A program made the position numbers and the translations under genes. 55,180 nt of DNA from Candidatus Kaiserbacteria bacterium (GTDB lineage Bacteria; Patescibacteriota; Minisyncoccia; Phycocordibacterales; UBA918): contig JACQKD010000007.1 of the NCBI GenBank assembly GCA_016204695.1, positions 1 through 55,180 of the forward strand, given 5' to 3'. The notes under the pieces are model-generated. The model saw nothing but the letters and a program-made list of their open reading frames with translations. It did not search any database and was not told the origin of the DNA. Shown one piece after another: positions 1-55,180 of the stretch. The number at the start of each line of letters is the position of its first letter. Position 1 is the first letter of the stretch.

Positions 1-26
1 CCTTTTCGATTCCTCTGAAGCCCCTG

Positions 27-72
27 TCGACACAAATTTCCCCACGCATATGCGTGGGGGCTTTTGTGTCGA
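27..72. terminator. Long hairpin downstream of tRNA-Arg(TCT)
   Basis: Perfect 20-bp palindrome ccccacgcat|atgcgtgggg (40-59) inside outer arms tcgacacaaa/tttgtgtcga, directly 3' of the minus-strand tRNA. Confidence 0.55.
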
Positions 73-75
73 GGG

Positions 76-147
76 TGCCCCCGCGAGGAATCGACCCTCG
101 AATAGCGGCTTAGAAGTCCGCAGTTATATCCATTTAACTACAGGGGC
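76..147 (-). tRNA. tRNA-Arg (anticodon TCT)
   Basis: Reverse complement GCCCCTG-TAGTTAAATGGATATAAC-TGCGGA-CT-TCT-AA-GCCGC-TATT-CGAGG-GTCGATT-CCTCG-CGGGGGC-A folds as a cloverleaf. Confidence 0.9.
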
Positions 148-260
148 GAGCGAAGAGGATAATGAGAGTTTACTCGCATTATTTCTCTGAGCGAAGACCC
201 TGTATGCATTTAGCATACGAGGGCGAATGTCGCTCGTTTTCCACTCTACTTACATCTCCC

Positions 261-656
261 TTATTCCGCAACCGTCTCATCGATACTCGTCGGCTTCGTC
301 GACGTCGCGGTACTCGTCGCAACTTCCTCATCTGCGTCCGGCACTACCGCAGAAACGTTTCCGCCCAGCGACTCGTATGCTCTTTTGCGCACGCGGTATT
401 TCTCGAGCGTGCGAGTGATCAACTTCTGGTCGTACGAGACCTCCTCGATCGCCACATCGTATGCCTCGGTTACCTCACTGCTCTTGTACCAATACAGATA
501 TCCCGTACCGCCGCCTACCGACAAAAAGAGCGCCGCCGCGACAAAAAGACCGATGAGCCAGTCGCGCGCCGGATGCATGATGCGGCGGTCGGCATGACCT
601 TCGCTTCGGCGAAGAATGTGTTTTGCTATGGCAAAGATACTGCGCTTCTCAATCAT
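261..656 (-). CDS. Single-TM hypothetical protein, last gene of the pilMNO-like operon
   Basis: Follows pilO on the same strand and has one hydrophobic segment (WLIGLFVAAALFLSVGGG). The start is uncertain (656 or 722). Confidence 0.6.
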   Translation of the reverse strand: MIEKRSIFAIAKHILRRSEGHADRRIMHPARDWLIGLFVAAALFLSVGGGTGYLYWYKSSEVTEAYDVAIEEVSYDQKLITRTLEKYRVRKRAYESLGGNVSAVVPDADEEVATSTATSTKPTSIDETVAE

Positions 657-731
657 GGTTACTTGGGTACGTGAGCGGTTAAATGAACATGTGCGTGCAT
701 ATATATCGTGCGTGTCATTCAAACGAGTGGC

Positions 732-1265
732 TTACTTATACTTGGTCACATAGAGCCGATACGAGCCGCGCCACAGAGTCGTATCTTGTTCATCGCTCGC
801 CCGATCGACGAACGCACTGCGTACCTGCACCTGGTACGGCAACGTCTCAAATAGAGAGAGCATCTCGATCACCGATGAAAAGGAGCCAAGCACGCCGACT
901 TCAAGCGTCAGATACTCGAACGTATCACTCTCCTCGATAGCTTCCACCGCAAGCGAGCGCGTCTCCGTCGTCACACCTTTCGCACGTCCGAGTGCGCCGA
1001 TGATCGAGAGGAAGTCGACCACCGTGTCTTCGGTAAGAATAAATCCCGACAGCTCTGCGCGGTCGGCCGCCGTCTCGTCGGCAAGACGACCGAGCGACTT
1101 CGCCTCTTTTTCCGTAGCAATACGGAGTGCGCGCGCCGCAAGCCGTTCTTCGTAGACACGGTCTTTCCGCCAGGTCAGAAAGCCCATGCCGCCCGCCGCT
1201 CCGAACGCCAAAAGAAACACAAGAATCGAGAGGATGCAGAACCGCTTTGTTTCGGGTGTATACAT
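732..1265 (-). CDS. PilO-like type IV pilus assembly protein
   Basis: N-terminal TM, coiled coil and ferredoxin-like C-terminus (LEVGVLGSFSSVIEMLSLFETLPY), downstream of pilM/pilN. Confidence 0.7.
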   Translation of the reverse strand: MYTPETKRFCILSILVFLLAFGAAGGMGFLTWRKDRVYEERLAARALRIATEKEAKSLGRLADETAADRAELSGFILTEDTVVDFLSIIGALGRAKGVTTETRSLAVEAIEESDTFEYLTLEVGVLGSFSSVIEMLSLFETLPYQVQVRSAFVDRASDEQDTTLWRGSYRLYVTKYK

Positions 1266-1271
1266 AGTATC

Positions 1272-1820
1272 TTATGTCTTCTTCTCGGCGAGCACGATGG
1301 TAAGCGTAAACGGCAGTTCTCGATCGGAAGCGAGATCGGAAACCGGCACCTCCGCTCGCGCAAAGAGCGGATTACGCTCAAGCGCGGCGGTGAACTGCGC
1401 GAGCGCTTCCCGCGTCGATGCCGTACCGCGCACCGTTACAGCATCGGGTCGCCCAACGGCACGCTCGTACGAAAATCCGTAGATAACGATGGCGTCGGTC
1501 TGGGACTTTCGCACTTCGGTGAGAATCTGCGACGGTGTCGGACCCGAATACGAAACCGCGAGCTGGAGCGCAAGATCATGCGCTCCCGAAAGCGCTTCGC
1601 GCGTCGCAAGATACTGTTCGGTATCCGACTCTTTTTCCAAAGTAATGATCTCTTGGGACAGCGCATCAAGTTGGCGTATGAGAAGCACATACGTCGGCCC
1701 GAGGAGCGCCGCGCCCACCGTCGCGACAGCAGCAAGCAGTAGCATCCATACGCTCACAACACGCGTAAAGTATTCGCGCTTGACGGCTTGTTTCGCTTCG
1801 GGAGAAAGAAAGTTGATCAT
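1272..1820 (-). CDS. pilN: PilN-like type IV pilus assembly protein
   Basis: MINFL N-terminus, TM helix, VTVRGTASTREALAQF...LERNPLF pattern; overlaps the pilM stop. Confidence 0.75.
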   Translation of the reverse strand: MINFLSPEAKQAVKREYFTRVVSVWMLLLAAVATVGAALLGPTYVLLIRQLDALSQEIITLEKESDTEQYLATREALSGAHDLALQLAVSYSGPTPSQILTEVRKSQTDAIVIYGFSYERAVGRPDAVTVRGTASTREALAQFTAALERNPLFARAEVPVSDLASDRELPFTLTIVLAEKKT

Positions 1821-2917
1821 ATCGATTCTTGCTCGATGCTATCGCGTAAGGCCAGACCGATTGCCGTCGCATACCCATACGAATACCGCAGACTGATCGG
1901 GGGGACGGCCCCGGACGGCAAAAAAACATTGCGCCACACATCCACCCGCTCGGCCTCGATGCCAAGTGTCTCGGTGAGGTATTCGGGAAGCCCCGCCATA
2001 TTGACGCTACCGCCGCAGAGGATGATCTTCTCGATCTTCCGTTCGCCGGAGGAGGCATTGCGCGTATTCCAATAGACGAGACGCGTCGCAATCTCGTCCC
2101 GCAGGGCGGCTACCGGAGACAAAAGCGTCTCGTACACATCATCTTTTTTCCCGCTGGCAAGGAGGCCGCGCTCATTTTTGAGCTCGGTGATCGCGGCCTC
2201 GTCGAGATCGTTGAATTGCCGCCGGAGTACCTCGCTGAATTGCTGGCCGCCGATGTCGATCGTCGAGGTGTAGAGCAATGTCTGTTTCTCCACGATGCCG
2301 AGTCCGCTTCGTACCCTGCCGATGTCGAGGATCATGGAAACACCCTTCTCCGTGCGCGGCACTGCGGCCCGAGCGATGGCGTCCGCTTCGACTTCAAGTG
2401 AGAGCGCCATCAGCCGCGCTTTTTTGCATGCATCATAGTAGGTGAGAATCGTCTCTTTGGCATAGACGGCGACACCGATATGCAAGAGCTGGTCGTCGGT
2501 CTCGTCTTCCACAATTTCATAATCAAAAAACGCATCTTTCGGTGAAAGCGGCACGTTTTCTTCCATGCGAAACTCGAGCAAGTTGCGAATGTCTTTTTCG
2601 GGCGTCCCGCGCTTGATAGTCGTCTCAAACAGGTAGGCGCGCTCTTCCGGGAGTGAAACGCGAATGTACGGCGTACCGCACACGGCGCGAACTTTCTCAA
2701 GCGCCTCGACCAGTCCGCCCACCTCCGCGATAGTACCCCGCACGACCACGCCCGCAGGCAGGGGGATGTCTCCCCAGTGAACAAGCGTGCGCGAGGAATT
2801 CTCGGTGTGAAATTGCACATACTTCAGCGACGACTCGGAAATGTCGACGCCCACGCTCGGCAATGTCATAAAGCGCGGCGGCGGGAATATGGCGGCGATG
2901 CGCGAAAGTGCGAACAT
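1817..2917 (-). CDS. pilM: Type IV pilus assembly protein PilM (actin-like)
   Basis: VGVDISESSLKYV, ILDIG, IDIGG, IILCGG and AIGLALR motifs. Confidence 0.9.
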   Translation of the reverse strand: MFALSRIAAIFPPPRFMTLPSVGVDISESSLKYVQFHTENSSRTLVHWGDIPLPAGVVVRGTIAEVGGLVEALEKVRAVCGTPYIRVSLPEERAYLFETTIKRGTPEKDIRNLLEFRMEENVPLSPKDAFFDYEIVEDETDDQLLHIGVAVYAKETILTYYDACKKARLMALSLEVEADAIARAAVPRTEKGVSMILDIGRVRSGLGIVEKQTLLYTSTIDIGGQQFSEVLRRQFNDLDEAAITELKNERGLLASGKKDDVYETLLSPVAALRDEIATRLVYWNTRNASSGERKIEKIILCGGSVNMAGLPEYLTETLGIEAERVDVWRNVFLPSGAVPPISLRYSYGYATAIGLALRDSIEQESI

Positions 2918-2980
2918 GCGTACAGTATACGATGCGCGCCGCGCAAACGCAGTACGTAAAATGCACAGATGCGGCGCGCG

Positions 2981-3307
2981 CTAGATCACGCGCGTACCCG
3001 CAGGCAGGTCGTTCGACGGAAGCAGGAGTGCAAATGTATCTTCGTGATGCGCCGCAAGCAACATGCCTTCGCTTTCCAGACCGCGGATCGTGCGATGTGC
3101 AAGATTGGTGAGAAACGGGCACTTCTTTCCGACAAGCGCCTGCGGGTCTGCGAAGAACGTGCGAATGCCCGAAATAATCTGACGCGGCCGCTCCTCGCCG
3201 AAATCAACAGTGAGTCTCAGAAGTTTGTCCGCGCCGTCGACTACGTCGACGGCGCGTATCTCCCCTATCGTTATCTCCAGTTTTGCAAAATCGTCGTATG
3301 CAATCAT
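2981..3307 (-). CDS. tRNA-binding OB-fold protein (Trbp111/CsaA/MetG C-terminal family)
   Basis: DDFAKLEITIG, ADKLL, RQIISGI, NL...IRGLESEGMLLA motifs. Confidence 0.9.
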   Translation of the reverse strand: MIAYDDFAKLEITIGEIRAVDVVDGADKLLRLTVDFGEERPRQIISGIRTFFADPQALVGKKCPFLTNLAHRTIRGLESEGMLLAAHHEDTFALLLPSNDLPAGTRVI

Positions 3308-3693
3308 AGTGTCTGTTGGTTGCGAGTGATATAACTGTCCAAAATAAGCGCGGCGGCGGACGCATCGGTCGCGGACGTACGACCCTGGATGCGTAGCGCG
3401 GCCTGGGTGCTGAACTGCTCCGGTTCAAGATACACCGGCACGGACAGCGCCTCGCGCAGGGCCGCGACAAATGCATCAATATCTTTCTGCACCTTGTTCG
3501 GTGCGCCGTCGAGGTCGTGCGACTTGCCGACGACAATGCCACCCACACCTTTGTCTTTGCACAACTCGCCTACGCGCGCAATGAGCGAATCATCGTTCCC
3601 GTATGTCGCATGGGGAAACGCCATTGCGCCATCCTCATCGGTAAGCGCAATCCCCACCCGCTTCGTCCCATAATCAATCCCCATAAGCCGCAT
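3304..3693 (-). CDS. yqgF: YqgF/RuvX family pre-16S rRNA nuclease
   Basis: GIDYGTKRVGIALTD, EQFST, DASAAALIL motifs. Confidence 0.92.
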   Translation of the reverse strand: MRLMGIDYGTKRVGIALTDEDGAMAFPHATYGNDDSLIARVGELCKDKGVGGIVVGKSHDLDGAPNKVQKDIDAFVAALREALSVPVYLEPEQFSTQAALRIQGRTSATDASAAALILDSYITRNQQTL

Positions 3694-3778
3694 CGAAAAA
3701 GCATAGCATATGCCGCCACATATGCGCTTCGGAGAATATTTGCTACTATCAGAATCGCTGATACTGATAAGTTGGACT

Positions 3779-3861
3779 GGAGGGGTGTGCCGAATGGTAA
3801 GGCAGCGGTCTTGAAAACCGCCGGGAGCAATCCCTTGCAGGTTCGAGTCCTGTCCCCTCCG
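3779..3861 (+). tRNA. tRNA-Ser (anticodon TGA)
   Basis: GGAGGGG...CCCCTCC-G acceptor, GCGGT-CT-TGA-AA-ACCGC anticodon arm, long variable arm, GTTCGAGTC T-loop. Confidence 0.95.
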
Positions 3862-3953
3862 CTAAATGAGAAATGAGGTCATCGGCTCACAAGCCGTTTT
3901 TCTGAGTTGAAAGAATTTGCCGTCAAAGAGCAGAATCAGCTAAAATAATAAGC

Positions 3954-4358
3954 ATGGCAAAGTGGAGAAAAACAATTAGTCTAGACGAATACAATGAGAC
4001 ACTGAAGCCTGGTGGGGAGTTAAGCTGGGGAGATACTGTTCCCTTTGAGGCTGTTAGAACGCCTGAAGGGACTGAATGGGTAGCGTGGCATTGTGATAAT
4101 TTCCCCATACACTCTGCAAGAGACGCTCGTGGAACAATGTATATTCAAAGAAACGACTGCGGGCATTGGAATTTCTACGTGTATGATATTCGTGGATATG
4201 ATAGCGAAACTATAACCATCGACTCTCTGGGGGAAGAAATAACTGAAATTCCCCATGCAACCGTAAAGAGAATAGAAGAGATACCAGAACGCTTCAGAAA
4301 CTCAATGCCAGAACATTATAGGGTAAGGTTGGAGTATCTGGTAAATCAAGACTCCTAA
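3954..4358 (+). CDS. Hypothetical protein, AT-richer insert after tRNA-Ser
   Basis: 134-aa ORF with TTGCCG-18-TAAAAT ending 7 nt before the ATG; no recognisable motif. Confidence 0.65.
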   Translation: MAKWRKTISLDEYNETLKPGGELSWGDTVPFEAVRTPEGTEWVAWHCDNFPIHSARDARGTMYIQRNDCGHWNFYVYDIRGYDSETITIDSLGEEITEIPHATVKRIEEIPERFRNSMPEHYRVRLEYLVNQDS

Positions 4359-4527
4359 AAGATTCTCTAGTATTTCTAGAAGTCTGTCGCCAAAGAACAA
4401 CTTGAAATCGTCCTTTCCGTTCCGATTCAGGGCGAGGCGAGCGAAGGGGGGAATTCCGCCCGCCCAGCCCAGCCCGTTCCGTTCGGATATTTTCAAACAG
4501 ACACCGTAGATTTAACCCGAGTTGGAA

Positions 4528-5730
4528 TCACTCTTCTTCACTTGTGCCGATGAGGCGTTCGGCGTTTTTGTGGGCGTACTTTTCTTGGACCGAGGGGTCG
4601 AGGCGGCCGATGAATGCGCGGGTGTAGTCGTTGAGCGCGATGGCGACGTCGAGGTCGAGCGACCACAGCGCGCTTCCCCCACGGTCGGTCCCCCAGAGCA
4701 CTTGGTCGGGATGCGCTTCGATAAAATCCTTCCACGTCGCCAAATCTTTTTTGAGGAGCGGCTCGTACTTTTCCAAATGGGTGAAGAATTTCTCTTTGGG
4801 GATGTCATGCCGCAGGAGCCACACGTCGCCATAGAGCTCGTCGACGCCGTAATACGCATTGGGATGGCGCTCCAGTATTTCGGCGATGTGCGATAGGTTT
4901 TGCTTGCCGCCTTCCCCGTACGGAATGAGTTGGTCGCCGTGCCAGATGAAATTGATATCGGGATTTGCCGAGAGGACTTTTTCAAAGCTCTCTTGCTGTC
5001 CTTGTCCCAAGTGGAAGTAGACCAGCAGTTTGTCTTTGCGCACCACCGGGTAAATGGCGAGCAGGCGCGAAGAGTCGGGAGGAAGCTCCGGTGCGCCAGT
5101 CGGGCCGCCGTGGTCGCCGCGCGCATAGAGACCTATCTCGCCATATCCTTTGAATAGACCGGGGACCACCTTGAGCATGTTTGAAAGTATGTCCGCCGTC
5201 ACCGTCGGGAAGCCGTCGGGACGGTCATCGCGGTCCGGCGGCATCAGAAACGGCACGAAACGGTCGGGATACCGCTCCATGGTCTTATCCACCACATCCA
5301 CGGATTCCGAAATAATCGGCTCCCACACCGGGAAAAAGGTGAACGCCTTGCTCGTACCCTCGGTATCCATCATGCAGACGTAATCCGCAATCGTGAGATT
5401 GACTCCGAGCGTCGGACGAAGCTCATCAGATGCAACGGGACCGTCCGGTATCGGCGCCATGTGGACGTGCGTGTCGACCATCGGCCCGAGATAGGACGAG
5501 CGGTACGGATGGCGTTCGGGCGGCGGCGGACAATTCGTCTCTTCCAAGGGTTTTCCAAGGGCGGCGGACACCCGGGTGTCCCAGACTTGCCCTATGACAA
5601 AAGACGCGTACGCCGACATGCGCCGTATCGCCTGCGCGTCCATCCTCCGCCACAGATGCACGCCGCCAAGAATAACCGCCACCACAAGCAATCCTCCAAG
5701 CACATACGCGCTTCGCCGATAGATACTCAT
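4528..5730 (-). CDS. Membrane-anchored amidohydrolase-family (TIM barrel) protein
   Basis: N-terminal TM, DTHVH metal motif, GYGEI, FH, WHG and WGTD motifs. Start reassigned to the ATG at 5730. Confidence 0.8.
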   Translation of the reverse strand: MSIYRRSAYVLGGLLVVAVILGGVHLWRRMDAQAIRRMSAYASFVIGQVWDTRVSAALGKPLEETNCPPPPERHPYRSSYLGPMVDTHVHMAPIPDGPVASDELRPTLGVNLTIADYVCMMDTEGTSKAFTFFPVWEPIISESVDVVDKTMERYPDRFVPFLMPPDRDDRPDGFPTVTADILSNMLKVVPGLFKGYGEIGLYARGDHGGPTGAPELPPDSSRLLAIYPVVRKDKLLVYFHLGQGQQESFEKVLSANPDINFIWHGDQLIPYGEGGKQNLSHIAEILERHPNAYYGVDELYGDVWLLRHDIPKEKFFTHLEKYEPLLKKDLATWKDFIEAHPDQVLWGTDRGGSALWSLDLDVAIALNDYTRAFIGRLDPSVQEKYAHKNAERLIGTSEEE

Positions 5731-5898
5731 GCGCCTATGGTAACGTGCGCTCGCGTCCTTGCCTATGCCCCGCAGTGCATATTCCGCCGCGATACGGAAG
5801 ACACTCTGGTATGCTTGTATGTGGGTTGTGTTGATTGTGTCAGATGTTGACACGTGATCGCGCCGACACAACCGCCGATCTGCCACCGACCGAATGAC

Positions 5899-6768
5899 AT
5901 GCCTCATTTCCTTGGAATATTATTTGCATTTGTCGCTCTGATCTCTTGGGGATTTGGAGATTTTTTCATACAGCAAACCATTCGAGCCATCGGGAGCTGG
6001 AAATCGCTCTTTTTTATCGGTGCGACCGGTTTCGTCGCGCTGTTCCCGTTTGTGTACGACGACCTGTTCGTCCTTGACGCGATGGATCTCCTTCTGCTTT
6101 GCGTACTTGGCATCGTAGTCCTCTTCACGACGCTCTTCGACTTCGAGGCGTTGCGCGAGGGAAAGATTGCCGTCGTCGAGCCGGTCATCGGACTCGAACT
6201 GCCGATCACCGTAGGCTTAAGCATGACCGTGGCGCGCGAATCGCTTTCCTTGTCGCAGATATTCGTCATCGGATTGATTTTTATCGGGATCATGTGTGCG
6301 ATCACCACTCATTGGACACATCTCCACCACAGACGAATGCTCGAAAAAGGGATCATTCTCGCCGGCATGGGCGCCATCGGCATGGCGCTTTGCAGTTTTC
6401 TTGTCGGTATCTCAAGCCGGAGCATATCGCCACTGGTCACCATTTGGTTTTCGCACTCGCTTTTGGCGGTCGTATGTATCGCGTATCTTGCCGCCGCGAA
6501 GGAGCTTCCGTCGCTCGTTTCGAGTATGCGGAAATATCCGAGATTGATCCTTAGTCAGAGCGTCCTCGACAACGCCGCATGGGTCGCATTCGCGACCGCG
6601 ACGACATTCGTCCCGATTGCGATCGCCGCAACCATCAGCGAGAGCTATGTCGCGCTTGCGGTACTGCTCGGTATCTTCGTCAATCGAGAGAAACTGAAAC
6701 CACACCAACTCGCGGGAATACTGCTTGCGGTGGCGGGCGCGATAGCACTCTCGTATATTTCCTCATAA
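5899..6768 (+). CDS. EamA/DMT family transporter
   Basis: About 10 TM in two repeats, WGFGDF and REKL motifs. Confidence 0.85.
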   Translation: MPHFLGILFAFVALISWGFGDFFIQQTIRAIGSWKSLFFIGATGFVALFPFVYDDLFVLDAMDLLLLCVLGIVVLFTTLFDFEALREGKIAVVEPVIGLELPITVGLSMTVARESLSLSQIFVIGLIFIGIMCAITTHWTHLHHRRMLEKGIILAGMGAIGMALCSFLVGISSRSISPLVTIWFSHSLLAVVCIAYLAAAKELPSLVSSMRKYPRLILSQSVLDNAAWVAFATATTFVPIAIAATISESYVALAVLLGIFVNREKLKPHQLAGILLAVAGAIALSYISS

Positions 6769-6857
6769 AACGAACGGTCGTTTTATGATTTTCCACCGTA
6801 TCTGCGGGCCATGTTGTGCACATATCCGCCGCATGCGCATGCTACACTGTATGCATC

Positions 6858-7328
6858 ATGGCGACGCAAGCACCGACGATCACATGGGAAGCGTTTGAGC
6901 ATCCGCATGTCGAAAAGAAGAGCGACTGGTATTGGGCGCTTGGCATCGTCGCCCTTGTCGGGGCGACGATCGCGGTCGTGTTCGACAATATTCTCTTCGC
7001 CATCGTCATTGTCTTGAGTGCGGTACTGATGGCGGTCGTCTCGACTCGCAAACCGTCGATCGTACCCTATGCGATCACGCCGCGCGGCATGCGCGTGGAC
7101 GACGAACTCTATCCCTACGCCACACTTGAGTCTTTTTGTATCGATGAAGAAGCACCGGCCGGACCGCAACTCATTCTGAAATCGACCGGCATGTTGCGGC
7201 CTCTCATGGTCATTCCCTTGCCACCCGAAGCGATCGAGGAAGTCGACACTATTCTCGCGGAGCGTCTTCCCGAGGAACATCTTGAAGAATCGCTCGCTCA
7301 CCGCCTGCTGGAATTTTTGGGATTTTAG
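6858..7328 (+). CDS. Conserved two-TM hypothetical membrane protein
   Basis: WEAFEH...KSDWYW, two TMs, soluble C-terminus ending LGF. Confidence 0.75.
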   Translation: MATQAPTITWEAFEHPHVEKKSDWYWALGIVALVGATIAVVFDNILFAIVIVLSAVLMAVVSTRKPSIVPYAITPRGMRVDDELYPYATLESFCIDEEAPAGPQLILKSTGMLRPLMVIPLPPEAIEEVDTILAERLPEEHLEESLAHRLLEFLGF

Positions 7329-7466
7329 GGTTATTGTGTGATGTGTGAGTGGAGGATTTTCCCTCTGGCTTGCTCCCTGTATAGCTTCGTGTATTTTCAC
7401 GAAGCTATCGGGAGCTCACTCAGACATCGGATGAGAGGCCTTCGGCTTCTCTCATCCTTCTCGTTC

Positions 7467-7538
7467 GCTCCCGTCGTTCAACGGATAGGACGCAGGCTTG
7501 CGGAGCCTGTAATGGTGGTTCGATTCCTCCCGGGAGCA
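7467..7538 (+). tRNA. tRNA-Arg (anticodon GCG)
   Basis: GCTCCCG...CGGGAGC-A acceptor, CAGGC-TT-GCG-GA-GCCTG anticodon arm, GGTTCGATTCC T arm. Confidence 0.93.
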
Positions 7539-7585
7539 CACATGCAAAAATGCCGGACAAAAGTCCGGCATTTTTGCATGTGTGC
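7536..7585. terminator. 23-bp inverted repeat between convergent tRNA-Arg and rpsT
   Basis: gcacacatgcaaaaatgccggac-aaaa-gtccggcatttttgcatgtgtgc. Confidence 0.8.
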
Positions 7586-7851
7586 TATTTCCCCATCCGC
7601 GCTATCGCGCCGACAAGCCGCGACTTCTTTCGGGCGGCGGTATTCGCTTTGATAACGCCGCGCTTTGTCGCCTTGTCTATCGCCTGATACGCCTGCGGCA
7701 CAAGCGCTTGTGCATCTTCTCTCTTGCCCGCCACAACCAGCTTGCGTACCTGCTTCAGCGCCTCATTCATCGTCTTTTTTCGACGCAGGTTAAACACATG
7801 CTTGTGCAGGGATGCTCGATGCGCTTTTTTCGCTCCTTTGGTGATTGCCAT
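7585..7851 (-). CDS. rpsT: 30S ribosomal protein S20
   Basis: MAITKGAKKA...IDKATKRGVIKANTAARKKSRL. Confidence 0.96.
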   Translation of the reverse strand: MAITKGAKKAHRASLHKHVFNLRRKKTMNEALKQVRKLVVAGKREDAQALVPQAYQAIDKATKRGVIKANTAARKKSRLVGAIARMGK

Positions 7852-7880
7852 ACTTGCCCGCCACTATAGCCCACGCACCG

Positions 7881-7928
7881 AAAAAACGCAATGAGTTCCG
7901 CCGCATGGCGGAACTCATTGCGTTTTTT
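7881..7928 (-). terminator. Intrinsic terminator of the surface-protein gene
   Basis: aaaaaacgcaatgagttccgcc-gcat-ggcggaactcattgcgtttttt. Confidence 0.85.
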
Positions 7929-7942
7929 GGCTTCCCCTGCGA

Positions 7943-10900
7943 CTATATCTCCTCAAACTTCGGTCGGACACGGATGGTCACTTCGGCGGAACGGTCATCA
8001 CCGCCGACATCGGTACAGTCAATCGTGTATTTCGTCTCGCCGACAAGACTGATCGTGGGAGTCCCGGCGCTGTCCGCCGTTTTCGGATTTCCTCCGAGCG
8101 TATCGCCGTTTGTTCCCGTGACCGAACATCCGGTGTTGCCGTTACGATTCCATGATACGTTGCTCGTCCCTCCATAGTCCACGACGAGCGGGCTGGCATC
8201 AATGGTCGGGTCACCGCCGGGCCCGCCAGTCACAGTGACCGTCGCCTGCGCGGTGCGACTGGTGCCGTCGTTGTCTTCACATCGGACGGTGTACGCCTTA
8301 CTGCCGCTTGCCGGCTCATTCCTGACTCCGTTTGGTCCCTGCGTCTCGCCATTTGGCGGATTGCCGCCGCCGGTGCTGAAGTCGGCATCCCCAAAGCAGT
8401 TGACGCCATCGGACGCCCATCTGAGCTCCACATGCTGTCCGCTCTGTATGGTGACTGCGTCCTCCTCCCACACACTGTCCCCGAATCTCCGTATATCAAG
8501 GTCGGCGGTTGGAGCATCGCTGTCATCGTCGTCATCAGGAGGAGGCGATGTTGGCTCGGAACATGAGGCAGTCGTTCCTCCGTTTGAGCCGACGCAATTC
8601 CATGACCACGGACCGCTCGCGCCACCGATATTGTTTACACTGGTGCCGGCATCGCATTGATAATGAGTAGCATTGCACTTGCCGTTTACTACCGGCGGAC
8701 CTATCGGCTCGGAACACGATGCGCTAGTACCCCCATTTGAGCCATTACATGTCCATGTCCATCCGGTTGAGCTGACTACATTGTTTGCACTTGTGCTACC
8801 AGGGGCACACTCGTAGTGAGTGTCCGGCTCCGGCCTGCAAGCGCCATTGACCGGGCCGCACGACTCACCCTGTGCCACCACCATCACGCTGTTACTTTGT
8901 CCTCCGAAAGAACCACCGCCGTTGAAACGGAAAACATACCGGAAAAAGTACATGCCTGGGGATACATCTACAGTATTAAAGGATAACGTTCCGGTATCAG
9001 TACCGCCAGTCGAATCCTCGGTGACATATACGTCACCTGTACCTGTCGACTTATACATATTGATTCCATCCCCGGACCCGGGAGTTCCTGATGTAACATT
9101 CCACGTCACATCAACCAACTCACCTTGCATCAAACAGGCGGGCACTGCGGTAAGCACAACGGTTGGCGGCTTCGGCTCAGAGCATGAAGCGTGTGTTTCG
9201 GCACCACCACTCCCGCTACACACCCATGTCCACTCTGTGGATCCCTCAATGTTGTTGAGACTTACGCTTCCACCTTCACATCCATAGTGAGTGGCAGAAC
9301 AAGCGCCGAGAATAACACCGGGCTTCCACTCGGTACATACTGCATTGGTTCCGCTTCCGCCACCGGGAGTGCCGGCACAGTTCCATGTCCATTTCGTATT
9401 GGTTTCATTCTGATTGGCGGGCGTCCCGGCACTACATTGGTAGTGAGAAGGAGGATTACTGCATGCACCAACAACCGTTGGTCCCGTGGGAGTCACCGTC
9501 ACCGACGTTGAGCAGGTGCCGGTCTGACTCCCCGTACTTACCGTTCCGGTGTATGTCGTGTTTGCAGTAGGTGATACACTTCGACTACCGCTGGTGGTTC
9601 CGTTATGGACGTTACCGATGCCGCTAATTACAAAGGAGGTGGCATTTGCGCTTACCGTCCACGAGAGAGTCGTGGAGTTGCCCGATGATATCGTCGAGGG
9701 ATTCGCGGAAAGGGTGCAGATCGGGGCTCCGGCAGGCGGGGCAGGCTCCGAACATGAGGCGTCAGTATGATTGGGACCGGAACCATTGCAACTCCATGTC
9801 CACGGACCCGTGCTCCCGCCGGTTTGGTTTGCACTCGTACCCGTCCTGCATGCCCAGTGAGTATCGGGCTCGGAGTTACATTGACCATTGACAGTAGGAA
9901 TAGGAACGCCTTCCGGTTGGAATGTCGCACCGACGGTGCGGTCTTGGTTCATGGTCGTCTGACAGTCGGGCACCGTACTGCCGTCGCATCCGCTTGTCGG
10001 TCCCGACCAGTGGGAAAATACTGAACCGATTGCAGGAGAAGCATGCAATGTTACTGGTGTCCCGTCCGAGTAGCTCTCATTGCAGTCGCTTCCGCAACTG
10101 ATTCCCTGCCCAGTGACCGTTCCCGAGCCGGTGCCGCCTTTGTTTACTTGGAGCGTCCTCATTACCGCCGTGGGAGCCGTCACTGTTACGCTCCCGCAGG
10201 AGGCAGTCTTCGTATTTCCCAAGGTGTCGGCGACAATAACGGACGCGTTCCTGGAACCAGCTGTCGTGTACGTCCTCGTCCACGAGTGCGCCTCACCGCT
10301 TGAGAATGTCGCGCCGTCCGTATCGGCCCAGCTGTATTGGTAGAAGCCGCTTCCGCCCGATGGAGATGCTCCCCATGTGACAGACTGGTTAGTCTGTACC
10401 GAAGGGGCGGAAGCCTGACAAGTGACAGCGAGGGGAGGAGGAGGCACATCGTTGACCGTGATATCAAGCGAATCGGACGCGGTCGCTCCGCTATTGTCGG
10501 TGACGGTGAGCGTGCAAGAGTAGGTAGGATACACGTTCGAGCCATTAGGAGCGGTATATGCAACATCAAGCGTGTTATCGGGACTCAATGCGCCGCCGGT
10601 GCATGTCCACTTATAGGATGTAATTGAGCCGTCGGGGTCGCTCGCAGTCGCATCGTTGATGGCAACCTGTTGGCCTTCGGTGACCGTCTTGTCGGGACCG
10701 GCATCCACGACGGGCGGTTGGTTGTTAGGAGGCGGCTGTTGAGGATTATTTGCCATCACCGCAATAGTTACCCTCGGAAACTGTATGGTACCACCTAACC
10801 CAAACCGCCCCGGGTTGCTCAACCGATCCGAGTAGCACTCATCACCAACGCGTGTGTCATAACCAACCGTATAGTACCCGGGTGCCACACCGGCAATGTC

Positions 10901-11356
10901 AACATTTACCCTAAATGAATAATCGTTGCGGTCCCATATCCACGGCTGATTGTCCAAACTGCCCATATTGTGACCAAACGCCGCGCTATGGCCGCCATGC
11001 GCCGTTATCGAACGCGCGGGGGTCGTCTCACTCGCCGACAGTCGCGGTCCATTGGTTACCGGAGTAAGCTCGAACCATCCGGGGTTGCTTGCGTTGATAT
11101 GGTACGAGTAGATGAAATTAAACGGGGCGCTTCCTTCCTGTACGACAATGACCCGACCAAGGTCGGGGTCATACGAAACATTGGAGTTCACATCTTCGGG
11201 ATTCCGCAGAGACGTTATCCAGTTGGTCGGTACCACATCGCAATCCTTTTCCCACGGGGCACCCGGATAGTCGGCGCGGCCTGCATGCGCCGAAGCCGCA
11301 AAAAACAGTGGCGAAAGCAGGACGACAACGGAAATGAGAAGAAGGTATTTTTTCAT
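7943..11356 (-). CDS. Large secreted/surface protein with PKD/Ig-like domains and Cys-rich repeats
   Basis: Signal peptide (…ASAHA), PKD-like NQPPVVDAGPD…SDPDGSITSYKW, an InlB-B-like segment, five 4-Cys W-x-W-x-C repeats, S/T/G/P-rich composition. Confidence 0.85.
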   Translation of the reverse strand: MKKYLLLISVVVLLSPLFFAASAHAGRADYPGAPWEKDCDVVPTNWITSLRNPEDVNSNVSYDPDLGRVIVVQEGSAPFNFIYSYHINASNPGWFELTPVTNGPRLSASETTPARSITAHGGHSAAFGHNMGSLDNQPWIWDRNDYSFRVNVDIAGVAPGYYTVGYDTRVGDECYSDRLSNPGRFGLGGTIQFPRVTIAVMANNPQQPPPNNQPPVVDAGPDKTVTEGQQVAINDATASDPDGSITSYKWTCTGGALSPDNTLDVAYTAPNGSNVYPTYSCTLTVTDNSGATASDSLDITVNDVPPPPLAVTCQASAPSVQTNQSVTWGASPSGGSGFYQYSWADTDGATFSSGEAHSWTRTYTTAGSRNASVIVADTLGNTKTASCGSVTVTAPTAVMRTLQVNKGGTGSGTVTGQGISCGSDCNESYSDGTPVTLHASPAIGSVFSHWSGPTSGCDGSTVPDCQTTMNQDRTVGATFQPEGVPIPTVNGQCNSEPDTHWACRTGTSANQTGGSTGPWTWSCNGSGPNHTDASCSEPAPPAGAPICTLSANPSTISSGNSTTLSWTVSANATSFVISGIGNVHNGTTSGSRSVSPTANTTYTGTVSTGSQTGTCSTSVTVTPTGPTVVGACSNPPSHYQCSAGTPANQNETNTKWTWNCAGTPGGGSGTNAVCTEWKPGVILGACSATHYGCEGGSVSLNNIEGSTEWTWVCSGSGGAETHASCSEPKPPTVVLTAVPACLMQGELVDVTWNVTSGTPGSGDGINMYKSTGTGDVYVTEDSTGGTDTGTLSFNTVDVSPGMYFFRYVFRFNGGGSFGGQSNSVMVVAQGESCGPVNGACRPEPDTHYECAPGSTSANNVVSSTGWTWTCNGSNGGTSASCSEPIGPPVVNGKCNATHYQCDAGTSVNNIGGASGPWSWNCVGSNGGTTASCSEPTSPPPDDDDDSDAPTADLDIRRFGDSVWEEDAVTIQSGQHVELRWASDGVNCFGDADFSTGGGNPPNGETQGPNGVRNEPASGSKAYTVRCEDNDGTSRTAQATVTVTGGPGGDPTIDASPLVVDYGGTSNVSWNRNGNTGCSVTGTNGDTLGGNPKTADSAGTPTISLVGETKYTIDCTDVGGDDRSAEVTIRVRPKFEEI

Positions 11357-11368
11357 TAGAGAAACAAC

Positions 11369-11944
11369 CTATTCGCTCACCCAGATGATTCCGGCGGGGC
11401 CGGCATTGTCACAGCTGTATGCGTGCGCTCCGGCCGTCGCGCCGAAGTTGGCGGCGTTGACCGGTGCGATAATGCTTTCATTGGCGGGCACGGAGAAGGA
11501 GAGCGTCCCGTCAAGCGTGGCGAAAGCGTGCGGCACGGTGTCGTAGTTTTTTATGAGGATTTCACCTCCCATTTTGACTTTCAAGACCACCGGAGAGAGG
11601 GCACACTTCGCACCGAGCGCAAGCTCACCGCCCTCTTTTGCCGCCTGTGCGACCTTCTGCATATATGCGGCGGCGTTGGTCTGGTCTTCTTTGTTTGCCG
11701 CCATATCAAGCACGGCGCGCTCATCGGCCGACACCGGCGGGAAGTTGAAAGTGCCCGTCACCGGCCCGGGAACGCCGCCCGCAGACGGAGCGGTGTCCTC
11801 CGTCGGCATCGTAGGAGCGGTGTCGTTCGCGACCTGCCGATAGACGAAATACAAAAGCACGACGGCTATGACAAGCATAACCATGATGATCTTTTTGCCC
11901 AGAGAAGAACCTCCTTGCATATTTTCTTGTGTGCCTAGTTCCAT
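11369..11944 (-). CDS. Membrane-anchored protein with cupredoxin-like C-terminal domain
   Basis: One TM, Pro/Thr linker, P..LKVKMGGEILIKNYDTVPH…YSC…GIIWV pattern. Confidence 0.6.
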   Translation of the reverse strand: MELGTQENMQGGSSLGKKIIMVMLVIAVVLLYFVYRQVANDTAPTMPTEDTAPSAGGVPGPVTGTFNFPPVSADERAVLDMAANKEDQTNAAAYMQKVAQAAKEGGELALGAKCALSPVVLKVKMGGEILIKNYDTVPHAFATLDGTLSFSVPANESIIAPVNAANFGATAGAHAYSCDNAGPAGIIWVSE

Positions 11945-12140
11945 ACTGTTATTTGATGCTATGCGCCACGCTTGCTGTTAATACTGCTTCAGTATGCAGT
12001 GTACACCCCATCCTGTCTCGGAGAGATGAGTAATCCACAGGCACGGAATATGCCGAAGGCATATTCCGTGGGGTTGGGGAAATCGGCCGCCGCCAAAGGC
12101 GGCGGCTGGGGCTTGCGCAGATCTGTTGTATGATGAGCGT

Positions 12141-12707
12141 ATGATTCGGTTCATACGAGGAGAAGTGCTCGACATCGGTACGTTTGCGGTGACGGTGGAT
12201 GTCGGGGGTATCGGCTATCTGATTCATACACCGAGCACGAGCGGCGGGTTTGCCGTAGGCGAACCCGCCGCCTTCCACACACACCTCGCCGTCCGCGAAA
12301 ACGCGCTCGACCTCTACGGCTTCCTCACGACCGAGGAGCTTGACATGTTTCTCCTCCTCATCGGCCTGCCAAAAATAGGCCCGAAGTCCGCCATGCTCAT
12401 CATGTCGCAGGCCGATGTCGCGCTCTTGCGCAAGGCCGCCCTCTCGGGAGACGCCTCATATCTCTCCAAAATCTCGGGCATCGGCAAGAAGAGCGCGGAG
12501 AAAATAGTCATGGGCCTGCGGGAAAAATTCGGCGCGGAAGACATCGCACTCGGCGACTACTCCGACACCGACCACGATGTCATGGACGCACTCATCACCC
12601 TCGGCTACTCCCAGAAAGAATCCCGCGACGCGCTCAAAAAAATGTCGCCGGAACTCACCGAAACCAACGCCCGCATCAAAGCCGCACTCAAGCTTCTCGG
12701 ACGATAG
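12141..12707 (+). CDS. ruvA: Holliday junction branch migration protein RuvA
   Basis: MIRFIRG, VGGIGY, VRENALDLYGF, IGPKSA, GIGKKSAEKI, ALITLGYS. Confidence 0.97.
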   Translation: MIRFIRGEVLDIGTFAVTVDVGGIGYLIHTPSTSGGFAVGEPAAFHTHLAVRENALDLYGFLTTEELDMFLLLIGLPKIGPKSAMLIMSQADVALLRKAALSGDASYLSKISGIGKKSAEKIVMGLREKFGAEDIALGDYSDTDHDVMDALITLGYSQKESRDALKKMSPELTETNARIKAALKLLGR

Positions 12708-12835
12708 TTATCCGAAGTTGACTCGTTCCCCCCGAAGAAGCGCAAATCCTTTTTGCACGTTTTTGAGCGCCTCGTCGCTGACATCAAACAGCACCGTATG
12801 CGACCCTTTGATATAGTTGATGTCGGCAAACGCGG
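12708..12835 (-). pseudogene. Truncated, internally deleted copy of the NUDIX gene 3' end
   Basis: AFADINYIKGSHTV/LFDVSDEALKNVQKGFALLRGERVNFG matches the 52705-53196 product with 35 codons missing. Confidence 0.8.
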
Positions 12836-12930
12836 CAACAACGGCCGTCTGCGGGCAGAGTAGATTTGAGAAGATTCTTAAAACCAAGAATCGACTGTGC
12901 ATGAAAATCTTTAAACCTTCGGCTCTTTAT

Positions 12931-13095
12931 AAAAAAATAAACACAGGGTTGGAGAAACTCCTACCTGCGTTCTGTAGTGAAAATTGTCCGAAGACAAATT
13001 AAGTTCTGGAAGAACTAATGATGGTGGGGCCTAAACGCCCATTGAGCAAAAAGGAGCCCCACCATCATCTCTCTCTGCCACATTGGCTGGGAGAT
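12931..13095 (-). ncRNA. Candidate structured small RNA (or sixth leader)
   Basis: Promoter TTGACT-16-TATAGT (13129-13102), 13-bp stem 13018-13068, cUUCGg hairpin 12981-13000, terminal hairpin 12941-12970 followed by a U-rich run. Confidence 0.45.
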
Positions 13096-13121
13096 ATTTG
13101 AACTATAAGCTTTTTACAAAA

Positions 13122-13460
13122 TCAGTCAATACACTCCTGATCCTCGACGGCAAAGATTCTGTACCTGGCACGATATGGGTCATATTCCTTTCTGTCCTCG
13201 GGTAGCTTGCGTAGCCTGTATGGTTTCCTCTCTACCTGCATAATCTTATTTACCCCACTAAGGACAGATGTCAGTGTTTTGAACCCAGAGAGACGCAGAA
13301 TCTCATATTCGCTCATCGGCCGATTGCCGTTTGTGCGGAAGACAGCGACTACATTTCGGAACCTCTCTGGAAACGGGTATTTCTCAATTTCTCTCCACTC
13401 GCCCTCGGTGATCACCCTGTCTGTTGATCTCGGCTTCACCGACATTCTCCCCTCCTTCAC
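13122..13460 (-). CDS. Hypothetical basic protein, possibly winged-helix
   Basis: 4-nt overlap with the pheA stop; RPMSEYEILRLSG…TSVLSGVNKIM resembles a helix-turn-helix. The fold is inference only. Confidence 0.6.
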   Translation of the reverse strand: MKEGRMSVKPRSTDRVITEGEWREIEKYPFPERFRNVVAVFRTNGNRPMSEYEILRLSGFKTLTSVLSGVNKIMQVERKPYRLRKLPEDRKEYDPYRARYRIFAVEDQECID

Positions 13461-14380
13461 TCTATGATCGCCTCGTTTAGAAACGAGCCAAGTACGATCA
13501 TCCGCTTGCTCATAGCGGCAAGTAACGTGAAGATCGCATTCATGACACGTGGATTTTTATGCACATCCATCTCTATGCAGAACACTACGCGATTGTCCGC
13601 ACCTCCGAGCGGAATTTGTGGAGCATATCGAACATTCACCTTGAGCGCCGCCATGGGGCTCAAGATGTCATGAAGGACGCCCGCCTCGTTCCGGTCAGGC
13701 CACAACAACACGGCAACCCCCGATCCAAAATCGTTTTGGACTATGCGATGTCCTTTCACCACAAGGTAAAAGTGCGTGTAATTTTCTTTGACATCCGCTA
13801 CATCGTCCACGAGCGGCGTCAAATTGTACAGCCCGGCGCAAAAGCGAGACGCGATCGCAGCGCGCGACGGATCTTGGATTTCCGCAACAGACTGTGCGGC
13901 GCCGGAAGTACTGGACATTGGCTCCAGTGAGGCGTCAGGAAGAATGCGCCGAAGCATTCGAGCGCACTGCCCCAGGGCCTGTCCGTGCGAGACCACCGTC
14001 TTGATGTCACTCAATTGCACCGAAGGATCACAAGCGAAGAGCTGATGCCTGATACGCAATGTAACCTTACCCACGACATGAAATGTCTCCTCCGAAACAA
14101 AAGAAGGCTGGGTGGATAGGTAGTACTTCTCATGACTCGGTCCTCTCATGAGATAGCGCATCACACCAGCCACGTATCCCTCAACTGTGTTGTAAACCGG
14201 GACGATACCCATTGGCAAATCAGCTTCACCGCTACCGTTTTCAATCTCAGCAAGCACATCCTGATTGTCTTTCACAAACTCAATTTCTACAGTTCCATGG
14301 AAGACGTTTGCGTTTAGCCATTGAGCTACACAATCTCCGTAGGATCCTCCCGGCCCCAAACACACTAATTTGCGACTCAT
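13457..14380 (-). CDS. pheA: Prephenate dehydratase (PDT + ACT), divergent
   Basis: LGPGGSY, PVYNTVEG, SHGQALGQC, STSGAA, AAIAS, NYTHF, C-terminal ACT ending LGSF; Phe-rich leader upstream. Confidence 0.88.
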   Translation of the reverse strand: MSRKLVCLGPGGSYGDCVAQWLNANVFHGTVEIEFVKDNQDVLAEIENGSGEADLPMGIVPVYNTVEGYVAGVMRYLMRGPSHEKYYLSTQPSFVSEETFHVVGKVTLRIRHQLFACDPSVQLSDIKTVVSHGQALGQCARMLRRILPDASLEPMSSTSGAAQSVAEIQDPSRAAIASRFCAGLYNLTPLVDDVADVKENYTHFYLVVKGHRIVQNDFGSGVAVLLWPDRNEAGVLHDILSPMAALKVNVRYAPQIPLGGADNRVVFCIEMDVHKNPRVMNAIFTLLAAMSKRMIVLGSFLNEAIIE

Positions 14381-14426
14381 CAGACACTCTCCCCTACCGT
14401 TTTGTGGTTATCAACGAACACTCCCA

Positions 14427-14465
14427 AAACAAAAACCGCTGCCCGGAGGGTAGCGGTTTTTGTTT
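14427..14465 (-). terminator. Attenuator terminator of the Phe leader
   Basis: Minus strand: aaacaaaaaccgctaccc-tcc-gggcagcggtttttgttt, 46 nt before the pheA start. Confidence 0.85.
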
Positions 14466-14481
14466 CAGATTTCTTGTAACA

Positions 14482-14544
14482 CTAACGCACCCTTCGGGTT
14501 TCCGAGGTTCTAAAGAAACCAAAGAAGAGTGCGTTGTGTATCAC
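14482..14544 (-). CDS. PheL-like leader peptide MIHNALFFGFFRTSETRRVR
   Basis: GTG start 7 nt after TTGCTT-16-TATAGT; 4 Phe in 5 codons; alternative stems and a terminator follow. Confidence 0.85.
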   Translation of the reverse strand: MIHNALFFGFFRTSETRRVR

Positions 14545-14687
14545 GGGGGTAACTATACCGTCTAGTTTATAAAAAGCAAGCACGTCGAAATATAAATAGA
14601 TTGAGGGCTCCCCGGAAATCGCATGTGAATACGACTCCGAGAGAGCCCTCGGGTCAGCCAATATGCTGACATGGGATCGACAGGAGT

Positions 14688-15008
14688 TTATTTTGCGTAG
14701 GGATACACCGCCGACCCCACGAGAGACGGGTCTTCAATCGCGGTAGACTGCCCACTGCAGGAAACGATCCTGCGGACTTTTTGTGTTAAGTCTTCGACAA
14801 CTCCACTGTCGAAGTCTCTGCCTACAAATACCTTTCTGGCAGCCAATCGAGCCCACGGGCCTCTCCCCCTCTTGGTGAAAAAGGCCACGGACCCCTTCGG
14901 GGCCACTTCGTCTGGCTGAAGCCAGCGAATGTGACATCCTACCCTTTGAGCTGCGGCGAGAATGGACCTAATAGCAGAAAGATCGTTCTGGGTAGCAACA
15001 ACTAACAT
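14688..15008 (-). CDS. Hypothetical 106-aa protein downstream of the Leu/Val attenuator
   Basis: AGGAGG 6 nt before the ATG at 15008 (alternative ATG at 15032); hairpin at 14603-14650 downstream. Confidence 0.6.
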   Translation of the reverse strand: MLVVATQNDLSAIRSILAAAQRVGCHIRWLQPDEVAPKGSVAFFTKRGRGPWARLAARKVFVGRDFDSGVVEDLTQKVRRIVSCSGQSTAIEDPSLVGSAVYPYAK

Positions 15009-15153
15009 CGTCAGCCTCCTTATCGGATACATGGACGCCCTGCCTTCACGCAGATACCATTTCAACCCAGCATCAGCGAGGCGGCAAAATAAGCGTCGGA
15101 ACGCCGACCTCACCGCCTCGCTGATGCATTTTGTGGAAAGAACTGAAGAACAA

Positions 15154-15190
15154 ACGAAAATCGACCTCCCAAAGGAAGGCCGATTTTCGT
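15154..15190 (-). terminator. Attenuator terminator of the Leu/Val leader
   Basis: Minus strand: acgaaaatcggccttcc-ttt-gggaggtcgattttcgt followed by ttgttctt. Confidence 0.8.
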
Positions 15191-15206
15191 CGTATGCTTC
15201 TACTAT

Positions 15207-15302
15207 CTATGAAAACATACGAGAACCAGCCTTCCTTTCAAGAAGGACTAGTCCTAGCACGAGAAGCTGGCTCTGTTGCCGACTTACTTCTATCGTTTTC
15301 AT
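15207..15302 (-). CDS. Leu/Val-rich leader peptide MKTIEVSRQQSQLLVLGLVLLERKAGSRMFS
   Basis: ATG 7 nt after TTGACA-16-TACTAT; LLVLGLVLL with two CTA codons; antiterminator and terminator pairings present. Confidence 0.8.
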   Translation of the reverse strand: MKTIEVSRQQSQLLVLGLVLLERKAGSRMFS

Positions 15303-15368
15303 ACAGAGTATAGTATGCCGACGCAAAAATATGTCAAGCAACCCGGACTCGGAATAGGAAAAGCAGCT

Positions 15369-15575
15369 CTAGGGAGAGCTGCTCGAGGTGGCGTCATAGG
15401 TGACTTCGACAAAACTATACATCTCCGGCGGGAACTCTGTCATTCCCGTCAGGCGATCCCAGGTCAGACGCTCAAAGTAAAGCTGCTCGTATTCAGCCTG
15501 AGTGGGACGTCTGTAGTGTCGTGCCGGACTCTGACTTTTGCAACTGTTCTCCGCTACTACTAAAGGAACTGGCAT
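15369..15575 (-). CDS. Hypothetical 68-aa protein downstream of the Ile attenuator
   Basis: Purine-rich RBS (gagggag) before the ATG at 15575; hairpin agcagctct/agagctgct plus U-run overlaps the stop. Confidence 0.5.
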   Translation of the reverse strand: MPVPLVVAENSCKSQSPARHYRRPTQAEYEQLYFERLTWDRLTGMTEFPPEMYSFVEVTYDATSSSSP

Positions 15576-15626
15576 CGTTCTTCTCCCTCTTCTTTGAAGA
15601 GCAATATGTCCTGTAACACCGCACAA

Positions 15627-15660
15627 AAGAAAAACTCCTCTTGGCAGAGGAGTTTTTCTT
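15627..15660 (-). terminator. Attenuator terminator of the Ile leader
   Basis: Minus strand: aagaaaaactcctct-gcca-agaggagtttttctt followed by ttgt. Confidence 0.85.
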
Positions 15661-15688
15661 GAGGAAACTGGAATCTAGTCGCGCGCCA

Positions 15689-15760
15689 TCAAGCAAACTC
15701 CTCGAGAGAGGAGATAATAATCGCAATGATGGCGCCCGTCAGATGTTGTTGCGATGTCAC
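15689..15760 (-). CDS. Ile-rich leader peptide MTSQQHLTGAIIAIIISSLEEFA
   Basis: GTG 6 nt after TTGACC-18-TAATAT; 5 Ile in 6 codons; GAGGAGTTT in the leader can pair with the terminator 5' arm. Confidence 0.8.
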   Translation of the reverse strand: MTSQQHLTGAIIAIIISSLEEFA

Positions 15761-15804
15761 ATCCTTATATTAAACGAGAATGTCCCACTTGGTCAAGTTG
15801 CGAG

Positions 15805-15856
15805 AAATAAAAACGATGCACTCGTAGCTCAAAGGGCAACATAGAGTGCACCGTTT
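15805..15856 (-). terminator. Terminator closing the Phe/Tyr cassette
   Basis: Minus strand: aaacggtgcactc…gagtgcatcgttt followed by ttattt. Confidence 0.65.
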
Positions 15857-15864
15857 CAAGTGGA

Positions 15865-15969
15865 CTATTGCCCACTTGGCCGCGCCGGGGGTGGCGCAGG
15901 CTTCTGGGTTCCGGACCCTTTCCCTTCTGCAGGGGGGATGGGGTCCGAACCTGTGTAACCCAGCACCAT
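15865..15969 (-). CDS. 34-aa Pro-rich small ORF MVLGYTGSDPIPPAEGKGSGTQKPAPPPARPSGQ
   Basis: AAGGAG 5 nt before the ATG; the only RBS-bearing ORF between the attenuator and the closing terminator. Confidence 0.4.
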   Translation of the reverse strand: MVLGYTGSDPIPPAEGKGSGTQKPAPPPARPSGQ

Positions 15970-16073
15970 AAGAACTCCTTTCTCAAGACCGCCACCATGA
16001 CGGCCTCCAGAGAACCTCGTTGTCCTCTGGCATCGAGGCGGGGTGTTCCCTGCGCGCGATGCCAAGTGACAAA

Positions 16074-16106
16074 CGAAAACTCCTCTCGGAGTGAGAGGAG
16101 TTGTCG
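16074..16106 (-). terminator. Attenuator terminator of the Phe/Tyr leader
   Basis: Minus strand: cgacaactcctctc-actcc-gagaggagttttcg followed by tttgt. Confidence 0.8.
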
Positions 16107-16122
16107 GGTGTGTTCTGTCTTT

Positions 16123-16221
16123 TCAGGCCTTTGCCATACTGACCGCACCGATCCAACTCCTCTTACTAAAGAAGTAATAGAAGGCAAAGAAATAAATGGC
16201 AACGGTCACAATGTAATGCAT
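16123..16221 (-). CDS. Phe/Tyr-rich leader peptide MHYIVTVAIYFFAFYYFFSKRSWIGAVSMAKA
   Basis: Promoter TTGACA (16262-16257)-17-TAGTGT; YFFAFYYFF; AGAGGAGTTG in the leader complements CAACTCCTCT of the terminator. Confidence 0.82.
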   Translation of the reverse strand: MHYIVTVAIYFFAFYYFFSKRSWIGAVSMAKA

Positions 16222-16258
16222 GATGTCGATGTAACACTATACCCACCCCCACACGTTG

Positions 16259-17053
16259 TCAATCGGCACCGGTGAGTTGCTTCACCTGTGCGGATATGTT
16301 CTGGAGCAAGCGTTTTTTATTCGAAAGATTATCGGTGATGGTCTTGACGAGCGCACTGCCGACAATGGCGCCATCCGCTCCCTGTTTTTCGAGAAGCGCA
16401 ATATGTTCCCTCTTTGAAATGCCGAAGCCCACGGCAAGCGGCAAGTCGGTCTGTCGCCGTATTCGTTTCAAAAGCTTGGGCATGTCCGCAGAAAGGGACG
16501 CCCGTGCGCCGGTGACGCCGAGCACGGATACAACATACAGATACCCTTTTGCGTAACGGAGAATTTTTTTGAGCCGCTCGGGAGTCGTAGTGTGCGCCAC
16601 GAGAAAGATGGGGTCGATGCCGGCCTTTGCCGCCGCCTGCGCGAACGGTTCTATTTCCTCCACCGGCACGTCGGGGATAAGCACGCCGTCGACGCCTGCG
16701 GCTTTCGCTTCTGTATAAAATCGCTCGATTCCTTTCTGGTAAACGATATTCGCGTAGACGAGCACGGTGATCGGTACGTCGGTGGACTCGCGAACTTTTT
16801 TGATGTATGTGAAGACGTGATCAGTGTCCATCCCGGCGCCGAGCGCGCGAATATCGGCGGCCTGGATCGTCGGGCCGTCCGCGAGCGGATCGGAATACGG
16901 GAATCCTATTTCCAAAAGATCAGCGGGCGACGCGATCGTTTTTGCAATCGATACGCTCGTTTCGAGGTCGGGATCTCCCGCAACGAGAAACGGCATGAAC
17001 GCGATCCTGCCTTCGGCTCTCGTCTCTTTGAATTTCTGCTCTAGCCGTGTCAT
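16259..17053 (-). CDS. trpA: Tryptophan synthase alpha subunit
   Basis: [36 protein letters not shown]. Confidence 0.97.
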
Positions 17054-18225
17054 AGGGATTGTGCGCGAGTGACGGTTTCGAGGTCTTTGTCCCCTCGTCC
17101 CGAAAGATTGATAACGACGATCTTATTTTTCGGCAGACGCTTTGCGAGCGCGTAGCCGTAGGCGACCGCGTGTGAAGATTCGAGCGCGGGAATGATGCCC
17201 TCGGTTTCACAGAGGAGCGAAAACGCTTCGAGCGCTTGTTTGTCCGTCACGGAGACATACTCCGCCCGCCCGATTTCTCGGAGAAAGCTGTGCTCGGGAC
17301 CGACGCTCGGATAATCAAGCCCCGCCGAGACACTATGCGTCTCTTTGATCTGGCCGAATTTGTCTTGGAGTACAAACGATTTGGTCCCGTGGAGAATACC
17401 GACCCTGCCTCCGGCAAAACGTGCGGCGTGTTTGCCGGAGGCGATACCAAGCCCTCCGGCTTCGACGCCGATCATCTGCACTTTCTTGTCTTTGAGAAAC
17501 GGATAAAAAAGTCCGATCGCATTGCTTCCGCCGCCGACGCAGGCGACAAGATAGTCCGGAGGGCGTTTTTCTCTTTTGAGGATATCGCGTCGCGCTTCCT
17601 CGCCGATCACTTTCTGAAAATTGCGGATCATCTGCGGGTAGGGGTATGGGCCGAGCACCGATCCGAGAAGATAGTGCGTGGTATTGATGTTGGTAATCCA
17701 GTCGCGGAGCGCTTCGTTGATTGCGTCTTTGAGCGTCTTTGATCCCGAAGAGACCGGCACGACCTCGGCTCCCAGGAGCTTCATCCGAAGGACGTTTGGC
17801 TTCTGGCGCTCCATATCCACCTCTCCCATGTATACGACGCATTCCAAGCCGAATTTCGCCGCAACCGTCGCAGTCGCCACACCATGCTGGCCCGCACCGG
17901 TCTCGGCGATGATGCGCGACTTCCCCATGAAGCGCGCAAGGAGCACCTGCCCCACGGCGTTATTGATCTTGTGCGCGCCCGTGTGCGTGAGGTCTTCGCG
18001 CTTGAGGTATATTTTCGCGCCGCCGGCTTTTTTGGTCAGCCGCTCGGCAAAATAAAGCGGGGTCGGCCGTCCGGCAAACTCATGCAGATGCCGCGCAAGC
18101 TCCGCCCTACACTTCTTATCGCGAGAAAATTTCCCGTATGCGCGCTCAAGCTCTTCAAGCGCGCTCATCAGCGTCTCCGGCACGAACTGCCCCCCGAATT
18201 CTCCAAAATATCCTTTTTTATCCAT
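17050..18225 (-). CDS. trpB: Tryptophan synthase beta subunit
   Basis: [15 protein letters not shown] (PLP Lys), [39 protein letters not shown]. Confidence 0.98.
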
Positions 18226-19084
18226 GTCGATCAGTCTTTTTCCGATAATATTCGTCGTTCGTAATGACTTTTATGGACTCTTCCTGTGCGGTGGAGATAA
18301 TAGTTTGCATCTCTTTCTCGGAACTACGCCCTCCTACAATCATCCCCATGACCGTGCCTGCAAATACATCCCCGGCATTGATGGGATCAAGCGGCCGGAC
18401 CACGCGGGCAAGAGGAAACATCCGACTCTCCGCAGGCGTTATGACTTCAATGCCGGAAGTGCCTTTTGTTTTAAAGATGTACTGCAGATTTTTGCAGTGC
18501 TCAAAAAGATCTTCTCCAATTTTGTCTGTCATATATTCGTACTCCTCCGCATTGGTGAAGAGGTGCGTTGCCGCTTTGACCAAGTCGATCGCATACTGCT
18601 CGTTATGCTTGAGGTGGTACAGAAGCGTATTGACCGCAACGACTTCGGGACATTGCATTTGTTTCAGTACTGCAAGCCCAAGTCGCGGATTCGAGCCGCT
18701 GAACAGGATGTTCTTCGACTTTTTCACCTGCTTCGTGGACAGCACAGGGCTATACGACCCGTAGACGCCGAACGCTATCTCTTCTCCTGACAGTTCAAAG
18801 GTGTCCGGGTCATAGGTGGATTGATAATAAAAACTCTCGCCTTCCATCTGCTCGACATTTTCTATGTGTACGGACGGCCCGAGGGCGCGCGCCAAGTCTT
18901 CGCGCGGCATGTCGGTCCCGATGACGCCGATTAGATCTACTTGCACGTGTTTGGCGGCCGCAAGGCTCGCGAGCGCGCCGTTGCCGCCAATGTATACGGG
19001 CGAGTACTCGGCACCGGCAAATCGGGACCTGCAAAACTCTATGGTTCCGAAAATCGTCAGTGACGTTGTGGTAAAAGATTCCAT
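18218..19084 (-). CDS. PfkB/ribokinase-family carbohydrate kinase
   Basis: GGNGA…IGVIGTD N-terminal signature, [18 protein letters not shown] anion-hole motif; overlaps the trpB start by 8 nt. Confidence 0.85.
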
Positions 19085-19191
19085 GTGTAATTGTGATTAG
19101 TATGAAAAAGGGTTACGGGCGGCGGATGGGCACAGTACCGCCCGCCACACCTCCCTCACCCTGTGACTTTGTTTGTAGTGTACCGTACCCC

Positions 19192-20007
19192 TCAATCCCC
19201 CACCAACTCCTCTAAGCTCTCAATGAATGTGAGCGCCGGAAATCTGGTCCTGAACTCGACCTGTCTCTCCGGGTTGATGATGATGCCAGTCACGTCATGG
19301 CACATATCCACCAAGAGACAGTCCGTCATGCTATCGCCGATATATATGATCGGCGATCCAGTCTCCAATCTTCTCGCAGTCTGCACTCTCTGGGCGGCAA
19401 GATAGACCGAGAATGGATGCGGCTTTGCCAGGTAACCGCGAGTGTAACCGTGCTCCGCCTCTTCTTGCTCAATGGTTTCACTGCCAACCACCAAATGTGC
19501 AGGAAAGATGTCACTTATTGCGCTTCTCGCGATAACTTGATGAACAAATCGTTCCGGACTGGCACTGGCGATCCCGCACACTATTCGCTTCTGTCTCATG
19601 TAGGCCAGAAGCGTATCAAGACCGGGGATTGGCGCGGGCAAATCTGCTTCAATCGACCGGTAAAGGAAGTCCCTCCGCATCGAGACGCAGAGACCAATCT
19701 GCTTTTCCGTGGACGAACCAGAAGACCTCCTGCCCAACTCGGTCAGCATTGATGGGAGACTTGGCATTTCGTGGGCGACATCAACATGTGCCGTCCCTCG
19801 AGCGATTGCAAGCAAGATGTGAAAAACTTCCCAATCACTCTTCCCTCGCAACAACGGCACAAAGCTTCGCGGGATAGGATCGCACACTCCCAACCCCTCC
19901 AGGACCGAATCAAACGAACTACGGTGGCGACGTGACGTATCGAACATTGTTTGGTCGAAATCAAAAACCAACACAGACCCTGTTCCTAAGTCCCTTAGTG
20001 ATCTCAT
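19192..20007 (-). CDS. HAD-superfamily phosphatase
   Basis: Motif I FDFDQT, motif II ASAS, KPHP, GDSMTD; AGGAGG RBS. Confidence 0.85.
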   Translation of the reverse strand: MRSLRDLGTGSVLVFDFDQTMFDTSRRHRSSFDSVLEGLGVCDPIPRSFVPLLRGKSDWEVFHILLAIARGTAHVDVAHEMPSLPSMLTELGRRSSGSSTEKQIGLCVSMRRDFLYRSIEADLPAPIPGLDTLLAYMRQKRIVCGIASASPERFVHQVIARSAISDIFPAHLVVGSETIEQEEAEHGYTRGYLAKPHPFSVYLAAQRVQTARRLETGSPIIYIGDSMTDCLLVDMCHDVTGIIINPERQVEFRTRFPALTFIESLEELVGD

Positions 20008-20145
20008 GATATCGTCCTCCTGCTTGTGGTTGTAATCAGCACAAAATTTTTGAAGAACTCAATCAAAAGAACCGTGTTTGTGCTGGTGTGTAGGATCTTT
20101 TCTAAAAGCCCACACACCAGCACAAACTGAAGCAATACGTCTGGG

Positions 20146-20937
20146 TCAACACCAGCCGGACTGCTTCAACTCCTGTATTTTCTGCAGGGGATCTTGAGAC
20201 TTGATGATCGAGGTGCCGACGAGTATGCCCCGCACACCAAGTCCGGTAAGCTCTCGGACATCTTCGGCAGTATTGATCCCCGATTCGCTCACCACTATCT
20301 TGTCTTTCGGAATGAGCCGCATCAGATCCCTCGTTGTTTGCAGGTCTACCGTAAGTGTCTGGAGGTTACGATTGTTGATACCTATAATCTCGGCATCTGC
20401 CTCAAGTGTCCGAGCAAGCTCATCCGCGTCGTGAACCTCAACGATACTAGCGAGACCGAGCGACCTTCCGAGAGACAAAAATTCTTTCAGCTCGGTCGCG
20501 GTGAGCAGAGAAGCCATGAGCAGAAACGCATCTGCCCGGGCCAGGAACGTCTCGTAGATTTGGTAGGCGTCAATGATGAAATCTTTTCTAAAGATCGGCT
20601 GTGGAGCAATGTCTTTTACATCTTTGAGATAGAGCAAATCACCGTCGAAATACGTCCGGTCCGTGAGTACCGAAACAGCGTCAGCACCGCTCTCCGCGTA
20701 GAGTCGGGCAATCTGTCGATGATCAAGACTGGTCAGCCGCCCCTCGGAGGGGGATTTAATTTTTATCTCCGCAATAAGGGCGACTCCTTCCATACCGAAG
20801 ATGTCTTTGAAGGGTCGAATTTCCCTTTTCCCCGTGAGTGCGGTCGACGTTCGTTCAATCTCACAAAGAGACATCTTCGATTTCGATTCATCGATTTCTT
20901 TCTTTTTTGTCGATATGACTTGTTTTAGGAAATTCAT
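20146..20937 (-). CDS. trpC: Indole-3-glycerol-phosphate synthase
   Basis: IAEIKIKSPSEG, SVLTD, RKDFIIDAYQI, VEVH, GINNRNL, SESGI. True start at MNFLKQ (20937); no fused TrpF. Confidence 0.96.
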   Translation of the reverse strand: MNFLKQVISTKKKEIDESKSKMSLCEIERTSTALTGKREIRPFKDIFGMEGVALIAEIKIKSPSEGRLTSLDHRQIARLYAESGADAVSVLTDRTYFDGDLLYLKDVKDIAPQPIFRKDFIIDAYQIYETFLARADAFLLMASLLTATELKEFLSLGRSLGLASIVEVHDADELARTLEADAEIIGINNRNLQTLTVDLQTTRDLMRLIPKDKIVVSESGINTAEDVRELTGLGVRGILVGTSIIKSQDPLQKIQELKQSGWC

Positions 20938-20965
20938 GGTGATAGTGATGGTAGATACTGCACAA

Positions 20966-21004
20966 ACAAAAACTTCTCCCGCAAAGTCCGGGAGAAGTTT
21001 TTGT
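20966..21004 (-). terminator. Attenuator terminator of the Trp leader
   Basis: Minus strand: acaaaaacttctcccg-gactttg-cgggagaagtttttgt followed by ttgt. Confidence 0.88.
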
Positions 21005-21023
21005 GGCTGGTGTCTGGGAGATA

Positions 21024-21107
21024 TCAAGCCAACGCGAAAATCGGACTTTGCAGAGAAGTTTGCAAGGCCCACCAGTTCAACGAAATTGCGCGTCGGTTTG
21101 ATTTCAT
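21024..21107 (-). CDS. trpL: TrpL-like leader peptide MKSNRRAISLNWWALQTSLQSPIFALA
   Basis: Tandem TGG TGG; promoter TTGACA-17-TACCGT (21148-21120); terminator between it and trpC. Confidence 0.88.
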   Translation of the reverse strand: MKSNRRAISLNWWALQTSLQSPIFALA

Positions 21108-21154
21108 ATGTTCACGAGTACGGTAACAAATGTGGATTTCGCTGTCAACCAAAG

Positions 21155-23325
<2,171 letters not shown>

Positions 23326-23417
23326 ACGGTGCATCAAGAACTATATTCCAATAATACACAGACTCCCCGTCCGCAACAGACCAAAAATGTGTTTGGGAAG
23401 CTGTGTTTTGTCGCGGC

Positions 23418-23445
23418 ATTATACGTCATTTCCCCGTATCGTCAA
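23418..23445 (-). promoter_or_regulatory. Sigma70-type promoter of groESL
   Basis: TTGACG-16-TATAAT on the minus strand. Confidence 0.7.
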
Positions 23446-23525
23446 AATAACTGTCGCGGTTTAAAAAACGAGGACCGAGGTGGTAACGAGCCGACTGGCT
23501 CTCCCTCGGTCTTTGGTGACACATG

Positions 23526-23864
23526 TCAGCGGATGTCCGACACACGCAGAACCCGATTCGCCCGAGCCGCCTGTGCAATAAGCTCCTTGGCTCTCGGTAG
23601 AGTCATATTGTCAAAATCTTTATCCAACAACTCCAAGCACGCCGCTTGGATGCTGGCGAAGGCGATAAAATTTTCCGGGTCGTATGCAAGTACCCTGCTC
23701 GCGCACTCAAGGAGTGCCCCCCACATCCTCGGCTGTGCGGCAAGAGCATTCAAAAGCGCTGACAACACCTCCAACCTCTCAACATCAGCAGATGTCATCG
23801 TGCTCCCCTTGTCAGTCACCATGTGCGATATATCATCTTCTACCCACAGAAGCTTTTGCCACAA
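23526..23864 (-). CDS. Hypothetical alpha-helical protein
   Basis: 112-aa ORF with upstream gagg and a downstream hairpin; no motif recognised. Confidence 0.5.
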   Translation of the reverse strand: MWQKLLWVEDDISHMVTDKGSTMTSADVERLEVLSALLNALAAQPRMWGALLECASRVLAYDPENFIAFASIQAACLELLDKDFDNMTLPRAKELIAQAARANRVLRVSDIR

Positions 23865-23963
23865 TTACCTGTGTCCCTCAACAATCGAGCGTGCCATATA
23901 CACAGTTTCCACGACAATGGGCGACTTGCGGGAGGAGGGTATGTTTGCTAGTATACTGGGGAC

Positions 23964-24206
23964 ATGGAAATCATCGGGTCCGGCATAGCCCCAGCTCTGC
24001 CGTACATACAGATTGTCCTCTCCGTCTTGCTTGTTGCCGCGATTCTCTTGCAGCAACGCGGGTCCTCGCTCGGAGGTGCGTTCGGAGGAGACAATTTCAG
24101 TGCCACTTTCCACAAGCGCCGCGGCGCCGAGCTTTTTCTGTTCCGGGCAACCATCGTCATCGGGATTCTCTTTGTCATTTCCGCGTTTCTCCCGCTCGCC
24201 TTCTAG
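23964..24206 (+). CDS. secG: Preprotein translocase SecG
   Basis: ILLQQRGSSLGGAFGG…RRGAE, two TMs. Confidence 0.92.
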   Translation: MEIIGSGIAPALPYIQIVLSVLLVAAILLQQRGSSLGGAFGGDNFSATFHKRRGAELFLFRATIVIGILFVISAFLPLAF

Positions 24207-24288
24207 CGCCAGCGCCGCGCAATCTCTGCGTTCGGCATGACCGTTATCCTCTCACGATCTTTCATATTTTTCCCGCACCGTCGTGCGT

Positions 24289-26049
24289 ATGAACACCACA
24301 TCCACCATCTCTAAACACTCCATGATTGACCGAATGCTCGGGTTTGCAGAAGGACTGTCAATCGGAGACCGATTCCTGCTCAAGATCGCGGCAGTCGCCT
24401 TCTTTCTGTCTTTCCTATGGCTTGCCGTCTCCGTCAATGCGCGGGCGCTGGTCGTGGTCCCCGGTCGCGGCGGCACGCTCACCGAGGGCGTGGTGGGTGC
24501 ACCACGCTTCGTCAATCCGGTACTCGCCGTGACCGTGGCCGACCAGGATCTCACCGCACTCGTCTATGCGGGACTCGTGGCACGGAATACAGACGGCCAG
24601 CTCGTGCCCGATATCGCGGAGTCGATCGAGGTTTCCGAGGACGGGCGTACTTATCGTTTGGTACTACGGCAGGATGTCGTCTTCCATGACGCAACGCCGC
24701 TTACCGCCGACGACGTGGTCTTTACCGTCTCGCGGGTACAAGATCCTGCGGTTAAAAGCCCTCTGCGCGCGAGCTGGGAAGGCGTCGCCGTAGAGCGGCA
24801 GGGCGAACATGAGATACAATTCCTCCTGCCCGAACCGTATGCGCCTTTTATTGAAAATCTGACACTCGGCATCCTGCCGAAACATATCTGGGAAGGAGTG
24901 AGCGCGGAAGAATTTCCGTTCAGCCAGTACAACAGCGAGCCGGTCGGCGCCGGCCCGTATGCGATCTCCGAGGTCAGCCGCACCGACGCCGGCATCCCGG
25001 AGTCGTACGAACTCGTGTCGAACCGCCGCTTTTTCAAGACTCCCCCGCGGATCAAGAAACTGTATCTCCGGTTTTATCAGACCGAGTCCGAGCTCGTGGA
25101 CGCCATCATGCAGGGCGTGGTGGAAAGCGCCGGCGGTCTCTCGGAAACCGCATTGGATACAATCTCCGTCGCGCAAGTGCCGATCACCCGCGTGAGCGCA
25201 CCCCTTCCGCGAACATTTATGCTCTTTTTTAACCAAAACGAGGTGCCGATGTTTCGCGAGAGCGCCGTGCGCAAGGCGCTCCAGATCGTCGTCAACCGAC
25301 AGGTCATCGTCGAAGAGGCGCTCGACGGCGCGGGCATTGCGATCACTTCGCCCATCCCGCCGGGATTCGAGATTGAGACACCGCCTGTAGCGGAGACGGG
25401 CGATGTCGCCGCCCTCGACGAGGCGCGCGCGATCTTGCGCGACGCCGGCTGGAGAATGCATGAGGAGACCGGCAGGTGGGAAAAGACCATCGACGGTACG
25501 GCTACGGAACTTTCGTTCAGTATCAGCACCGTTAATACTCCGGTATTCGAGGAAACCGCCGAGATATTGAAATCGCAGTGGGCGGAGCTCGGCGTGCCGG
25601 TGACCATAGAGCAATTCGAGCAGTCGGATCTTGTGCAGACGACCATCCGCCCGCGCCAGTACGAAACTCTGCTTTTCGGCACGGTCGTCGGCCGAGAGCT
25701 CGACTTCTATTCATTCTGGCATTCGAGCCAACGCAACGACCCGGGACTCAATGTTGCGCTCTATGCCAATATTGCGACCGATTCCCTGCTCTCGGCCGCG
25801 CGCGCCGGCGGCACATCGGAAGAACGCGCGGTACTCTACCAAAAGTTCAGCGACACGCTCGCGGACGAGATCCCGGCAATATTCCTGTATGTGCCGACAT
25901 ACGCATATGTCGCGCCGCCCGCAGTACGCAATGTCTCGCTTGCCGGCATCGCGCGCGGCTCCGAACGATGGAGTACGGTACACGACTGGTTTATAGAGAC
26001 GAATACCGTGTGGCCGTTTTTTGCAGATAATGAGGAACAGGAGGAATAA
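24289..26049 (+). CDS. Peptide ABC transporter substrate-binding protein (OppA/family 5)
   Basis: GGTLTEGVVG, PDIAES, LRQDVVFHD…LTADDVVFT, PVGAGPY. Start uncertain. Confidence 0.9.
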   Translation: MNTTSTISKHSMIDRMLGFAEGLSIGDRFLLKIAAVAFFLSFLWLAVSVNARALVVVPGRGGTLTEGVVGAPRFVNPVLAVTVADQDLTALVYAGLVARNTDGQLVPDIAESIEVSEDGRTYRLVLRQDVVFHDATPLTADDVVFTVSRVQDPAVKSPLRASWEGVAVERQGEHEIQFLLPEPYAPFIENLTLGILPKHIWEGVSAEEFPFSQYNSEPVGAGPYAISEVSRTDAGIPESYELVSNRRFFKTPPRIKKLYLRFYQTESELVDAIMQGVVESAGGLSETALDTISVAQVPITRVSAPLPRTFMLFFNQNEVPMFRESAVRKALQIVVNRQVIVEEALDGAGIAITSPIPPGFEIETPPVAETGDVAALDEARAILRDAGWRMHEETGRWEKTIDGTATELSFSISTVNTPVFEETAEILKSQWAELGVPVTIEQFEQSDLVQTTIRPRQYETLLFGTVVGRELDFYSFWHSSQRNDPGLNVALYANIATDSLLSAARAGGTSEERAVLYQKFSDTLADEIPAIFLYVPTYAYVAPPAVRNVSLAGIARGSERWSTVHDWFIETNTVWPFFADNEEQEE

Positions 26050-26105
26050 TCATTTCCATTCGAAGACACGACACAGCAATTACTATCATACTAACCACAT
26101 TCATT

Positions 26106-28031
26106 ATGACACCAGCACATACACCACATACTCGATCGTATCGGCCGGCGCGCATGTATGCACGCCTCGCGGGCGGCGCGCCTGCGCCTGCGCATGGGCG
26201 CAGTGAAGGCCGCCCGGCAAACGGCGAACGAAGGGGCGGCAGAGGACCCCGTGGCAGAGCGCAGGCGCGCCGCCCGCGCTCCATGACCAACCCCCCGCTC
26301 CAGCACCGCGACACGGTCGCAAACCCGGACATCGCCGTCATCCCGCCCGTCACTGACCCGGACGTCGTCCGCGTCATCCCGCTCGGCGGCGTCGAGGAGG
26401 TCGGCAAGAATATGCTCGCGGTTGAAACCGCGGACGATATCCTTATTTTCGATGCGGGCTTCCAGTTCGTCTCCGAAGAGAACGACGCACCCGGCATCAA
26501 CTACATCCTCCCGAACACGCAATATCTTGAACAAAATAGAGACAAGATCCGCGGACTCGTCATTACGCACGGCCACCTCGACCACATCGGCGGCATTCCC
26601 TTTCTCATGGAGCGTCTCGGCAACCCGCCGATCTATACCCGCTATCTGACGTCGCTCATGATCCTGAAGCGGCAAGAAGAATTCCCGCATCTGCCGAAAG
26701 TGAACATGCACCTCGTTGAGCCGGGACAACGCATCAAGCTCGGCACTACCTACATCAAGCCGTTCCCCGTCACGCACTCCATCCCCGATTCCATGGGTAT
26801 TTCGGTGGAGACCAAATACGGCAACATCGTCATTTCCGGCGATCTCAAACTCGACCACGAGGACGGCGTACCGTCGAAGACGGAACAGGAAGTCTGGGGC
26901 ACGATCGGCAAGGACAACAACATCCTCTTTATCGCCGACTCGACGAACGCCGAGAAGACCGGTTTCTCCATTCCCGAGATGCGCGTCCATACCAACATTG
27001 AAGAGATCATCCGCTCGGTCAAAGGCCGTCTCATTATCGGCACCTTCGCGTCGCAGTTCGCCCGCATGACGCACATTATCGCCATCTGCGAGAAGCTCGG
27101 GAAAAAAGTCGTCACCGAAGGTCGGAGCATCAAGACCAACATCGAAATCGCGCAAAAAGCGGGCATTCTCACGGTGCAGAAAGACACCATCATCCCTGTG
27201 CAGGAGATCGACAACTACCCCGCAGACCGCATCGTGGTGATCTCGACCGGCGCGCAGGGCGAGGAATTCGCCGCACTCATGCGCATCGCGACCAAACAGC
27301 ATAAGTTTATCGCGCTCGGCGAACGCGACACCATCATGCTCTCGTCTTCGGTTATTCCGGGCAACGAGCTTTCCGTGCAGAAATTGAAAGACAATCTCTA
27401 CCGTCGCGGCGCGCAGATCATCCACTACCGATCTTCGGATGTGCACTCGACCGGCCACGGCAACTCGGGAGAGCTCGTCTGGATGAACCACCAGGTGCAC
27501 CCGCGCTTCTTCATGCCCGCCTACGGCTACCACTCTATGATCCGCTGTCATGCCTACGCGGTCGAGGAAGCGGGCTTCCCGAAAGAAAATATCATTATTG
27601 CCGACAACGGTCTGGTGGTCGACATCAAGAACGGCACCGAGTTGAACATTCATAAGGAGAAAGCGCCAACCGAGATCATGATGGTCGACGGCTTCACCGT
27701 CGGCATGCGGCAAGAGGTCGTGATCCGCGACCGCCAGTCGCTTGCCCAAGACGGCATGTTCGTCATCATTGCGACCCTCAACATCAAGACCGGCAAGCTC
27801 CGGAAGTCGCCCGATATCATCTCGCGCGGCTTCGTGTACCTGCGAGAATCGCAAGCACTGCTTTCCGAAGCGCGAACGCTCATCAAGCGCACCGTCGAGA
27901 AAAGTACCGAGAACATGCAACCGATCAATCTCGACTTCGTCAAAGACCAGCTCACCGACACCGTCACCGGCTTCCTCCTCCAAAGGACCAACAAGACGCC
28001 GATGGTGATTCCCGTTCTCATCGGTATTTAA
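26106..28031 (+). CDS. rnj: Ribonuclease J
   Basis: PLGGVEEVGKNM, THGHLDHIGG, HSIPD, DSTNA, VHSTGH, ISRGFVY. Arg-rich N-terminal extension; start uncertain. Confidence 0.96.
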   Translation: MTPAHTPHTRSYRPARMYARLAGGAPAPAHGRSEGRPANGERRGGRGPRGRAQARRPRSMTNPPLQHRDTVANPDIAVIPPVTDPDVVRVIPLGGVEEVGKNMLAVETADDILIFDAGFQFVSEENDAPGINYILPNTQYLEQNRDKIRGLVITHGHLDHIGGIPFLMERLGNPPIYTRYLTSLMILKRQEEFPHLPKVNMHLVEPGQRIKLGTTYIKPFPVTHSIPDSMGISVETKYGNIVISGDLKLDHEDGVPSKTEQEVWGTIGKDNNILFIADSTNAEKTGFSIPEMRVHTNIEEIIRSVKGRLIIGTFASQFARMTHIIAICEKLGKKVVTEGRSIKTNIEIAQKAGILTVQKDTIIPVQEIDNYPADRIVVISTGAQGEEFAALMRIATKQHKFIALGERDTIMLSSSVIPGNELSVQKLKDNLYRRGAQIIHYRSSDVHSTGHGNSGELVWMNHQVHPRFFMPAYGYHSMIRCHAYAVEEAGFPKENIIIADNGLVVDIKNGTELNIHKEKAPTEIMMVDGFTVGMRQEVVIRDRQSLAQDGMFVIIATLNIKTGKLRKSPDIISRGFVYLRESQALLSEARTLIKRTVEKSTENMQPINLDFVKDQLTDTVTGFLLQRTNKTPMVIPVLIGI

Positions 28032-28068
28032 TCCTTTCCCGCTCGCGGGCGGGGAGTATACTTTCTCT

Positions 28069-29274
28069 ATGGCTTCCTCGGTAGTCACTCCGGAAATGCG
28101 TGCGGCCGCCAAGCGGCCGCACGCATTTCGGAGCATATACGGCCTCACGCTCATTTTCGCCCTCCACTGGGCGCTCGTCGCCTACGTCAACTCGGCGCTC
28201 CTTTCGCAGTTCGTCTCCGACCGGACCATCGGCGTGCTCTACATCCTTTCGTCGATACTCACCATCGTCGCATTCTTCTCCACAAGGAGAATCCTCGGCC
28301 GCTGGGGCAATTCCCGGACCGCGCTCGGACTCGGCGTGACCGAAACGATTGTTCTTGTCGGTCTCGCATTCGCGAACTCCCCCTATGTTTCTCTGCCGCT
28401 TTTCGTACTCCACCACGCCTTGGTGCCGCTTTTGCTGTTCAATATCGATATTTTCATGGAGGATCGTATCGGTAAAAGCGAAAAAATCACCGGCGGCACA
28501 CGCGGCATCATGCTTGGCATCTTGAGCATAGGGACGGCATTCGCCACGCTTGCCGTTGGCTTTTTACTCGGCAGCGGCGAACCGCGATTTATGCTCGCCT
28601 ATGTGGCGAGCGCCATCCTGATGGTCGTCTTCTGTTTTCTGCTCTTGCGCTATTTCGGCACATTCCGCGATCCGGTGTACGCGAGTCTCAACATCTTCGA
28701 CATCTGGTACCGCTTTTCCATCAAACACGATCTGCGGTCGGTGTTCGTCTGTCACTTCCTCCTCCAACTCTTTTTCGCGTGGATGGTCATCTACGTGCCG
28801 CTCTATCTCGCCTCGGCCATCGGCTTTTCTTGGGACGAGATCGGCCTCGTACTCTTTGCCGGCCTCTTCGCCTATGTCATTCTCGAATACCCGATCGGCG
28901 TCGTCGCGGACCGATGGATCGGCGAGAAAGAGATGATGACGGCGGGCTTTATCATACTCGCCGTTTCCACCGCGTACATGGCGTTTCTTAAAGTCCCCAT
29001 CCTTCTGCCGTGGATGGTGACAATGTTTATGACGCGCGTGGGCGCGAGTTTCGTCGAAGTCACGACCGAAAGCTATTTCTTCAAGCAGACCAAAGACGCG
29101 GATGCCGGCATCATCGGCTTTTTCCGCGCCTGCCGCCCTATCGCCTTCCTCCTCGCGTCCCTTCTCGGCAGTGTTCTACTCATATACACGCCCTTCGCCT
29201 ATCTTTTCGCAATCTTCGGTCTCTTGATGCTTCCGGGTGCGGTGTTCTCGCTACTTCTGAAGGATACGCGGTAA
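28069..29274 (+). CDS. MFS transporter
   Basis: About 12 TM, GVVADRWIGEK loop motif. Confidence 0.85.
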   Translation: MASSVVTPEMRAAAKRPHAFRSIYGLTLIFALHWALVAYVNSALLSQFVSDRTIGVLYILSSILTIVAFFSTRRILGRWGNSRTALGLGVTETIVLVGLAFANSPYVSLPLFVLHHALVPLLLFNIDIFMEDRIGKSEKITGGTRGIMLGILSIGTAFATLAVGFLLGSGEPRFMLAYVASAILMVVFCFLLLRYFGTFRDPVYASLNIFDIWYRFSIKHDLRSVFVCHFLLQLFFAWMVIYVPLYLASAIGFSWDEIGLVLFAGLFAYVILEYPIGVVADRWIGEKEMMTAGFIILAVSTAYMAFLKVPILLPWMVTMFMTRVGASFVEVTTESYFFKQTKDADAGIIGFFRACRPIAFLLASLLGSVLLIYTPFAYLFAIFGLLMLPGAVFSLLLKDTR

Positions 29275-29355
29275 AAAGTAAGGGTGGAGATTTATAACTT
29301 TTGGTGTTACTCTTTCCGAGTTCCAAATATATACAGTACGGGCAAAGGAGACACT

Positions 29356-29604
29356 ATGGCTACCGAAGCAACTGTCCACCCACCGTTGGATTTTGACCCG
29401 GAGTTGGCCGCACGTTTGTTCCAAAAGCTGTCGGAGCATTTAGCTCTGTGTACAGAATGTCTACGGAGTGCTCACGAAGCTGATATCCCCCTCAAGAGGC
29501 ACCATGTGGACCCCATGATGGTGGGAATTGAGGCCTTCATGGTTTGGAGCCCCCTCGCCCGAATCATGGCCACAGTACACCCCAAAAGAGAAGGTATGGA
29601 TTGA
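29356..29604 (+). CDS. Small hypothetical protein
   Basis: AAGGAG RBS 5 nt before the ATG, 82 aa, hairpins downstream. Confidence 0.55.
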   Translation: MATEATVHPPLDFDPELAARLFQKLSEHLALCTECLRSAHEADIPLKRHHVDPMMVGIEAFMVWSPLARIMATVHPKREGMD

Positions 29605-29668
29605 TGGTCTTCCAAGTGGGGGCCTAGGCCCCCACAACCCTCGTCCAATAGGACGGGGTTTGGTATTT

Positions 29669-30490
29669 TTAGCAGAGATATGTTTTGTTCTTCTTTTTCA
29701 AAAATCCTTCCCGGACGAGGGTATCCGCTATCGTTTGTACGAATTTGAATGGCTTTTTTGTTTTTTTGGCGAGCGCGGCGGCAGTTAGTGCGCCTTCAGC
29801 GAGAAGCGTTTTTATAATGAGCCCACGGATCTGGCGATTGGACCCTTCGAATTTGGATTGCTTCGTATAGTGCGCACTTCTGAGGTTTGCGTTGCCGTGC
29901 TCTTTTTTCAGATATGCGCCGTAGTCCATGAGCGCCCAGTACCATTCTCGGGGATGTTTGGTATCGAGCGTCGCCTCGATATACGGAATGATCTTGCTGT
30001 CCGGCACATTCGTTTTGTTTTTGAAAAAGTAGTGGAGAAAGACCGTGCGGATGTTTGTCTCTATAAAAACTTCCGGCAAGTTGTATGCAAATGTCGCAAT
30101 TGCTCGGGCGGTGTAGTGTCCTACTCCGGGGAGCTGTTCTATTTCTTCAGCGGTTTTGGGAAACCGGCCGTGAAAATGATCTTCGATCATTTTCACGGCC
30201 TCATGGAGAAATTTCCCTCGGCGATTGTATCCGAGCCCCTGCCACGCACGAAGCACATCGGCGAGCGTCGCGCGAGCAAGCGCGCGTGGTGTCGGAAATT
30301 CTTTAAGAAACGCGCGATATTTCGGAGTGACACGGTCGACTTGCGTCTGCTGGAGCATCATTTCCGAAACGAAGATGCGGTACGGATTTTTCGTACGTCG
30401 CCACGGCAGATCCCTGCCGTGGCGGCGATAATACTCCCAGACTATTCTTCGAAATGCAGTACTCTCGGGCTTTTTCATCTCCCCAGACAT
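29669..30490 (-). CDS. mutY: MutY-like adenine glycosylase (short, no Fe-S motif)
   Basis: RDLPWR, VSEMMLQQTQV, WQGLGY, LPGVGHYTA HhH. Start at 30490 or 30478. Confidence 0.88.
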   Translation of the reverse strand: MSGEMKKPESTAFRRIVWEYYRRHGRDLPWRRTKNPYRIFVSEMMLQQTQVDRVTPKYRAFLKEFPTPRALARATLADVLRAWQGLGYNRRGKFLHEAVKMIEDHFHGRFPKTAEEIEQLPGVGHYTARAIATFAYNLPEVFIETNIRTVFLHYFFKNKTNVPDSKIIPYIEATLDTKHPREWYWALMDYGAYLKKEHGNANLRSAHYTKQSKFEGSNRQIRGLIIKTLLAEGALTAAALAKKTKKPFKFVQTIADTLVREGFLKKKNKTYLC

Positions 30491-30495
30491 GCCTG

Positions 30496-31374
30496 TTAGC
30501 TGACCGCAATAAATGACGGTGCGAGCGCCTTCCATTCGGCTTCGACGAGTACGCGCTCGTTGTAGATGCCGTGCGACGGCCAGTCGGCTTCGGAGATCTG
30601 TATCGAGTCGTTGAATACCTTGTCGACATACGCAAGATGGGCTTTTTCGTCCGATAGGACGAACTCCATGACCGAACCAACTGATGGCTCGTCGCCGATC
30701 TTCGCACTGGAAACCGTCGAGAGAATCTTCGCCCATGCGCCTGGCGTGCGCGGACGAATGTCGGGCCACGCCAGGTGCACGCCACGGCGCAGTAGCCGGT
30801 AATAGACGTATTCGTGAGCTCCGAGCGGAAGCTGGGTGAGCCCTGCCGAAAATTCGTCATCAATCACCGACCGCAGACGCACGGTATTGATATCGTGCGC
30901 ACCGTTTTCTTCCCCGATCATAAATGTCGGATAGACGTCCGCGGCTTTCTGCACGATTGCGGTACTCGGCACATACCCCCGCTTGTCCCCCAAAGCAACA
31001 TGGGCGTATGCATCATCCGCCGCAAGCAACATGAGCATCTCGCCGTACGGGATCATGGCAATCGTGGTGTCGCTTGCGCCGTCCGGCGTCGTGCGCAACG
31101 GAACACGAGATTTCGCGCAGTACACGAGCGTATGCTTCTGTGGAGCGGCCATGCTCGGTGCTGTAGCAGGAGCCACTGGCACCGGCTCAGCCATCGGCAC
31201 AGGCGACGTATGCCGATACGAGTCGATATCAGTCGTCTCCCGTACAGCAGACACCACCCGCGAGGGCGGAAGATATAGCGTATCATTACTGTTTCCTACC
31301 TGTCCCTGCCGCCGAAACAGCACCGAAACCGCAAACGTATAGAGATCCTCGACAACCGCTAAAAGTATATTCAT
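30496..31374 (-). CDS. SH3b + CHAP-like domain protein
   Basis: LRTTPD…IAMIPYGE…KRGYV SH3-like segment; PSVGSV…HLAYVDKV…ISEADW CHAP-like C-terminus. Confidence 0.65.
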   Translation of the reverse strand: MNILLAVVEDLYTFAVSVLFRRQGQVGNSNDTLYLPPSRVVSAVRETTDIDSYRHTSPVPMAEPVPVAPATAPSMAAPQKHTLVYCAKSRVPLRTTPDGASDTTIAMIPYGEMLMLLAADDAYAHVALGDKRGYVPSTAIVQKAADVYPTFMIGEENGAHDINTVRLRSVIDDEFSAGLTQLPLGAHEYVYYRLLRRGVHLAWPDIRPRTPGAWAKILSTVSSAKIGDEPSVGSVMEFVLSDEKAHLAYVDKVFNDSIQISEADWPSHGIYNERVLVEAEWKALAPSFIAVS

Positions 31375-31443
31375 AGGCCTTCCATTCCCACCTTGGGTGG
31401 GTGCACTATAGCACCGCCCCCAAATTCCGTCACTGACGAGACG

Positions 31444-32112
31444 CTAGTGAGCTTTTGGCCAAACTATCGCGGCCTTTTTGTACACGTTCGTCAGGGGGTG
31501 CGCAAGACAATCATGCTTGCGGGCCGGGCAGATATCGCGACCGTAGTGTACGAGACGGTGGTTGAAGAGCCACCATTCCTTTTTTGGCATAATCGCCATA
31601 AGGTCGCGCTCAATGCGCAGGGGGTCTGTATGGTCGGAAAGGTCAAAGCGAATGGCAAAACGCCGGACATGCGTATCCACGGCGATGCCGACCGCAGTGC
31701 CGTAGAGCGTCGCCATAACGACATTCGCCGTCTTGCGAGCGACACCGGGAAGCGAGAGCAGGTCGGGCATCGTCTCGGGAATGCGGCCGCCAAAATCGTC
31801 TTTGACGATTTTGGCGGCCGCAAGAATGTTCCTCGTCTTGTTTTTATAAAATCCGCAGGAGAAAATGTCCTTCTCGAATACGCGCGGCTGTGCGCGTACG
31901 TACGCATCGAGCGTCCGGTACTTCTTGAAAAGTTTTTTGGTGACTTCATTCGCCCGCTTGTCCGTGCATTGCGCGGAGAGCTGTACCGCGACCAACAGCT
32001 CCCACGGATTACCATAAAGAAGTGCAATATGCGGGTCCGGATAGAGCCGCTTCAATACTCGATTCATGGCGCAAACCCGAGCGACACGTTCTTTCTTTTT
32101 CACTGCGTTCAT
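31444..32112 (-). CDS. nth: Endonuclease III
   Basis: LLVAVQLSAQCTD, LPGVARKTANVV, IAVDTHV. Start reassigned to 32112. Confidence 0.92.
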   Translation of the reverse strand: MNAVKKKERVARVCAMNRVLKRLYPDPHIALLYGNPWELLVAVQLSAQCTDKRANEVTKKLFKKYRTLDAYVRAQPRVFEKDIFSCGFYKNKTRNILAAAKIVKDDFGGRIPETMPDLLSLPGVARKTANVVMATLYGTAVGIAVDTHVRRFAIRFDLSDHTDPLRIERDLMAIMPKKEWWLFNHRLVHYGRDICPARKHDCLAHPLTNVYKKAAIVWPKAH

Positions 32113-32132
32113 AACGGTAGTCTGCAATCCGG

Positions 32133-32636
32133 TCAGGAGGAAATATATTCGTCGAGTGCTTCGCCTATGAAAAAAGTGAGGATCGCGATACCGAGAGAAA
32201 AGGCGCACATTTCAAAAAATTGCACCGAGTAGCGACGACCAAGCAATCGGGAACTGTAGAACGCGACGACGGCAACCAGAGCGACAGCGACAAAGACGGT
32301 GGCCGTAAGCGCGATCGTAATATCATCGCACGCCATAAATGGCGCGGTGAGGAGCAGTGCGACTGCGAGGTACGATACGCCGGTGACAAGCGCGGCCTTC
32401 AAGGCCTCCCGCCTTCGCTCATGCCGCGCCTGCTGATAGGCGGATGCCGCCATGGAAAGAGCCGCCGATATACCCGTAATGAGCCCGGCGACAGCGATCA
32501 CATTCGGCTCCCTCAGCGCCACAAAAAAGCCGGCGAGCGCTCCGGTAAGCGAGATGAGCGCGTCATTGAAACCGAGGACTACGTTCGGAAAAAATTTTTC
32601 GAGCGACGATGCTCTATTGGAGTATCTGGCGGCCAT
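32133..32636 (-). CDS. VIT1/CCC1 family transporter
   Basis: VLGFNDAL and ALSMAASAY motifs. Confidence 0.85.
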   Translation of the reverse strand: MAARYSNRASSLEKFFPNVVLGFNDALISLTGALAGFFVALREPNVIAVAGLITGISAALSMAASAYQQARHERRREALKAALVTGVSYLAVALLLTAPFMACDDITIALTATVFVAVALVAVVAFYSSRLLGRRYSVQFFEMCAFSLGIAILTFFIGEALDEYISS

Positions 32637-32643
32637 GAGAATG

Positions 32644-33756
32644 CTACGACCGTACGCGCGCGTATACGAGCGTCGTTATGCCGCCGATAAGCACGACCGT
32701 CGCCACCGCAAACACCAGCGCGCCGAGATACGGGACATAACCGAGAAGCACAAGCGAGAGCGTACCCACGATCGTCCATTTCAACGAGACAGCCGCAGTG
32801 CCATCAACAAAACGCGCGAAGAGCGCGCCCGCAAGAATCCCACTGCAAGACAGCGCAACGGCGATCAGAAGGAAATACGCCAAAAGGAGCGCCATGCCGA
32901 CGGGCAGACCGATGATACTCACCAGCAACGCCCCCACGACAATCGGCACCGCCGCCATGACGCCGAATCCGAGAAGACCATGAAGACCGAACGAGCCGAC
33001 GGTATGACGCATGAGCCGGTCGAGGATTTTTCTGAACAGCAACAGGTAGGCCGCGGTAGTGAAAAAGAACACGAGAAGCGGAAGCACATAGGACGATATC
33101 GGCGCTCTCGCATCGACCATCGGCTTTTTGACCACATCGCCGATCACCACCGACCCCGGCGCGCGTGCAATCTCGTTTCTGCTTGTGTATTCGACGATAC
33201 CCTCCACATGCGCCTGATCGCCGAGCTCAAGTGCGCTTGCCGCAGTCACGGAAACATCGCCGAACACCCGCCCGTTGACCCTGATCTTTTCCGCCTGTCC
33301 GGAAAGCGAGCCCTTCAATTCCCCTTCCATGGTCATTTCCCCTCCGACAAAAAGAATGTCCCCGCCCACATGCGCCGTCGACAACACATGGACGGCGCCT
33401 CCCATCACGAGCACGTCTCCCTCAATCGTGCCGGCGATGACCAGTTCCCCGCCGATCATGCGGACATCGTCCTTCACCGGACCATCGAGACGCACCGACC
33501 CTCCCGCAATCACGGCATCGCCTCCGACCGTGCCATTCACCGTCACCGTGCCGGCCGCGGCATAGAGATCGCCGTCGACCGTACCGGACACCGTAACCGC
33601 GCCGCCGACGGCATAGAAATCACTCTCCACTTTTTGCGCTTCACCCACCGATACGGATTCGCCGCTCCGGAGCACCGGAGCGGCGAGGACGGTAAGCGGC
33701 ATAAGCGCCAGTGTTGCGCTGACAAGTATCGTACCAACAAGCGTTCGTATATGCAT
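32644..33756 (-). CDS. Bactofilin-like (polymer-forming) repeat membrane protein
   Basis: Signal peptide, repeated G-x-V-x-I/V-x-G-x-V-x-G-D beta-helix units, multi-TM C-terminus. Confidence 0.8.
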   Translation of the reverse strand: MHIRTLVGTILVSATLALMPLTVLAAPVLRSGESVSVGEAQKVESDFYAVGGAVTVSGTVDGDLYAAAGTVTVNGTVGGDAVIAGGSVRLDGPVKDDVRMIGGELVIAGTIEGDVLVMGGAVHVLSTAHVGGDILFVGGEMTMEGELKGSLSGQAEKIRVNGRVFGDVSVTAASALELGDQAHVEGIVEYTSRNEIARAPGSVVIGDVVKKPMVDARAPISSYVLPLLVFFFTTAAYLLLFRKILDRLMRHTVGSFGLHGLLGFGVMAAVPIVVGALLVSIIGLPVGMALLLAYFLLIAVALSCSGILAGALFARFVDGTAAVSLKWTIVGTLSLVLLGYVPYLGALVFAVATVVLIGGITTLVYARVRS

Positions 33757-33816
33757 ATGCTCTCTATACTATACCCATTCGGCGTCTTTTTCGAGATAGC
33801 TATACCATCCCCGTGT

Positions 33817-34848
33817 CTACTGTGCAAAGATCGCCGCTCCTTTCTCCCACATCTCCGCACGGCCTTTTGTTTTGAGCCAATACCACCACTCCCCTCCCCA
33901 GAGGTATTGGCGGTCATACCGCGTCTCTTTTGCATACTGGATAATCTCGTCAAATTTTTCCGGGTTCATCCGTTCAAGCTGGGTCTCGATCGGCACCTTG
34001 ATGACCGGCTCAATGAGCCATGGTTCAAGCGACAGCTCGATGAGAAATGTCGGCTTTGTGCCATAGAAAAGCTGTACCAGATTCTCCTTAATGCGATAGG
34101 TGACCGACGGAAGCACGGTACGAAATTGACCATACGTCGGATTCCAGAAGTATACGTACACGCTTGTGCCGAACGCGTCTCCGGCGCCGTACGCCCCCGT
34201 CCATGTCCCGAAATTGCCGCCGTCGGTAACCAAAATCGGTCTTCCCGGATCAAGTTCCCGTACGAGCGCAATCTCTTCTTTGAGGAATGCTTCGTCAAGT
34301 TCGCCGCACTGGTCCCGGGCAAATGTCCCGAGGTACGGCTCATTCTCGACCTGCCAGTAGACAATATGCGGCTCGTCTTTGTAGCGATTGATCACTTCGG
34401 TAACATACGCTTTGATTTCATTTTTCTGTTCCTCCCAAGAAAGCTCTTGCGCCCATCCCGGCGTATGACACTCCGGCCAACGCGGCAGACGCCTGCCAAC
34501 CGCAAGTACGATATCCGCGCCGTACTTTTTCGCCTCGGCAACTTCGAAGTCGAGCTCGGAAAAATCAAATGCATCGCGGCGCGGCTCGATCATCGGCCAC
34601 TGCGCCGCCAGTCGCAGATGGCGCACGCCGAGCTCCGCAAGAAATGCGGTATAGACCTCACGCGCATTGAGACCAAGCTCTTCCGTATACGGCGCACTGA
34701 AAGAGATGCCGTAGGTAAACCGTTCGGGCACGGGCTTGCGCGCAAGCAGTACGAGCGCGAGCGCGAGTAATGCGAGAGCGCCCCCGATCCAGAGCAATAT
34801 TCGTTTGAGACGCGATTTCTTCTGTAGCTTTTTTTTGGGCTTCTTCAT
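33817..34848 (-). CDS. Membrane-anchored clan GH-A glycoside hydrolase
   Basis: W..IEP…FDFSELD, WQVENEP acid/base motif, IELSLEPW nucleophile region. Confidence 0.8.
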   Translation of the reverse strand: MKKPKKKLQKKSRLKRILLWIGGALALLALALVLLARKPVPERFTYGISFSAPYTEELGLNAREVYTAFLAELGVRHLRLAAQWPMIEPRRDAFDFSELDFEVAEAKKYGADIVLAVGRRLPRWPECHTPGWAQELSWEEQKNEIKAYVTEVINRYKDEPHIVYWQVENEPYLGTFARDQCGELDEAFLKEEIALVRELDPGRPILVTDGGNFGTWTGAYGAGDAFGTSVYVYFWNPTYGQFRTVLPSVTYRIKENLVQLFYGTKPTFLIELSLEPWLIEPVIKVPIETQLERMNPEKFDEIIQYAKETRYDRQYLWGGEWWYWLKTKGRAEMWEKGAAIFAQ

Positions 34849-34872
34849 GCATCCATATCTTATCTTTGCATC

Positions 34873-35811
34873 TTATCCGAACAACACCCAAAAACCGAGT
34901 ATGATGATGGCGACAAAGACAGCTTTATGCGCGAACACCTTTAGGTCGCGCGTATTCTCTCCGTATGCGAAGGGGGTATGCGGACCGAGCGTGACGCCAA
35001 AGATGAAAATGAAGAGAAACTGCAGGCCGCCGAGCGCCTGCACCACCGACACATCCCCGAGTTCCGTCGCCTTCAGTACGAGCACCGACGCGACCCCCGC
35101 GATAACTTTATTGACGACAACGAGCGCGCCGATCCGTTTGCGCGTCGCCCGAACATGCGGAAGGATCCTCTTCCCGTGACTCGGTATCAGCAGAAGCGAG
35201 ATCGCAAAGAGCACGAAGCCGACGCGGCTCCAGAAAAAGCCGTCGTCAAAGGACGTCTCGTTGAAAAGTCCTTTGATCACGACATAGTGGAGTGAAAAGA
35301 ATATACCGGAGGAGATGCAGGTGAGCACTCCCTTCCATGAAAGTCTGAAATGCGAAACCAGGAGCGTCCCGAGCGCGAGCAGGATCACGCCAAACGCGAA
35401 ATGAGCCGACAACGTAGCGCCCAAGAAGAGGTACGCGAGCGCGAGCGAGCCGATCGCCGAAACCGCACCGACGACCGGCACCACATCGGACGCGTCGGCC
35501 TGCTGAAGCGCCTTGAACATCGAAACGAGCGCGTAGAAAAACGTATACGCCGAGAGTATGGAAAGCCCGAGTACTTCGAGCGTCGGGAAACGCACATTGC
35601 CGACATCGGGGAAGGTGACGCCGTCGATCGAAACCGGAAGCAGGCCGGGGATATAGATTACGATCGCCGCACCGGAGAGTACACAGGTATAAAAAGCATA
35701 GACGAACGGCTCCGGCACGGCCTTCTTGCTCGTGACGATATACTTGTCGACCAGCGCGACGATCGCATTGAAAAACTGCGCAATGACTGCAAACAAAATC
35801 CACGCTGGCAT
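34873..35811 (-). CDS. EamA/DMT family transporter
   Basis: About 10 TM in a two-repeat pattern (VDKY; GDVSVVQAL). Confidence 0.8.
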   Translation of the reverse strand: MPAWILFAVIAQFFNAIVALVDKYIVTSKKAVPEPFVYAFYTCVLSGAAIVIYIPGLLPVSIDGVTFPDVGNVRFPTLEVLGLSILSAYTFFYALVSMFKALQQADASDVVPVVGAVSAIGSLALAYLFLGATLSAHFAFGVILLALGTLLVSHFRLSWKGVLTCISSGIFFSLHYVVIKGLFNETSFDDGFFWSRVGFVLFAISLLLIPSHGKRILPHVRATRKRIGALVVVNKVIAGVASVLVLKATELGDVSVVQALGGLQFLFIFIFGVTLGPHTPFAYGENTRDLKVFAHKAVFVAIIILGFWVLFG

Positions 35812-35815
35812 GCGC

Positions 35816-37069
35816 CTATTCTAGCATCGCATTGCGCTCAATAATCTCTTTGTATGCATATGCGGACGGGCGAATCTTCCGCTCGAGCGTCTGGTAGTCG
35901 ATCTCGACAAGCCCGAAGCGTTTTTCAAACCCGAGCGCCCACTCGTAGTTATCAATCAGCGACCAATACATGAAGCCGCGCACATCCGCGCCGTTTTCTA
36001 TCGCGACATGCATACACCGGACGAGACGCTTGATATAGTCGGCGCGGATGCGGTCTGCCGCATCGGCAACCCCCGCTTCCGAAACCCAGATAGGTAATTT
36101 GTATCGCTTGACCATCAGGAGCGCATCACAGAGTCCCTCGGGGTACACATCCCAACCCATATCAGTCTTGTCATAGGTCGCATTGTCGCCGAATTTTTTG
36201 TGCTGGTAGTAATTGATGCCGATTGAGTCGCACTTGCGATAGACACGCGAAAGTATGGCGTGCGTCGCGTGCCAATTCGCAATCCACGCAAGCAATTTGT
36301 TGAAAGGATTGCCATTCGCATGGAAGAGAACAATGTGATGGACGATACCCACTTCCGCGCCAAACGCTGCCGCTTTGATCGCATCGTATGCCAGATTGTG
36401 CGCCCTGATGAGATGTCGCCGCACACGCAGATAGGTCATGACATTGTGCCAGGTTGCCTTCTGTCCGATGAAATCGGGACGTTCCACAGGAATCGCTTTG
36501 AGAAGATCCAGTCCTAACCATTTTTTAAATGGCGGCCAACTCCCGGTAAGCCATCCCTGCCCGGCAAACACCGTCGGCTCGTTCATGGTCGCGAAATGCC
36601 GGCAGTCGTTTCCGAGCTTTCGCGCCACATATCCGCAGTAGCGGGCGAAAATCTCCGGCGCATCTTTGCGCTCCCATCCGCCGCTTTCGGCAAACCACTG
36701 CGGAAGCGTGAAGTGCCAGAGTGTCACAAATGGCTTGATGTGGCGCGCGCGAAGCGCGGCGAGTACGGCGAGATAGTGCTCGATTTCTTTTTCATTAAAC
36801 GTCCCTTCCTCCGGCTCGATGCGCGCCCACTCGACCGAGATGCGGTGGCAGTTGTGCCCGAGCGACTTTGCAATATCAAAATCTTCTTCATAGCGATTGT
36901 AGTGGTCGGCCGCACGACCGCAAGGCGGCACTCTGCCCTCTCGCGCCGCTTGCGCCCAGTCGGTATTCTCGATACCGCCCTCCACCTGATACGACGCCGT
37001 CGCCGCCCCCCAATAAAACCCTTCCGGGAATGTCATAGGAAACTTTCGGGGAAATTCTTTTTCAGACAT
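35816..37069 (-). CDS. Glycoside hydrolase family 1 (beta-glucosidase-like)
   Basis: FPEGFYWGAATASYQVEG, TMNEP, INYY, VSEAG, WSLIDNYEW, RFGL. Confidence 0.93.
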   Translation of the reverse strand: MSEKEFPRKFPMTFPEGFYWGAATASYQVEGGIENTDWAQAAREGRVPPCGRAADHYNRYEEDFDIAKSLGHNCHRISVEWARIEPEEGTFNEKEIEHYLAVLAALRARHIKPFVTLWHFTLPQWFAESGGWERKDAPEIFARYCGYVARKLGNDCRHFATMNEPTVFAGQGWLTGSWPPFKKWLGLDLLKAIPVERPDFIGQKATWHNVMTYLRVRRHLIRAHNLAYDAIKAAAFGAEVGIVHHIVLFHANGNPFNKLLAWIANWHATHAILSRVYRKCDSIGINYYQHKKFGDNATYDKTDMGWDVYPEGLCDALLMVKRYKLPIWVSEAGVADAADRIRADYIKRLVRCMHVAIENGADVRGFMYWSLIDNYEWALGFEKRFGLVEIDYQTLERKIRPSAYAYKEIIERNAMLE

Positions 37070-37078
37070 GCGGGAAAA

Positions 37079-37426
37079 TTACAACGCCTGCAAACCCACA
37101 TGCCGTTCCACTCTGCCCATGCGGTCGGAGAGGTCATCTGTCTCCGTGGTGAGACCGGAGAGATTTTCGACAGCCGTCTCGACATCGGTAAGCCGTTCTT
37201 TCACTTCGGAAAGCTCCGACCTCACTGAAGCGAAACCTGCGGACATTTCCACCTTCGTCGCCATTTCTTCACGCACGGCGGCAAATCCTTCGGCCATCTC
37301 CGCGCGAATCCCAGCCAAACCTTCCGCAAGCTCTGTTTTCGTCGCCGTCTCTTCCTTGGTCGCCATGTGTTCGGCAACGTGCATTAAGAGCTCATGGACT
37401 TCACCGAGTGTCACTTCTTTCGCCAT
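37079..37426 (-). CDS. Coiled-coil protein with 11-aa repeats
   Basis: Repeats ELAEGLAGIRA/EMAEGFAAVRE/EMSAGFASVRS and repeated ATK. Confidence 0.75.
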   Translation of the reverse strand: MAKEVTLGEVHELLMHVAEHMATKEETATKTELAEGLAGIRAEMAEGFAAVREEMATKVEMSAGFASVRSELSEVKERLTDVETAVENLSGLTTETDDLSDRMGRVERHVGLQAL

Positions 37427-37459
37427 GCGGGAATTGTAGCATGCCTCCCTAAACCCATG

Positions 37460-38095
37460 CTAGCGCAACAAGAACGCGACGAGGATAAAAAGCGAACACA
37501 TAAAAAGCAGGTACTCCGTCACTGATACCCAATTGCGGGTCAAATACCATTTATCGATCCAGTCACCTCTTCCCCACCGCATGATAAAACGAGGTAATTC
37601 TTCTTCACTCCATGACACGATAAACCGCACCCGACGCTCGTCAACCGAAAGTTTCTCCCAGACACCGTCGGCGACCAGCATCCTTTTCGGCTGGTTTACT
37701 TTTCGATCTGCGCACTTGTACCGAGTGCGCGAGAACGGCCACAGCCACGCAACGCCCCAGCCGACGCCGTATGAATCGTTGACAAAATGCAACATGGTCG
37801 CAATAAGAAAAAGCCAGCCAAAAAAACCGACGAGCCATGCAAGCACGATGCCGACAAGCAAAAGGACCGCGGGGTAATGCAGACCTTCCCTATGGTCATA
37901 CACATAGTCACTGGAAGCGGCAACTTTCCCCCGTCGCAACAATTCAGGCACCGCGTCGAGATCCGGCATCATGGCAAGCGGAACTCCGACCAAAAAATGC
38001 CACCAAAAGATTTCTGTATTCGTAATCCATCCCGCAAGCAGCGTCGCGAAAATACCATTTGCAATATCGGCAAGTACCGGAAGAATTTGTTTCAT
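37460..38095 (-). CDS. YdjM-like membrane metal-dependent hydrolase
   Basis: PDLD, HREGLH, HFVND and GVAWLWPFS motifs. Confidence 0.78.
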   Translation of the reverse strand: MKQILPVLADIANGIFATLLAGWITNTEIFWWHFLVGVPLAMMPDLDAVPELLRRGKVAASSDYVYDHREGLHYPAVLLLVGIVLAWLVGFFGWLFLIATMLHFVNDSYGVGWGVAWLWPFSRTRYKCADRKVNQPKRMLVADGVWEKLSVDERRVRFIVSWSEEELPRFIMRWGRGDWIDKWYLTRNWVSVTEYLLFMCSLFILVAFLLR

Positions 38096-38175
38096 TGTCC
38101 GTATCAGTATAGCAAAAACAGATTACGCGCAGATCAGCCTCATGGGCCAACCTGCGCGTAAAAACAACCAACACT

Positions 38176-38832
38176 TTACCGAGTGGGGATACGCGAATAA
38201 ATGGTCCTATCCCCTATGTACCGCCGAGCAACTTCCCGCACAGGCAGTTGCCGCCCATGCACTGCTGACACGGCCCCCAAGAGCGCAGAACCACGACCAC
38301 GACGTAGCTGAGATGGCCCCCAACAGGGTATGCGGGACATCCCCGCAAATTTTATTTCCTGGCCATCCGGATTTTTCCATATAGGAAACCACGGTTCGGT
38401 AGGATCAGTCGGAGAAAACACGACAGTTCTCCTCCACCCACCCAACAACGGTATGTGAGTGAAAGGATATTGGGTGGTCTCTCCGGGTATACCTTCCGAA
38501 AGAATCATCATGTTGGGGTTCAAATGAGCGACCTCGTCTGGTCGCAGCTTTGTGTTGTTCCAGGGGTGAGTATACGGTCCAAACTCCAGAAAATAGAACA
38601 GCGACTCTAATGCACCGAGATAGGCATCCGCATTCTGAGCAAGAAGTCCCGTCGGTTTGGCATATATCCTCCCCTCTCGAACTTCTACCGGACGACCTTC
38701 CCATCGCACCAAAAAGAAACCCCAGGCACTACCCATCAGAATGGCAATGAGTAGCACGAGTCCCAACCGCCACAGTATTGCTAAAACCATAACCATCCCC
38801 TCCAGAGACGTATTGTTGACTAGCAACCCCAA
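38176..38832 (-). CDS. Hypothetical membrane-anchored protein
   Basis: N-terminal TM, lower GC; the real start is probably a later ATG after ggaggg. Confidence 0.55.
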   Translation of the reverse strand: MGLLVNNTSLEGMVMVLAILWRLGLVLLIAILMGSAWGFFLVRWEGRPVEVREGRIYAKPTGLLAQNADAYLGALESLFYFLEFGPYTHPWNNTKLRPDEVAHLNPNMMILSEGIPGETTQYPFTHIPLLGGWRRTVVFSPTDPTEPWFPIWKNPDGQEIKFAGMSRIPCWGPSQLRRGRGSALLGAVSAVHGRQLPVREVARRYIGDRTIYSRIPTR

Positions 38833-38864
38833 TTTCTGGAAAGATTAAAGCACAATTTTGTAGT

Positions 38865-39593
38865 TTAGTCAAAATTTCGAAATGCCGACGGCGAGAGATA
38901 GGTCTGCCATTTTTTGTAGAGTTCCGTCGTCGCAATGATGTCACGGACGTTGTAGCGGGCGATGGTTTCGTATTTGCCTTCCCGGAAAAGCGCGCTCACG
39001 TCGTCTCCGGTGACACCCGCGGCTTTCGGACTTTCAATCCCGAACGCGCGACAGTAGAGATGCAGAGATGCTTTCTTGAACACCGCGCCGTAAAAAGAGA
39101 GCTGGTCGGCGAGGTCTATGTGTTTGGCACCCTTCTGCTGATAGAGGTACCGGCCGTCCATCAGGTCGCGCGTCGGCTTTACCCCGAGTATCGCCGAACG
39201 AAGCAAGAGAAACGGCACGTCAAATCCTCGTCCGTTGAATGTCACGAACGCGTCGTACGCCTTCGCGCCGGCCCAAAAATCTTCGAGCATCTGTTTTTCG
39301 CTTCGTACTTTCAATAGCACCGCGCCTTCGGCGAGATCGTCCGCCAGAGTGTCATCCGTCCGGTAATACACCACGCCCTTCTCTTGTTCCAAATCATAGA
39401 GTCCGATGGCGACGATGCTTCCGGTCAGCGGCGAAAAGCCCAGACCATCCTGCAAATCGGCAAGCTGTGCGGTATGTTCCTCATCGCTTTTCGCCGTGCG
39501 GTCTATCCAACGGGTCAGCATGTGTTGGGTCGTCTCATCAAGCGCAGACCACTCCTCGCCGATGGTTTCAATATCAAAAACAAGCGTTCGCAT
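38865..39593 (-). CDS. RNase H-like 3'-5' exonuclease (PolB-exo related)
   Basis: DEDD motifs FDIET, FNGRGFD, HIDL, YNVRD. Confidence 0.85.
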   Translation of the reverse strand: MRTLVFDIETIGEEWSALDETTQHMLTRWIDRTAKSDEEHTAQLADLQDGLGFSPLTGSIVAIGLYDLEQEKGVVYYRTDDTLADDLAEGAVLLKVRSEKQMLEDFWAGAKAYDAFVTFNGRGFDVPFLLLRSAILGVKPTRDLMDGRYLYQQKGAKHIDLADQLSFYGAVFKKASLHLYCRAFGIESPKAAGVTGDDVSALFREGKYETIARYNVRDIIATTELYKKWQTYLSPSAFRNFD

Positions 39594-39610
39594 CGCTCTA
39601 TGCTACCACG

Positions 39611-40900
39611 CTATTGCGAGTCGTCTTCCTGCACATCATCCCAGACGAGATACGAGTTGAGGCAGTGCTGGGTAAAGTCAATGCGCTGTGTAAACTCCTC
39701 TTCTCCGGTCAAAAAGCCGCCGTACGCCCGCTCCGGGTCGGCAATCATGGCAAATGATGCCGTGCGCCCGTCAAACATCACACGGTATCGGTCGCGGCCG
39801 GCGACCTGCAGTGCGCGTTCTTTTGCAAGCCAAAACTCTATTTCATCGCGGTACGGCGCGCGCGCCGAGGGCGGCAACGACCCATCGAACACATCGTACC
39901 CAAGTACGATGCCTTCGAGGTACGCGCACATGTTGTGTTTGGTCTCCCGCATGTCGGTAAATCCCGCCATGCGCCAATCGGTATACGCCCGAGCGTACGC
40001 CTCATACTCCGGACGAGGTTCCTGTGCATTGATGTCAACGAGCGCCGCCATCACCCACAGATAGAGCGGTATATCAAACGGCACATCGTTCTTGAGATGT
40101 TGAAATGCCGTATCAAGACTGCGCTGTATCTTCTCATCGGAACGATACTGTTCATAGCGTGCCAGTGCGAGGAACGCTTCGCCGTTTGCATACGACGACT
40201 CCGTGTCCGACTGTACATCGCGTCCGAACACAAACGTGCTTCGGAAACCGCCGTTTTCTTTCTGCAGAGCCGTCAGAAACGATGCGTAGCCGGAGGTCAG
40301 GTGTCCGTAATCCTTGCCGTCCGGGTCGGCAAGGTCGTCGTCGTAGTGTGTTTGGTAGTATTCCGACTCAACAAAACTCAAGATGCCGACAAGCGCAAGC
40401 GCGGTCGCGCCGAGCTTGCAACGCGCGGGCGACGTCGGGTCGGTGACACATCGGAATGACTTCCCCTCGTATATACCTTCCTGCGTCAGCGAGGCGAAAT
40501 AGCCGATTGAAGAGAACATCGCCTCCGTAATTGCTTCTTCGTCTCCCTGCCCGCGTCGCAATACTTCGCCGAGCTCATAAAACGCTCCCGCCTGCCGGAC
40601 GATATTGTCGTCGTCAAGGTATCGGTCTTCATACGGCATGTACTCGTACCGGAAATGGCCGTCCTCTTCTTGCGCGGCAACAAGCCACGCCACGGCACTT
40701 TCGATGACATCCGTCCTGTCCTCGTGAGACAGCCACGCACTACTGCGATACCCGCCGAGCCGCCCGACTGCGGCCGCGAGCGCCTGCACTTTTTGTGCAA
40801 GCGTCAATGTCGGCGCGCCCACCGCAAATGCCGACAACGGCGTCGTCATCAGCGAGAAAACGAGAAAAAACGCGAGTGTATTTCGACGAAACGTATCCAT
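39611..40900 (-). CDS. Secreted alpha/alpha-barrel-like hypothetical protein
   Basis: Signal peptide, WLVAAQEEDGHF and LQKENGGF repeats, C-terminal RIDFTQH. Start at 40900 lies 6 nt after TATACT. Confidence 0.65.
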   Translation of the reverse strand: MDTFRRNTLAFFLVFSLMTTPLSAFAVGAPTLTLAQKVQALAAAVGRLGGYRSSAWLSHEDRTDVIESAVAWLVAAQEEDGHFRYEYMPYEDRYLDDDNIVRQAGAFYELGEVLRRGQGDEEAITEAMFSSIGYFASLTQEGIYEGKSFRCVTDPTSPARCKLGATALALVGILSFVESEYYQTHYDDDLADPDGKDYGHLTSGYASFLTALQKENGGFRSTFVFGRDVQSDTESSYANGEAFLALARYEQYRSDEKIQRSLDTAFQHLKNDVPFDIPLYLWVMAALVDINAQEPRPEYEAYARAYTDWRMAGFTDMRETKHNMCAYLEGIVLGYDVFDGSLPPSARAPYRDEIEFWLAKERALQVAGRDRYRVMFDGRTASFAMIADPERAYGGFLTGEEEFTQRIDFTQHCLNSYLVWDDVQEDDSQ

Positions 40901-40935
40901 GCGTTCAGTATACCCCGACGGCCCGATGCGCGCAC

Positions 40936-41475
40936 TCACCCCCGTCGATAGTGGAGAAACACCGCAATAAAAAATACAAACGCACTGAAAGACATCAACG
41001 GAAGCGTGATGTAGCCGAACTCAAACACGAGGCGGCGAGCACAATCGGCACCGAGGCCGGAACTCGGACAAATGAGTCCTCCTCCCGTCATCTGACCATA
41101 GTGGTGATAGAAAGAGACAAGTGCGCCGATGACGGCAAGTACGAGCCCGTAGTCGGCGATTGCCGTGTCGCGCGCGCCTTTATGGTATCGCCAGAGTGCC
41201 GTGACAGATAGTATTGTCAGCGAGTAGAGGAGCCCACGCTCCACCCAGCAGAGTCCGCACGGAATAAACCCGTACACTTCCGAGTAGACAAGCGAGAGTA
41301 TGGCCGAAACCGCACCGGTAGCCGCGACGAGCCACAACCCAAAACGCCGCAGGTAGGGCGATGAGTATCGCTCCGTCAGAAAAAAGTATTCAATGAGGAG
41401 ATACGCAGTGGCGACCTGCAAAAACACCGCGCCAAGCGCGACCCAATAGCTGTACGCTTCAAGAGGAGGCATCAT
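40936..41475 (-). CDS. dsbB: Disulfide bond formation protein DsbB/BdbC
   Basis: PCGLCWVER, second Cys pair (ICP…DC), FGYITLPLMS; ATGA overlap with the upstream gene. Confidence 0.88.
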   Translation of the reverse strand: MMPPLEAYSYWVALGAVFLQVATAYLLIEYFFLTERYSSPYLRRFGLWLVAATGAVSAILSLVYSEVYGFIPCGLCWVERGLLYSLTILSVTALWRYHKGARDTAIADYGLVLAVIGALVSFYHHYGQMTGGGLICPSSGLGADCARRLVFEFGYITLPLMSFSAFVFFIAVFLHYRRG

Positions 41476-41846
41476 AATGGCAATTCGCACCCCGACTTTT
41501 CCGCGAGCGCCGAAAGCGACTGCGGCCCGCTGAGCCGCTCGCCGTCGGCAAACACCCATGTCGGATATCCTTTGACGCCGGCATCCTTGCACACGGCCAG
41601 CTGGCTCTTGCCGTCGGGCGTCGAGCACTCCGTGTACGGAAGCTTGTCTTTGGAGCGGCCAAACATCGCTTTCTGTTCTTGGCAGTGCGGACACCAGAAC
41701 GCGCCGTAGAAGATGACATTCTTGTCTTTGAGACACTGCGCAAAGCCGTCGTATTTCCCCGGTTGCGTGCTGTTCCAGATGCCGTAGCCTGCAAGCAACA
41801 CAACCACTCCGAGCACTCCGATCATCATCACTTTCCCATGCGACAT
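41472..41846 (-). CDS. Membrane-anchored thioredoxin-fold protein
   Basis: YGAFWCPHC and GYPTW motifs. Confidence 0.88.
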   Translation of the reverse strand: MSHGKVMMIGVLGVVVLLAGYGIWNSTQPGKYDGFAQCLKDKNVIFYGAFWCPHCQEQKAMFGRSKDKLPYTECSTPDGKSQLAVCKDAGVKGYPTWVFADGERLSGPQSLSALAEKSGCELPL

Positions 41847-41952
41847 ACGGCAGTACTATAGCATCTATTTCGGCAATACGCGTGCTTTGTCCACGCGCAC
41901 ATACGACCACAACACAATTGTTCCCCGTAACTTCATACTATATGATGCGTAC

Positions 41953-42807
41953 ATGGTCTACATTTTGCTCGCCTGTGCGCTCGTCATGCTCGCTTCGTTT
42001 GTCGGCGTGCTCTCGGTATGGAAGCATCTCGGAGAGCATATCGAACGCAATTTGAGCATGCTCGTCAGTTTTTCGGCTGGTGTCTTTCTCCTGATCGGCT
42101 ACGAACTGGCGCGCGAGACGCTTGAACACGCCCCTTCGGCGGGATACGGACTCGCATGGATCATAGGCGGCATCGTATTGCTGTCGCTCATATTCCGACT
42201 GATACCCGCGTTCCATCACCATCACGATGAACATGAGGAGACGCATCCGCATCCTCGCATCGACGGACGCCGCGTGCTATTGAGCGACGGTATTCACAAT
42301 ATCGGCGACGGCATTCTGCTTTCGGCGGCATTCGCCGTCAGTACGCCATTTGGCTGGGTCACCGTCGCGAGCGTCCTCGTCCATGAGCTTGTACAGGAGA
42401 TATCGGAATTTTTCGTATTGCGGCAAGCGGGATACGACACAAAGCGCGCGATCACGCTCAACGTTCTCGTTTCGGCAACCATTCTTATCGGAGCAATTGG
42501 GAGTTTTTTCTTGCTTGATCTCTTCACACAGCTCAAACTGCCTCTTCTCGGACTCACCGCCGGCGCACTCTTTGTCGTCTTCGTCTACGACCTCATTCCC
42601 CACTCCGTCCGAGCATCCCAGAAGGAGACGCGCTGGTTGCGGCACATTTTTTGGTTCGCGCTCGGCGCGTTTTTGATGTTCGGCGTCCAGACACTCGCAA
42701 GTCACTCAAAAGAGTCTGACAAAAACGAGCAGGCTCGTCTCGAACCTGCTCGTTTTATTGCTCTCCATATTAATTCCGGCGCGCCTTGGAGCGGTCGTTT
42801 TCAGTGA
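41953..42807 (+). CDS. ZIP family metal transporter
   Basis: SFSAG, His-rich loop HHHHDEH, DGIHNIGDG, HELVQEISEF. Confidence 0.9.
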   Translation: MVYILLACALVMLASFVGVLSVWKHLGEHIERNLSMLVSFSAGVFLLIGYELARETLEHAPSAGYGLAWIIGGIVLLSLIFRLIPAFHHHHDEHEETHPHPRIDGRRVLLSDGIHNIGDGILLSAAFAVSTPFGWVTVASVLVHELVQEISEFFVLRQAGYDTKRAITLNVLVSATILIGAIGSFFLLDLFTQLKLPLLGLTAGALFVVFVYDLIPHSVRASQKETRWLRHIFWFALGAFLMFGVQTLASHSKESDKNEQARLEPARFIALHINSGAPWSGRFQ

Positions 42808-44584
42808 GGTATTGTTTGCGCAAGCGTACGGATTTCGGCGTGATTTCGAGATACTCGTCGTCGGCCATGATTTCAAGTCCGGTTTCAATGGAAAGCGGGT
42901 GCGGCGGCACAAGGTCTAGTGCTTCATCAGAGCCCGAGGCGCGCACATTGGAGAGTTGTTTGCCCTTGGTCGGATTGACCGACATCTCTTCGCCCTTGGA
43001 GGTATTGCCGATGACCATCCCTTCGTACACCTCCACGCCGGGACCGAGATAGAGCGTACCGCGGTCTTGGAGATTCCAGAGTGAAAAGCCAAGCGTCTTT
43101 CCGGTCGCCATGGAGATCATCGAGCCGGCCTTGCGCCTCTGTATCTCGCCCGCATACGGTCGGAACCCGAGCACCTGCGAACAGAGAATCCCCTCTCCTT
43201 TCGTATCAATCACAAACTGCCCGCGATATCCGAGAAGCCCGCGTGTGGGTCCCTCAAGAATCAGCCGTACTTGATTTTCGTGCGTAATGATATTTTGCAA
43301 AATAAACCCGCGCTGGCTCAAGCGCTCAATGACGATGCCCTGGTACTCGCTCGGCACATCCACCGTCACCTCCTCGAACGGCTCGTGTTTTGCGCCGTCT
43401 ATCTCTCGGACGATGACCTGCGGCTGGGACACCTGAAGCTCGTATCCTTCGCGGCGCATATTCTCAAGCAAAATGGCGATGTGCATCTCCCCGCGGCCGT
43501 ACACACGGAAAGAATCCCCGCCCGTATCGGATGAAAAATCAACCTGCAAGCCGACATTGACCTCAAGCTCCCGCACGAGCCGGTCGCGTATCTGCCGCGT
43601 CGTCACAAACTTTCCCTCGCGGCCGGCAAACGGCGAATTATTGACGAGAAAATTGAGCCCGATGGTCGGCTCATCCACCGCGATCGCCGGCAGTGGCGCG
43701 GTCTCCGCAGTGTCGGTAATCGTCTCGCCGATGGAGATGTCCTCAATGCCCGCCACGAGCACAATGTCGCCCGCGTATGCGCGCTCCGCTTCCACGCGCT
43801 CAAGCCCCGCGAAGCTGAAGAGCTTGGTGATTTTCCCTTTGCGCGGCTCGTTGTCTCCGTTTTTCACAAAAATCGGCGCGCCGACCGCAAGCGAGCCGGC
43901 ATAGATGCGCGCAATCGCAAGCCGTCCCATGAAGTTGTCATAGCCGAGATTGAAGACCTGCGCGCGGAGCGCATCGCCCTCCGTGTACGGAGCCGCCGCC
44001 GGCACCTTCTCAAGAATCGTATCGAGAAGCGGCGAGAGGTCTTTCGACTCGTCGGCAAGCGCACGCTTGGCGATACCGTCGCGGCCAATCGCATAGACGA
44101 CCGTGAAGTCGGCCTGTTCGTCGGTCGCGCCGAGTTCAAGAAAAAGCTCAAGCACCTGCTCTTCCGCGCGCGCCGGGTCGGCCGCCGGCTTGTCTATTTT
44201 ATTCAAAACAACGATTGGTTTGAGACCAAGCTCAAGCGACTTCCGCAGGACAAAGCGCGTCTGCGGCATCGGACCTTCCTGTGCATCGACGATAAGAAGC
44301 ACTGAATCAATGGAGCGCAGTACCCGCTCCACCTCCGAGCCGAAGTCCGCGTGCCCGGGCGTGTCCACGATGTTGAGCTTCGTCCCCCTGTATACGAGCG
44401 AGGCGTTTTTCGCGTAAATGGTAATGCCGCGCTCTTGTTCAAGCGAGTTGCTGTCCATGGACACGCCCTCCTTCGACGCGCCGGTCTGGCGCAGTAAAGC
44501 ATCGGTAAGCGTGGTCTTGCCGTGGTCGACGTGCGCGATAATCGCGATGTTTCGTATTTCCTCTCTTGTTCCCTGCATATGCAA
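42770..44584 (-). CDS. typA: Translational GTPase TypA/BipA
   Basis: AHVDHGKTT, DTPGHADFG, NKID, GRGEMHI, EITPKSVRLRK. Confidence 0.97.
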   Translation of the reverse strand: MHMQGTREEIRNIAIIAHVDHGKTTLTDALLRQTGASKEGVSMDSNSLEQERGITIYAKNASLVYRGTKLNIVDTPGHADFGSEVERVLRSIDSVLLIVDAQEGPMPQTRFVLRKSLELGLKPIVVLNKIDKPAADPARAEEQVLELFLELGATDEQADFTVVYAIGRDGIAKRALADESKDLSPLLDTILEKVPAAAPYTEGDALRAQVFNLGYDNFMGRLAIARIYAGSLAVGAPIFVKNGDNEPRKGKITKLFSFAGLERVEAERAYAGDIVLVAGIEDISIGETITDTAETAPLPAIAVDEPTIGLNFLVNNSPFAGREGKFVTTRQIRDRLVRELEVNVGLQVDFSSDTGGDSFRVYGRGEMHIAILLENMRREGYELQVSQPQVIVREIDGAKHEPFEEVTVDVPSEYQGIVIERLSQRGFILQNIITHENQVRLILEGPTRGLLGYRGQFVIDTKGEGILCSQVLGFRPYAGEIQRRKAGSMISMATGKTLGFSLWNLQDRGTLYLGPGVEVYEGMVIGNTSKGEEMSVNPTKGKQLSNVRASGSDEALDLVPPHPLSIETGLEIMADDEYLEITPKSVRLRKQYLTENDRSKARRN

Positions 44585-44640
44585 AAATAAAAACGCGCAC
44601 CCCGCGCGTCCCGCCAGAGTACGCTAAAAAAACGGTGTGG

Positions 44641-44922
44641 TCAATGGGTCATTCCGTCTCCATGGACGAGCGCGTGTTTCCCGGAGCGACTCATCTGTTT
44701 AATCTCCGCTTCCCGCTTCATTGCGGCGCTTTTGTCCCCACACCCTTCCATATAGACAAGTCGCACGGGCAGACGGCTTCTCGTGTATTTCGCTCCGGTC
44801 TTTCCGGCATTGTGTGCAAGCACCCGCCTCTCAACGTCATTCGTGCTTCCCGTATAGTACGTCCCGTCCGCACATTCAAGCATATACACAAAATACACCG
44901 TTGTCGGCTGTGCCGATTTCAT
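44641..44922 (-). CDS. GIY-YIG nuclease (UPF0213/YhbQ)
   Basis: YFVYMLECADGTYYTGST, HNAG, AKYTR, REAEIK. Confidence 0.9.
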   Translation of the reverse strand: MKSAQPTTVYFVYMLECADGTYYTGSTNDVERRVLAHNAGKTGAKYTRSRLPVRLVYMEGCGDKSAAMKREAEIKQMSRSGKHALVHGDGMTH

Positions 44923-44947
44923 ACGAATACCGCCCGGACGCATCCGC

Positions 44948-45010
44948 TTATTTCTTCTTGTCCTTCTTGGGCTTCTTTTTTTCTTTTTTATGTGTTTGCC
45001 GTTCCGCCAT
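44948..45010 (-). CDS. 20-aa Lys-rich micropeptide MAERQTHKKEKKKPKKDKKK
   Basis: Fills an intergenic gap, ATG to TAA, 10 Lys in 20 residues. Confidence 0.45.
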   Translation of the reverse strand: MAERQTHKKEKKKPKKDKKK

Positions 45011-45122
45011 ATATGTTTCCCACGCTATCGGATAATAGCTCCATGGTAGCACGCACGCGTGGTATACTCTCCACAGCGTCTTCTTATTTATCACGGCGCT
45101 GATATGGTAAATACAATTGCAC

Positions 45123-45554
45123 ATGCTTAAAAAACTTATCGTCGCTTCTCTTTTTGCCGTCATAGGCGCCGTCAGCGTGCCGGTGTCCGCATACGCCGAG
45201 TCGTCTTCCGCCACATTGGACCACACGGTTATGACGTGTCTCAAGGATGCCGTGGTGGACCGAGAAAAAGTGCTCGACACCGGGCGACGCACATTCAACA
45301 GCTTTGTAAACGTCGCGTACGACCACCGAGCGGCCGCACTCGAGGACGCGTATTCAAACACCACCCGCGCCGCGGTGAAAACAGCGGTGAAGACCGCATG
45401 GAGTACGTTCAAAAGTGAAATCAAGTCCGCCAAGGACACGTGGATTAAAACGCGCACGGATGCCTGGAAAACATTTAAGACCGCATCAAAGGCCTGCAAG
45501 CCTCCTAAAGGTCTTGAAGACAGTGGGAACTCCGGAACAGACGGGAGTGTCTAG
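45123..45554 (+). CDS. Secreted alpha-helical hypothetical protein
   Basis: Signal peptide (…SAYA), two Cys, repeated AW..FK helices. Confidence 0.75.
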   Translation: MLKKLIVASLFAVIGAVSVPVSAYAESSSATLDHTVMTCLKDAVVDREKVLDTGRRTFNSFVNVAYDHRAAALEDAYSNTTRAAVKTAVKTAWSTFKSEIKSAKDTWIKTRTDAWKTFKTASKACKPPKGLEDSGNSGTDGSV

Positions 45555-45557
45555 CAA

Positions 45558-45619
45558 AGGCCCGCACATAATAAAAACACCGCAGGAGCTCCTGCGGTGT
45601 TTTTATTATGTGCGGGCCT
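45558..45619. terminator. Perfect 62-bp palindrome between convergent genes
   Basis: aggcccgcacataataaaaacaccgcaggag|ctcctgcggtgtttttattatgtgcgggcct. Confidence 0.8.
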
Positions 45620-45999
45620 CACCACGAACGCGGATATCCTGAAACGAGACAAAATTCGTTGCCTTCCGGGTCCAGTAGTACTTGAAACGAGCCGGGCGGC
45701 TCGTGAAAAACATCTCCTTGTGCCGTAGCGCCGAGCGCAACTGCTCGAACAGTTGCTTCCGCAAGGTCCGTGACCTCGACATCGATATGCATGCGATTCT
45801 TCACCGACTTGCCCTCTGGCACCCGCTGAAATGCGAGCTTGCCGATGCCGCCTCCCCCGACGAGCGCCACCCAATTATTCGTCGCGTCGATTTCGCCGCC
45901 GAGCATGCCCCGCCAAAATTCCGCGAGCGCCCGCGGCTCCGCGCAATCAATCACGATCTCGTGACAATACCCGACCGGTTTGTACTCTCGTTCTAGCAT
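45619..45999 (-). CDS. VOC/glyoxalase family protein
   Basis: IDC..P.ALAEFW, KNRMHID, DPEGNEFC. Confidence 0.9.
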   Translation of the reverse strand: MLEREYKPVGYCHEIVIDCAEPRALAEFWRGMLGGEIDATNNWVALVGGGGIGKLAFQRVPEGKSVKNRMHIDVEVTDLAEATVRAVALGATAQGDVFHEPPGSFQVLLDPEGNEFCLVSGYPRSW

Positions 46000-46003
46000 A
46001 CTT

Positions 46004-46381
46004 TTAATGCAGACCTACATTCTGCGCAAGCAACCAAAAGAGCACCCCCGCCACTCCCCACATCGGGATGACAAGCAAACTGGTATACCCATTCCCTACC
46101 TTCAGCCGACTGTAATACCAGAGGTGCCGGTTAAGAATCTTGTTGTAGGCAAGTCCGACAACGTACTCAAGGAAAAATCCGACGATTGCACTCGCGATAA
46201 AAAACTGGATGATTTTTGCTCCATAGATATATCCCAAGCTCAAACACCCTACCACCGGCACTGAGATAAAGACGACATACTCGCTCCATCGAAACTTTTT
46301 TGTGTTTCTCCCATATAGATATGCAATATATACCCCCAACGAAGAGGCTAATAAGAGCGTTGCGCTGATAGAAAATGTCAT
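46004..46381 (-). CDS. Small multi-TM hypothetical protein
   Basis: Four hydrophobic segments, EY…LWYY…PMWG; AT-richer. Confidence 0.65.
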   Translation of the reverse strand: MTFSISATLLLASSLGVYIAYLYGRNTKKFRWSEYVVFISVPVVGCLSLGYIYGAKIIQFFIASAIVGFFLEYVVGLAYNKILNRHLWYYSRLKVGNGYTSLLVIPMWGVAGVLFWLLAQNVGLH

Positions 46382-46534
46382 ATCGAAAGTATAGCAGTCG
46401 TCTCTCGGCTTTTAGTAACAGTGCTGCGCAACCATGTGAACGACATTAAAGCTACAGTGCAAGATGGTGGCATCCATGTTTGTTTCCTCAATCTGTTCCT
46501 TGCCCCTCGATCGCTACGACCTAACCATTGCAAA

Positions 46535-46921
46535 TCACCCCTGAAATTCAATCTCAAACGGGTACATGCCCATGCTACAACTCCCTTCCAGCGTCCCAAG
46601 CGCGGGATTCCCAAGCTCAATGTCGGTTGCGCCCGAAGGCGGGAGATTCCTCTCTATTCCCATGCTCGGAATGCGTACTGCGCTGGAACAGTCAAACGTC
46701 CCGTCCGTCTCAAACCGCAATACGGTCGGGATACCCGCCTTGGCGACGCTTTTCTCCGGAGAGTAACCACCCTTCGCTTTTATTTCAATAATTTGTTTCC
46801 CGCCGACTACGCTCACAGTATCCGCAGATGTCGTCTCTTGCGGTACGCCTCTCTGCGTAAGGAGAAAAGCCCCTCCAATGAGGACGATGGCGATGATAGC
46901 GGCTATCGTGATTGATTTCAT
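46535..46921 (-). CDS. Cupredoxin-domain protein
   Basis: GGYSP, FDCS and CSMGMY motifs, N-terminal TM. Confidence 0.85.
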   Translation of the reverse strand: MKSITIAAIIAIVLIGGAFLLTQRGVPQETTSADTVSVVGGKQIIEIKAKGGYSPEKSVAKAGIPTVLRFETDGTFDCSSAVRIPSMGIERNLPPSGATDIELGNPALGTLEGSCSMGMYPFEIEFQG

Positions 46922-46940
46922 AGGTGACAACGATAGTGTA

Positions 46941-47960
46941 TTAAAAATTAAACACAGGCGATATGAGGCCGATGACGACCAGACTGTTGATGAGATTAAA
47001 GAGCGCAAACATAATCACCACAAGACCCGCGGCTTTGAAGAAAATCCCCGCCTGTGCGCTCTTCTGGATACTGAACGAGCTGAAACTGATGAGCGCGAGC
47101 ACCGGCAGTGTGCCGAGTGCAAACGCGAGCATTGTGAGGCCGCCGTTGAGGAAGGTGCCGGTTGTGAGCGTGTAGAGTTGCATGGACTGCGTAAATCCGC
47201 ACGGCAGGAAAAATGTGGCGATACCGACAAGAAGCGGCGTCACGGTATGATTCAGCTTGGTAATGCCGAGAGCGTGTTTCGAAAAAAACTTCGGCAGTGA
47301 CGGCTGAAACCGCTTCGCGCCATGGAATACATCAAGCAAGTTGATGCCAAGGATGAGCATGACGACGCTGATGATAAGACCAAGGACAAATGTCGCCGCA
47401 GTATTGAGCGCAAACACGGACCCGATCGCGCCGATAACGCCGCCAAGAATGAAAAAAGATGCGAGTCGGCCGATATGAAAGAGAAGCTGAGGCCGCACCT
47501 TGTCGCCCTCTTTAGCGAATGTAGCGGACATCGAGAGCACCAAACCGCCGACAACCGCCATGCAAGTAGAAAGAGAGGCGATGATGCCGATGACAAACGC
47601 AGTGCCGTACGAGACATTGTTGGCATTGACGAGATTCACAATTCCCATCTTTTGCAGAAGCACGAAGAGCGCCGCGAATCCGAGCGCTATCGGTACCGCG
47701 ATTTTGAAATCCGCCCAGTTTCTTGTCTCGGCCTGTTTCTCGGTCGAAAGCGAGTAGCCGTGTTTTGCAAGCAGTCCCGTGAGTTCCTCGGCAATCGAGG
47801 CAAGCGGCGCATCTCCGAAGTCTCCACATACCTCCACGGTACGCGTCACGAGTGTCGACTTCGCCGATGACACACGCGGATGCTCGATGAGCTCACTCTC
47901 GGTGAGTACCACACATGACCGGCAATGCATCCCGACAACATGAAAGGTATATGTTTTCAT
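46941..47960 (-). CDS. HMA + DsbD_2/TauE-like membrane protein
   Basis: GMHCRSC HMA motif; STCMAVVGG, GR, FFLPCGF, FALGTLP. Confidence 0.87.
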   Translation of the reverse strand: MKTYTFHVVGMHCRSCVVLTESELIEHPRVSSAKSTLVTRTVEVCGDFGDAPLASIAEELTGLLAKHGYSLSTEKQAETRNWADFKIAVPIALGFAALFVLLQKMGIVNLVNANNVSYGTAFVIGIIASLSTCMAVVGGLVLSMSATFAKEGDKVRPQLLFHIGRLASFFILGGVIGAIGSVFALNTAATFVLGLIISVVMLILGINLLDVFHGAKRFQPSLPKFFSKHALGITKLNHTVTPLLVGIATFFLPCGFTQSMQLYTLTTGTFLNGGLTMLAFALGTLPVLALISFSSFSIQKSAQAGIFFKAAGLVVIMFALFNLINSLVVIGLISPVFNF

Positions 47961-48838
47961 AATAATTTTGCTTTCGTAAGCGCATTAAGCATTTCCCCGA
48001 CCACATATGCCGGCTCGTCGTACAGCACAGTGTGACCTCCTTTAAGAGTAACGAATTGCGCATCTGAACGCACCTTTTTAATTTTTTCGTACAGCAGACG
48101 AGCTACTCGAATATGAGTTACGCCTCCCCCTTCAGCTATTGTGTGCTCTTCTCCATCTCGTTCTCCCCACAGCATAAGAACCGGGCGCCGCGAGTAGTCG
48201 ACCTCCATGAAAGAGCGCCCGGTTATAAACGACTGAACCGCTTGGCGTACTCTGGCAGATGCAAGCAAATACATGCGCCTCGGATATTTTTCCATCGCAT
48301 CCCAGACAATCTCGTAGTGCTTCCAAAGGGTGCCAACAATCCGCAGGGTTAATCTCCGCGGAAGAATGGGAAGAAGCAGTCCAGCAATTTGCACCAGGAC
48401 AATCTGAACAAAGAATATGCGCAATGTCCGGGGAATCGGGATAGTGGGCATGATCGCGTCAACGAGTACCAGAGCGCGTATGGCATCGGGATACTTCTTG
48501 AGATAGCCATGCGCCGCATGCCCGCCAAACGATTGTGCCATAATTATCGACTTCGCTTCACCCAACCTCTCTTTCTCAAGAATCTGATGGACAACATCTG
48601 CGTATTGCTCGGGAAGGTTCGTATATCGTGCTAATGGATCGGAACGACCAAATCCGGGTTGTTCGAGAGCGATGACGTAGAAGTATTTGGCAAGTTCTGC
48701 CGTAACGTCACGGCACTTCATGCCCCATGGCGCACCATGAAGAAAGACGAGTGGCTGACACGTTGAGTCTCCGGCGATGGTGTAAAAAATAAGTGAATCG
48801 CCAACCAGAATATGATGATCTTCAACTTGCATACGCAA
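47957..48838 (-). CDS. Alpha/beta hydrolase
   Basis: LVFLHG, PGFGRS, AQSFGG nucleophile elbow, WGERD, GGH. Confidence 0.85.
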   Translation of the reverse strand: MRMQVEDHHILVGDSLIFYTIAGDSTCQPLVFLHGAPWGMKCRDVTAELAKYFYVIALEQPGFGRSDPLARYTNLPEQYADVVHQILEKERLGEAKSIIMAQSFGGHAAHGYLKKYPDAIRALVLVDAIMPTIPIPRTLRIFFVQIVLVQIAGLLLPILPRRLTLRIVGTLWKHYEIVWDAMEKYPRRMYLLASARVRQAVQSFITGRSFMEVDYSRRPVLMLWGERDGEEHTIAEGGGVTHIRVARLLYEKIKKVRSDAQFVTLKGGHTVLYDEPAYVVGEMLNALTKAKLL

Positions 48839-49229
48839 CGTTCCTGTAGTGTTTAATAAGTTCTCTCCAGAAAAAGAACCCTATCGCGTACAGCGCGAAG
48901 GCAGTTATGAGACCCGGGGCGTACCCGCCGACCGCGACAGCTTCGTACACATGGTGCAATTCGTAGACAAAAATGATCCCGAGTACGGTCATCACTCTGA
49001 TCTGCCAGCGAGACCCGAGTATGAGTAGGTACGCGACGATAAGTAACAGCCAAATGGTCACCTGAAAGGTGGTAAAGACCGCCTGCATGGTCGGCAATGC
49101 GGTAAGCCATCCGAATACGAACGTCACGTGCGAATTGACGAGCGCAAAGCCCGTGAAGATTTCCTCAAGACCATGCGCAACAAACAAGGGGATGGCGACA
49201 AGAAATAGTTTTTGTAGTTTCGGGGTCAC
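48822..49229 (-). CDS. HXXEE-domain membrane protein
   Basis: HGLEE motif, four TMs, YAPGLITA. Confidence 0.8.
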
Positions 49230-51520
49230 AGGCGCTTTGCCTTAATGCGTAACGAGTTGCCGACGACCGAGACGCTTGAAAGCGCCATCGCAAGCCCGGC
49301 AAACACGGGCGACAGCAACCATCCGAAAAGCGGGTAGAACAATCCGCCTGCAAGCGGGATGCCGACGATGTTGTAGATGAATGCCCAAAAAAGGTTCTGC
49401 TTGATGCCGCGCATGGTGAGCTTCGAGAGGTTGACCGCTTTCTCAAGCTTTGAAATGTCGCCGTGGAGAAGCGTGATGCCCGCCGATTCGATGGCGACGT
49501 CCGTGCCGGTAGCCATCGCAATGCCCACATCCGCCTGCGCGAGCGCAGGCGCGTCATTGACCCCGTCTCCGGCCATGGCAACAATCTTCCCCCCCGCCTG
49601 CAGTTCTTGTATCTTCTTCTGCTTATCTTCCGGCGAAACTTCCGCCACCACTTCATCTATGCCAACCTGCGCCGCAATATACTCTGCGGTATTTTTATTG
49701 TCCCCGGTAAGCATGACTACCGTGATGCCCAGCTGATGCAAGCGGTCTATCGCTTCTTTCGCTTCCGGCTTTATCGCGTCGGCGACCATTGCTACGCCAA
49801 GTACCGCTTCTTTCGTCGCAAGAATCACCGGCGTCTTACCTTCCCGCGTTTCGCCTTCAATGGCGGGCGCGTCGAAAGGCAGATTAAGACTTTCTATGAG
49901 CGCGACGCTTCCCGCAAAATACTCCGTACCATTGACAGTGCCTCGCACGCCCTTGCCTCTCTGTGCCTCAAATCCCTCTACCGCCGGAAGCGACAGGCGC
50001 ATATCGCGCGCGCGCGAGACTATCGCATGCGCGATAGGATGTTCCGACTTCTGTTCAAGAGCCGCGAGAATCGCAACGAGTTCGTCATCGCTCCTCTGCG
50101 AGAGGTTGCGGACAGATACAAGTTCCGGCCTGCCCTTGGTGATCGTGCCCGTCTTGTCGACCACGACCGTATTCACCTTGTGCAGTTGTTCAAGCGTTGC
50201 CGCATCCTTGATAAGGATGCCCTCTTTCGCCCCCTTGCCGACGCCGACGATGATGGCCGTCGGCGTGGCAAGTCCGAGCGCGCACGGGCAGGCAATGACG
50301 AGAATGCCGACAAACGATACGAGACCGTACGACAGCGCCTGCGAAAAGCCGAGATATTGCGTACCAAGAATGAGCCATGTTCCGAGCGCGATGAACGAAA
50401 GGACGAGGACGATAGGCACAAAGATTCCGGATATTTTGTCCGCGAGTCCCTGTATGGGCGCGCGGCTCCCTTGGGCATCTTCGACCATCTTGATAATCTG
50501 CGCGAGCAATGTTTCGGAGCCGACCTTCGTCGCTCTGAACATGAACGCGCCGCTCGTGTTCATAGTCCCCGCAACGACAGCGTCGCCAGTCTTCTTCTCC
50601 ACCGGCATCGGCTCACCGGTCACCATCGCTTCGTCAATATATGAAGAGCCCTCCGTGATCACGCCGTCGACGGGAATCTTTCCTCCGGGCTTCACCGCAA
50701 CAATGTCTCCGTGCAGTACTTCGCTTACGGGAAGCTCCACTTCCTTCCCTTCCCGCAGTACGAGCGCGGTCTTTGCCTGCAAGTTGAGCAGGGCTTCTAT
50801 TGCTTCTCCCGTCTTGAGCTTTGAGCGAGCTTCAAGATATTTTCCGAGCGTGATAAATGCAATCACGACGATCGTGATATCGTAATAGGTTTCCTCCACA
50901 TTGAGAAACGGGCGCAGTGTATCTTCAAACGCCGAGATGACAAAGCTGTAGAGGAACGCCGCAACCGTGCCGATGCCGATGAGCGTATCCATATTGGCCT
51001 TGCCGTAGCGAAGGAACCGGTAGAAGCCCAGAAGATAGGGCTTGCCGACCATGAAGAGGGCGTATGCCGCCATAATCGGCAGGAGATGATGGAAAAACTC
51101 CTTCCACAAATGCGGCATCGTCGGCAAAGCGCCAAACTGCGCCAACATCTCCCAACCCATGAGTAGTATGCTGAAAGCCGCAAGCGGCATGACGGACAAC
51201 ACGCTCGCCCGCATGTCCGCAATCTCCGCCAATTTTTCCTGCTTCGACTGCGTGAGACCGAGATGCGCCGCGTGTTCTTCGGCGGACATGCCCATTTCTT
51301 CAGCGGTCGGAACCACAAGCGAGTAGCCAAGCGGCTCTATTTTCATCGAGAGGTGATGAGGGTTCGTTTTTGTCTCGTCGAACGTAATCTTCGCGGCTTC
51401 GGTACCGTAGTTCGCCTCAACCGCATGAACGCCCTCCTCTTTCTTCAGCGTCTTTTCGATAGTCCCCGCGCACGAAGCGCAATGCATTCCGCGTATTTTG
51501 TATGTGGCTGTATGGCTCAT
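49226..51520 (-). CDS. copA: Copper-translocating P1B-type ATPase
   Basis: GMHCASC, TGE, CPC, DKTGT, SEHP, GDGVND, YN and MALSS motifs. Confidence 0.95.
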
Positions 51521-51534
51521 GGTTTCTTTAGGAC

Positions 51535-51801
51535 TTATTTGCGCTTAAGACGATAGACTTTGAGAATCTCTCCCTTTGCTTTCGTCCCCATACCCTTTTT
51601 CACTTGGTCCATGACGCAGGTGCTCAAATGGCTTTCCATAAGCGCATCCTCAACGCCCGAAAGCGCCTGCTTTACAGCAGATGTCTGCGTGATGACGTCG
51701 ATGCAGTAGGTGTCTTTTTCCACCATCTCCGCAAGCCCCCGCACCTGCCCCTCGATACGCCGCAAACGATTCCGCACCTGTGTCTTTATTTCCCGTTTCA
51801 T
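51535..51801 (-). CDS. csoR: CsoR family copper-sensing repressor
   Basis: [12 protein letters not shown]…H-x3-C ligands. Confidence 0.92.
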
Positions 51802-51807
51802 ACCGAC

Positions 51808-51834
51808 ACACTATACCCATGGGGGGTATAGTGT
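51808..51834 (-). promoter_or_regulatory. CsoR operator overlapping TTGACA-16-TATAGT promoter
   Basis: acactataccc-atggg-gggtatagtgt inverted repeat with C/G tracts, typical of CsoR boxes. Confidence 0.82.
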
Positions 51835-51944
51835 CAACCGAATGACCAAAAAGCTCTAACGTGCACAAAGACAAAAAGACGCTTCCGCGTCTCTTCGTCC
51901 GTTACTGCGCGGCCTCGTGGACGATGTTAGAACTGCTACACGTG

Positions 51945-52448
51945 CTATGTAATCGATTTTCCTACCTCTTCAAGTGCTTTCTTGAATTTTTCCTTAAACC
52001 AGTTATCTAAATATGGAAAGTACTCTTTTTGTAACTCTTTTGGGAGTTTGAAAAAATCGGCATTCATCATGCCTCTACATCTTTGACTTCCACAATGACA
52101 AACAATACCTGAATCGTAATATCCATTAATTGCGTAGTCATATGTAATCTCTTCCCCCTTTTCTATATCTCTTAGGGCAATTACTTCCCTAATCCCATCT
52201 ATTGTCTTTACATAAGTATTTGGATCACACGAGTGATTTATATGTTTTTCAGGAGCTTGCATTAAAATAGTTTTGTCATCTCCCAACCAGTCACATTCGT
52301 ATTTTTTCTGATACTCAGTAAGGGTATTCATATCTTCAACAATATGAGAATCATCAATATTTAATATGATTTCGCCTGCACTGATAGCACCTATCGCAAA
52401 CACGCCTTTCCCTTCTATACCAGAATCTCTTACTTCTACCTTATCCAT
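51945..52448 (-). CDS. SET domain protein (lysine methyltransferase-like)
   Basis: GKGVFA, INHSCDPN, GEEITYDY, post-SET CHCGSQRC; strongly AT-rich. Confidence 0.92.
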   Translation of the reverse strand: MDKVEVRDSGIEGKGVFAIGAISAGEIILNIDDSHIVEDMNTLTEYQKKYECDWLGDDKTILMQAPEKHINHSCDPNTYVKTIDGIREVIALRDIEKGEEITYDYAINGYYDSGIVCHCGSQRCRGMMNADFFKLPKELQKEYFPYLDNWFKEKFKKALEEVGKSIT

Positions 52449-52504
52449 GATATTTGTGAGTAAATCTTAACATGATTCTTTGTCCCGTCAGTATGTATAT
52501 GTAA

Positions 52505-52536
52505 GAAAAAGAGCCCGATTTATCGGGTTCTTTTTC
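52505..52536. terminator. Bidirectional terminator-like hairpin
   Basis: gaaaaagagcccgat-tt-atcgggttctttttc. Confidence 0.65.
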
Positions 52537-52704
52537 GATGCGCGACCTCGTGGCTGTTAGAACCAACATTACATGCAGAGACGCTCTCAATTTTTACATC
52601 CCCCCGACCTGCCGCATAAACAAGAGAAACCCCCGACCGCGCGATATCGCAACGACTATGGTCTCCGTAGCCGTTGGTTGCCTCGGAACATCGACCGGTA
52701 GTAG

Positions 52705-53196
52705 TTATCCGACGTCGATTCGTTCCCCCCGAAGAAGTGCGAACCCTCTTTGCACGTTTTTGAGCGCCTCGTCGCTGACATCAAACAGCGTCATCGCCTC
52801 ATCCTCGGCGGCCCACACGTACCCGCTGTGATCTTCGGGGTGGAGAACAATGTTCTCCACCGGGTCGAGAAATGTCGCAAAATACACGATCTCTACGGTA
52901 TGCGACCCTTTGACATAGTTGATGTCGGCAAACGCGGTAAATGGATCGCCCACGTTGATCCGCATACCCATCTCTTCCTTGATCTCGCGCGCAAGTCCTT
53001 CCTCAAGACCTTCCCCGAAGTCGATATGTCCTCCAGGAAGCTCGTAGAAACCGGGGAGAAACTTCTTCGTCTCCGCCCGCTTGGGCAAAAACACTTTCTC
53101 CACCCCGTCAAACACATGGTGGATGAATGCCGACGCGGTGACGACCTGCTGTCCGTGCGCAGGTGTCTCACTGTCGTGGATAATCTTGTTTGTCAT
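52705..53196 (-). CDS. NUDIX hydrolase
   Basis: ELPGGHIDFGEGLEEGLAREIKEEMG Nudix box. Confidence 0.9.
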   Translation of the reverse strand: MTNKIIHDSETPAHGQQVVTASAFIHHVFDGVEKVFLPKRAETKKFLPGFYELPGGHIDFGEGLEEGLAREIKEEMGMRINVGDPFTAFADINYVKGSHTVEIVYFATFLDPVENIVLHPEDHSGYVWAAEDEAMTLFDVSDEALKNVQRGFALLRGERIDVG

Positions 53197-53200
53197 AACG

Positions 53201-53659
53201 TTATACAAAATCCTTTGGGTCAAACATACTTCGAAATGGCCCCAATTGGTCGTTCAGATCAAGCATTTGCACTTCTTCTTTCGTACAAAAGCGGATCTCG
53301 TCGCATTCCCCAGTCGGTGTAAATACCAGATTTTGCACTTCAAAAGGAAACGCCAGGATCAGCGTATAGTACCAATCCATCTGTCTTCTTGAATAATTTT
53401 TGTTCGTCCATAGATACATCGGTTTAGCCGCCATCTTCGTTACCGTAAGTCCCATCTCTTCTTTCACTTCCCGCGCCAGGGTATCGGCGAATGTCTCTCC
53501 GAAATCCATGCCGCCTCCCGGAAGCTCCCAGAGCGCCACGGGTTCGCCGTTGCGCACGCAGGAGGGGTCGTGCGCAAGCAGGACCCTACCATCTCGGACA
53601 CAAAGTCCTTTTACGGCAACTCGGTAAAAGGAGTCGGGAAAGTGGGATGAGGTTTCCAT
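53201..53659 (-). CDS. NUDIX hydrolase
   Basis: WELPGGGMDFGETFADTLAREVKEEMGL Nudix box. Confidence 0.9.
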   Translation of the reverse strand: METSSHFPDSFYRVAVKGLCVRDGRVLLAHDPSCVRNGEPVALWELPGGGMDFGETFADTLAREVKEEMGLTVTKMAAKPMYLWTNKNYSRRQMDWYYTLILAFPFEVQNLVFTPTGECDEIRFCTKEEVQMLDLNDQLGPFRSMFDPKDFV

Positions 53660-53688
53660 CGCGTGTATTATACTGTATCCATACGCCC

Positions 53689-54987
53689 ATGAGCACCCTC
53701 CTCTATTACCTCAAAAAACTGATTCCGGAATTCGTGCTCCGGGCGGTTTTGCCTGTCTACCACTACCTTCTCTCGTTCGCCGGAGCGGTGCGGTACGGCT
53801 TTCCATCGAGACATATCACCGTTATCGGGGTCACCGGTACCAAGGGCAAATCGTCGGTGGTGGAAATCATCGGAGCGATCTTCGAGGCGGCCGGCAAGCG
53901 CACAGCGCTTGCCGGCACCATCCGTTTCAAAATCGGCGACCAATCCCGCCCCAACCTCTACAAAATGACGATGCCCGGGCGTTTCTTCATGCAGAAATTT
54001 CTCCGCAAGGCGGTGGACGAGCATTGCGACATCGCCGTCATCGAGATGACTTCGCAGGGCGTTATGCAATACCGACATAAATGGATAGACCTCGACGCGC
54101 TTATTTTCACCAACATCTCCCCCGAACACATCGAGTCGCACGGCTCGTTTGAGAATTACCTTTCTGCAAAGCTTGCACTCGCCCGCTTGCTCGAACACTC
54201 GCGCAAACGCCCGCGCCGCGTCATCGCAAACACAGACGACGAGCATGGCAAGGATTTTCTCGCGGCAGACGTCGAGGAAAAAATTCCCTACTCGCTCAAA
54301 GACCTCGACCTCCACACGCTCACCGGAGACGGCGCGAGCATCGTCATTGACGGCATGACCATCCGCACGCCGCTGATGGGCCTCTTCAACGTGTACAACA
54401 TGCTCGCCGCCATCGCCTGCACGCGAGCATTCGGTGTGTCGCTCAAAACGATTGAAAAGGCGCTTGTCGCCTTGCCGCCGATTGCCGGCCGGGTTGAAAA
54501 ATTTGAGAGCCCGAAAGGAGCGCAGAAGCAGGTTACCGCCGTCGTCGACTACGCACATACGACCGACTCCCTCACGCAATTTTATACAGCATTCGAAAAA
54601 GACCGGAAAATCTGCATCCTCGGCAACACCGGCGGCGGCCGCGACATATGGAAGCGCCCGGAGATGGGGCGCATCGCCGCAGAACACTGCGACCACGTCA
54701 TCCTGACGAATGAAGACCCCTACGACGAAGACCCCGCCGCGATCATACAGGCGATGGCCGACGGCATCGAGGACAAGACGCGCCTCTCCATCATCATGGA
54801 CCGGCGCGAGGCCATCCGCACTGCACTCCGCCGCGCTCCCGACCGAAGTTTCGTGTTGATTTCCGGAAAAGGCACCGACCCGTACATCATGGGTCCGCGC
54901 AACACGAAAGAACCATGGAGCGACGCACAAGTAGTACAGGAAGAAATGGCGAAATTGTTTGGTGAGGAAAGTGGGAGCACCCCCTGA
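53689..54987 (+). CDS. murE: UDP-N-acetylmuramyl-tripeptide synthetase
   Basis: GVTGTKGKSS, EMTS, FTNISPEH, FNVYN, VDYAHT, EDPYDE, GKG. Confidence 0.9.
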   Translation: MSTLLYYLKKLIPEFVLRAVLPVYHYLLSFAGAVRYGFPSRHITVIGVTGTKGKSSVVEIIGAIFEAAGKRTALAGTIRFKIGDQSRPNLYKMTMPGRFFMQKFLRKAVDEHCDIAVIEMTSQGVMQYRHKWIDLDALIFTNISPEHIESHGSFENYLSAKLALARLLEHSRKRPRRVIANTDDEHGKDFLAADVEEKIPYSLKDLDLHTLTGDGASIVIDGMTIRTPLMGLFNVYNMLAAIACTRAFGVSLKTIEKALVALPPIAGRVEKFESPKGAQKQVTAVVDYAHTTDSLTQFYTAFEKDRKICILGNTGGGRDIWKRPEMGRIAAEHCDHVILTNEDPYDEDPAAIIQAMADGIEDKTRLSIIMDRREAIRTALRRAPDRSFVLISGKGTDPYIMGPRNTKEPWSDAQVVQEEMAKLFGEESGSTP

Positions 54988-55050
54988 AACAATTTTTGGA
55001 AGCAATCCCCACGGCCACAGCCCTTCTCAAAAATTGTTTCAGGGGGTGCT
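54976..55050. terminator. 23-bp inverted repeat between convergent murE and methyltransferase genes
   Basis: agcaccccctgaaacaatttttg … caaaaattgtttcagggggtgct. Confidence 0.7.
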
Positions 55051-55147
55051 AGTGGTTTAATAACCTGTAGAGCACAATCCCCGCCGCAACCGAGACATTG
55101 AGTGACTCTTTCGTTCCGCGCATGGGAATGGAGACGATGAAGTCGGC
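55049..55147 (-). CDS. TrmH/SpoU family RNA methyltransferase, 3' fragment
   Basis: Minus strand reads ADFIVSIPMRGTKESLNVSVAAGIVLYRLLNH*, which contains SPOUT motif 3. Truncated by the window end. Confidence 0.85.
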   Translation of the reverse strand, partial: ADFIVSIPMRGTKESLNVSVAAGIVLYRLLNH

Positions 55148-55180
55148 GGGGGGGGGGGGGGGGGGGGCGGGGCGCCCCAC

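Follow-up and report, generated by a model that had tools for sequence, protein, structure and literature searches.

The minus strand of a 55,180-nt stretch of DNA (the window) from a groundwater Candidatus Kaiserbacteria bacterium, whose genome of 835 kb is represented by an assembly 95.8% complete, carries a row of five leader-peptide attenuators, with control codons for Trp, Phe/Tyr, Ile, Leu and Phe. Each of the five consists of a sigma70-like promoter, a short ORF with a cluster of control codons, a predicted antiterminator and a U-tailed terminator. The preferred reading, to which we give about an even chance, is that these are real attenuators in a lineage-restricted island, in which the Phe/Tyr, Ile and Leu cassettes have swapped their cargo and been co-opted. 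The attenuation mechanism itself is textbook: the enterobacterial trpL, pheL, leuL, ilvL and thrL leaders are attenuators that work by ribosome stalling (Rfam Phe_leader RF01859, Thr_leader RF00506). The array sequence was recovered without a differing letter in runs X1 (one contig, 12763-21269) and X2 (one contig, 12763-20958), which may themselves be the source of the array DNA.

The Trp module opens the array and leads into an interrupted trp unit:

21120..21148, minus strand, putative sigma70-like promoter of the Trp module (9/12 consensus, 12 nt before the start), directly behind groEL
21024..21107, minus strand, Trp leader ORF of 27 codons, codons 12-13 being WW
20971..20999, minus strand, Trp attenuator terminator, -17.7 kcal/mol plus U tail
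20146..20937, minus strand, trpC, indole-3-glycerol-phosphate synthase (Pfam IGPS, E 3e-74; NCBIfam TrpC above cut-off)
20076..20127, minus strand, long hairpin lacking a U tail, in the trpC-HAD interval (predicted fold)
19192..20007, minus strand, HAD-family hydrolase within the trp unit (Pfam HAD_2, E 5e-11; strong Shine-Dalgarno site, SD -10.3)
19108..19153, minus strand, hairpin resembling a terminator in the HAD-PfkB interval, -22.6 kcal/mol, with U tail
18218..19084, minus strand, PfkB-family kinase (Pfam PfkB, E 3e-6)
17050..18225, minus strand, putative trpB, tryptophan synthase beta (Pfam PALP, E 2e-46), overlapping trpA
16259..17053, minus strand, trpA, tryptophan synthase alpha (Pfam Trp_syntA, E 2e-88)

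The HAD and PfkB genes interrupt the trp unit; the top NCBIfam match of the kinase is a nucleoside kinase, far under the cut-off. The name trpB is read from the sequence family and the position of the gene. The Phe module, at the other end of the array, precedes pheA:

14552..14579, minus strand, putative Phe-module promoter, 8/12, 7 nt before GTG
14482..14544, minus strand, Phe leader ORF, 20 codons, 4 Phe within codons 7-11
14427..14465, minus strand, Phe attenuator terminator (fold)
13457..14380, minus strand, pheA, prephenate dehydratase with ACT domain (Pfam PDT, E 1e-37; ACT under cut-off)
13122..13439, minus strand, 105-aa HTH-like ORF right behind pheA, strong SD (-12.9)
12931..13129, minus strand, sixth unit, strong putative promoter (10/12) and structured RNA, terminator at 12939-12972

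The pheA product has seven close homologs (43-62%). The Atlas scores of the 105-aa ORF (0.91-0.93 to HTH clusters) serve as a lead only. The sixth unit contains a 22-codon ORF with three His at its end; neither the canonical attenuator geometry nor an Rfam match was found in it.

Between these two modules lie three whose cargo belongs to no Pfam family, while the assignment of trpC and pheA to the Trp and Phe modules is borne out by Pfam and NCBIfam, both as a first-pass annotation of the sequence had described:

16234..16262, minus strand, putative Phe/Tyr-module promoter, 9/12, overlapping the trpA stop
16123..16221, minus strand, Phe/Tyr leader ORF, 32 codons, 8 F/Y within codons 10-18
16078..16102, minus strand, Phe/Tyr attenuator terminator (fold)
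15805..16075, minus strand, Phe/Tyr cargo, a 271-nt hairpin chain with a U-tailed terminator (15812-15855) at its end
15865..15969, minus strand, 34-aa Pro/Gly-rich ORF inside the Phe/Tyr cargo RNA, strong SD (-13.0)
15767..15796, minus strand, putative Ile-module promoter, 9/12, 6 nt before GTG
15689..15760, minus strand, Ile leader ORF, 23 codons, 5 Ile within codons 11-16
15627..15660, minus strand, Ile attenuator terminator, related in sequence to that of the Phe/Tyr module
15369..15575, minus strand, 68-aa orphan ORF, SD -9.4, own terminator at 15361-15384
15310..15337, minus strand, putative Leu-module promoter, 10/12, 7 nt before ATG
15207..15302, minus strand, Leu leader ORF of 31 codons, with 6 Leu and 2 Val within codons 13-21
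15153..15191, minus strand, Leu attenuator terminator, sequence-related to a Thr terminator on contig C8
15070..15127, minus strand, long hairpin in the 5' part of the Leu cargo (region z -5.5)
14688..15008, minus strand, 106-aa member of a small protein family that has no name, SD -12.0, predicted alpha/beta receiver-like fold

All five leader ORFs (27, 32, 23, 31 and 20 codons) have the starts and control runs that had been claimed for them. The fourth, described as a Leu/Val leader, is better taken as a Leu leader, and holds two rare CTA codons. The chance of such a cluster in a random frame of the same length ranges from 2e-3 (WW) to below 5e-6 (8/9 F/Y). Because the promoter-like hexamers, which match the consensus at 8-10 of 12 positions, end 6-12 nt upstream of the start codon in all five modules, we infer leaderless or near-leaderless transcripts for them, a point absent from the earlier annotation. 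Terminator cores of -12.9 to -17.7 kcal/mol, each with a U tail, lie between leader and cargo in five of five modules, and related terminator sequences occur in modules of differing specificity (Ile with Phe/Tyr, Leu with Thr).

In the folding models, the check that the annotation had proposed, all five modules behave as switches, with the antiterminator free when the ribosome is stalled and blocked when it is at the stop codon. The predicted antiterminator probabilities in these two states are 0.34 and 0.05 for Trp, 0.83 and 0.03 for Phe/Tyr, 0.83 and 0.49 (half on) for Ile, 1.00 and 0.04 for Leu, and 0.83 and 0.00 for Phe. In the unbound partial transcript, a 1:2 protector helix suppresses the antiterminator for Trp, Ile and Phe (0.24, 0.24 and 0.00) but not for Phe/Tyr or Leu, where the antiterminator stands at 0.82 and 1.00. 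The antiterminator is the minimum free energy (MFE) structure of the Phe/Tyr leader with the ribosome placed on codons 13-16. The 2:3 duplex is -22.0 (p 0.001) for Leu and -13.9 kcal/mol (shuffle p 0.005) for Trp, whereas the Ile, Phe and Phe/Tyr modules have a weak one (p 0.08, 0.07 and 0.05).

We picture the island as a set of self-contained cassettes, each with a classical leader-peptide attenuator of transcription. Synthesis of the RNA would begin on the leader start codon or immediately upstream of it. When charged tRNA for the control codons is short, the ribosome would stall on them, segment 2 would capture the terminator's 5' arm, and RNA polymerase would continue into the cargo; when charged tRNA is plentiful, the ribosome would cover segment 2 and the predicted terminator would form.

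The same architecture recurs elsewhere in the genome. A scan for a promoter, short ORF, codon cluster and terminator, with a rule fixed after the five modules were known, returned eight strict modules, as compared to 0-1 in each of ten locally shuffled genomes. They comprise the five array modules, a Thr leader before thrS (contig C8), a Met leader before a SAM hydrolase family gene, and one doubtful Trp-rich ORF (contig C6). In four modules of the genome (Trp, Phe, Thr and Met), the control codons are cognate to the cargo. In same-order relatives, where the annotation had suggested looking, such leaders were found before the cognate enzymes leuA, ilvA, aroF-tyrS-pheA and pheA. A Leu leader lies upstream of leuA at four of six HMGL-like loci; in one relative (G421) an Ile leader precedes ilvA and adjoins a Leu leader with leuA; a Phe/Tyr leader precedes aroF-tyrS-pheA in another (G315), and a Phe leader precedes pheA in a third (G044). 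A Met-run leader occurs at 6 of the 21 SAM-hydrolase loci of relatives, which have a T-box-like element where this genome has the Thr leader. Together, the RNA anatomy, the Thr and Met modules and the cognate pairs in relatives back the trpL/pheL/ilvL/leuL stalling logic that had been proposed. Analogous leaders are conserved in relatives, although the Ile leader shows a weak alignment to them. In the switch prediction for relatives, one (G039) is still sequestered at the stop (0.77), and another (G284), together with four of six Met leaders, fails the terminator rule.

The array DNA had no match among 60 relatives beyond hairpins of 26-38 nt, with no leader at the hairpin sites, so there are no orthologous control codons to compare. 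With pheA as the handle, a shorter dehydratase in another context was found in 66/164 family genomes, and no leader was seen by eye among the upstream stretches listed for 29 dehydratase loci; pheA scans of collections gave distant enzymes only, or nothing. Among 400 order genomes, trpA occurs in four, none with a Trp leader by the scan rule, and PDT-ACT genes occur in eight, one of them with a leader.

On the biosynthetic side, the genome keeps only trpC, trpBA and pheA. The DAHP synthase, IlvD, IlvC, LeuA, TrpE, TrpD, TrpF and chorismate mutase families are absent from the 95.8% complete assembly, as are the entry enzymes that stand behind the leaders of relatives. The Trp and Phe cassettes retain terminal enzymes that could finish their pathways only from scavenged intermediates. 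In relatives, cassettes of the Phe/Tyr, Ile and Leu kinds drive aroF, ilvA and leuA; in this genome their intact switches would gate replacements, namely the structured RNA that contains the 34-codon ORF, the 68-aa orphan devoid of Ile, and the 106-aa protein with its predicted alpha/beta fold. We read these units as working and starvation-induced. The SD sites of the three cargos range from -9.4 to -13.0, strengths that between 3.2% and 0.3% of random ATGs attain. Of the hairpins said to follow each cargo, those behind the 34-aa and 68-aa ORFs are U-tailed terminators, and the 106-aa ORF is followed by hairpins without a U-tailed terminator.

The Phe/Tyr cargo RNA is highly structured (z -7.1, matched by 0/200 shuffles). 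The exact sequence of its 34-aa ORF is absent from the protein collection, no Pfam or PHROG family was found for it, and its status as a protein is doubtful. The 68-aa ORF forms a singleton cluster in the protein collection, and searches of viral contigs, plasmids and PHROGs gave nothing above chance; it has no Ile codon, against 4.3 expected (P 0.012, post hoc). Among the three, the Leu cargo is the likeliest candidate for a selected output. The 106-aa protein has eight homologs (33-46% identity) with 15 invariant alignment columns, and aligns with its family from residue 1 onwards; it therefore brought its own start along. The family occurs in 0/400 class genomes, the protein is not Leu-poor (P 0.23), and its Atlas scores are 0.80 or below. 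Its AF2 model (pLDDT 71) gives Z scores of up to 7.8 against receivers (RcsC linker, PhyR and others), which overlap those of unrelated folds, and no Foldseek match with E <0.01. Response-regulator receiver domains have a conserved acidic pocket and a phospho-acceptor Asp. These features are not seen here: none of the 15 invariant columns is Asp or Glu, and no receiver Pfam was found in the nine family members. Judged by its predicted fold, the protein probably acts as an interaction domain or a regulatory domain rather than as an enzyme.

The annotation had offered a starvation sensor panel or a relic of lost operons; the two need not exclude each other, and the data favour a mixture. The missing cognate enzymes are as a relic predicts, and relatives hold those enzymes behind the same kinds of leader. 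It is possible, though clearly less probable than co-option, that the switches are real, that aroF, ilvA and leuA were recently deleted, and that the small ORFs, without a selected link to the amino acid, are passengers or else leftovers in which an old SD and ATG now run into unrelated sequence. The SD can be inherited, since strong sites also precede aroF in G315 (-10.0) and pheA here; the 34-aa ORF is embedded in hairpins, and trpB occurs in 0/164 family genomes. However, promoter, frame, codons and helices are intact in all three orphan-cargo switches, two cargos have terminators of their own, and the 106-aa ORF has its own start. The lost enzymes also leave no trace in any frame: blastx gave no match among 5927 ORFs, the read-through frames of the three cargos hold no relevant Pfam, and comparison of the cargos, as aroF/ilvA/leuA pseudogenes, with seven enzymes from relatives gave only short scattered matches (best E 0.007, the search space being tiny). 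The cargos are thus no decayed enzyme genes, and at least one (106 aa) is conserved, as co-option predicts. No orthologous array was found in the 60 relatives.

Two further explanations seem improbable to us, in similar degree. The useful product might be RNA, with terminated leaders or structured read-through RNAs acting in trans; the z scores of the Phe/Tyr cargo, the Leu 5' region and the sixth unit (-6.0) would fit, and a precedent is Sinorhizobium meliloti rnTrpL, a released attenuator RNA with a function of its own in trans (PMC6614838). Against this, hairpins after the terminator also precede the ordinary enzyme gene aroF in G315 (by eye), no Rfam family scores above threshold, no long complementary target was found in the genome at E 0.05 except one 41-nt match outside the modules, and the Leu cargo is a conserved protein. 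Alternatively, the anatomy could mislead, the units being mostly terminated or sensing general ribosome speed rather than single amino acids. The full-length MFE prefers the terminator at most ribosome positions, the sole Rfam leader match in the window is Phe_leader on the Phe module (29.4 bits, gathering 55), with none for the Trp, Phe/Tyr, Ile and Leu modules at E 5, and a similar anatomy before ilvB and leuA in Streptomyces coelicolor did not act as strict attenuation in tests (PMC1262725). Yet the control codons fit the cargo in four modules here and in several relatives, and they change with it, as in the adjoining Leu-leuA and Ile-ilvA pairs of G421.

Patescibacteria are usually seen as auxotrophs with little regulation. 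Seven leader-peptide switches in an 835-kb genome, the Thr leader in place of a T-box-like element among them, would point to fine amino-acid sensing and to the swapping of regulatory devices, and the three orphan-cargo switches may couple a lack of amino acids to new outputs. If selection maintains these cargos, their function is still unassigned but the inducing signal can be read from the control codons, which makes the genes testable. A bolder proposal, which we consider unlikely, is that the attenuators are reused in a host-dependent bacterium as plug-in sensors, each following the charging state for one of Trp, Phe/Tyr, Ile, Leu and Phe, and together release small regulators reporting host nutrition to a lifestyle programme: a pseudo-receiver when Leu is short, an HTH protein from behind pheA when Phe is short, an Ile-free peptide and a structured RNA. 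Short leaderless cassettes of this kind could serve as compact amino-acid biosensors.

Our literature search, which covered mainly freely available papers, found no paper on leader-peptide attenuation in Patescibacteria/CPR. The modules share with enterobacterial attenuators the short ORF of cognate codons, the 2:3 antiterminator opposed to a 3:4 U-tailed terminator and, in four modules of the genome, a cognate enzyme or synthetase downstream. They differ in being leaderless or nearly so, in Rfam scores of 29.4 and, for the Thr module (Thr_leader), 34.3 bits against a gathering value of 55, in the chaining of cassettes with one short cargo each, in the presence of a Met version, and in three cargos that are not biosynthetic. 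Candidate attenuators before trp, ilvB, leuA, trpS and leuS in Actinobacteria (PMC1262725) likewise combine predicted leader peptides and terminators before enzymes or synthetases outside Proteobacteria; the accessible part of that paper describes no tandem multi-specificity array, unlike the one here. The polycysteine leaderless sORF attenuators of mycobacteria, termed a 'ribulon' (bioRxiv 10.1101/834739), resemble the present modules in their leaderless sensory ORFs, several independent loci and cargo beyond known enzymes. There, a ribosome-binding site is freed and one amino acid is sensed, whereas the array described here has intrinsic terminators and five clustered specificities.

The first-pass annotation had described five minus-strand attenuator modules, and their leader ORFs, control-codon clusters, promoters and U-tailed hairpins are all present in the sequence. 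The leader ORFs and their cargos are as follows.

Start 21107, minus strand: Trp leader ORF, 27 codons, WW; before the trpC unit
Start 16221, minus strand: Phe/Tyr leader ORF, 32 codons, eight F/Y in nine; before a 34-aa ORF
Start 15760, minus strand: Ile leader ORF, 23 codons, five I in six; before a 68-aa ORF
Start 15302, minus strand: Leu leader ORF, 31 codons, six L and two V in nine; before a 106-aa ORF
Start 14544, minus strand: Phe leader ORF, 20 codons, four F in five; before pheA

All five modules carry sigma70-like hexamer pairs (8-10 of 12) that end 6-12 nt upstream of the start codon, a spacing from which we infer that every leader ORF is leaderless or nearly so. Downstream of each leader ORF lies a U-tailed hairpin. 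Strict matches to this layout numbered 8 in the whole 835-kb assembly, as compared to no more than one in any of 10 locally shuffled genomes, a comparison that measures rarity rather than discovery, since the scan rule was fixed after the five modules were known. Single contigs from two sequencing runs cover the region with zero differing letters, these runs possibly being the source of the assembly itself.

The trpL, pheL, leuL and ilvL leaders act through ribosome stalling at control codons, and the present modules would work in the same way. By score, they are not members of the Rfam leader families; the sole leader match was a sub-threshold Phe_leader on the Phe module. Terminator regions of different modules are more alike than a structure-keeping null (28 pairs; e.g. 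Phe/Tyr-Ile and Leu-Thr, p 0.005 each), and this resemblance across specificities is suggestive of a single cassette family whose control codons were exchanged.

Each transcript was folded up to the terminator loop with the ribosome footprint masked, the ribosome being placed either mid-cluster or at the stop codon. With the ribosome mid-cluster, the terminator 5' arm is predicted to be held upstream at 0.83 (Phe/Tyr), 0.83 (Ile), 1.00 (Leu), 0.83 (Phe) and 0.34 (Trp); in the Trp module, the upstream helix is predicted to take mostly the terminator loop. With the ribosome at the stop codon, the predicted values are 0.03, 0.49, 0.04, 0.00 and 0.05, respectively. The antiterminator is thus predicted to be more probable mid-cluster than at the stop in 5/5 modules. 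Against shuffled sequences, the antiterminator (2:3) duplex gave p values of 0.005 (Trp), 0.05 (Phe/Tyr), 0.08 (Ile), 0.001 (Leu) and 0.07 (Phe). In the unbound RNA, the 1:2 protector helix is predicted to win in Trp, Ile and Phe, but not in Phe/Tyr or Leu. The module parts and their order are read directly from the sequence, while the alternative helices remain predictions.

The same leader kinds were found in relatives. Six HMGL-like loci were recovered in the order, from 18 chosen and 78 sampled genomes; four are leuA, all 4/4 with a leaderless Leu-rich leader, which is absent at the other two. In one relative (G421, L306:7821-11324), an Ile leader and ilvA come immediately after a Leu-leuA cassette; in another (G315, L290:11938-16573), a Phe/Tyr leader precedes aroF-tyrS-pheA, and in a third (G044), a Phe leader precedes pheA. 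These cassettes indicate that the Leu, Ile, Phe/Tyr and Phe leader kinds normally drive entry enzymes. Cassette chaining also occurs outside this genome. Judged from their sequences, G421 and G315 keep lone entry enzymes under predicted attenuation.

In the present assembly (95.8% complete), no match was found to the DAHP synthase, IlvD, IlvC, LeuA, TrpE, TrpD, TrpF or chorismate mutase families, and tblastn detected no ilvA; a class IV aminotransferase is encoded. The Trp unit runs trpC, HAD, PfkB, trpB, trpA, with a terminator-like hairpin between the HAD and PfkB genes.

18218-20127, minus strand: HAD hydrolase and PfkB kinase genes, flanked by trpC and trpB; a long hairpin precedes HAD

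The Phe unit consists of pheA and an HTH-like ORF, the HTH assignment being a lead. Both units encode terminal pathway steps only. trpB was found in 0/164 other family genomes and the array DNA in 0/60 relatives, and the genes downstream of groEL in three relatives (G001, G004 and G005) differ from the island.

None of the three remaining cargos resembles a cognate enzyme in any frame. Their Shine-Dalgarno sites are strong (34-aa, -13.0; 68-aa, -9.4; 106-aa, -12.0 kcal/mol; genome long-ORF median, -2.1), at values reached by 0.3-3.2% of 6069 random ATGs. The 106-aa ORF has 8 homologs (33-46% identity, 15 invariant columns), including one on a 105-kb Candidatus Sungbacteria contig, and 400 class genomes yielded no member of its family. 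This Sungbacteria homolog, the genome size and the groundwater origin point to a placement of the present genome in Patescibacteria. The predicted structure of the 106-aa protein (pLDDT 71) is that of a small alpha/beta domain, nearest to receiver-like folds (Z 7.8 or less), and the family has no conserved acidic residues. The 68-aa ORF is a singleton cluster with zero Ile codons (expected 4.3, P 0.012, noticed post hoc); no such codon bias occurs in the 34- and 106-aa cargos. A hairpin chain of 271 nt (z -7.1) encloses the 34-aa ORF, whose status as a protein is doubtful.

Taken as a set, the five modules are very probably amino-acid attenuators, and non-specific termination in place of amino-acid sensing is improbable. 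A caution to the attenuation reading comes from Streptomyces coelicolor, in which, according to PMC1262725, a similar anatomy precedes ilvB and leuA, yet attenuation is not strict.

The first-pass annotation had left a choice between a sensor panel, relic attenuators and co-opted ones. We favor intact switches co-opted by new cargos, at about an even chance. Control-codon stalling would permit read-through into the cargo; aroF, ilvA and leuA would have been lost, and the intact switches would now gate replacement cargos. That the switches are instead neutral remnants of lost cognate enzyme genes is possible though doubtful. pheA here and aroF of G315 also have strong Shine-Dalgarno sites, so that a strong site by itself may be the legacy of a gene since lost. 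It is unlikely that the useful output is RNA.

Leaderless sensory ORFs are already described for mycobacteria in bioRxiv 10.1101/834739, and a trans-acting attenuator RNA for Sinorhizobium in PMC6614838. The first of three parts of PMC4833913 does not treat Patescibacteria, and our literature search found no paper on attenuators in Patescibacteria or CPR. The locus adds density, with five specificities in 8.2 kb and four in 1.8 kb, as well as a swapped cargo from a conserved family (the 106-aa ORF).

Several further features were noted. The pheA matches in 66/164 family genomes are a short (~190-aa) prephenate dehydratase-like gene (L008-L036), not found in this assembly and mostly divergent from what we take to be an HU-like gene. 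The sequence at 12705-12838, which borders the island, duplicates the 3' end (52702-52940) of the gene at 52705-53223 at 92-93% identity and with an internal deletion; in a relative (G003), ruvA adjoins homologs of the genes at 53201-54987. Owing to both observations, a rearrangement of 40 kb that left one end duplicated is likely. At 7943-11356 (minus strand) lies the gene for a 1137-aa protein that looks secreted and combines PKD and InlB B-repeat-like domains with Cys-rich repeats. The stand-alone unit at 12931-13129 (minus strand; promoter 10 of 12) specifies a strongly structured RNA (z -6.0), a candidate sRNA or atypical leader, and its ORF of 22 codons has three His codons at the end.

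Two other modules lie elsewhere in the assembly.

C8:40914-40958 (L224/L229), minus strand: Thr leader attenuator, preceding thrS
C7:14280-14363 (L223/L259), minus strand: Met-codon leader attenuator, preceding a SAM hydroxide adenosyltransferase-family gene

Among the best 29 of 112 relatives' thrS loci (own locus left out), 28/29 carry a motif that we take to be T-box-like, the Rfam T-box match being weak, and a Thr run was seen in 0/28 with upstream DNA. The regulatory device of thrS thus appears to have been swapped, with a Thr leader here where relatives have the T-box-like motif. At other SAM-hydrolase loci with upstream DNA, a Met-run leader was judged by eye in 6/21, 3 of the 6 reaching four Met in eight. 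Ahead of the SAM-hydrolase gene (L261-L281), at a distance of 60-250 nt, lies a conserved RNA-like motif of ~55 nt with its own terminator; it was not seen in this assembly and matched no Rfam family among the loci tested. Its core occurs in 16/22 loci, sometimes in tandem with a Met leader.

Follow-up and report, generated by a model that had tools for sequence, protein, structure and literature searches.

A PfkB-family kinase and a HAD protein in a partial tryptophan operon of Candidatus Kaiserbacteria suggest a possible, hitherto undescribed entry into the tryptophan pathway

Few biosynthetic routes are regarded as so invariant as that from anthranilate to tryptophan. We know of no alternative to TrpD, and the only substitute for TrpF of which we are aware is PriA. 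Partial trp operons are found in the Chlamydiaceae, i.e., trpR-BA, which uses indole, and trpDCFBA-kynU-prsA, which uses kynurenine. Here, we analyze a partial operon of Candidatus Kaiserbacteria that carries, beside trpC, trpB and trpA, genes for a PfkB-family kinase and a HAD-family phosphatase. This module recurs in other genomes and suggests that the tryptophan pathway may be fed in a manner not described so far; no description of the module was found in literature searches.

The operon is located on the minus strand of a 55,180-nt stretch of contig JACQKD010000007.1 (the window) from a genome of 835,313 bases that is 95.76% complete. A leader peptide and a terminator hairpin are followed by trpC, the HAD-family phosphatase, the divergent PfkB-family kinase, trpB and trpA (Table 1). 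ORFs and profile scores confirm the order given in the original prediction as well as its pfkB-trpB overlap, which amounts to 8 nt; trpB and trpA overlap by 4 nt. All operon ORFs are intact. Contigs from two sequencing runs, which may be the source samples and not independent, cover positions 15500-21269 and 15500-20958 with 0 differences. The trpC ORF is open from 21072 and the Pfam IGPS model begins only at residue 49; the ATG at 20940 fits as its start, in line with homologues. The terminator-like hairpin about 155 nt past the trpA stop is the probable end of the operon.

Table 1. Features of the operon and its flanks, with positions in the window.
Feature	Position	Strand	Evidence
trpL-like leader ORF, 27 codons + stop	21024..21107	-	sequence and translation; between groEL stop (21155) and trpC
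terminator/attenuator hairpin	20961..21004	-	16-19 bp stem, 7-nt loop, then T-run
trpC, indole-3-glycerol-phosphate synthase, 264 aa	20146..20940	-	PF00218 249 bits; NF001377 284.3 vs 260
HAD-superfamily phosphatase or phosphomutase, large C1 cap, 271 aa	19192..20007	-	HAD_2 43.4 bits vs 23.8
divergent PfkB/ribokinase-family kinase, 288 aa	18218..19084	-	PF00294 27.4 bits vs cut-off 25.8
trpB, tryptophan synthase beta (TrpB1 type)	17050..18225	-	TIGR00263 632.6 bits vs cut-off 392.45
trpA, tryptophan synthase alpha	16259..17053	-	TIGR00262 310.5 bits vs cut-off 102.35
terminator-like hairpin	16078..16102	-	pattern scan: 10-bp stem, then T-rich tail; consensus match only

The leader ORF translates into MKSNRRAISLNWWALQTSLQSPIFALA, with its tandem Trp codons (TGG) at 21074-21069, and the hairpin with its T-run ends about 20 nt ahead of the trpC ATG. 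That is, a short tandem-Trp ORF precedes an intrinsic terminator placed before the first structural gene, which is the arrangement of a leader-peptide attenuator. Positions 20938-21112 fold with -56.9 kcal/mol (z=-5.5) and 0/200 shuffles fold equally well, i.e., the predicted trpL is real. No antiterminator was resolved under ribosome-mask constraints, where every fold retains the terminator; in constrained folds, a long alternative helix between part of the leader and the 3' arm of the terminator requires that its 5' arm be blocked. The module appears to be Trp-regulated, by the WW leader here and with a TrpR gene directly upstream of it in another locus (L004). In L001 and G004, a class-I W/Y tRNA-synthetase gene is found directly downstream of trpA.

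The reported lack of trpE, trpD and trpF in the window holds, and searches of the whole 95.76%-complete genome for TrpE (PF00425), TrpD (PF00591) and TrpF (PF00697) likewise gave 0 matches each; the positive control for these searches was detected in 14/14 genomes. The source genome is also without PRPP synthase, chorismate synthase, a HisA/PriA substitute and nucleoside phosphorylase. Ribose-5-phosphate is available in it through RpiB, Rpe and transketolase, all of which are encoded. Among the six module genomes, i.e., the source and five other species, TrpE and TrpF are each found in 0/6 and TrpA in 6/6. The sole PF00591 match, in G001, was rejected as TrpD, as it is AMP/thymidine-phosphorylase-like (4ga4, 4e-81). 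PRPP synthase is present in 4/5 of the other module genomes, so that its lack does not generally account for the module.

The kinase family comprises 24 proteins at E<=1e-3 among 5.8 billion and 20 representatives at E<=1e-30 among 1.84 billion. The module is found in CPR bacteria and DPANN archaea, in several distant lineages. We counted 10 distinct kinase loci (L006 duplicates L001, L010 duplicates L004). In 9/10 of them TrpC adjoins or is fused to the kinase, while the tenth (L002) begins within the kinase gene; the HAD gene adjoins in 7/10. Gene order varies among lineages, the most frequent one being kinase-TrpC-HAD-TrpB-TrpA, which places kinase and HAD in the TrpD/TrpF slots: in 8/9 other CPR TrpC loci, TrpC has TrpD and/or TrpF as its neighbour or fusion partner (e.g., G-D-C-F-B). 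Fusions are found as TrpC::kinase (L004) and as kinase::TrpC (L007, L012, P0029, P0030 and the divergent P0046). The pfkB-trp linkage on which the original prediction builds is conserved far beyond chance in this survey. Its view that kinase and HAD stand in for trp genes fits the absence of TrpE/D/F here, but not locus L009, which keeps TrpD alongside a TrpF::kinase fusion; the kinase thus offers an additional way in rather than a strict replacement.

TrpC was above cut-off in 25/401 sampled genomes of the phylum, i.e., trp genes are uncommon in CPR, as stated in the prediction. The module TrpCs have E58, K60, K119, E168, N189, R191, S220 and G242 invariant with canonical CPR TrpC. Since these catalytic and phosphate-binding residues are kept, a phosphorylated substrate is still needed. 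In the tree, 10/12 module TrpCs cluster with support 90/90. They come from Kaiserbacteria, Levybacteria, Saccharibacteria and Micrarchaeota-labelled genomes and thus appear to share a common history across these groups.

PfkB/ribokinase-family enzymes are marked by a GG dipeptide, an NxxE motif and a C-terminal (G/A)xGD that contains the catalytic Asp. The PF00294 match of the window kinase is marginal, while relatives reach 34-54 bits. Its GG, NxxE and NAGD (236-239) motifs are intact. Over 24 sequences, G33, G34, E181 and A237-G238-D239 are invariant and N236 occurs in at least 90%, while the N of NxxE is not invariant; the trp-linked family has invariant residues of its own (N35, F85, Y91, FGV 105-107, YH 156-157). 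The AF2 model (pLDDT 93.1) confirms a ribokinase-like fold, with Foldseek matches to nucleoside kinases and ribokinases at probability 1.00 and TM 0.7-0.8. Best in both structure and sequence are the nucleoside kinases 3kd6 of Chlorobium tepidum (Foldseek E=7e-21, profile E=1e-22) and 2c49 of M. jannaschii, MjNK (Foldseek E=8.5e-18, profile E=5.5e-12), although identity to them is just 17-20%. The best solved structural match is annotated as an uncharacterised 'nucleoside kinase'. None of the NCBIfam models reaches its cut-off. The kinase was rejected as an RbsK equivalog (TIGR02152 31.2 bits vs 299.65), even though E. coli RbsK is the closest of three E. coli PfkB enzymes to the family profile (hhalign E=4e-4, 236 columns). 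In that alignment, RbsK K43, N46 and E143, which we take to be ribose ligands, are replaced by N35, L38 and N132. It was also rejected as FrlD, with no NF007321 match at E<=0.01 and hhalign E=0.035 over 71 columns only. The FrlD analogy drawn in the original prediction is hence a chemical one, without support from homology, as the kinase is closest to nucleoside kinases and ribokinase.

For the HAD protein, to which the original prediction assigned no role, the motifs DxDxT, S150, K195 and GDxxxD are intact, with D15, D17, T19, D225 and D229 present. S150, K195, D225 and D229 are the same in all 9 sequences; those of motif I are conserved short of full invariance, and P0027 is without that region. 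The AF2 model (pLDDT 90.7) matches known folds at probability 1.00, the nearest being beta-phosphoglucomutase, CbbY (a xylulose-1,5-bisphosphate phosphatase) and YniC. Its cap motif LRGKSD resembles the LKGVSR of beta-phosphoglucomutase. The assignment as beta-phosphoglucomutase equivalog was rejected (TIGR01990 20.9 bits vs 189.4), and the protein is below all curated cut-offs (PGMB-YQAB subfamily 35 bits vs 153). No HAD of the module family was seen in G005 and G002, which are possibly incomplete genomes; it may therefore be non-essential.

Our main reading, to which we assign a probability of roughly 0.5, is that the five genes form one tryptophan-regulated operon that makes tryptophan from imported anthranilate or an anthranilate-pentose adduct via a kinase acting on 1-(o-carboxyphenylamino)-1-deoxyribulose (CdR) and/or N-ribosylanthranilate. 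Such a route would involve no anthranilate synthase, TrpD, TrpF or, here, PRPP. Ribose and anthranilate would spontaneously give N-ribosylanthranilate and CdR; both CdR and CdRP are obtainable chemically from anthranilate and ribose or ribose-5-phosphate via Amadori rearrangement. At the expense of ATP, the kinase would then add a phosphate to the terminal hydroxyl of this still unphosphorylated adduct, which would render the condensation-rearrangement sequence irreversible, and its product CdRP would proceed to tryptophan via TrpC, TrpA and TrpB. The most likely product of the kinase is CdRP, the substrate of TrpC, or its precursor PRA; for PRA, no isomerase is known in the module genomes. 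The HAD protein would most likely act ahead of the kinase, freeing ribose from ribose-5-phosphate or dephosphorylating the adduct, i.e., we would guess that it provides the pentose or intermediate in dephosphorylated form. What we observe is which genes are present, their regulation signals and conservation, the fusions, the intact catalytic motifs and the lack of the canonical genes; the substrates of kinase and HAD and the spontaneous Amadori step are inferred.

The original prediction had the kinase re-phosphorylate scavenged CdR or indole-3-glycerol. Re-phosphorylation of an intermediate upstream of TrpC is indeed the best reading, but indole-3-glycerol is an unlikely substrate because TrpC is always kept, often fused to the kinase, and intact in its catalytic and phosphate-binding residues. 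More tentatively, HAD and kinase could together take over the TrpD and TrpF steps completely, where HAD would free ribose or the dephospho adduct, anthranilate would condense and rearrange, either non-enzymatically or on one of these proteins, and the kinase would trap CdRP. Several points count against the main reading. No sequence feature identifies CdR as the kinase substrate, and the spontaneous condensation and Amadori step may be too slow in vivo. Furthermore, the kinase's nearest relatives work on ribofuranosides, a phosphatase and a kinase for the same type of compound look futile within one operon, and L009 has TrpD and TrpF along with the kinase.

HldE and GmhB are a known pair of PfkB kinase and HAD phosphatase, and the two proteins could shuffle phosphates in their manner. 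The kinase would phosphorylate a pentose phosphate (e.g., ribose-5-phosphate at C1 or ribose-1-phosphate at C5) and HAD would remove or move the other phosphate, such that anthranilate could displace the anomeric phosphate of an activated ribosyl donor replacing PRPP. This is in accordance with the missing PRPP synthase of the source genome, with the pair occupying the TrpD/TrpF sites and with the beta-phosphoglucomutase/CbbY-like HAD, whose relatives handle sugar bisphosphates. The conserved basic residues R19 and R21 of the kinase lid and the LRGK of the HAD cap could bind the second anionic group. However, an enzyme for C-N bond formation or the Amadori step is absent (no NP-II, PNP, TrpF or HisA), and HAD chemistry moves phosphoryl, not glycosyl groups. 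The kinase is, moreover, fused to TrpC, suggesting that it makes the substrate of that enzyme. We thus consider the shuffle unlikely.

An equally unlikely explanation is mere supply, i.e., a divergent ribokinase or pentose kinase raises ribose-5-phosphate, and HAD serves as a general phosphatase for sugar phosphates or for phosphoserine. CdRP would form non-enzymatically from ribose-5-phosphate and anthranilate, or from PRPP with TrpD where present. Supply enzymes are known from chlamydial trp operons, which include a PRPP synthase gene, and both the RbsK similarity and the coexistence with TrpD and TrpF in L009 fit this scenario. It is opposed by the low ribokinase equivalog score and the replaced ribose ligands, and the pentose-phosphate cluster of the source genome already carries another PfkB kinase. 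The source genome lacks SerC, so no phosphoserine is made there, and the repeated TrpC fusion of a family found almost solely beside TrpC is left unexplained. Finally, hitch-hiking of a kinase and HAD without Trp role next to a trpC-trpBA that decays or uses indole, as indole-only partial operons such as that of genital Chlamydia trachomatis do, is highly improbable, since all ORFs are intact with conserved catalytic residues, TrpC and TrpA would be superfluous in an indole-only user, and the module is kept across distant lineages with fusions and Trp-responsive regulation.

If the main reading is true, a kinase (often TrpC-fused) and a phosphatase replacing TrpD/TrpF would define two new enzyme functions. 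In the more tentative case of a complete alternative, they would be the first PRPP-independent, non-homologous replacement of the middle of an otherwise universal pathway, carried on a cassette moving between CPR bacteria and DPANN archaea. The main reading would also account for tryptophan synthesis from a scavenged precursor in some ultra-small symbionts, and 'incomplete Trp pathway' scores in metabolic reconstructions of these genomes would need correcting.

On the enzyme level, the kinase shares the PfkB fold and motifs with the aminoimidazole riboside kinase STM4066 of Salmonella and the fructoselysine 6-kinase FrlD, i.e., with known riboside and Amadori kinases of the ribokinase superfamily, and it would follow their principle of putting phosphate back on a biosynthetic intermediate that has lost it, or on an Amadori compound. 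The HAD protein has the fold and the four catalytic motifs of HAD-IA C1-cap enzymes (beta-phosphoglucomutase, CbbY, YniC/HxpB) but a larger cap, and the trp-operon context is unique to the HAD family found here. Compared to the canonical operon (trpE-G-D-C-F-B-A, also with TrpD::TrpC fusions), TrpC, TrpB and TrpA are orthodox, scoring above the NCBIfam equivalog cut-offs, the tandem-Trp leader peptide fits the classical regulation scheme, and TrpC is there too fused to an operon neighbour; in contrast, TrpE/D/F are absent here and the PfkB kinase and HAD hold the TrpD/TrpF positions. With the Chlamydiaceae operons, the locus shares a reduced genome, a distal-only pathway and supply genes inside the operon, and it would likewise be fed with a scavenged precursor. 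Those operons either retain TrpD and TrpF along with PRPP or begin at indole; the entry proposed here would lie between anthranilate and CdRP, via the kinase.

We located the genes of the trp cassette on one strand of the window (see table), where 8 nt are shared by pfkB and trpB and 4 nt by trpB and trpA. The stretch that separates trpC from the groEL stop (21155) contains a leader ORF of 27 codons (21107-21024), which reads MKSNRRAISLNWWALQTSLQSPIFALA and has two Trp codons side by side. It is followed 3' by a very stable hairpin (about 21004-20961, fold z-score -5.5) with a T-run, an arrangement typical of trp leader-peptide attenuators. Folding the RNA of the leader region resolved no antiterminator, and an Rfam scan of window positions 15000-23500 returned neither a T-box nor any other leader family, with chance-level miRNA/ctRNA matches only. 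A terminator-like hairpin is located about 155 nt 3' of trpA. Another hairpin (20076-20127, minus strand), which possibly forms inside the operon transcript, is located in the 138 nt that separate trpC from the HAD gene; its miRNA-model matches are at chance level (28 bits, E=0.021). The cluster is spanned entirely by contigs from two sequencing runs, possibly the source samples, with 0 differences.

Genes of the trp cassette in the window with their profile matches
Feature	Position	Strand	Match
TrpC	20146-20940	minus	NCBIfam equivalog, 284.3 vs cut-off 260
HAD-family protein	19192-20007	minus	modest match, 43 bits
PfkB-family protein	18218-19084	minus	barely significant, 27.4 bits vs 25.8
TrpB	17050-18225	minus	NCBIfam equivalog, 632.6 vs cut-off 392
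TrpA	16259-17053	minus	NCBIfam equivalog, 310.5 vs cut-off 102

The assembly, in which the window is contig 14, comprises 835,313 bases and has an estimated completeness of 95.76%. The original prediction had noted that trpE, trpD and trpF are missing from the window, which holds for the whole genome: a six-frame search gave 0 matches for each of the three proteins (control matched in 14/14 genomes). The same search gave 0 matches for chorismate synthase, PRPP synthase (PF13793) and PNP-type nucleoside phosphorylase (PNP_UDP_1), each with a control of 14/14, and no member of the NP-II-type phosphorylase family was found in the genome. Anthranilate cannot be made, and apparently neither can PRPP. 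Without PRPP synthase and nucleoside phosphorylases, nucleotide supply must, judging from gene content, rest on other salvage routes. A pentose-phosphate cluster is present (GAPDH, RpiB, Rpe, split transketolase, an ordinary PfkB kinase and a 2-hydroxyacid dehydrogenase); with RpiB, Rpe and transketolase encoded, ribose-5-phosphate is therefore available.

A prephenate dehydratase with ACT domain (13457-14380, minus strand; PF00800, 130 bits) stands alone without a chorismate mutase domain and, in a genome lacking chorismate synthase, may serve a second late-intermediate salvage, i.e., of prephenate or arogenate to Phe. A 459-aa Amidohydro_2 protein without NCBIfam name (4531-5907, minus strand; Pfam 38.7 bits) is encoded next to an EamA-family transporter (5854-6765, plus strand); Amidohydro_2 includes aromatic-acid decarboxylases.

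The kinase family is very small. At E<=1e-3, a collection of 5.8 billion proteins contains only 24 relatives in the size range searched, 158-504 aa. When 1.84 billion representatives are searched exhaustively with the profile, 20 reach E<=1e-30, below which the scores drop to generic PfkB proteins (about 120 bits and lower). Fusion proteins of 537-552 aa came from this exhaustive search, an earlier one for long homologues having taken proteins of 556-2000 aa and found none. No NCBIfam model reaches its cut-off for the window kinase or for 12 representatives picked from 150 listed.

Scanning contigs from genomes and metagenomes, we obtained at least 12 loci with kinase relatives. L006 and L010 repeat L001 and L004, respectively, and L011 was dropped, being a common PfkB kinase that scores 107.7 bits against PF00294; the following counts refer to 10 distinct loci, window included. 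TrpC is fused or adjacent to the kinase in 9/10, the exception (L002) starting within the kinase gene. The linkage of pfkB to trp genes recurs across genomes, fusions included. The HAD gene is adjacent in seven loci (window, L001, L003, L004, L007, L008 and L012), where that of L003 is split over two overlapping frames (2544-3276; 114 and 132 aa), i.e., by a frameshift or assembly error. TrpB and TrpA come next wherever the contig goes on; they do not in L005, L009 and L002.

Gene order varies between lineages: TrpC-HAD-kinase-TrpB-TrpA in the window, kinase-TrpC-HAD-TrpB-TrpA in the Levybacteria type and TrpC::kinase-HAD in Saccharibacteria (:: denotes a fusion). In-frame fusions occur in four loci, namely TrpC::kinase in L004 (551 aa), kinase::TrpC in L007 (558 aa; positions 3405-5078) and L012, and TrpF::kinase in L009 (495 aa), with TrpD before it and TrpC after it. 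The kinase::TrpC type also occurs in three representative proteins (P0029, P0030 and the divergent P0046), some of them possibly identical to those of the loci. Upstream of the module, L004 carries a Trp repressor gene as well as shikimate and Phe/Tyr genes. Directly after trpA follows a class-I W/Y tRNA-synthetase gene, presumably TrpRS, in L001 and in genome G004, which gives it to the Levybacteria and Saccharibacteria versions of the module (L001, 11485-12462; L045, 2399-3472). Located 3' of TrpC in L009, a divergent D-2-hydroxyacid-dehydrogenase-like ORF (3159-4007, plus strand) runs off the contig end; it has a weak 2-Hacid_dh_C match (29 bits) and no NCBIfam name.

Five other species genomes (G001-G005), titled Levybacteria, Patescibacteria, Saccharibacteria and twice Micrarchaeota, carry the module. 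Within these genomes, for which completeness is not given, TrpE and TrpF are each found in 0/5 and TrpA in 5/5; a PF00591 match in G001 is ruled out as TrpD, being AMP/thymidine-phosphorylase-like (4ga4, 4e-81). The HAD family turns up in three of them (G001, G003 and G004), with no match in G002 and G005 (again of unstated completeness). PRPP synthase is present in G001-G004 (4/5) and missing in G005 and the window's genome, such that a lack of PRPP is no general reason for the module.

In 401 sampled genomes of the phylum, the kinase has six matches at E<=1e-25, among which the window's own genome is the sole family member (454 bits); we take the other five (91-108 bits) as generic PfkB. Similarly, the family occurs in G001 alone within 151 genomes of its order. 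TrpC reaches its cut-off in 25/401 phylum genomes, and 8 of 9 other TrpC loci examined have TrpD and/or TrpF adjoining or fused to TrpC (e.g., TrpG-TrpD-TrpC-TrpF-TrpB, TrpD::TrpC or TrpD::TrpC::TrpF). Thus, the most frequent module order places the kinase at the position of TrpD and the HAD protein at that of TrpF.

Whatever the host lineage, 10/12 module TrpCs form one group of the TrpC tree (support 90/90), with L009 inside it, while P0046 and L012 cluster separately as a pair, again with good support. This fits a spread of the module as a cassette by horizontal transfer, which apparently also reached DPANN archaea. L003 (genome G003) and L005 (G005) hold the kinase-TrpC module in genomes titled Candidatus Micrarchaeota, and L005 encodes an aIF5B-type domain set (GTP_EFTU, IF-2, GTP_EFTU_D4), which we read as archaeal. 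These carriers suggest that the cassette moved between CPR bacteria and DPANN archaea.

Given the regulation, the synteny under shuffled gene order, the two-way fusions, the shared ancestry of the cassette and the lack of TrpE, TrpD and TrpF in six genomes, we assign a probability of about 0.85 to kinase and HAD working in tryptophan synthesis upstream of TrpC. TrpC retains every residue common to canonical TrpCs, phosphate-binding end included; judging from these residues, it must still act on the 5-phosphate, CdRP. Repeated fusion of the kinase to TrpC would most simply mean that the kinase makes what TrpC uses, especially in genomes that lack TrpF and, in the case of G005, apparently the HAD as well. 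The kinase would then be a 5-kinase for CdR, making CdRP, an assignment to which we give even or slightly better odds. CdR is CdRP without its phosphate; it forms chemically when ribose and anthranilate undergo an Amadori rearrangement. Where TrpD and TrpF are lacking, the HAD protein is found, and beside them in L009 (one case) it is missing; this suggests, as our guess, that it provides the kinase's unphosphorylated substrate, such as free ribose from ribose-5-phosphate. The full HAD-plus-kinase bypass stays tentative, with the odds somewhat against it.

Alternatively, the kinase could convert ribosylamine to PRA, the precursor of CdRP. This would agree with the fusion to TrpF and with a fold like that of nucleoside kinases, and would leave the isomerase step unexplained elsewhere. 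Compared with a CdR 5-kinase feeding TrpC, a bisphosphate 'phosphate shuffle' like that of HldE/GmhB seems unlikely to us. Just as unlikely, kinase and HAD are merely supply enzymes, with CdRP formed non-enzymatically. TrpF is not replaced by HisA/PriA, since the His_biosynth matches of the genome are only TrpA and a DHO_dh-family protein (19 bits). A nucleoside phosphorylase making ribosyl-anthranilate is rejected, both families being missing from the genome, as is the formation of CdRP from RuBP and anthranilate: RuBisCO has 0 six-frame matches in the genome (control in just 5/14 genomes) and we see no plausible chemistry for a HAD phosphotransferase. The HAD protein is unlikely to be a phosphoserine phosphatase, as SerC has 0 matches in the six-frame search of the genome (control 12/14) and no NCBIfam SerB match is seen. 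That kinase and HAD are hitch-hikers is highly improbable in view of the fusions and the shared descent.

In a search of full-text literature outside subscription journals, neither a CdR kinase nor a trp operon with a PfkB or HAD gene came up. For one set of groundwater Patescibacteria MAGs, trpA is given for 15% and trpB for 18%, with nothing on the kinase in the passages concerned (PMC8672522). The protein families are known; the genomic context and the implied functions are not known to have been described.

The HAD protein (model pLDDT 90.7) has all four phosphotransferase motifs and resembles beta-phosphoglucomutase, CbbY, YniC, HDHD1A and BT2127, with only generic HAD and phosphoglycolate-phosphatase clusters in the ESM Atlas. 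The kinase model is confident (pLDDT 93.1), and the alignment of the family keeps the catalytic apparatus (GG 33-34, E181 of NxxE, NAGD 236-239) next to family-specific invariant residues (N35, F85, Y91, F105-G-V107, Y156-H157). Complex predictions of kinase, TrpC and the HAD partner scored 0.00 in two runs, which is uninformative either way. The nucleoside kinases 3kd6 and 2c49 are the best matches of the kinase, followed by ribokinases and adenosine kinases. The analogy to the Amadori kinase FrlD, drawn in the original prediction, is a chemical one and finds no support in homology: hhalign gives E=0.035 over 71 columns for E. coli FrlD versus E=4e-4 over 236 columns for E. coli RbsK, and nothing meaningful for Pfk-2. 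RbsK N14 and D16, presumably its N-terminal ligands, are not alignable, while K43, N46 and E143, which we take to be ribose ligands, align with N35, L38 and N132 of the kinase.
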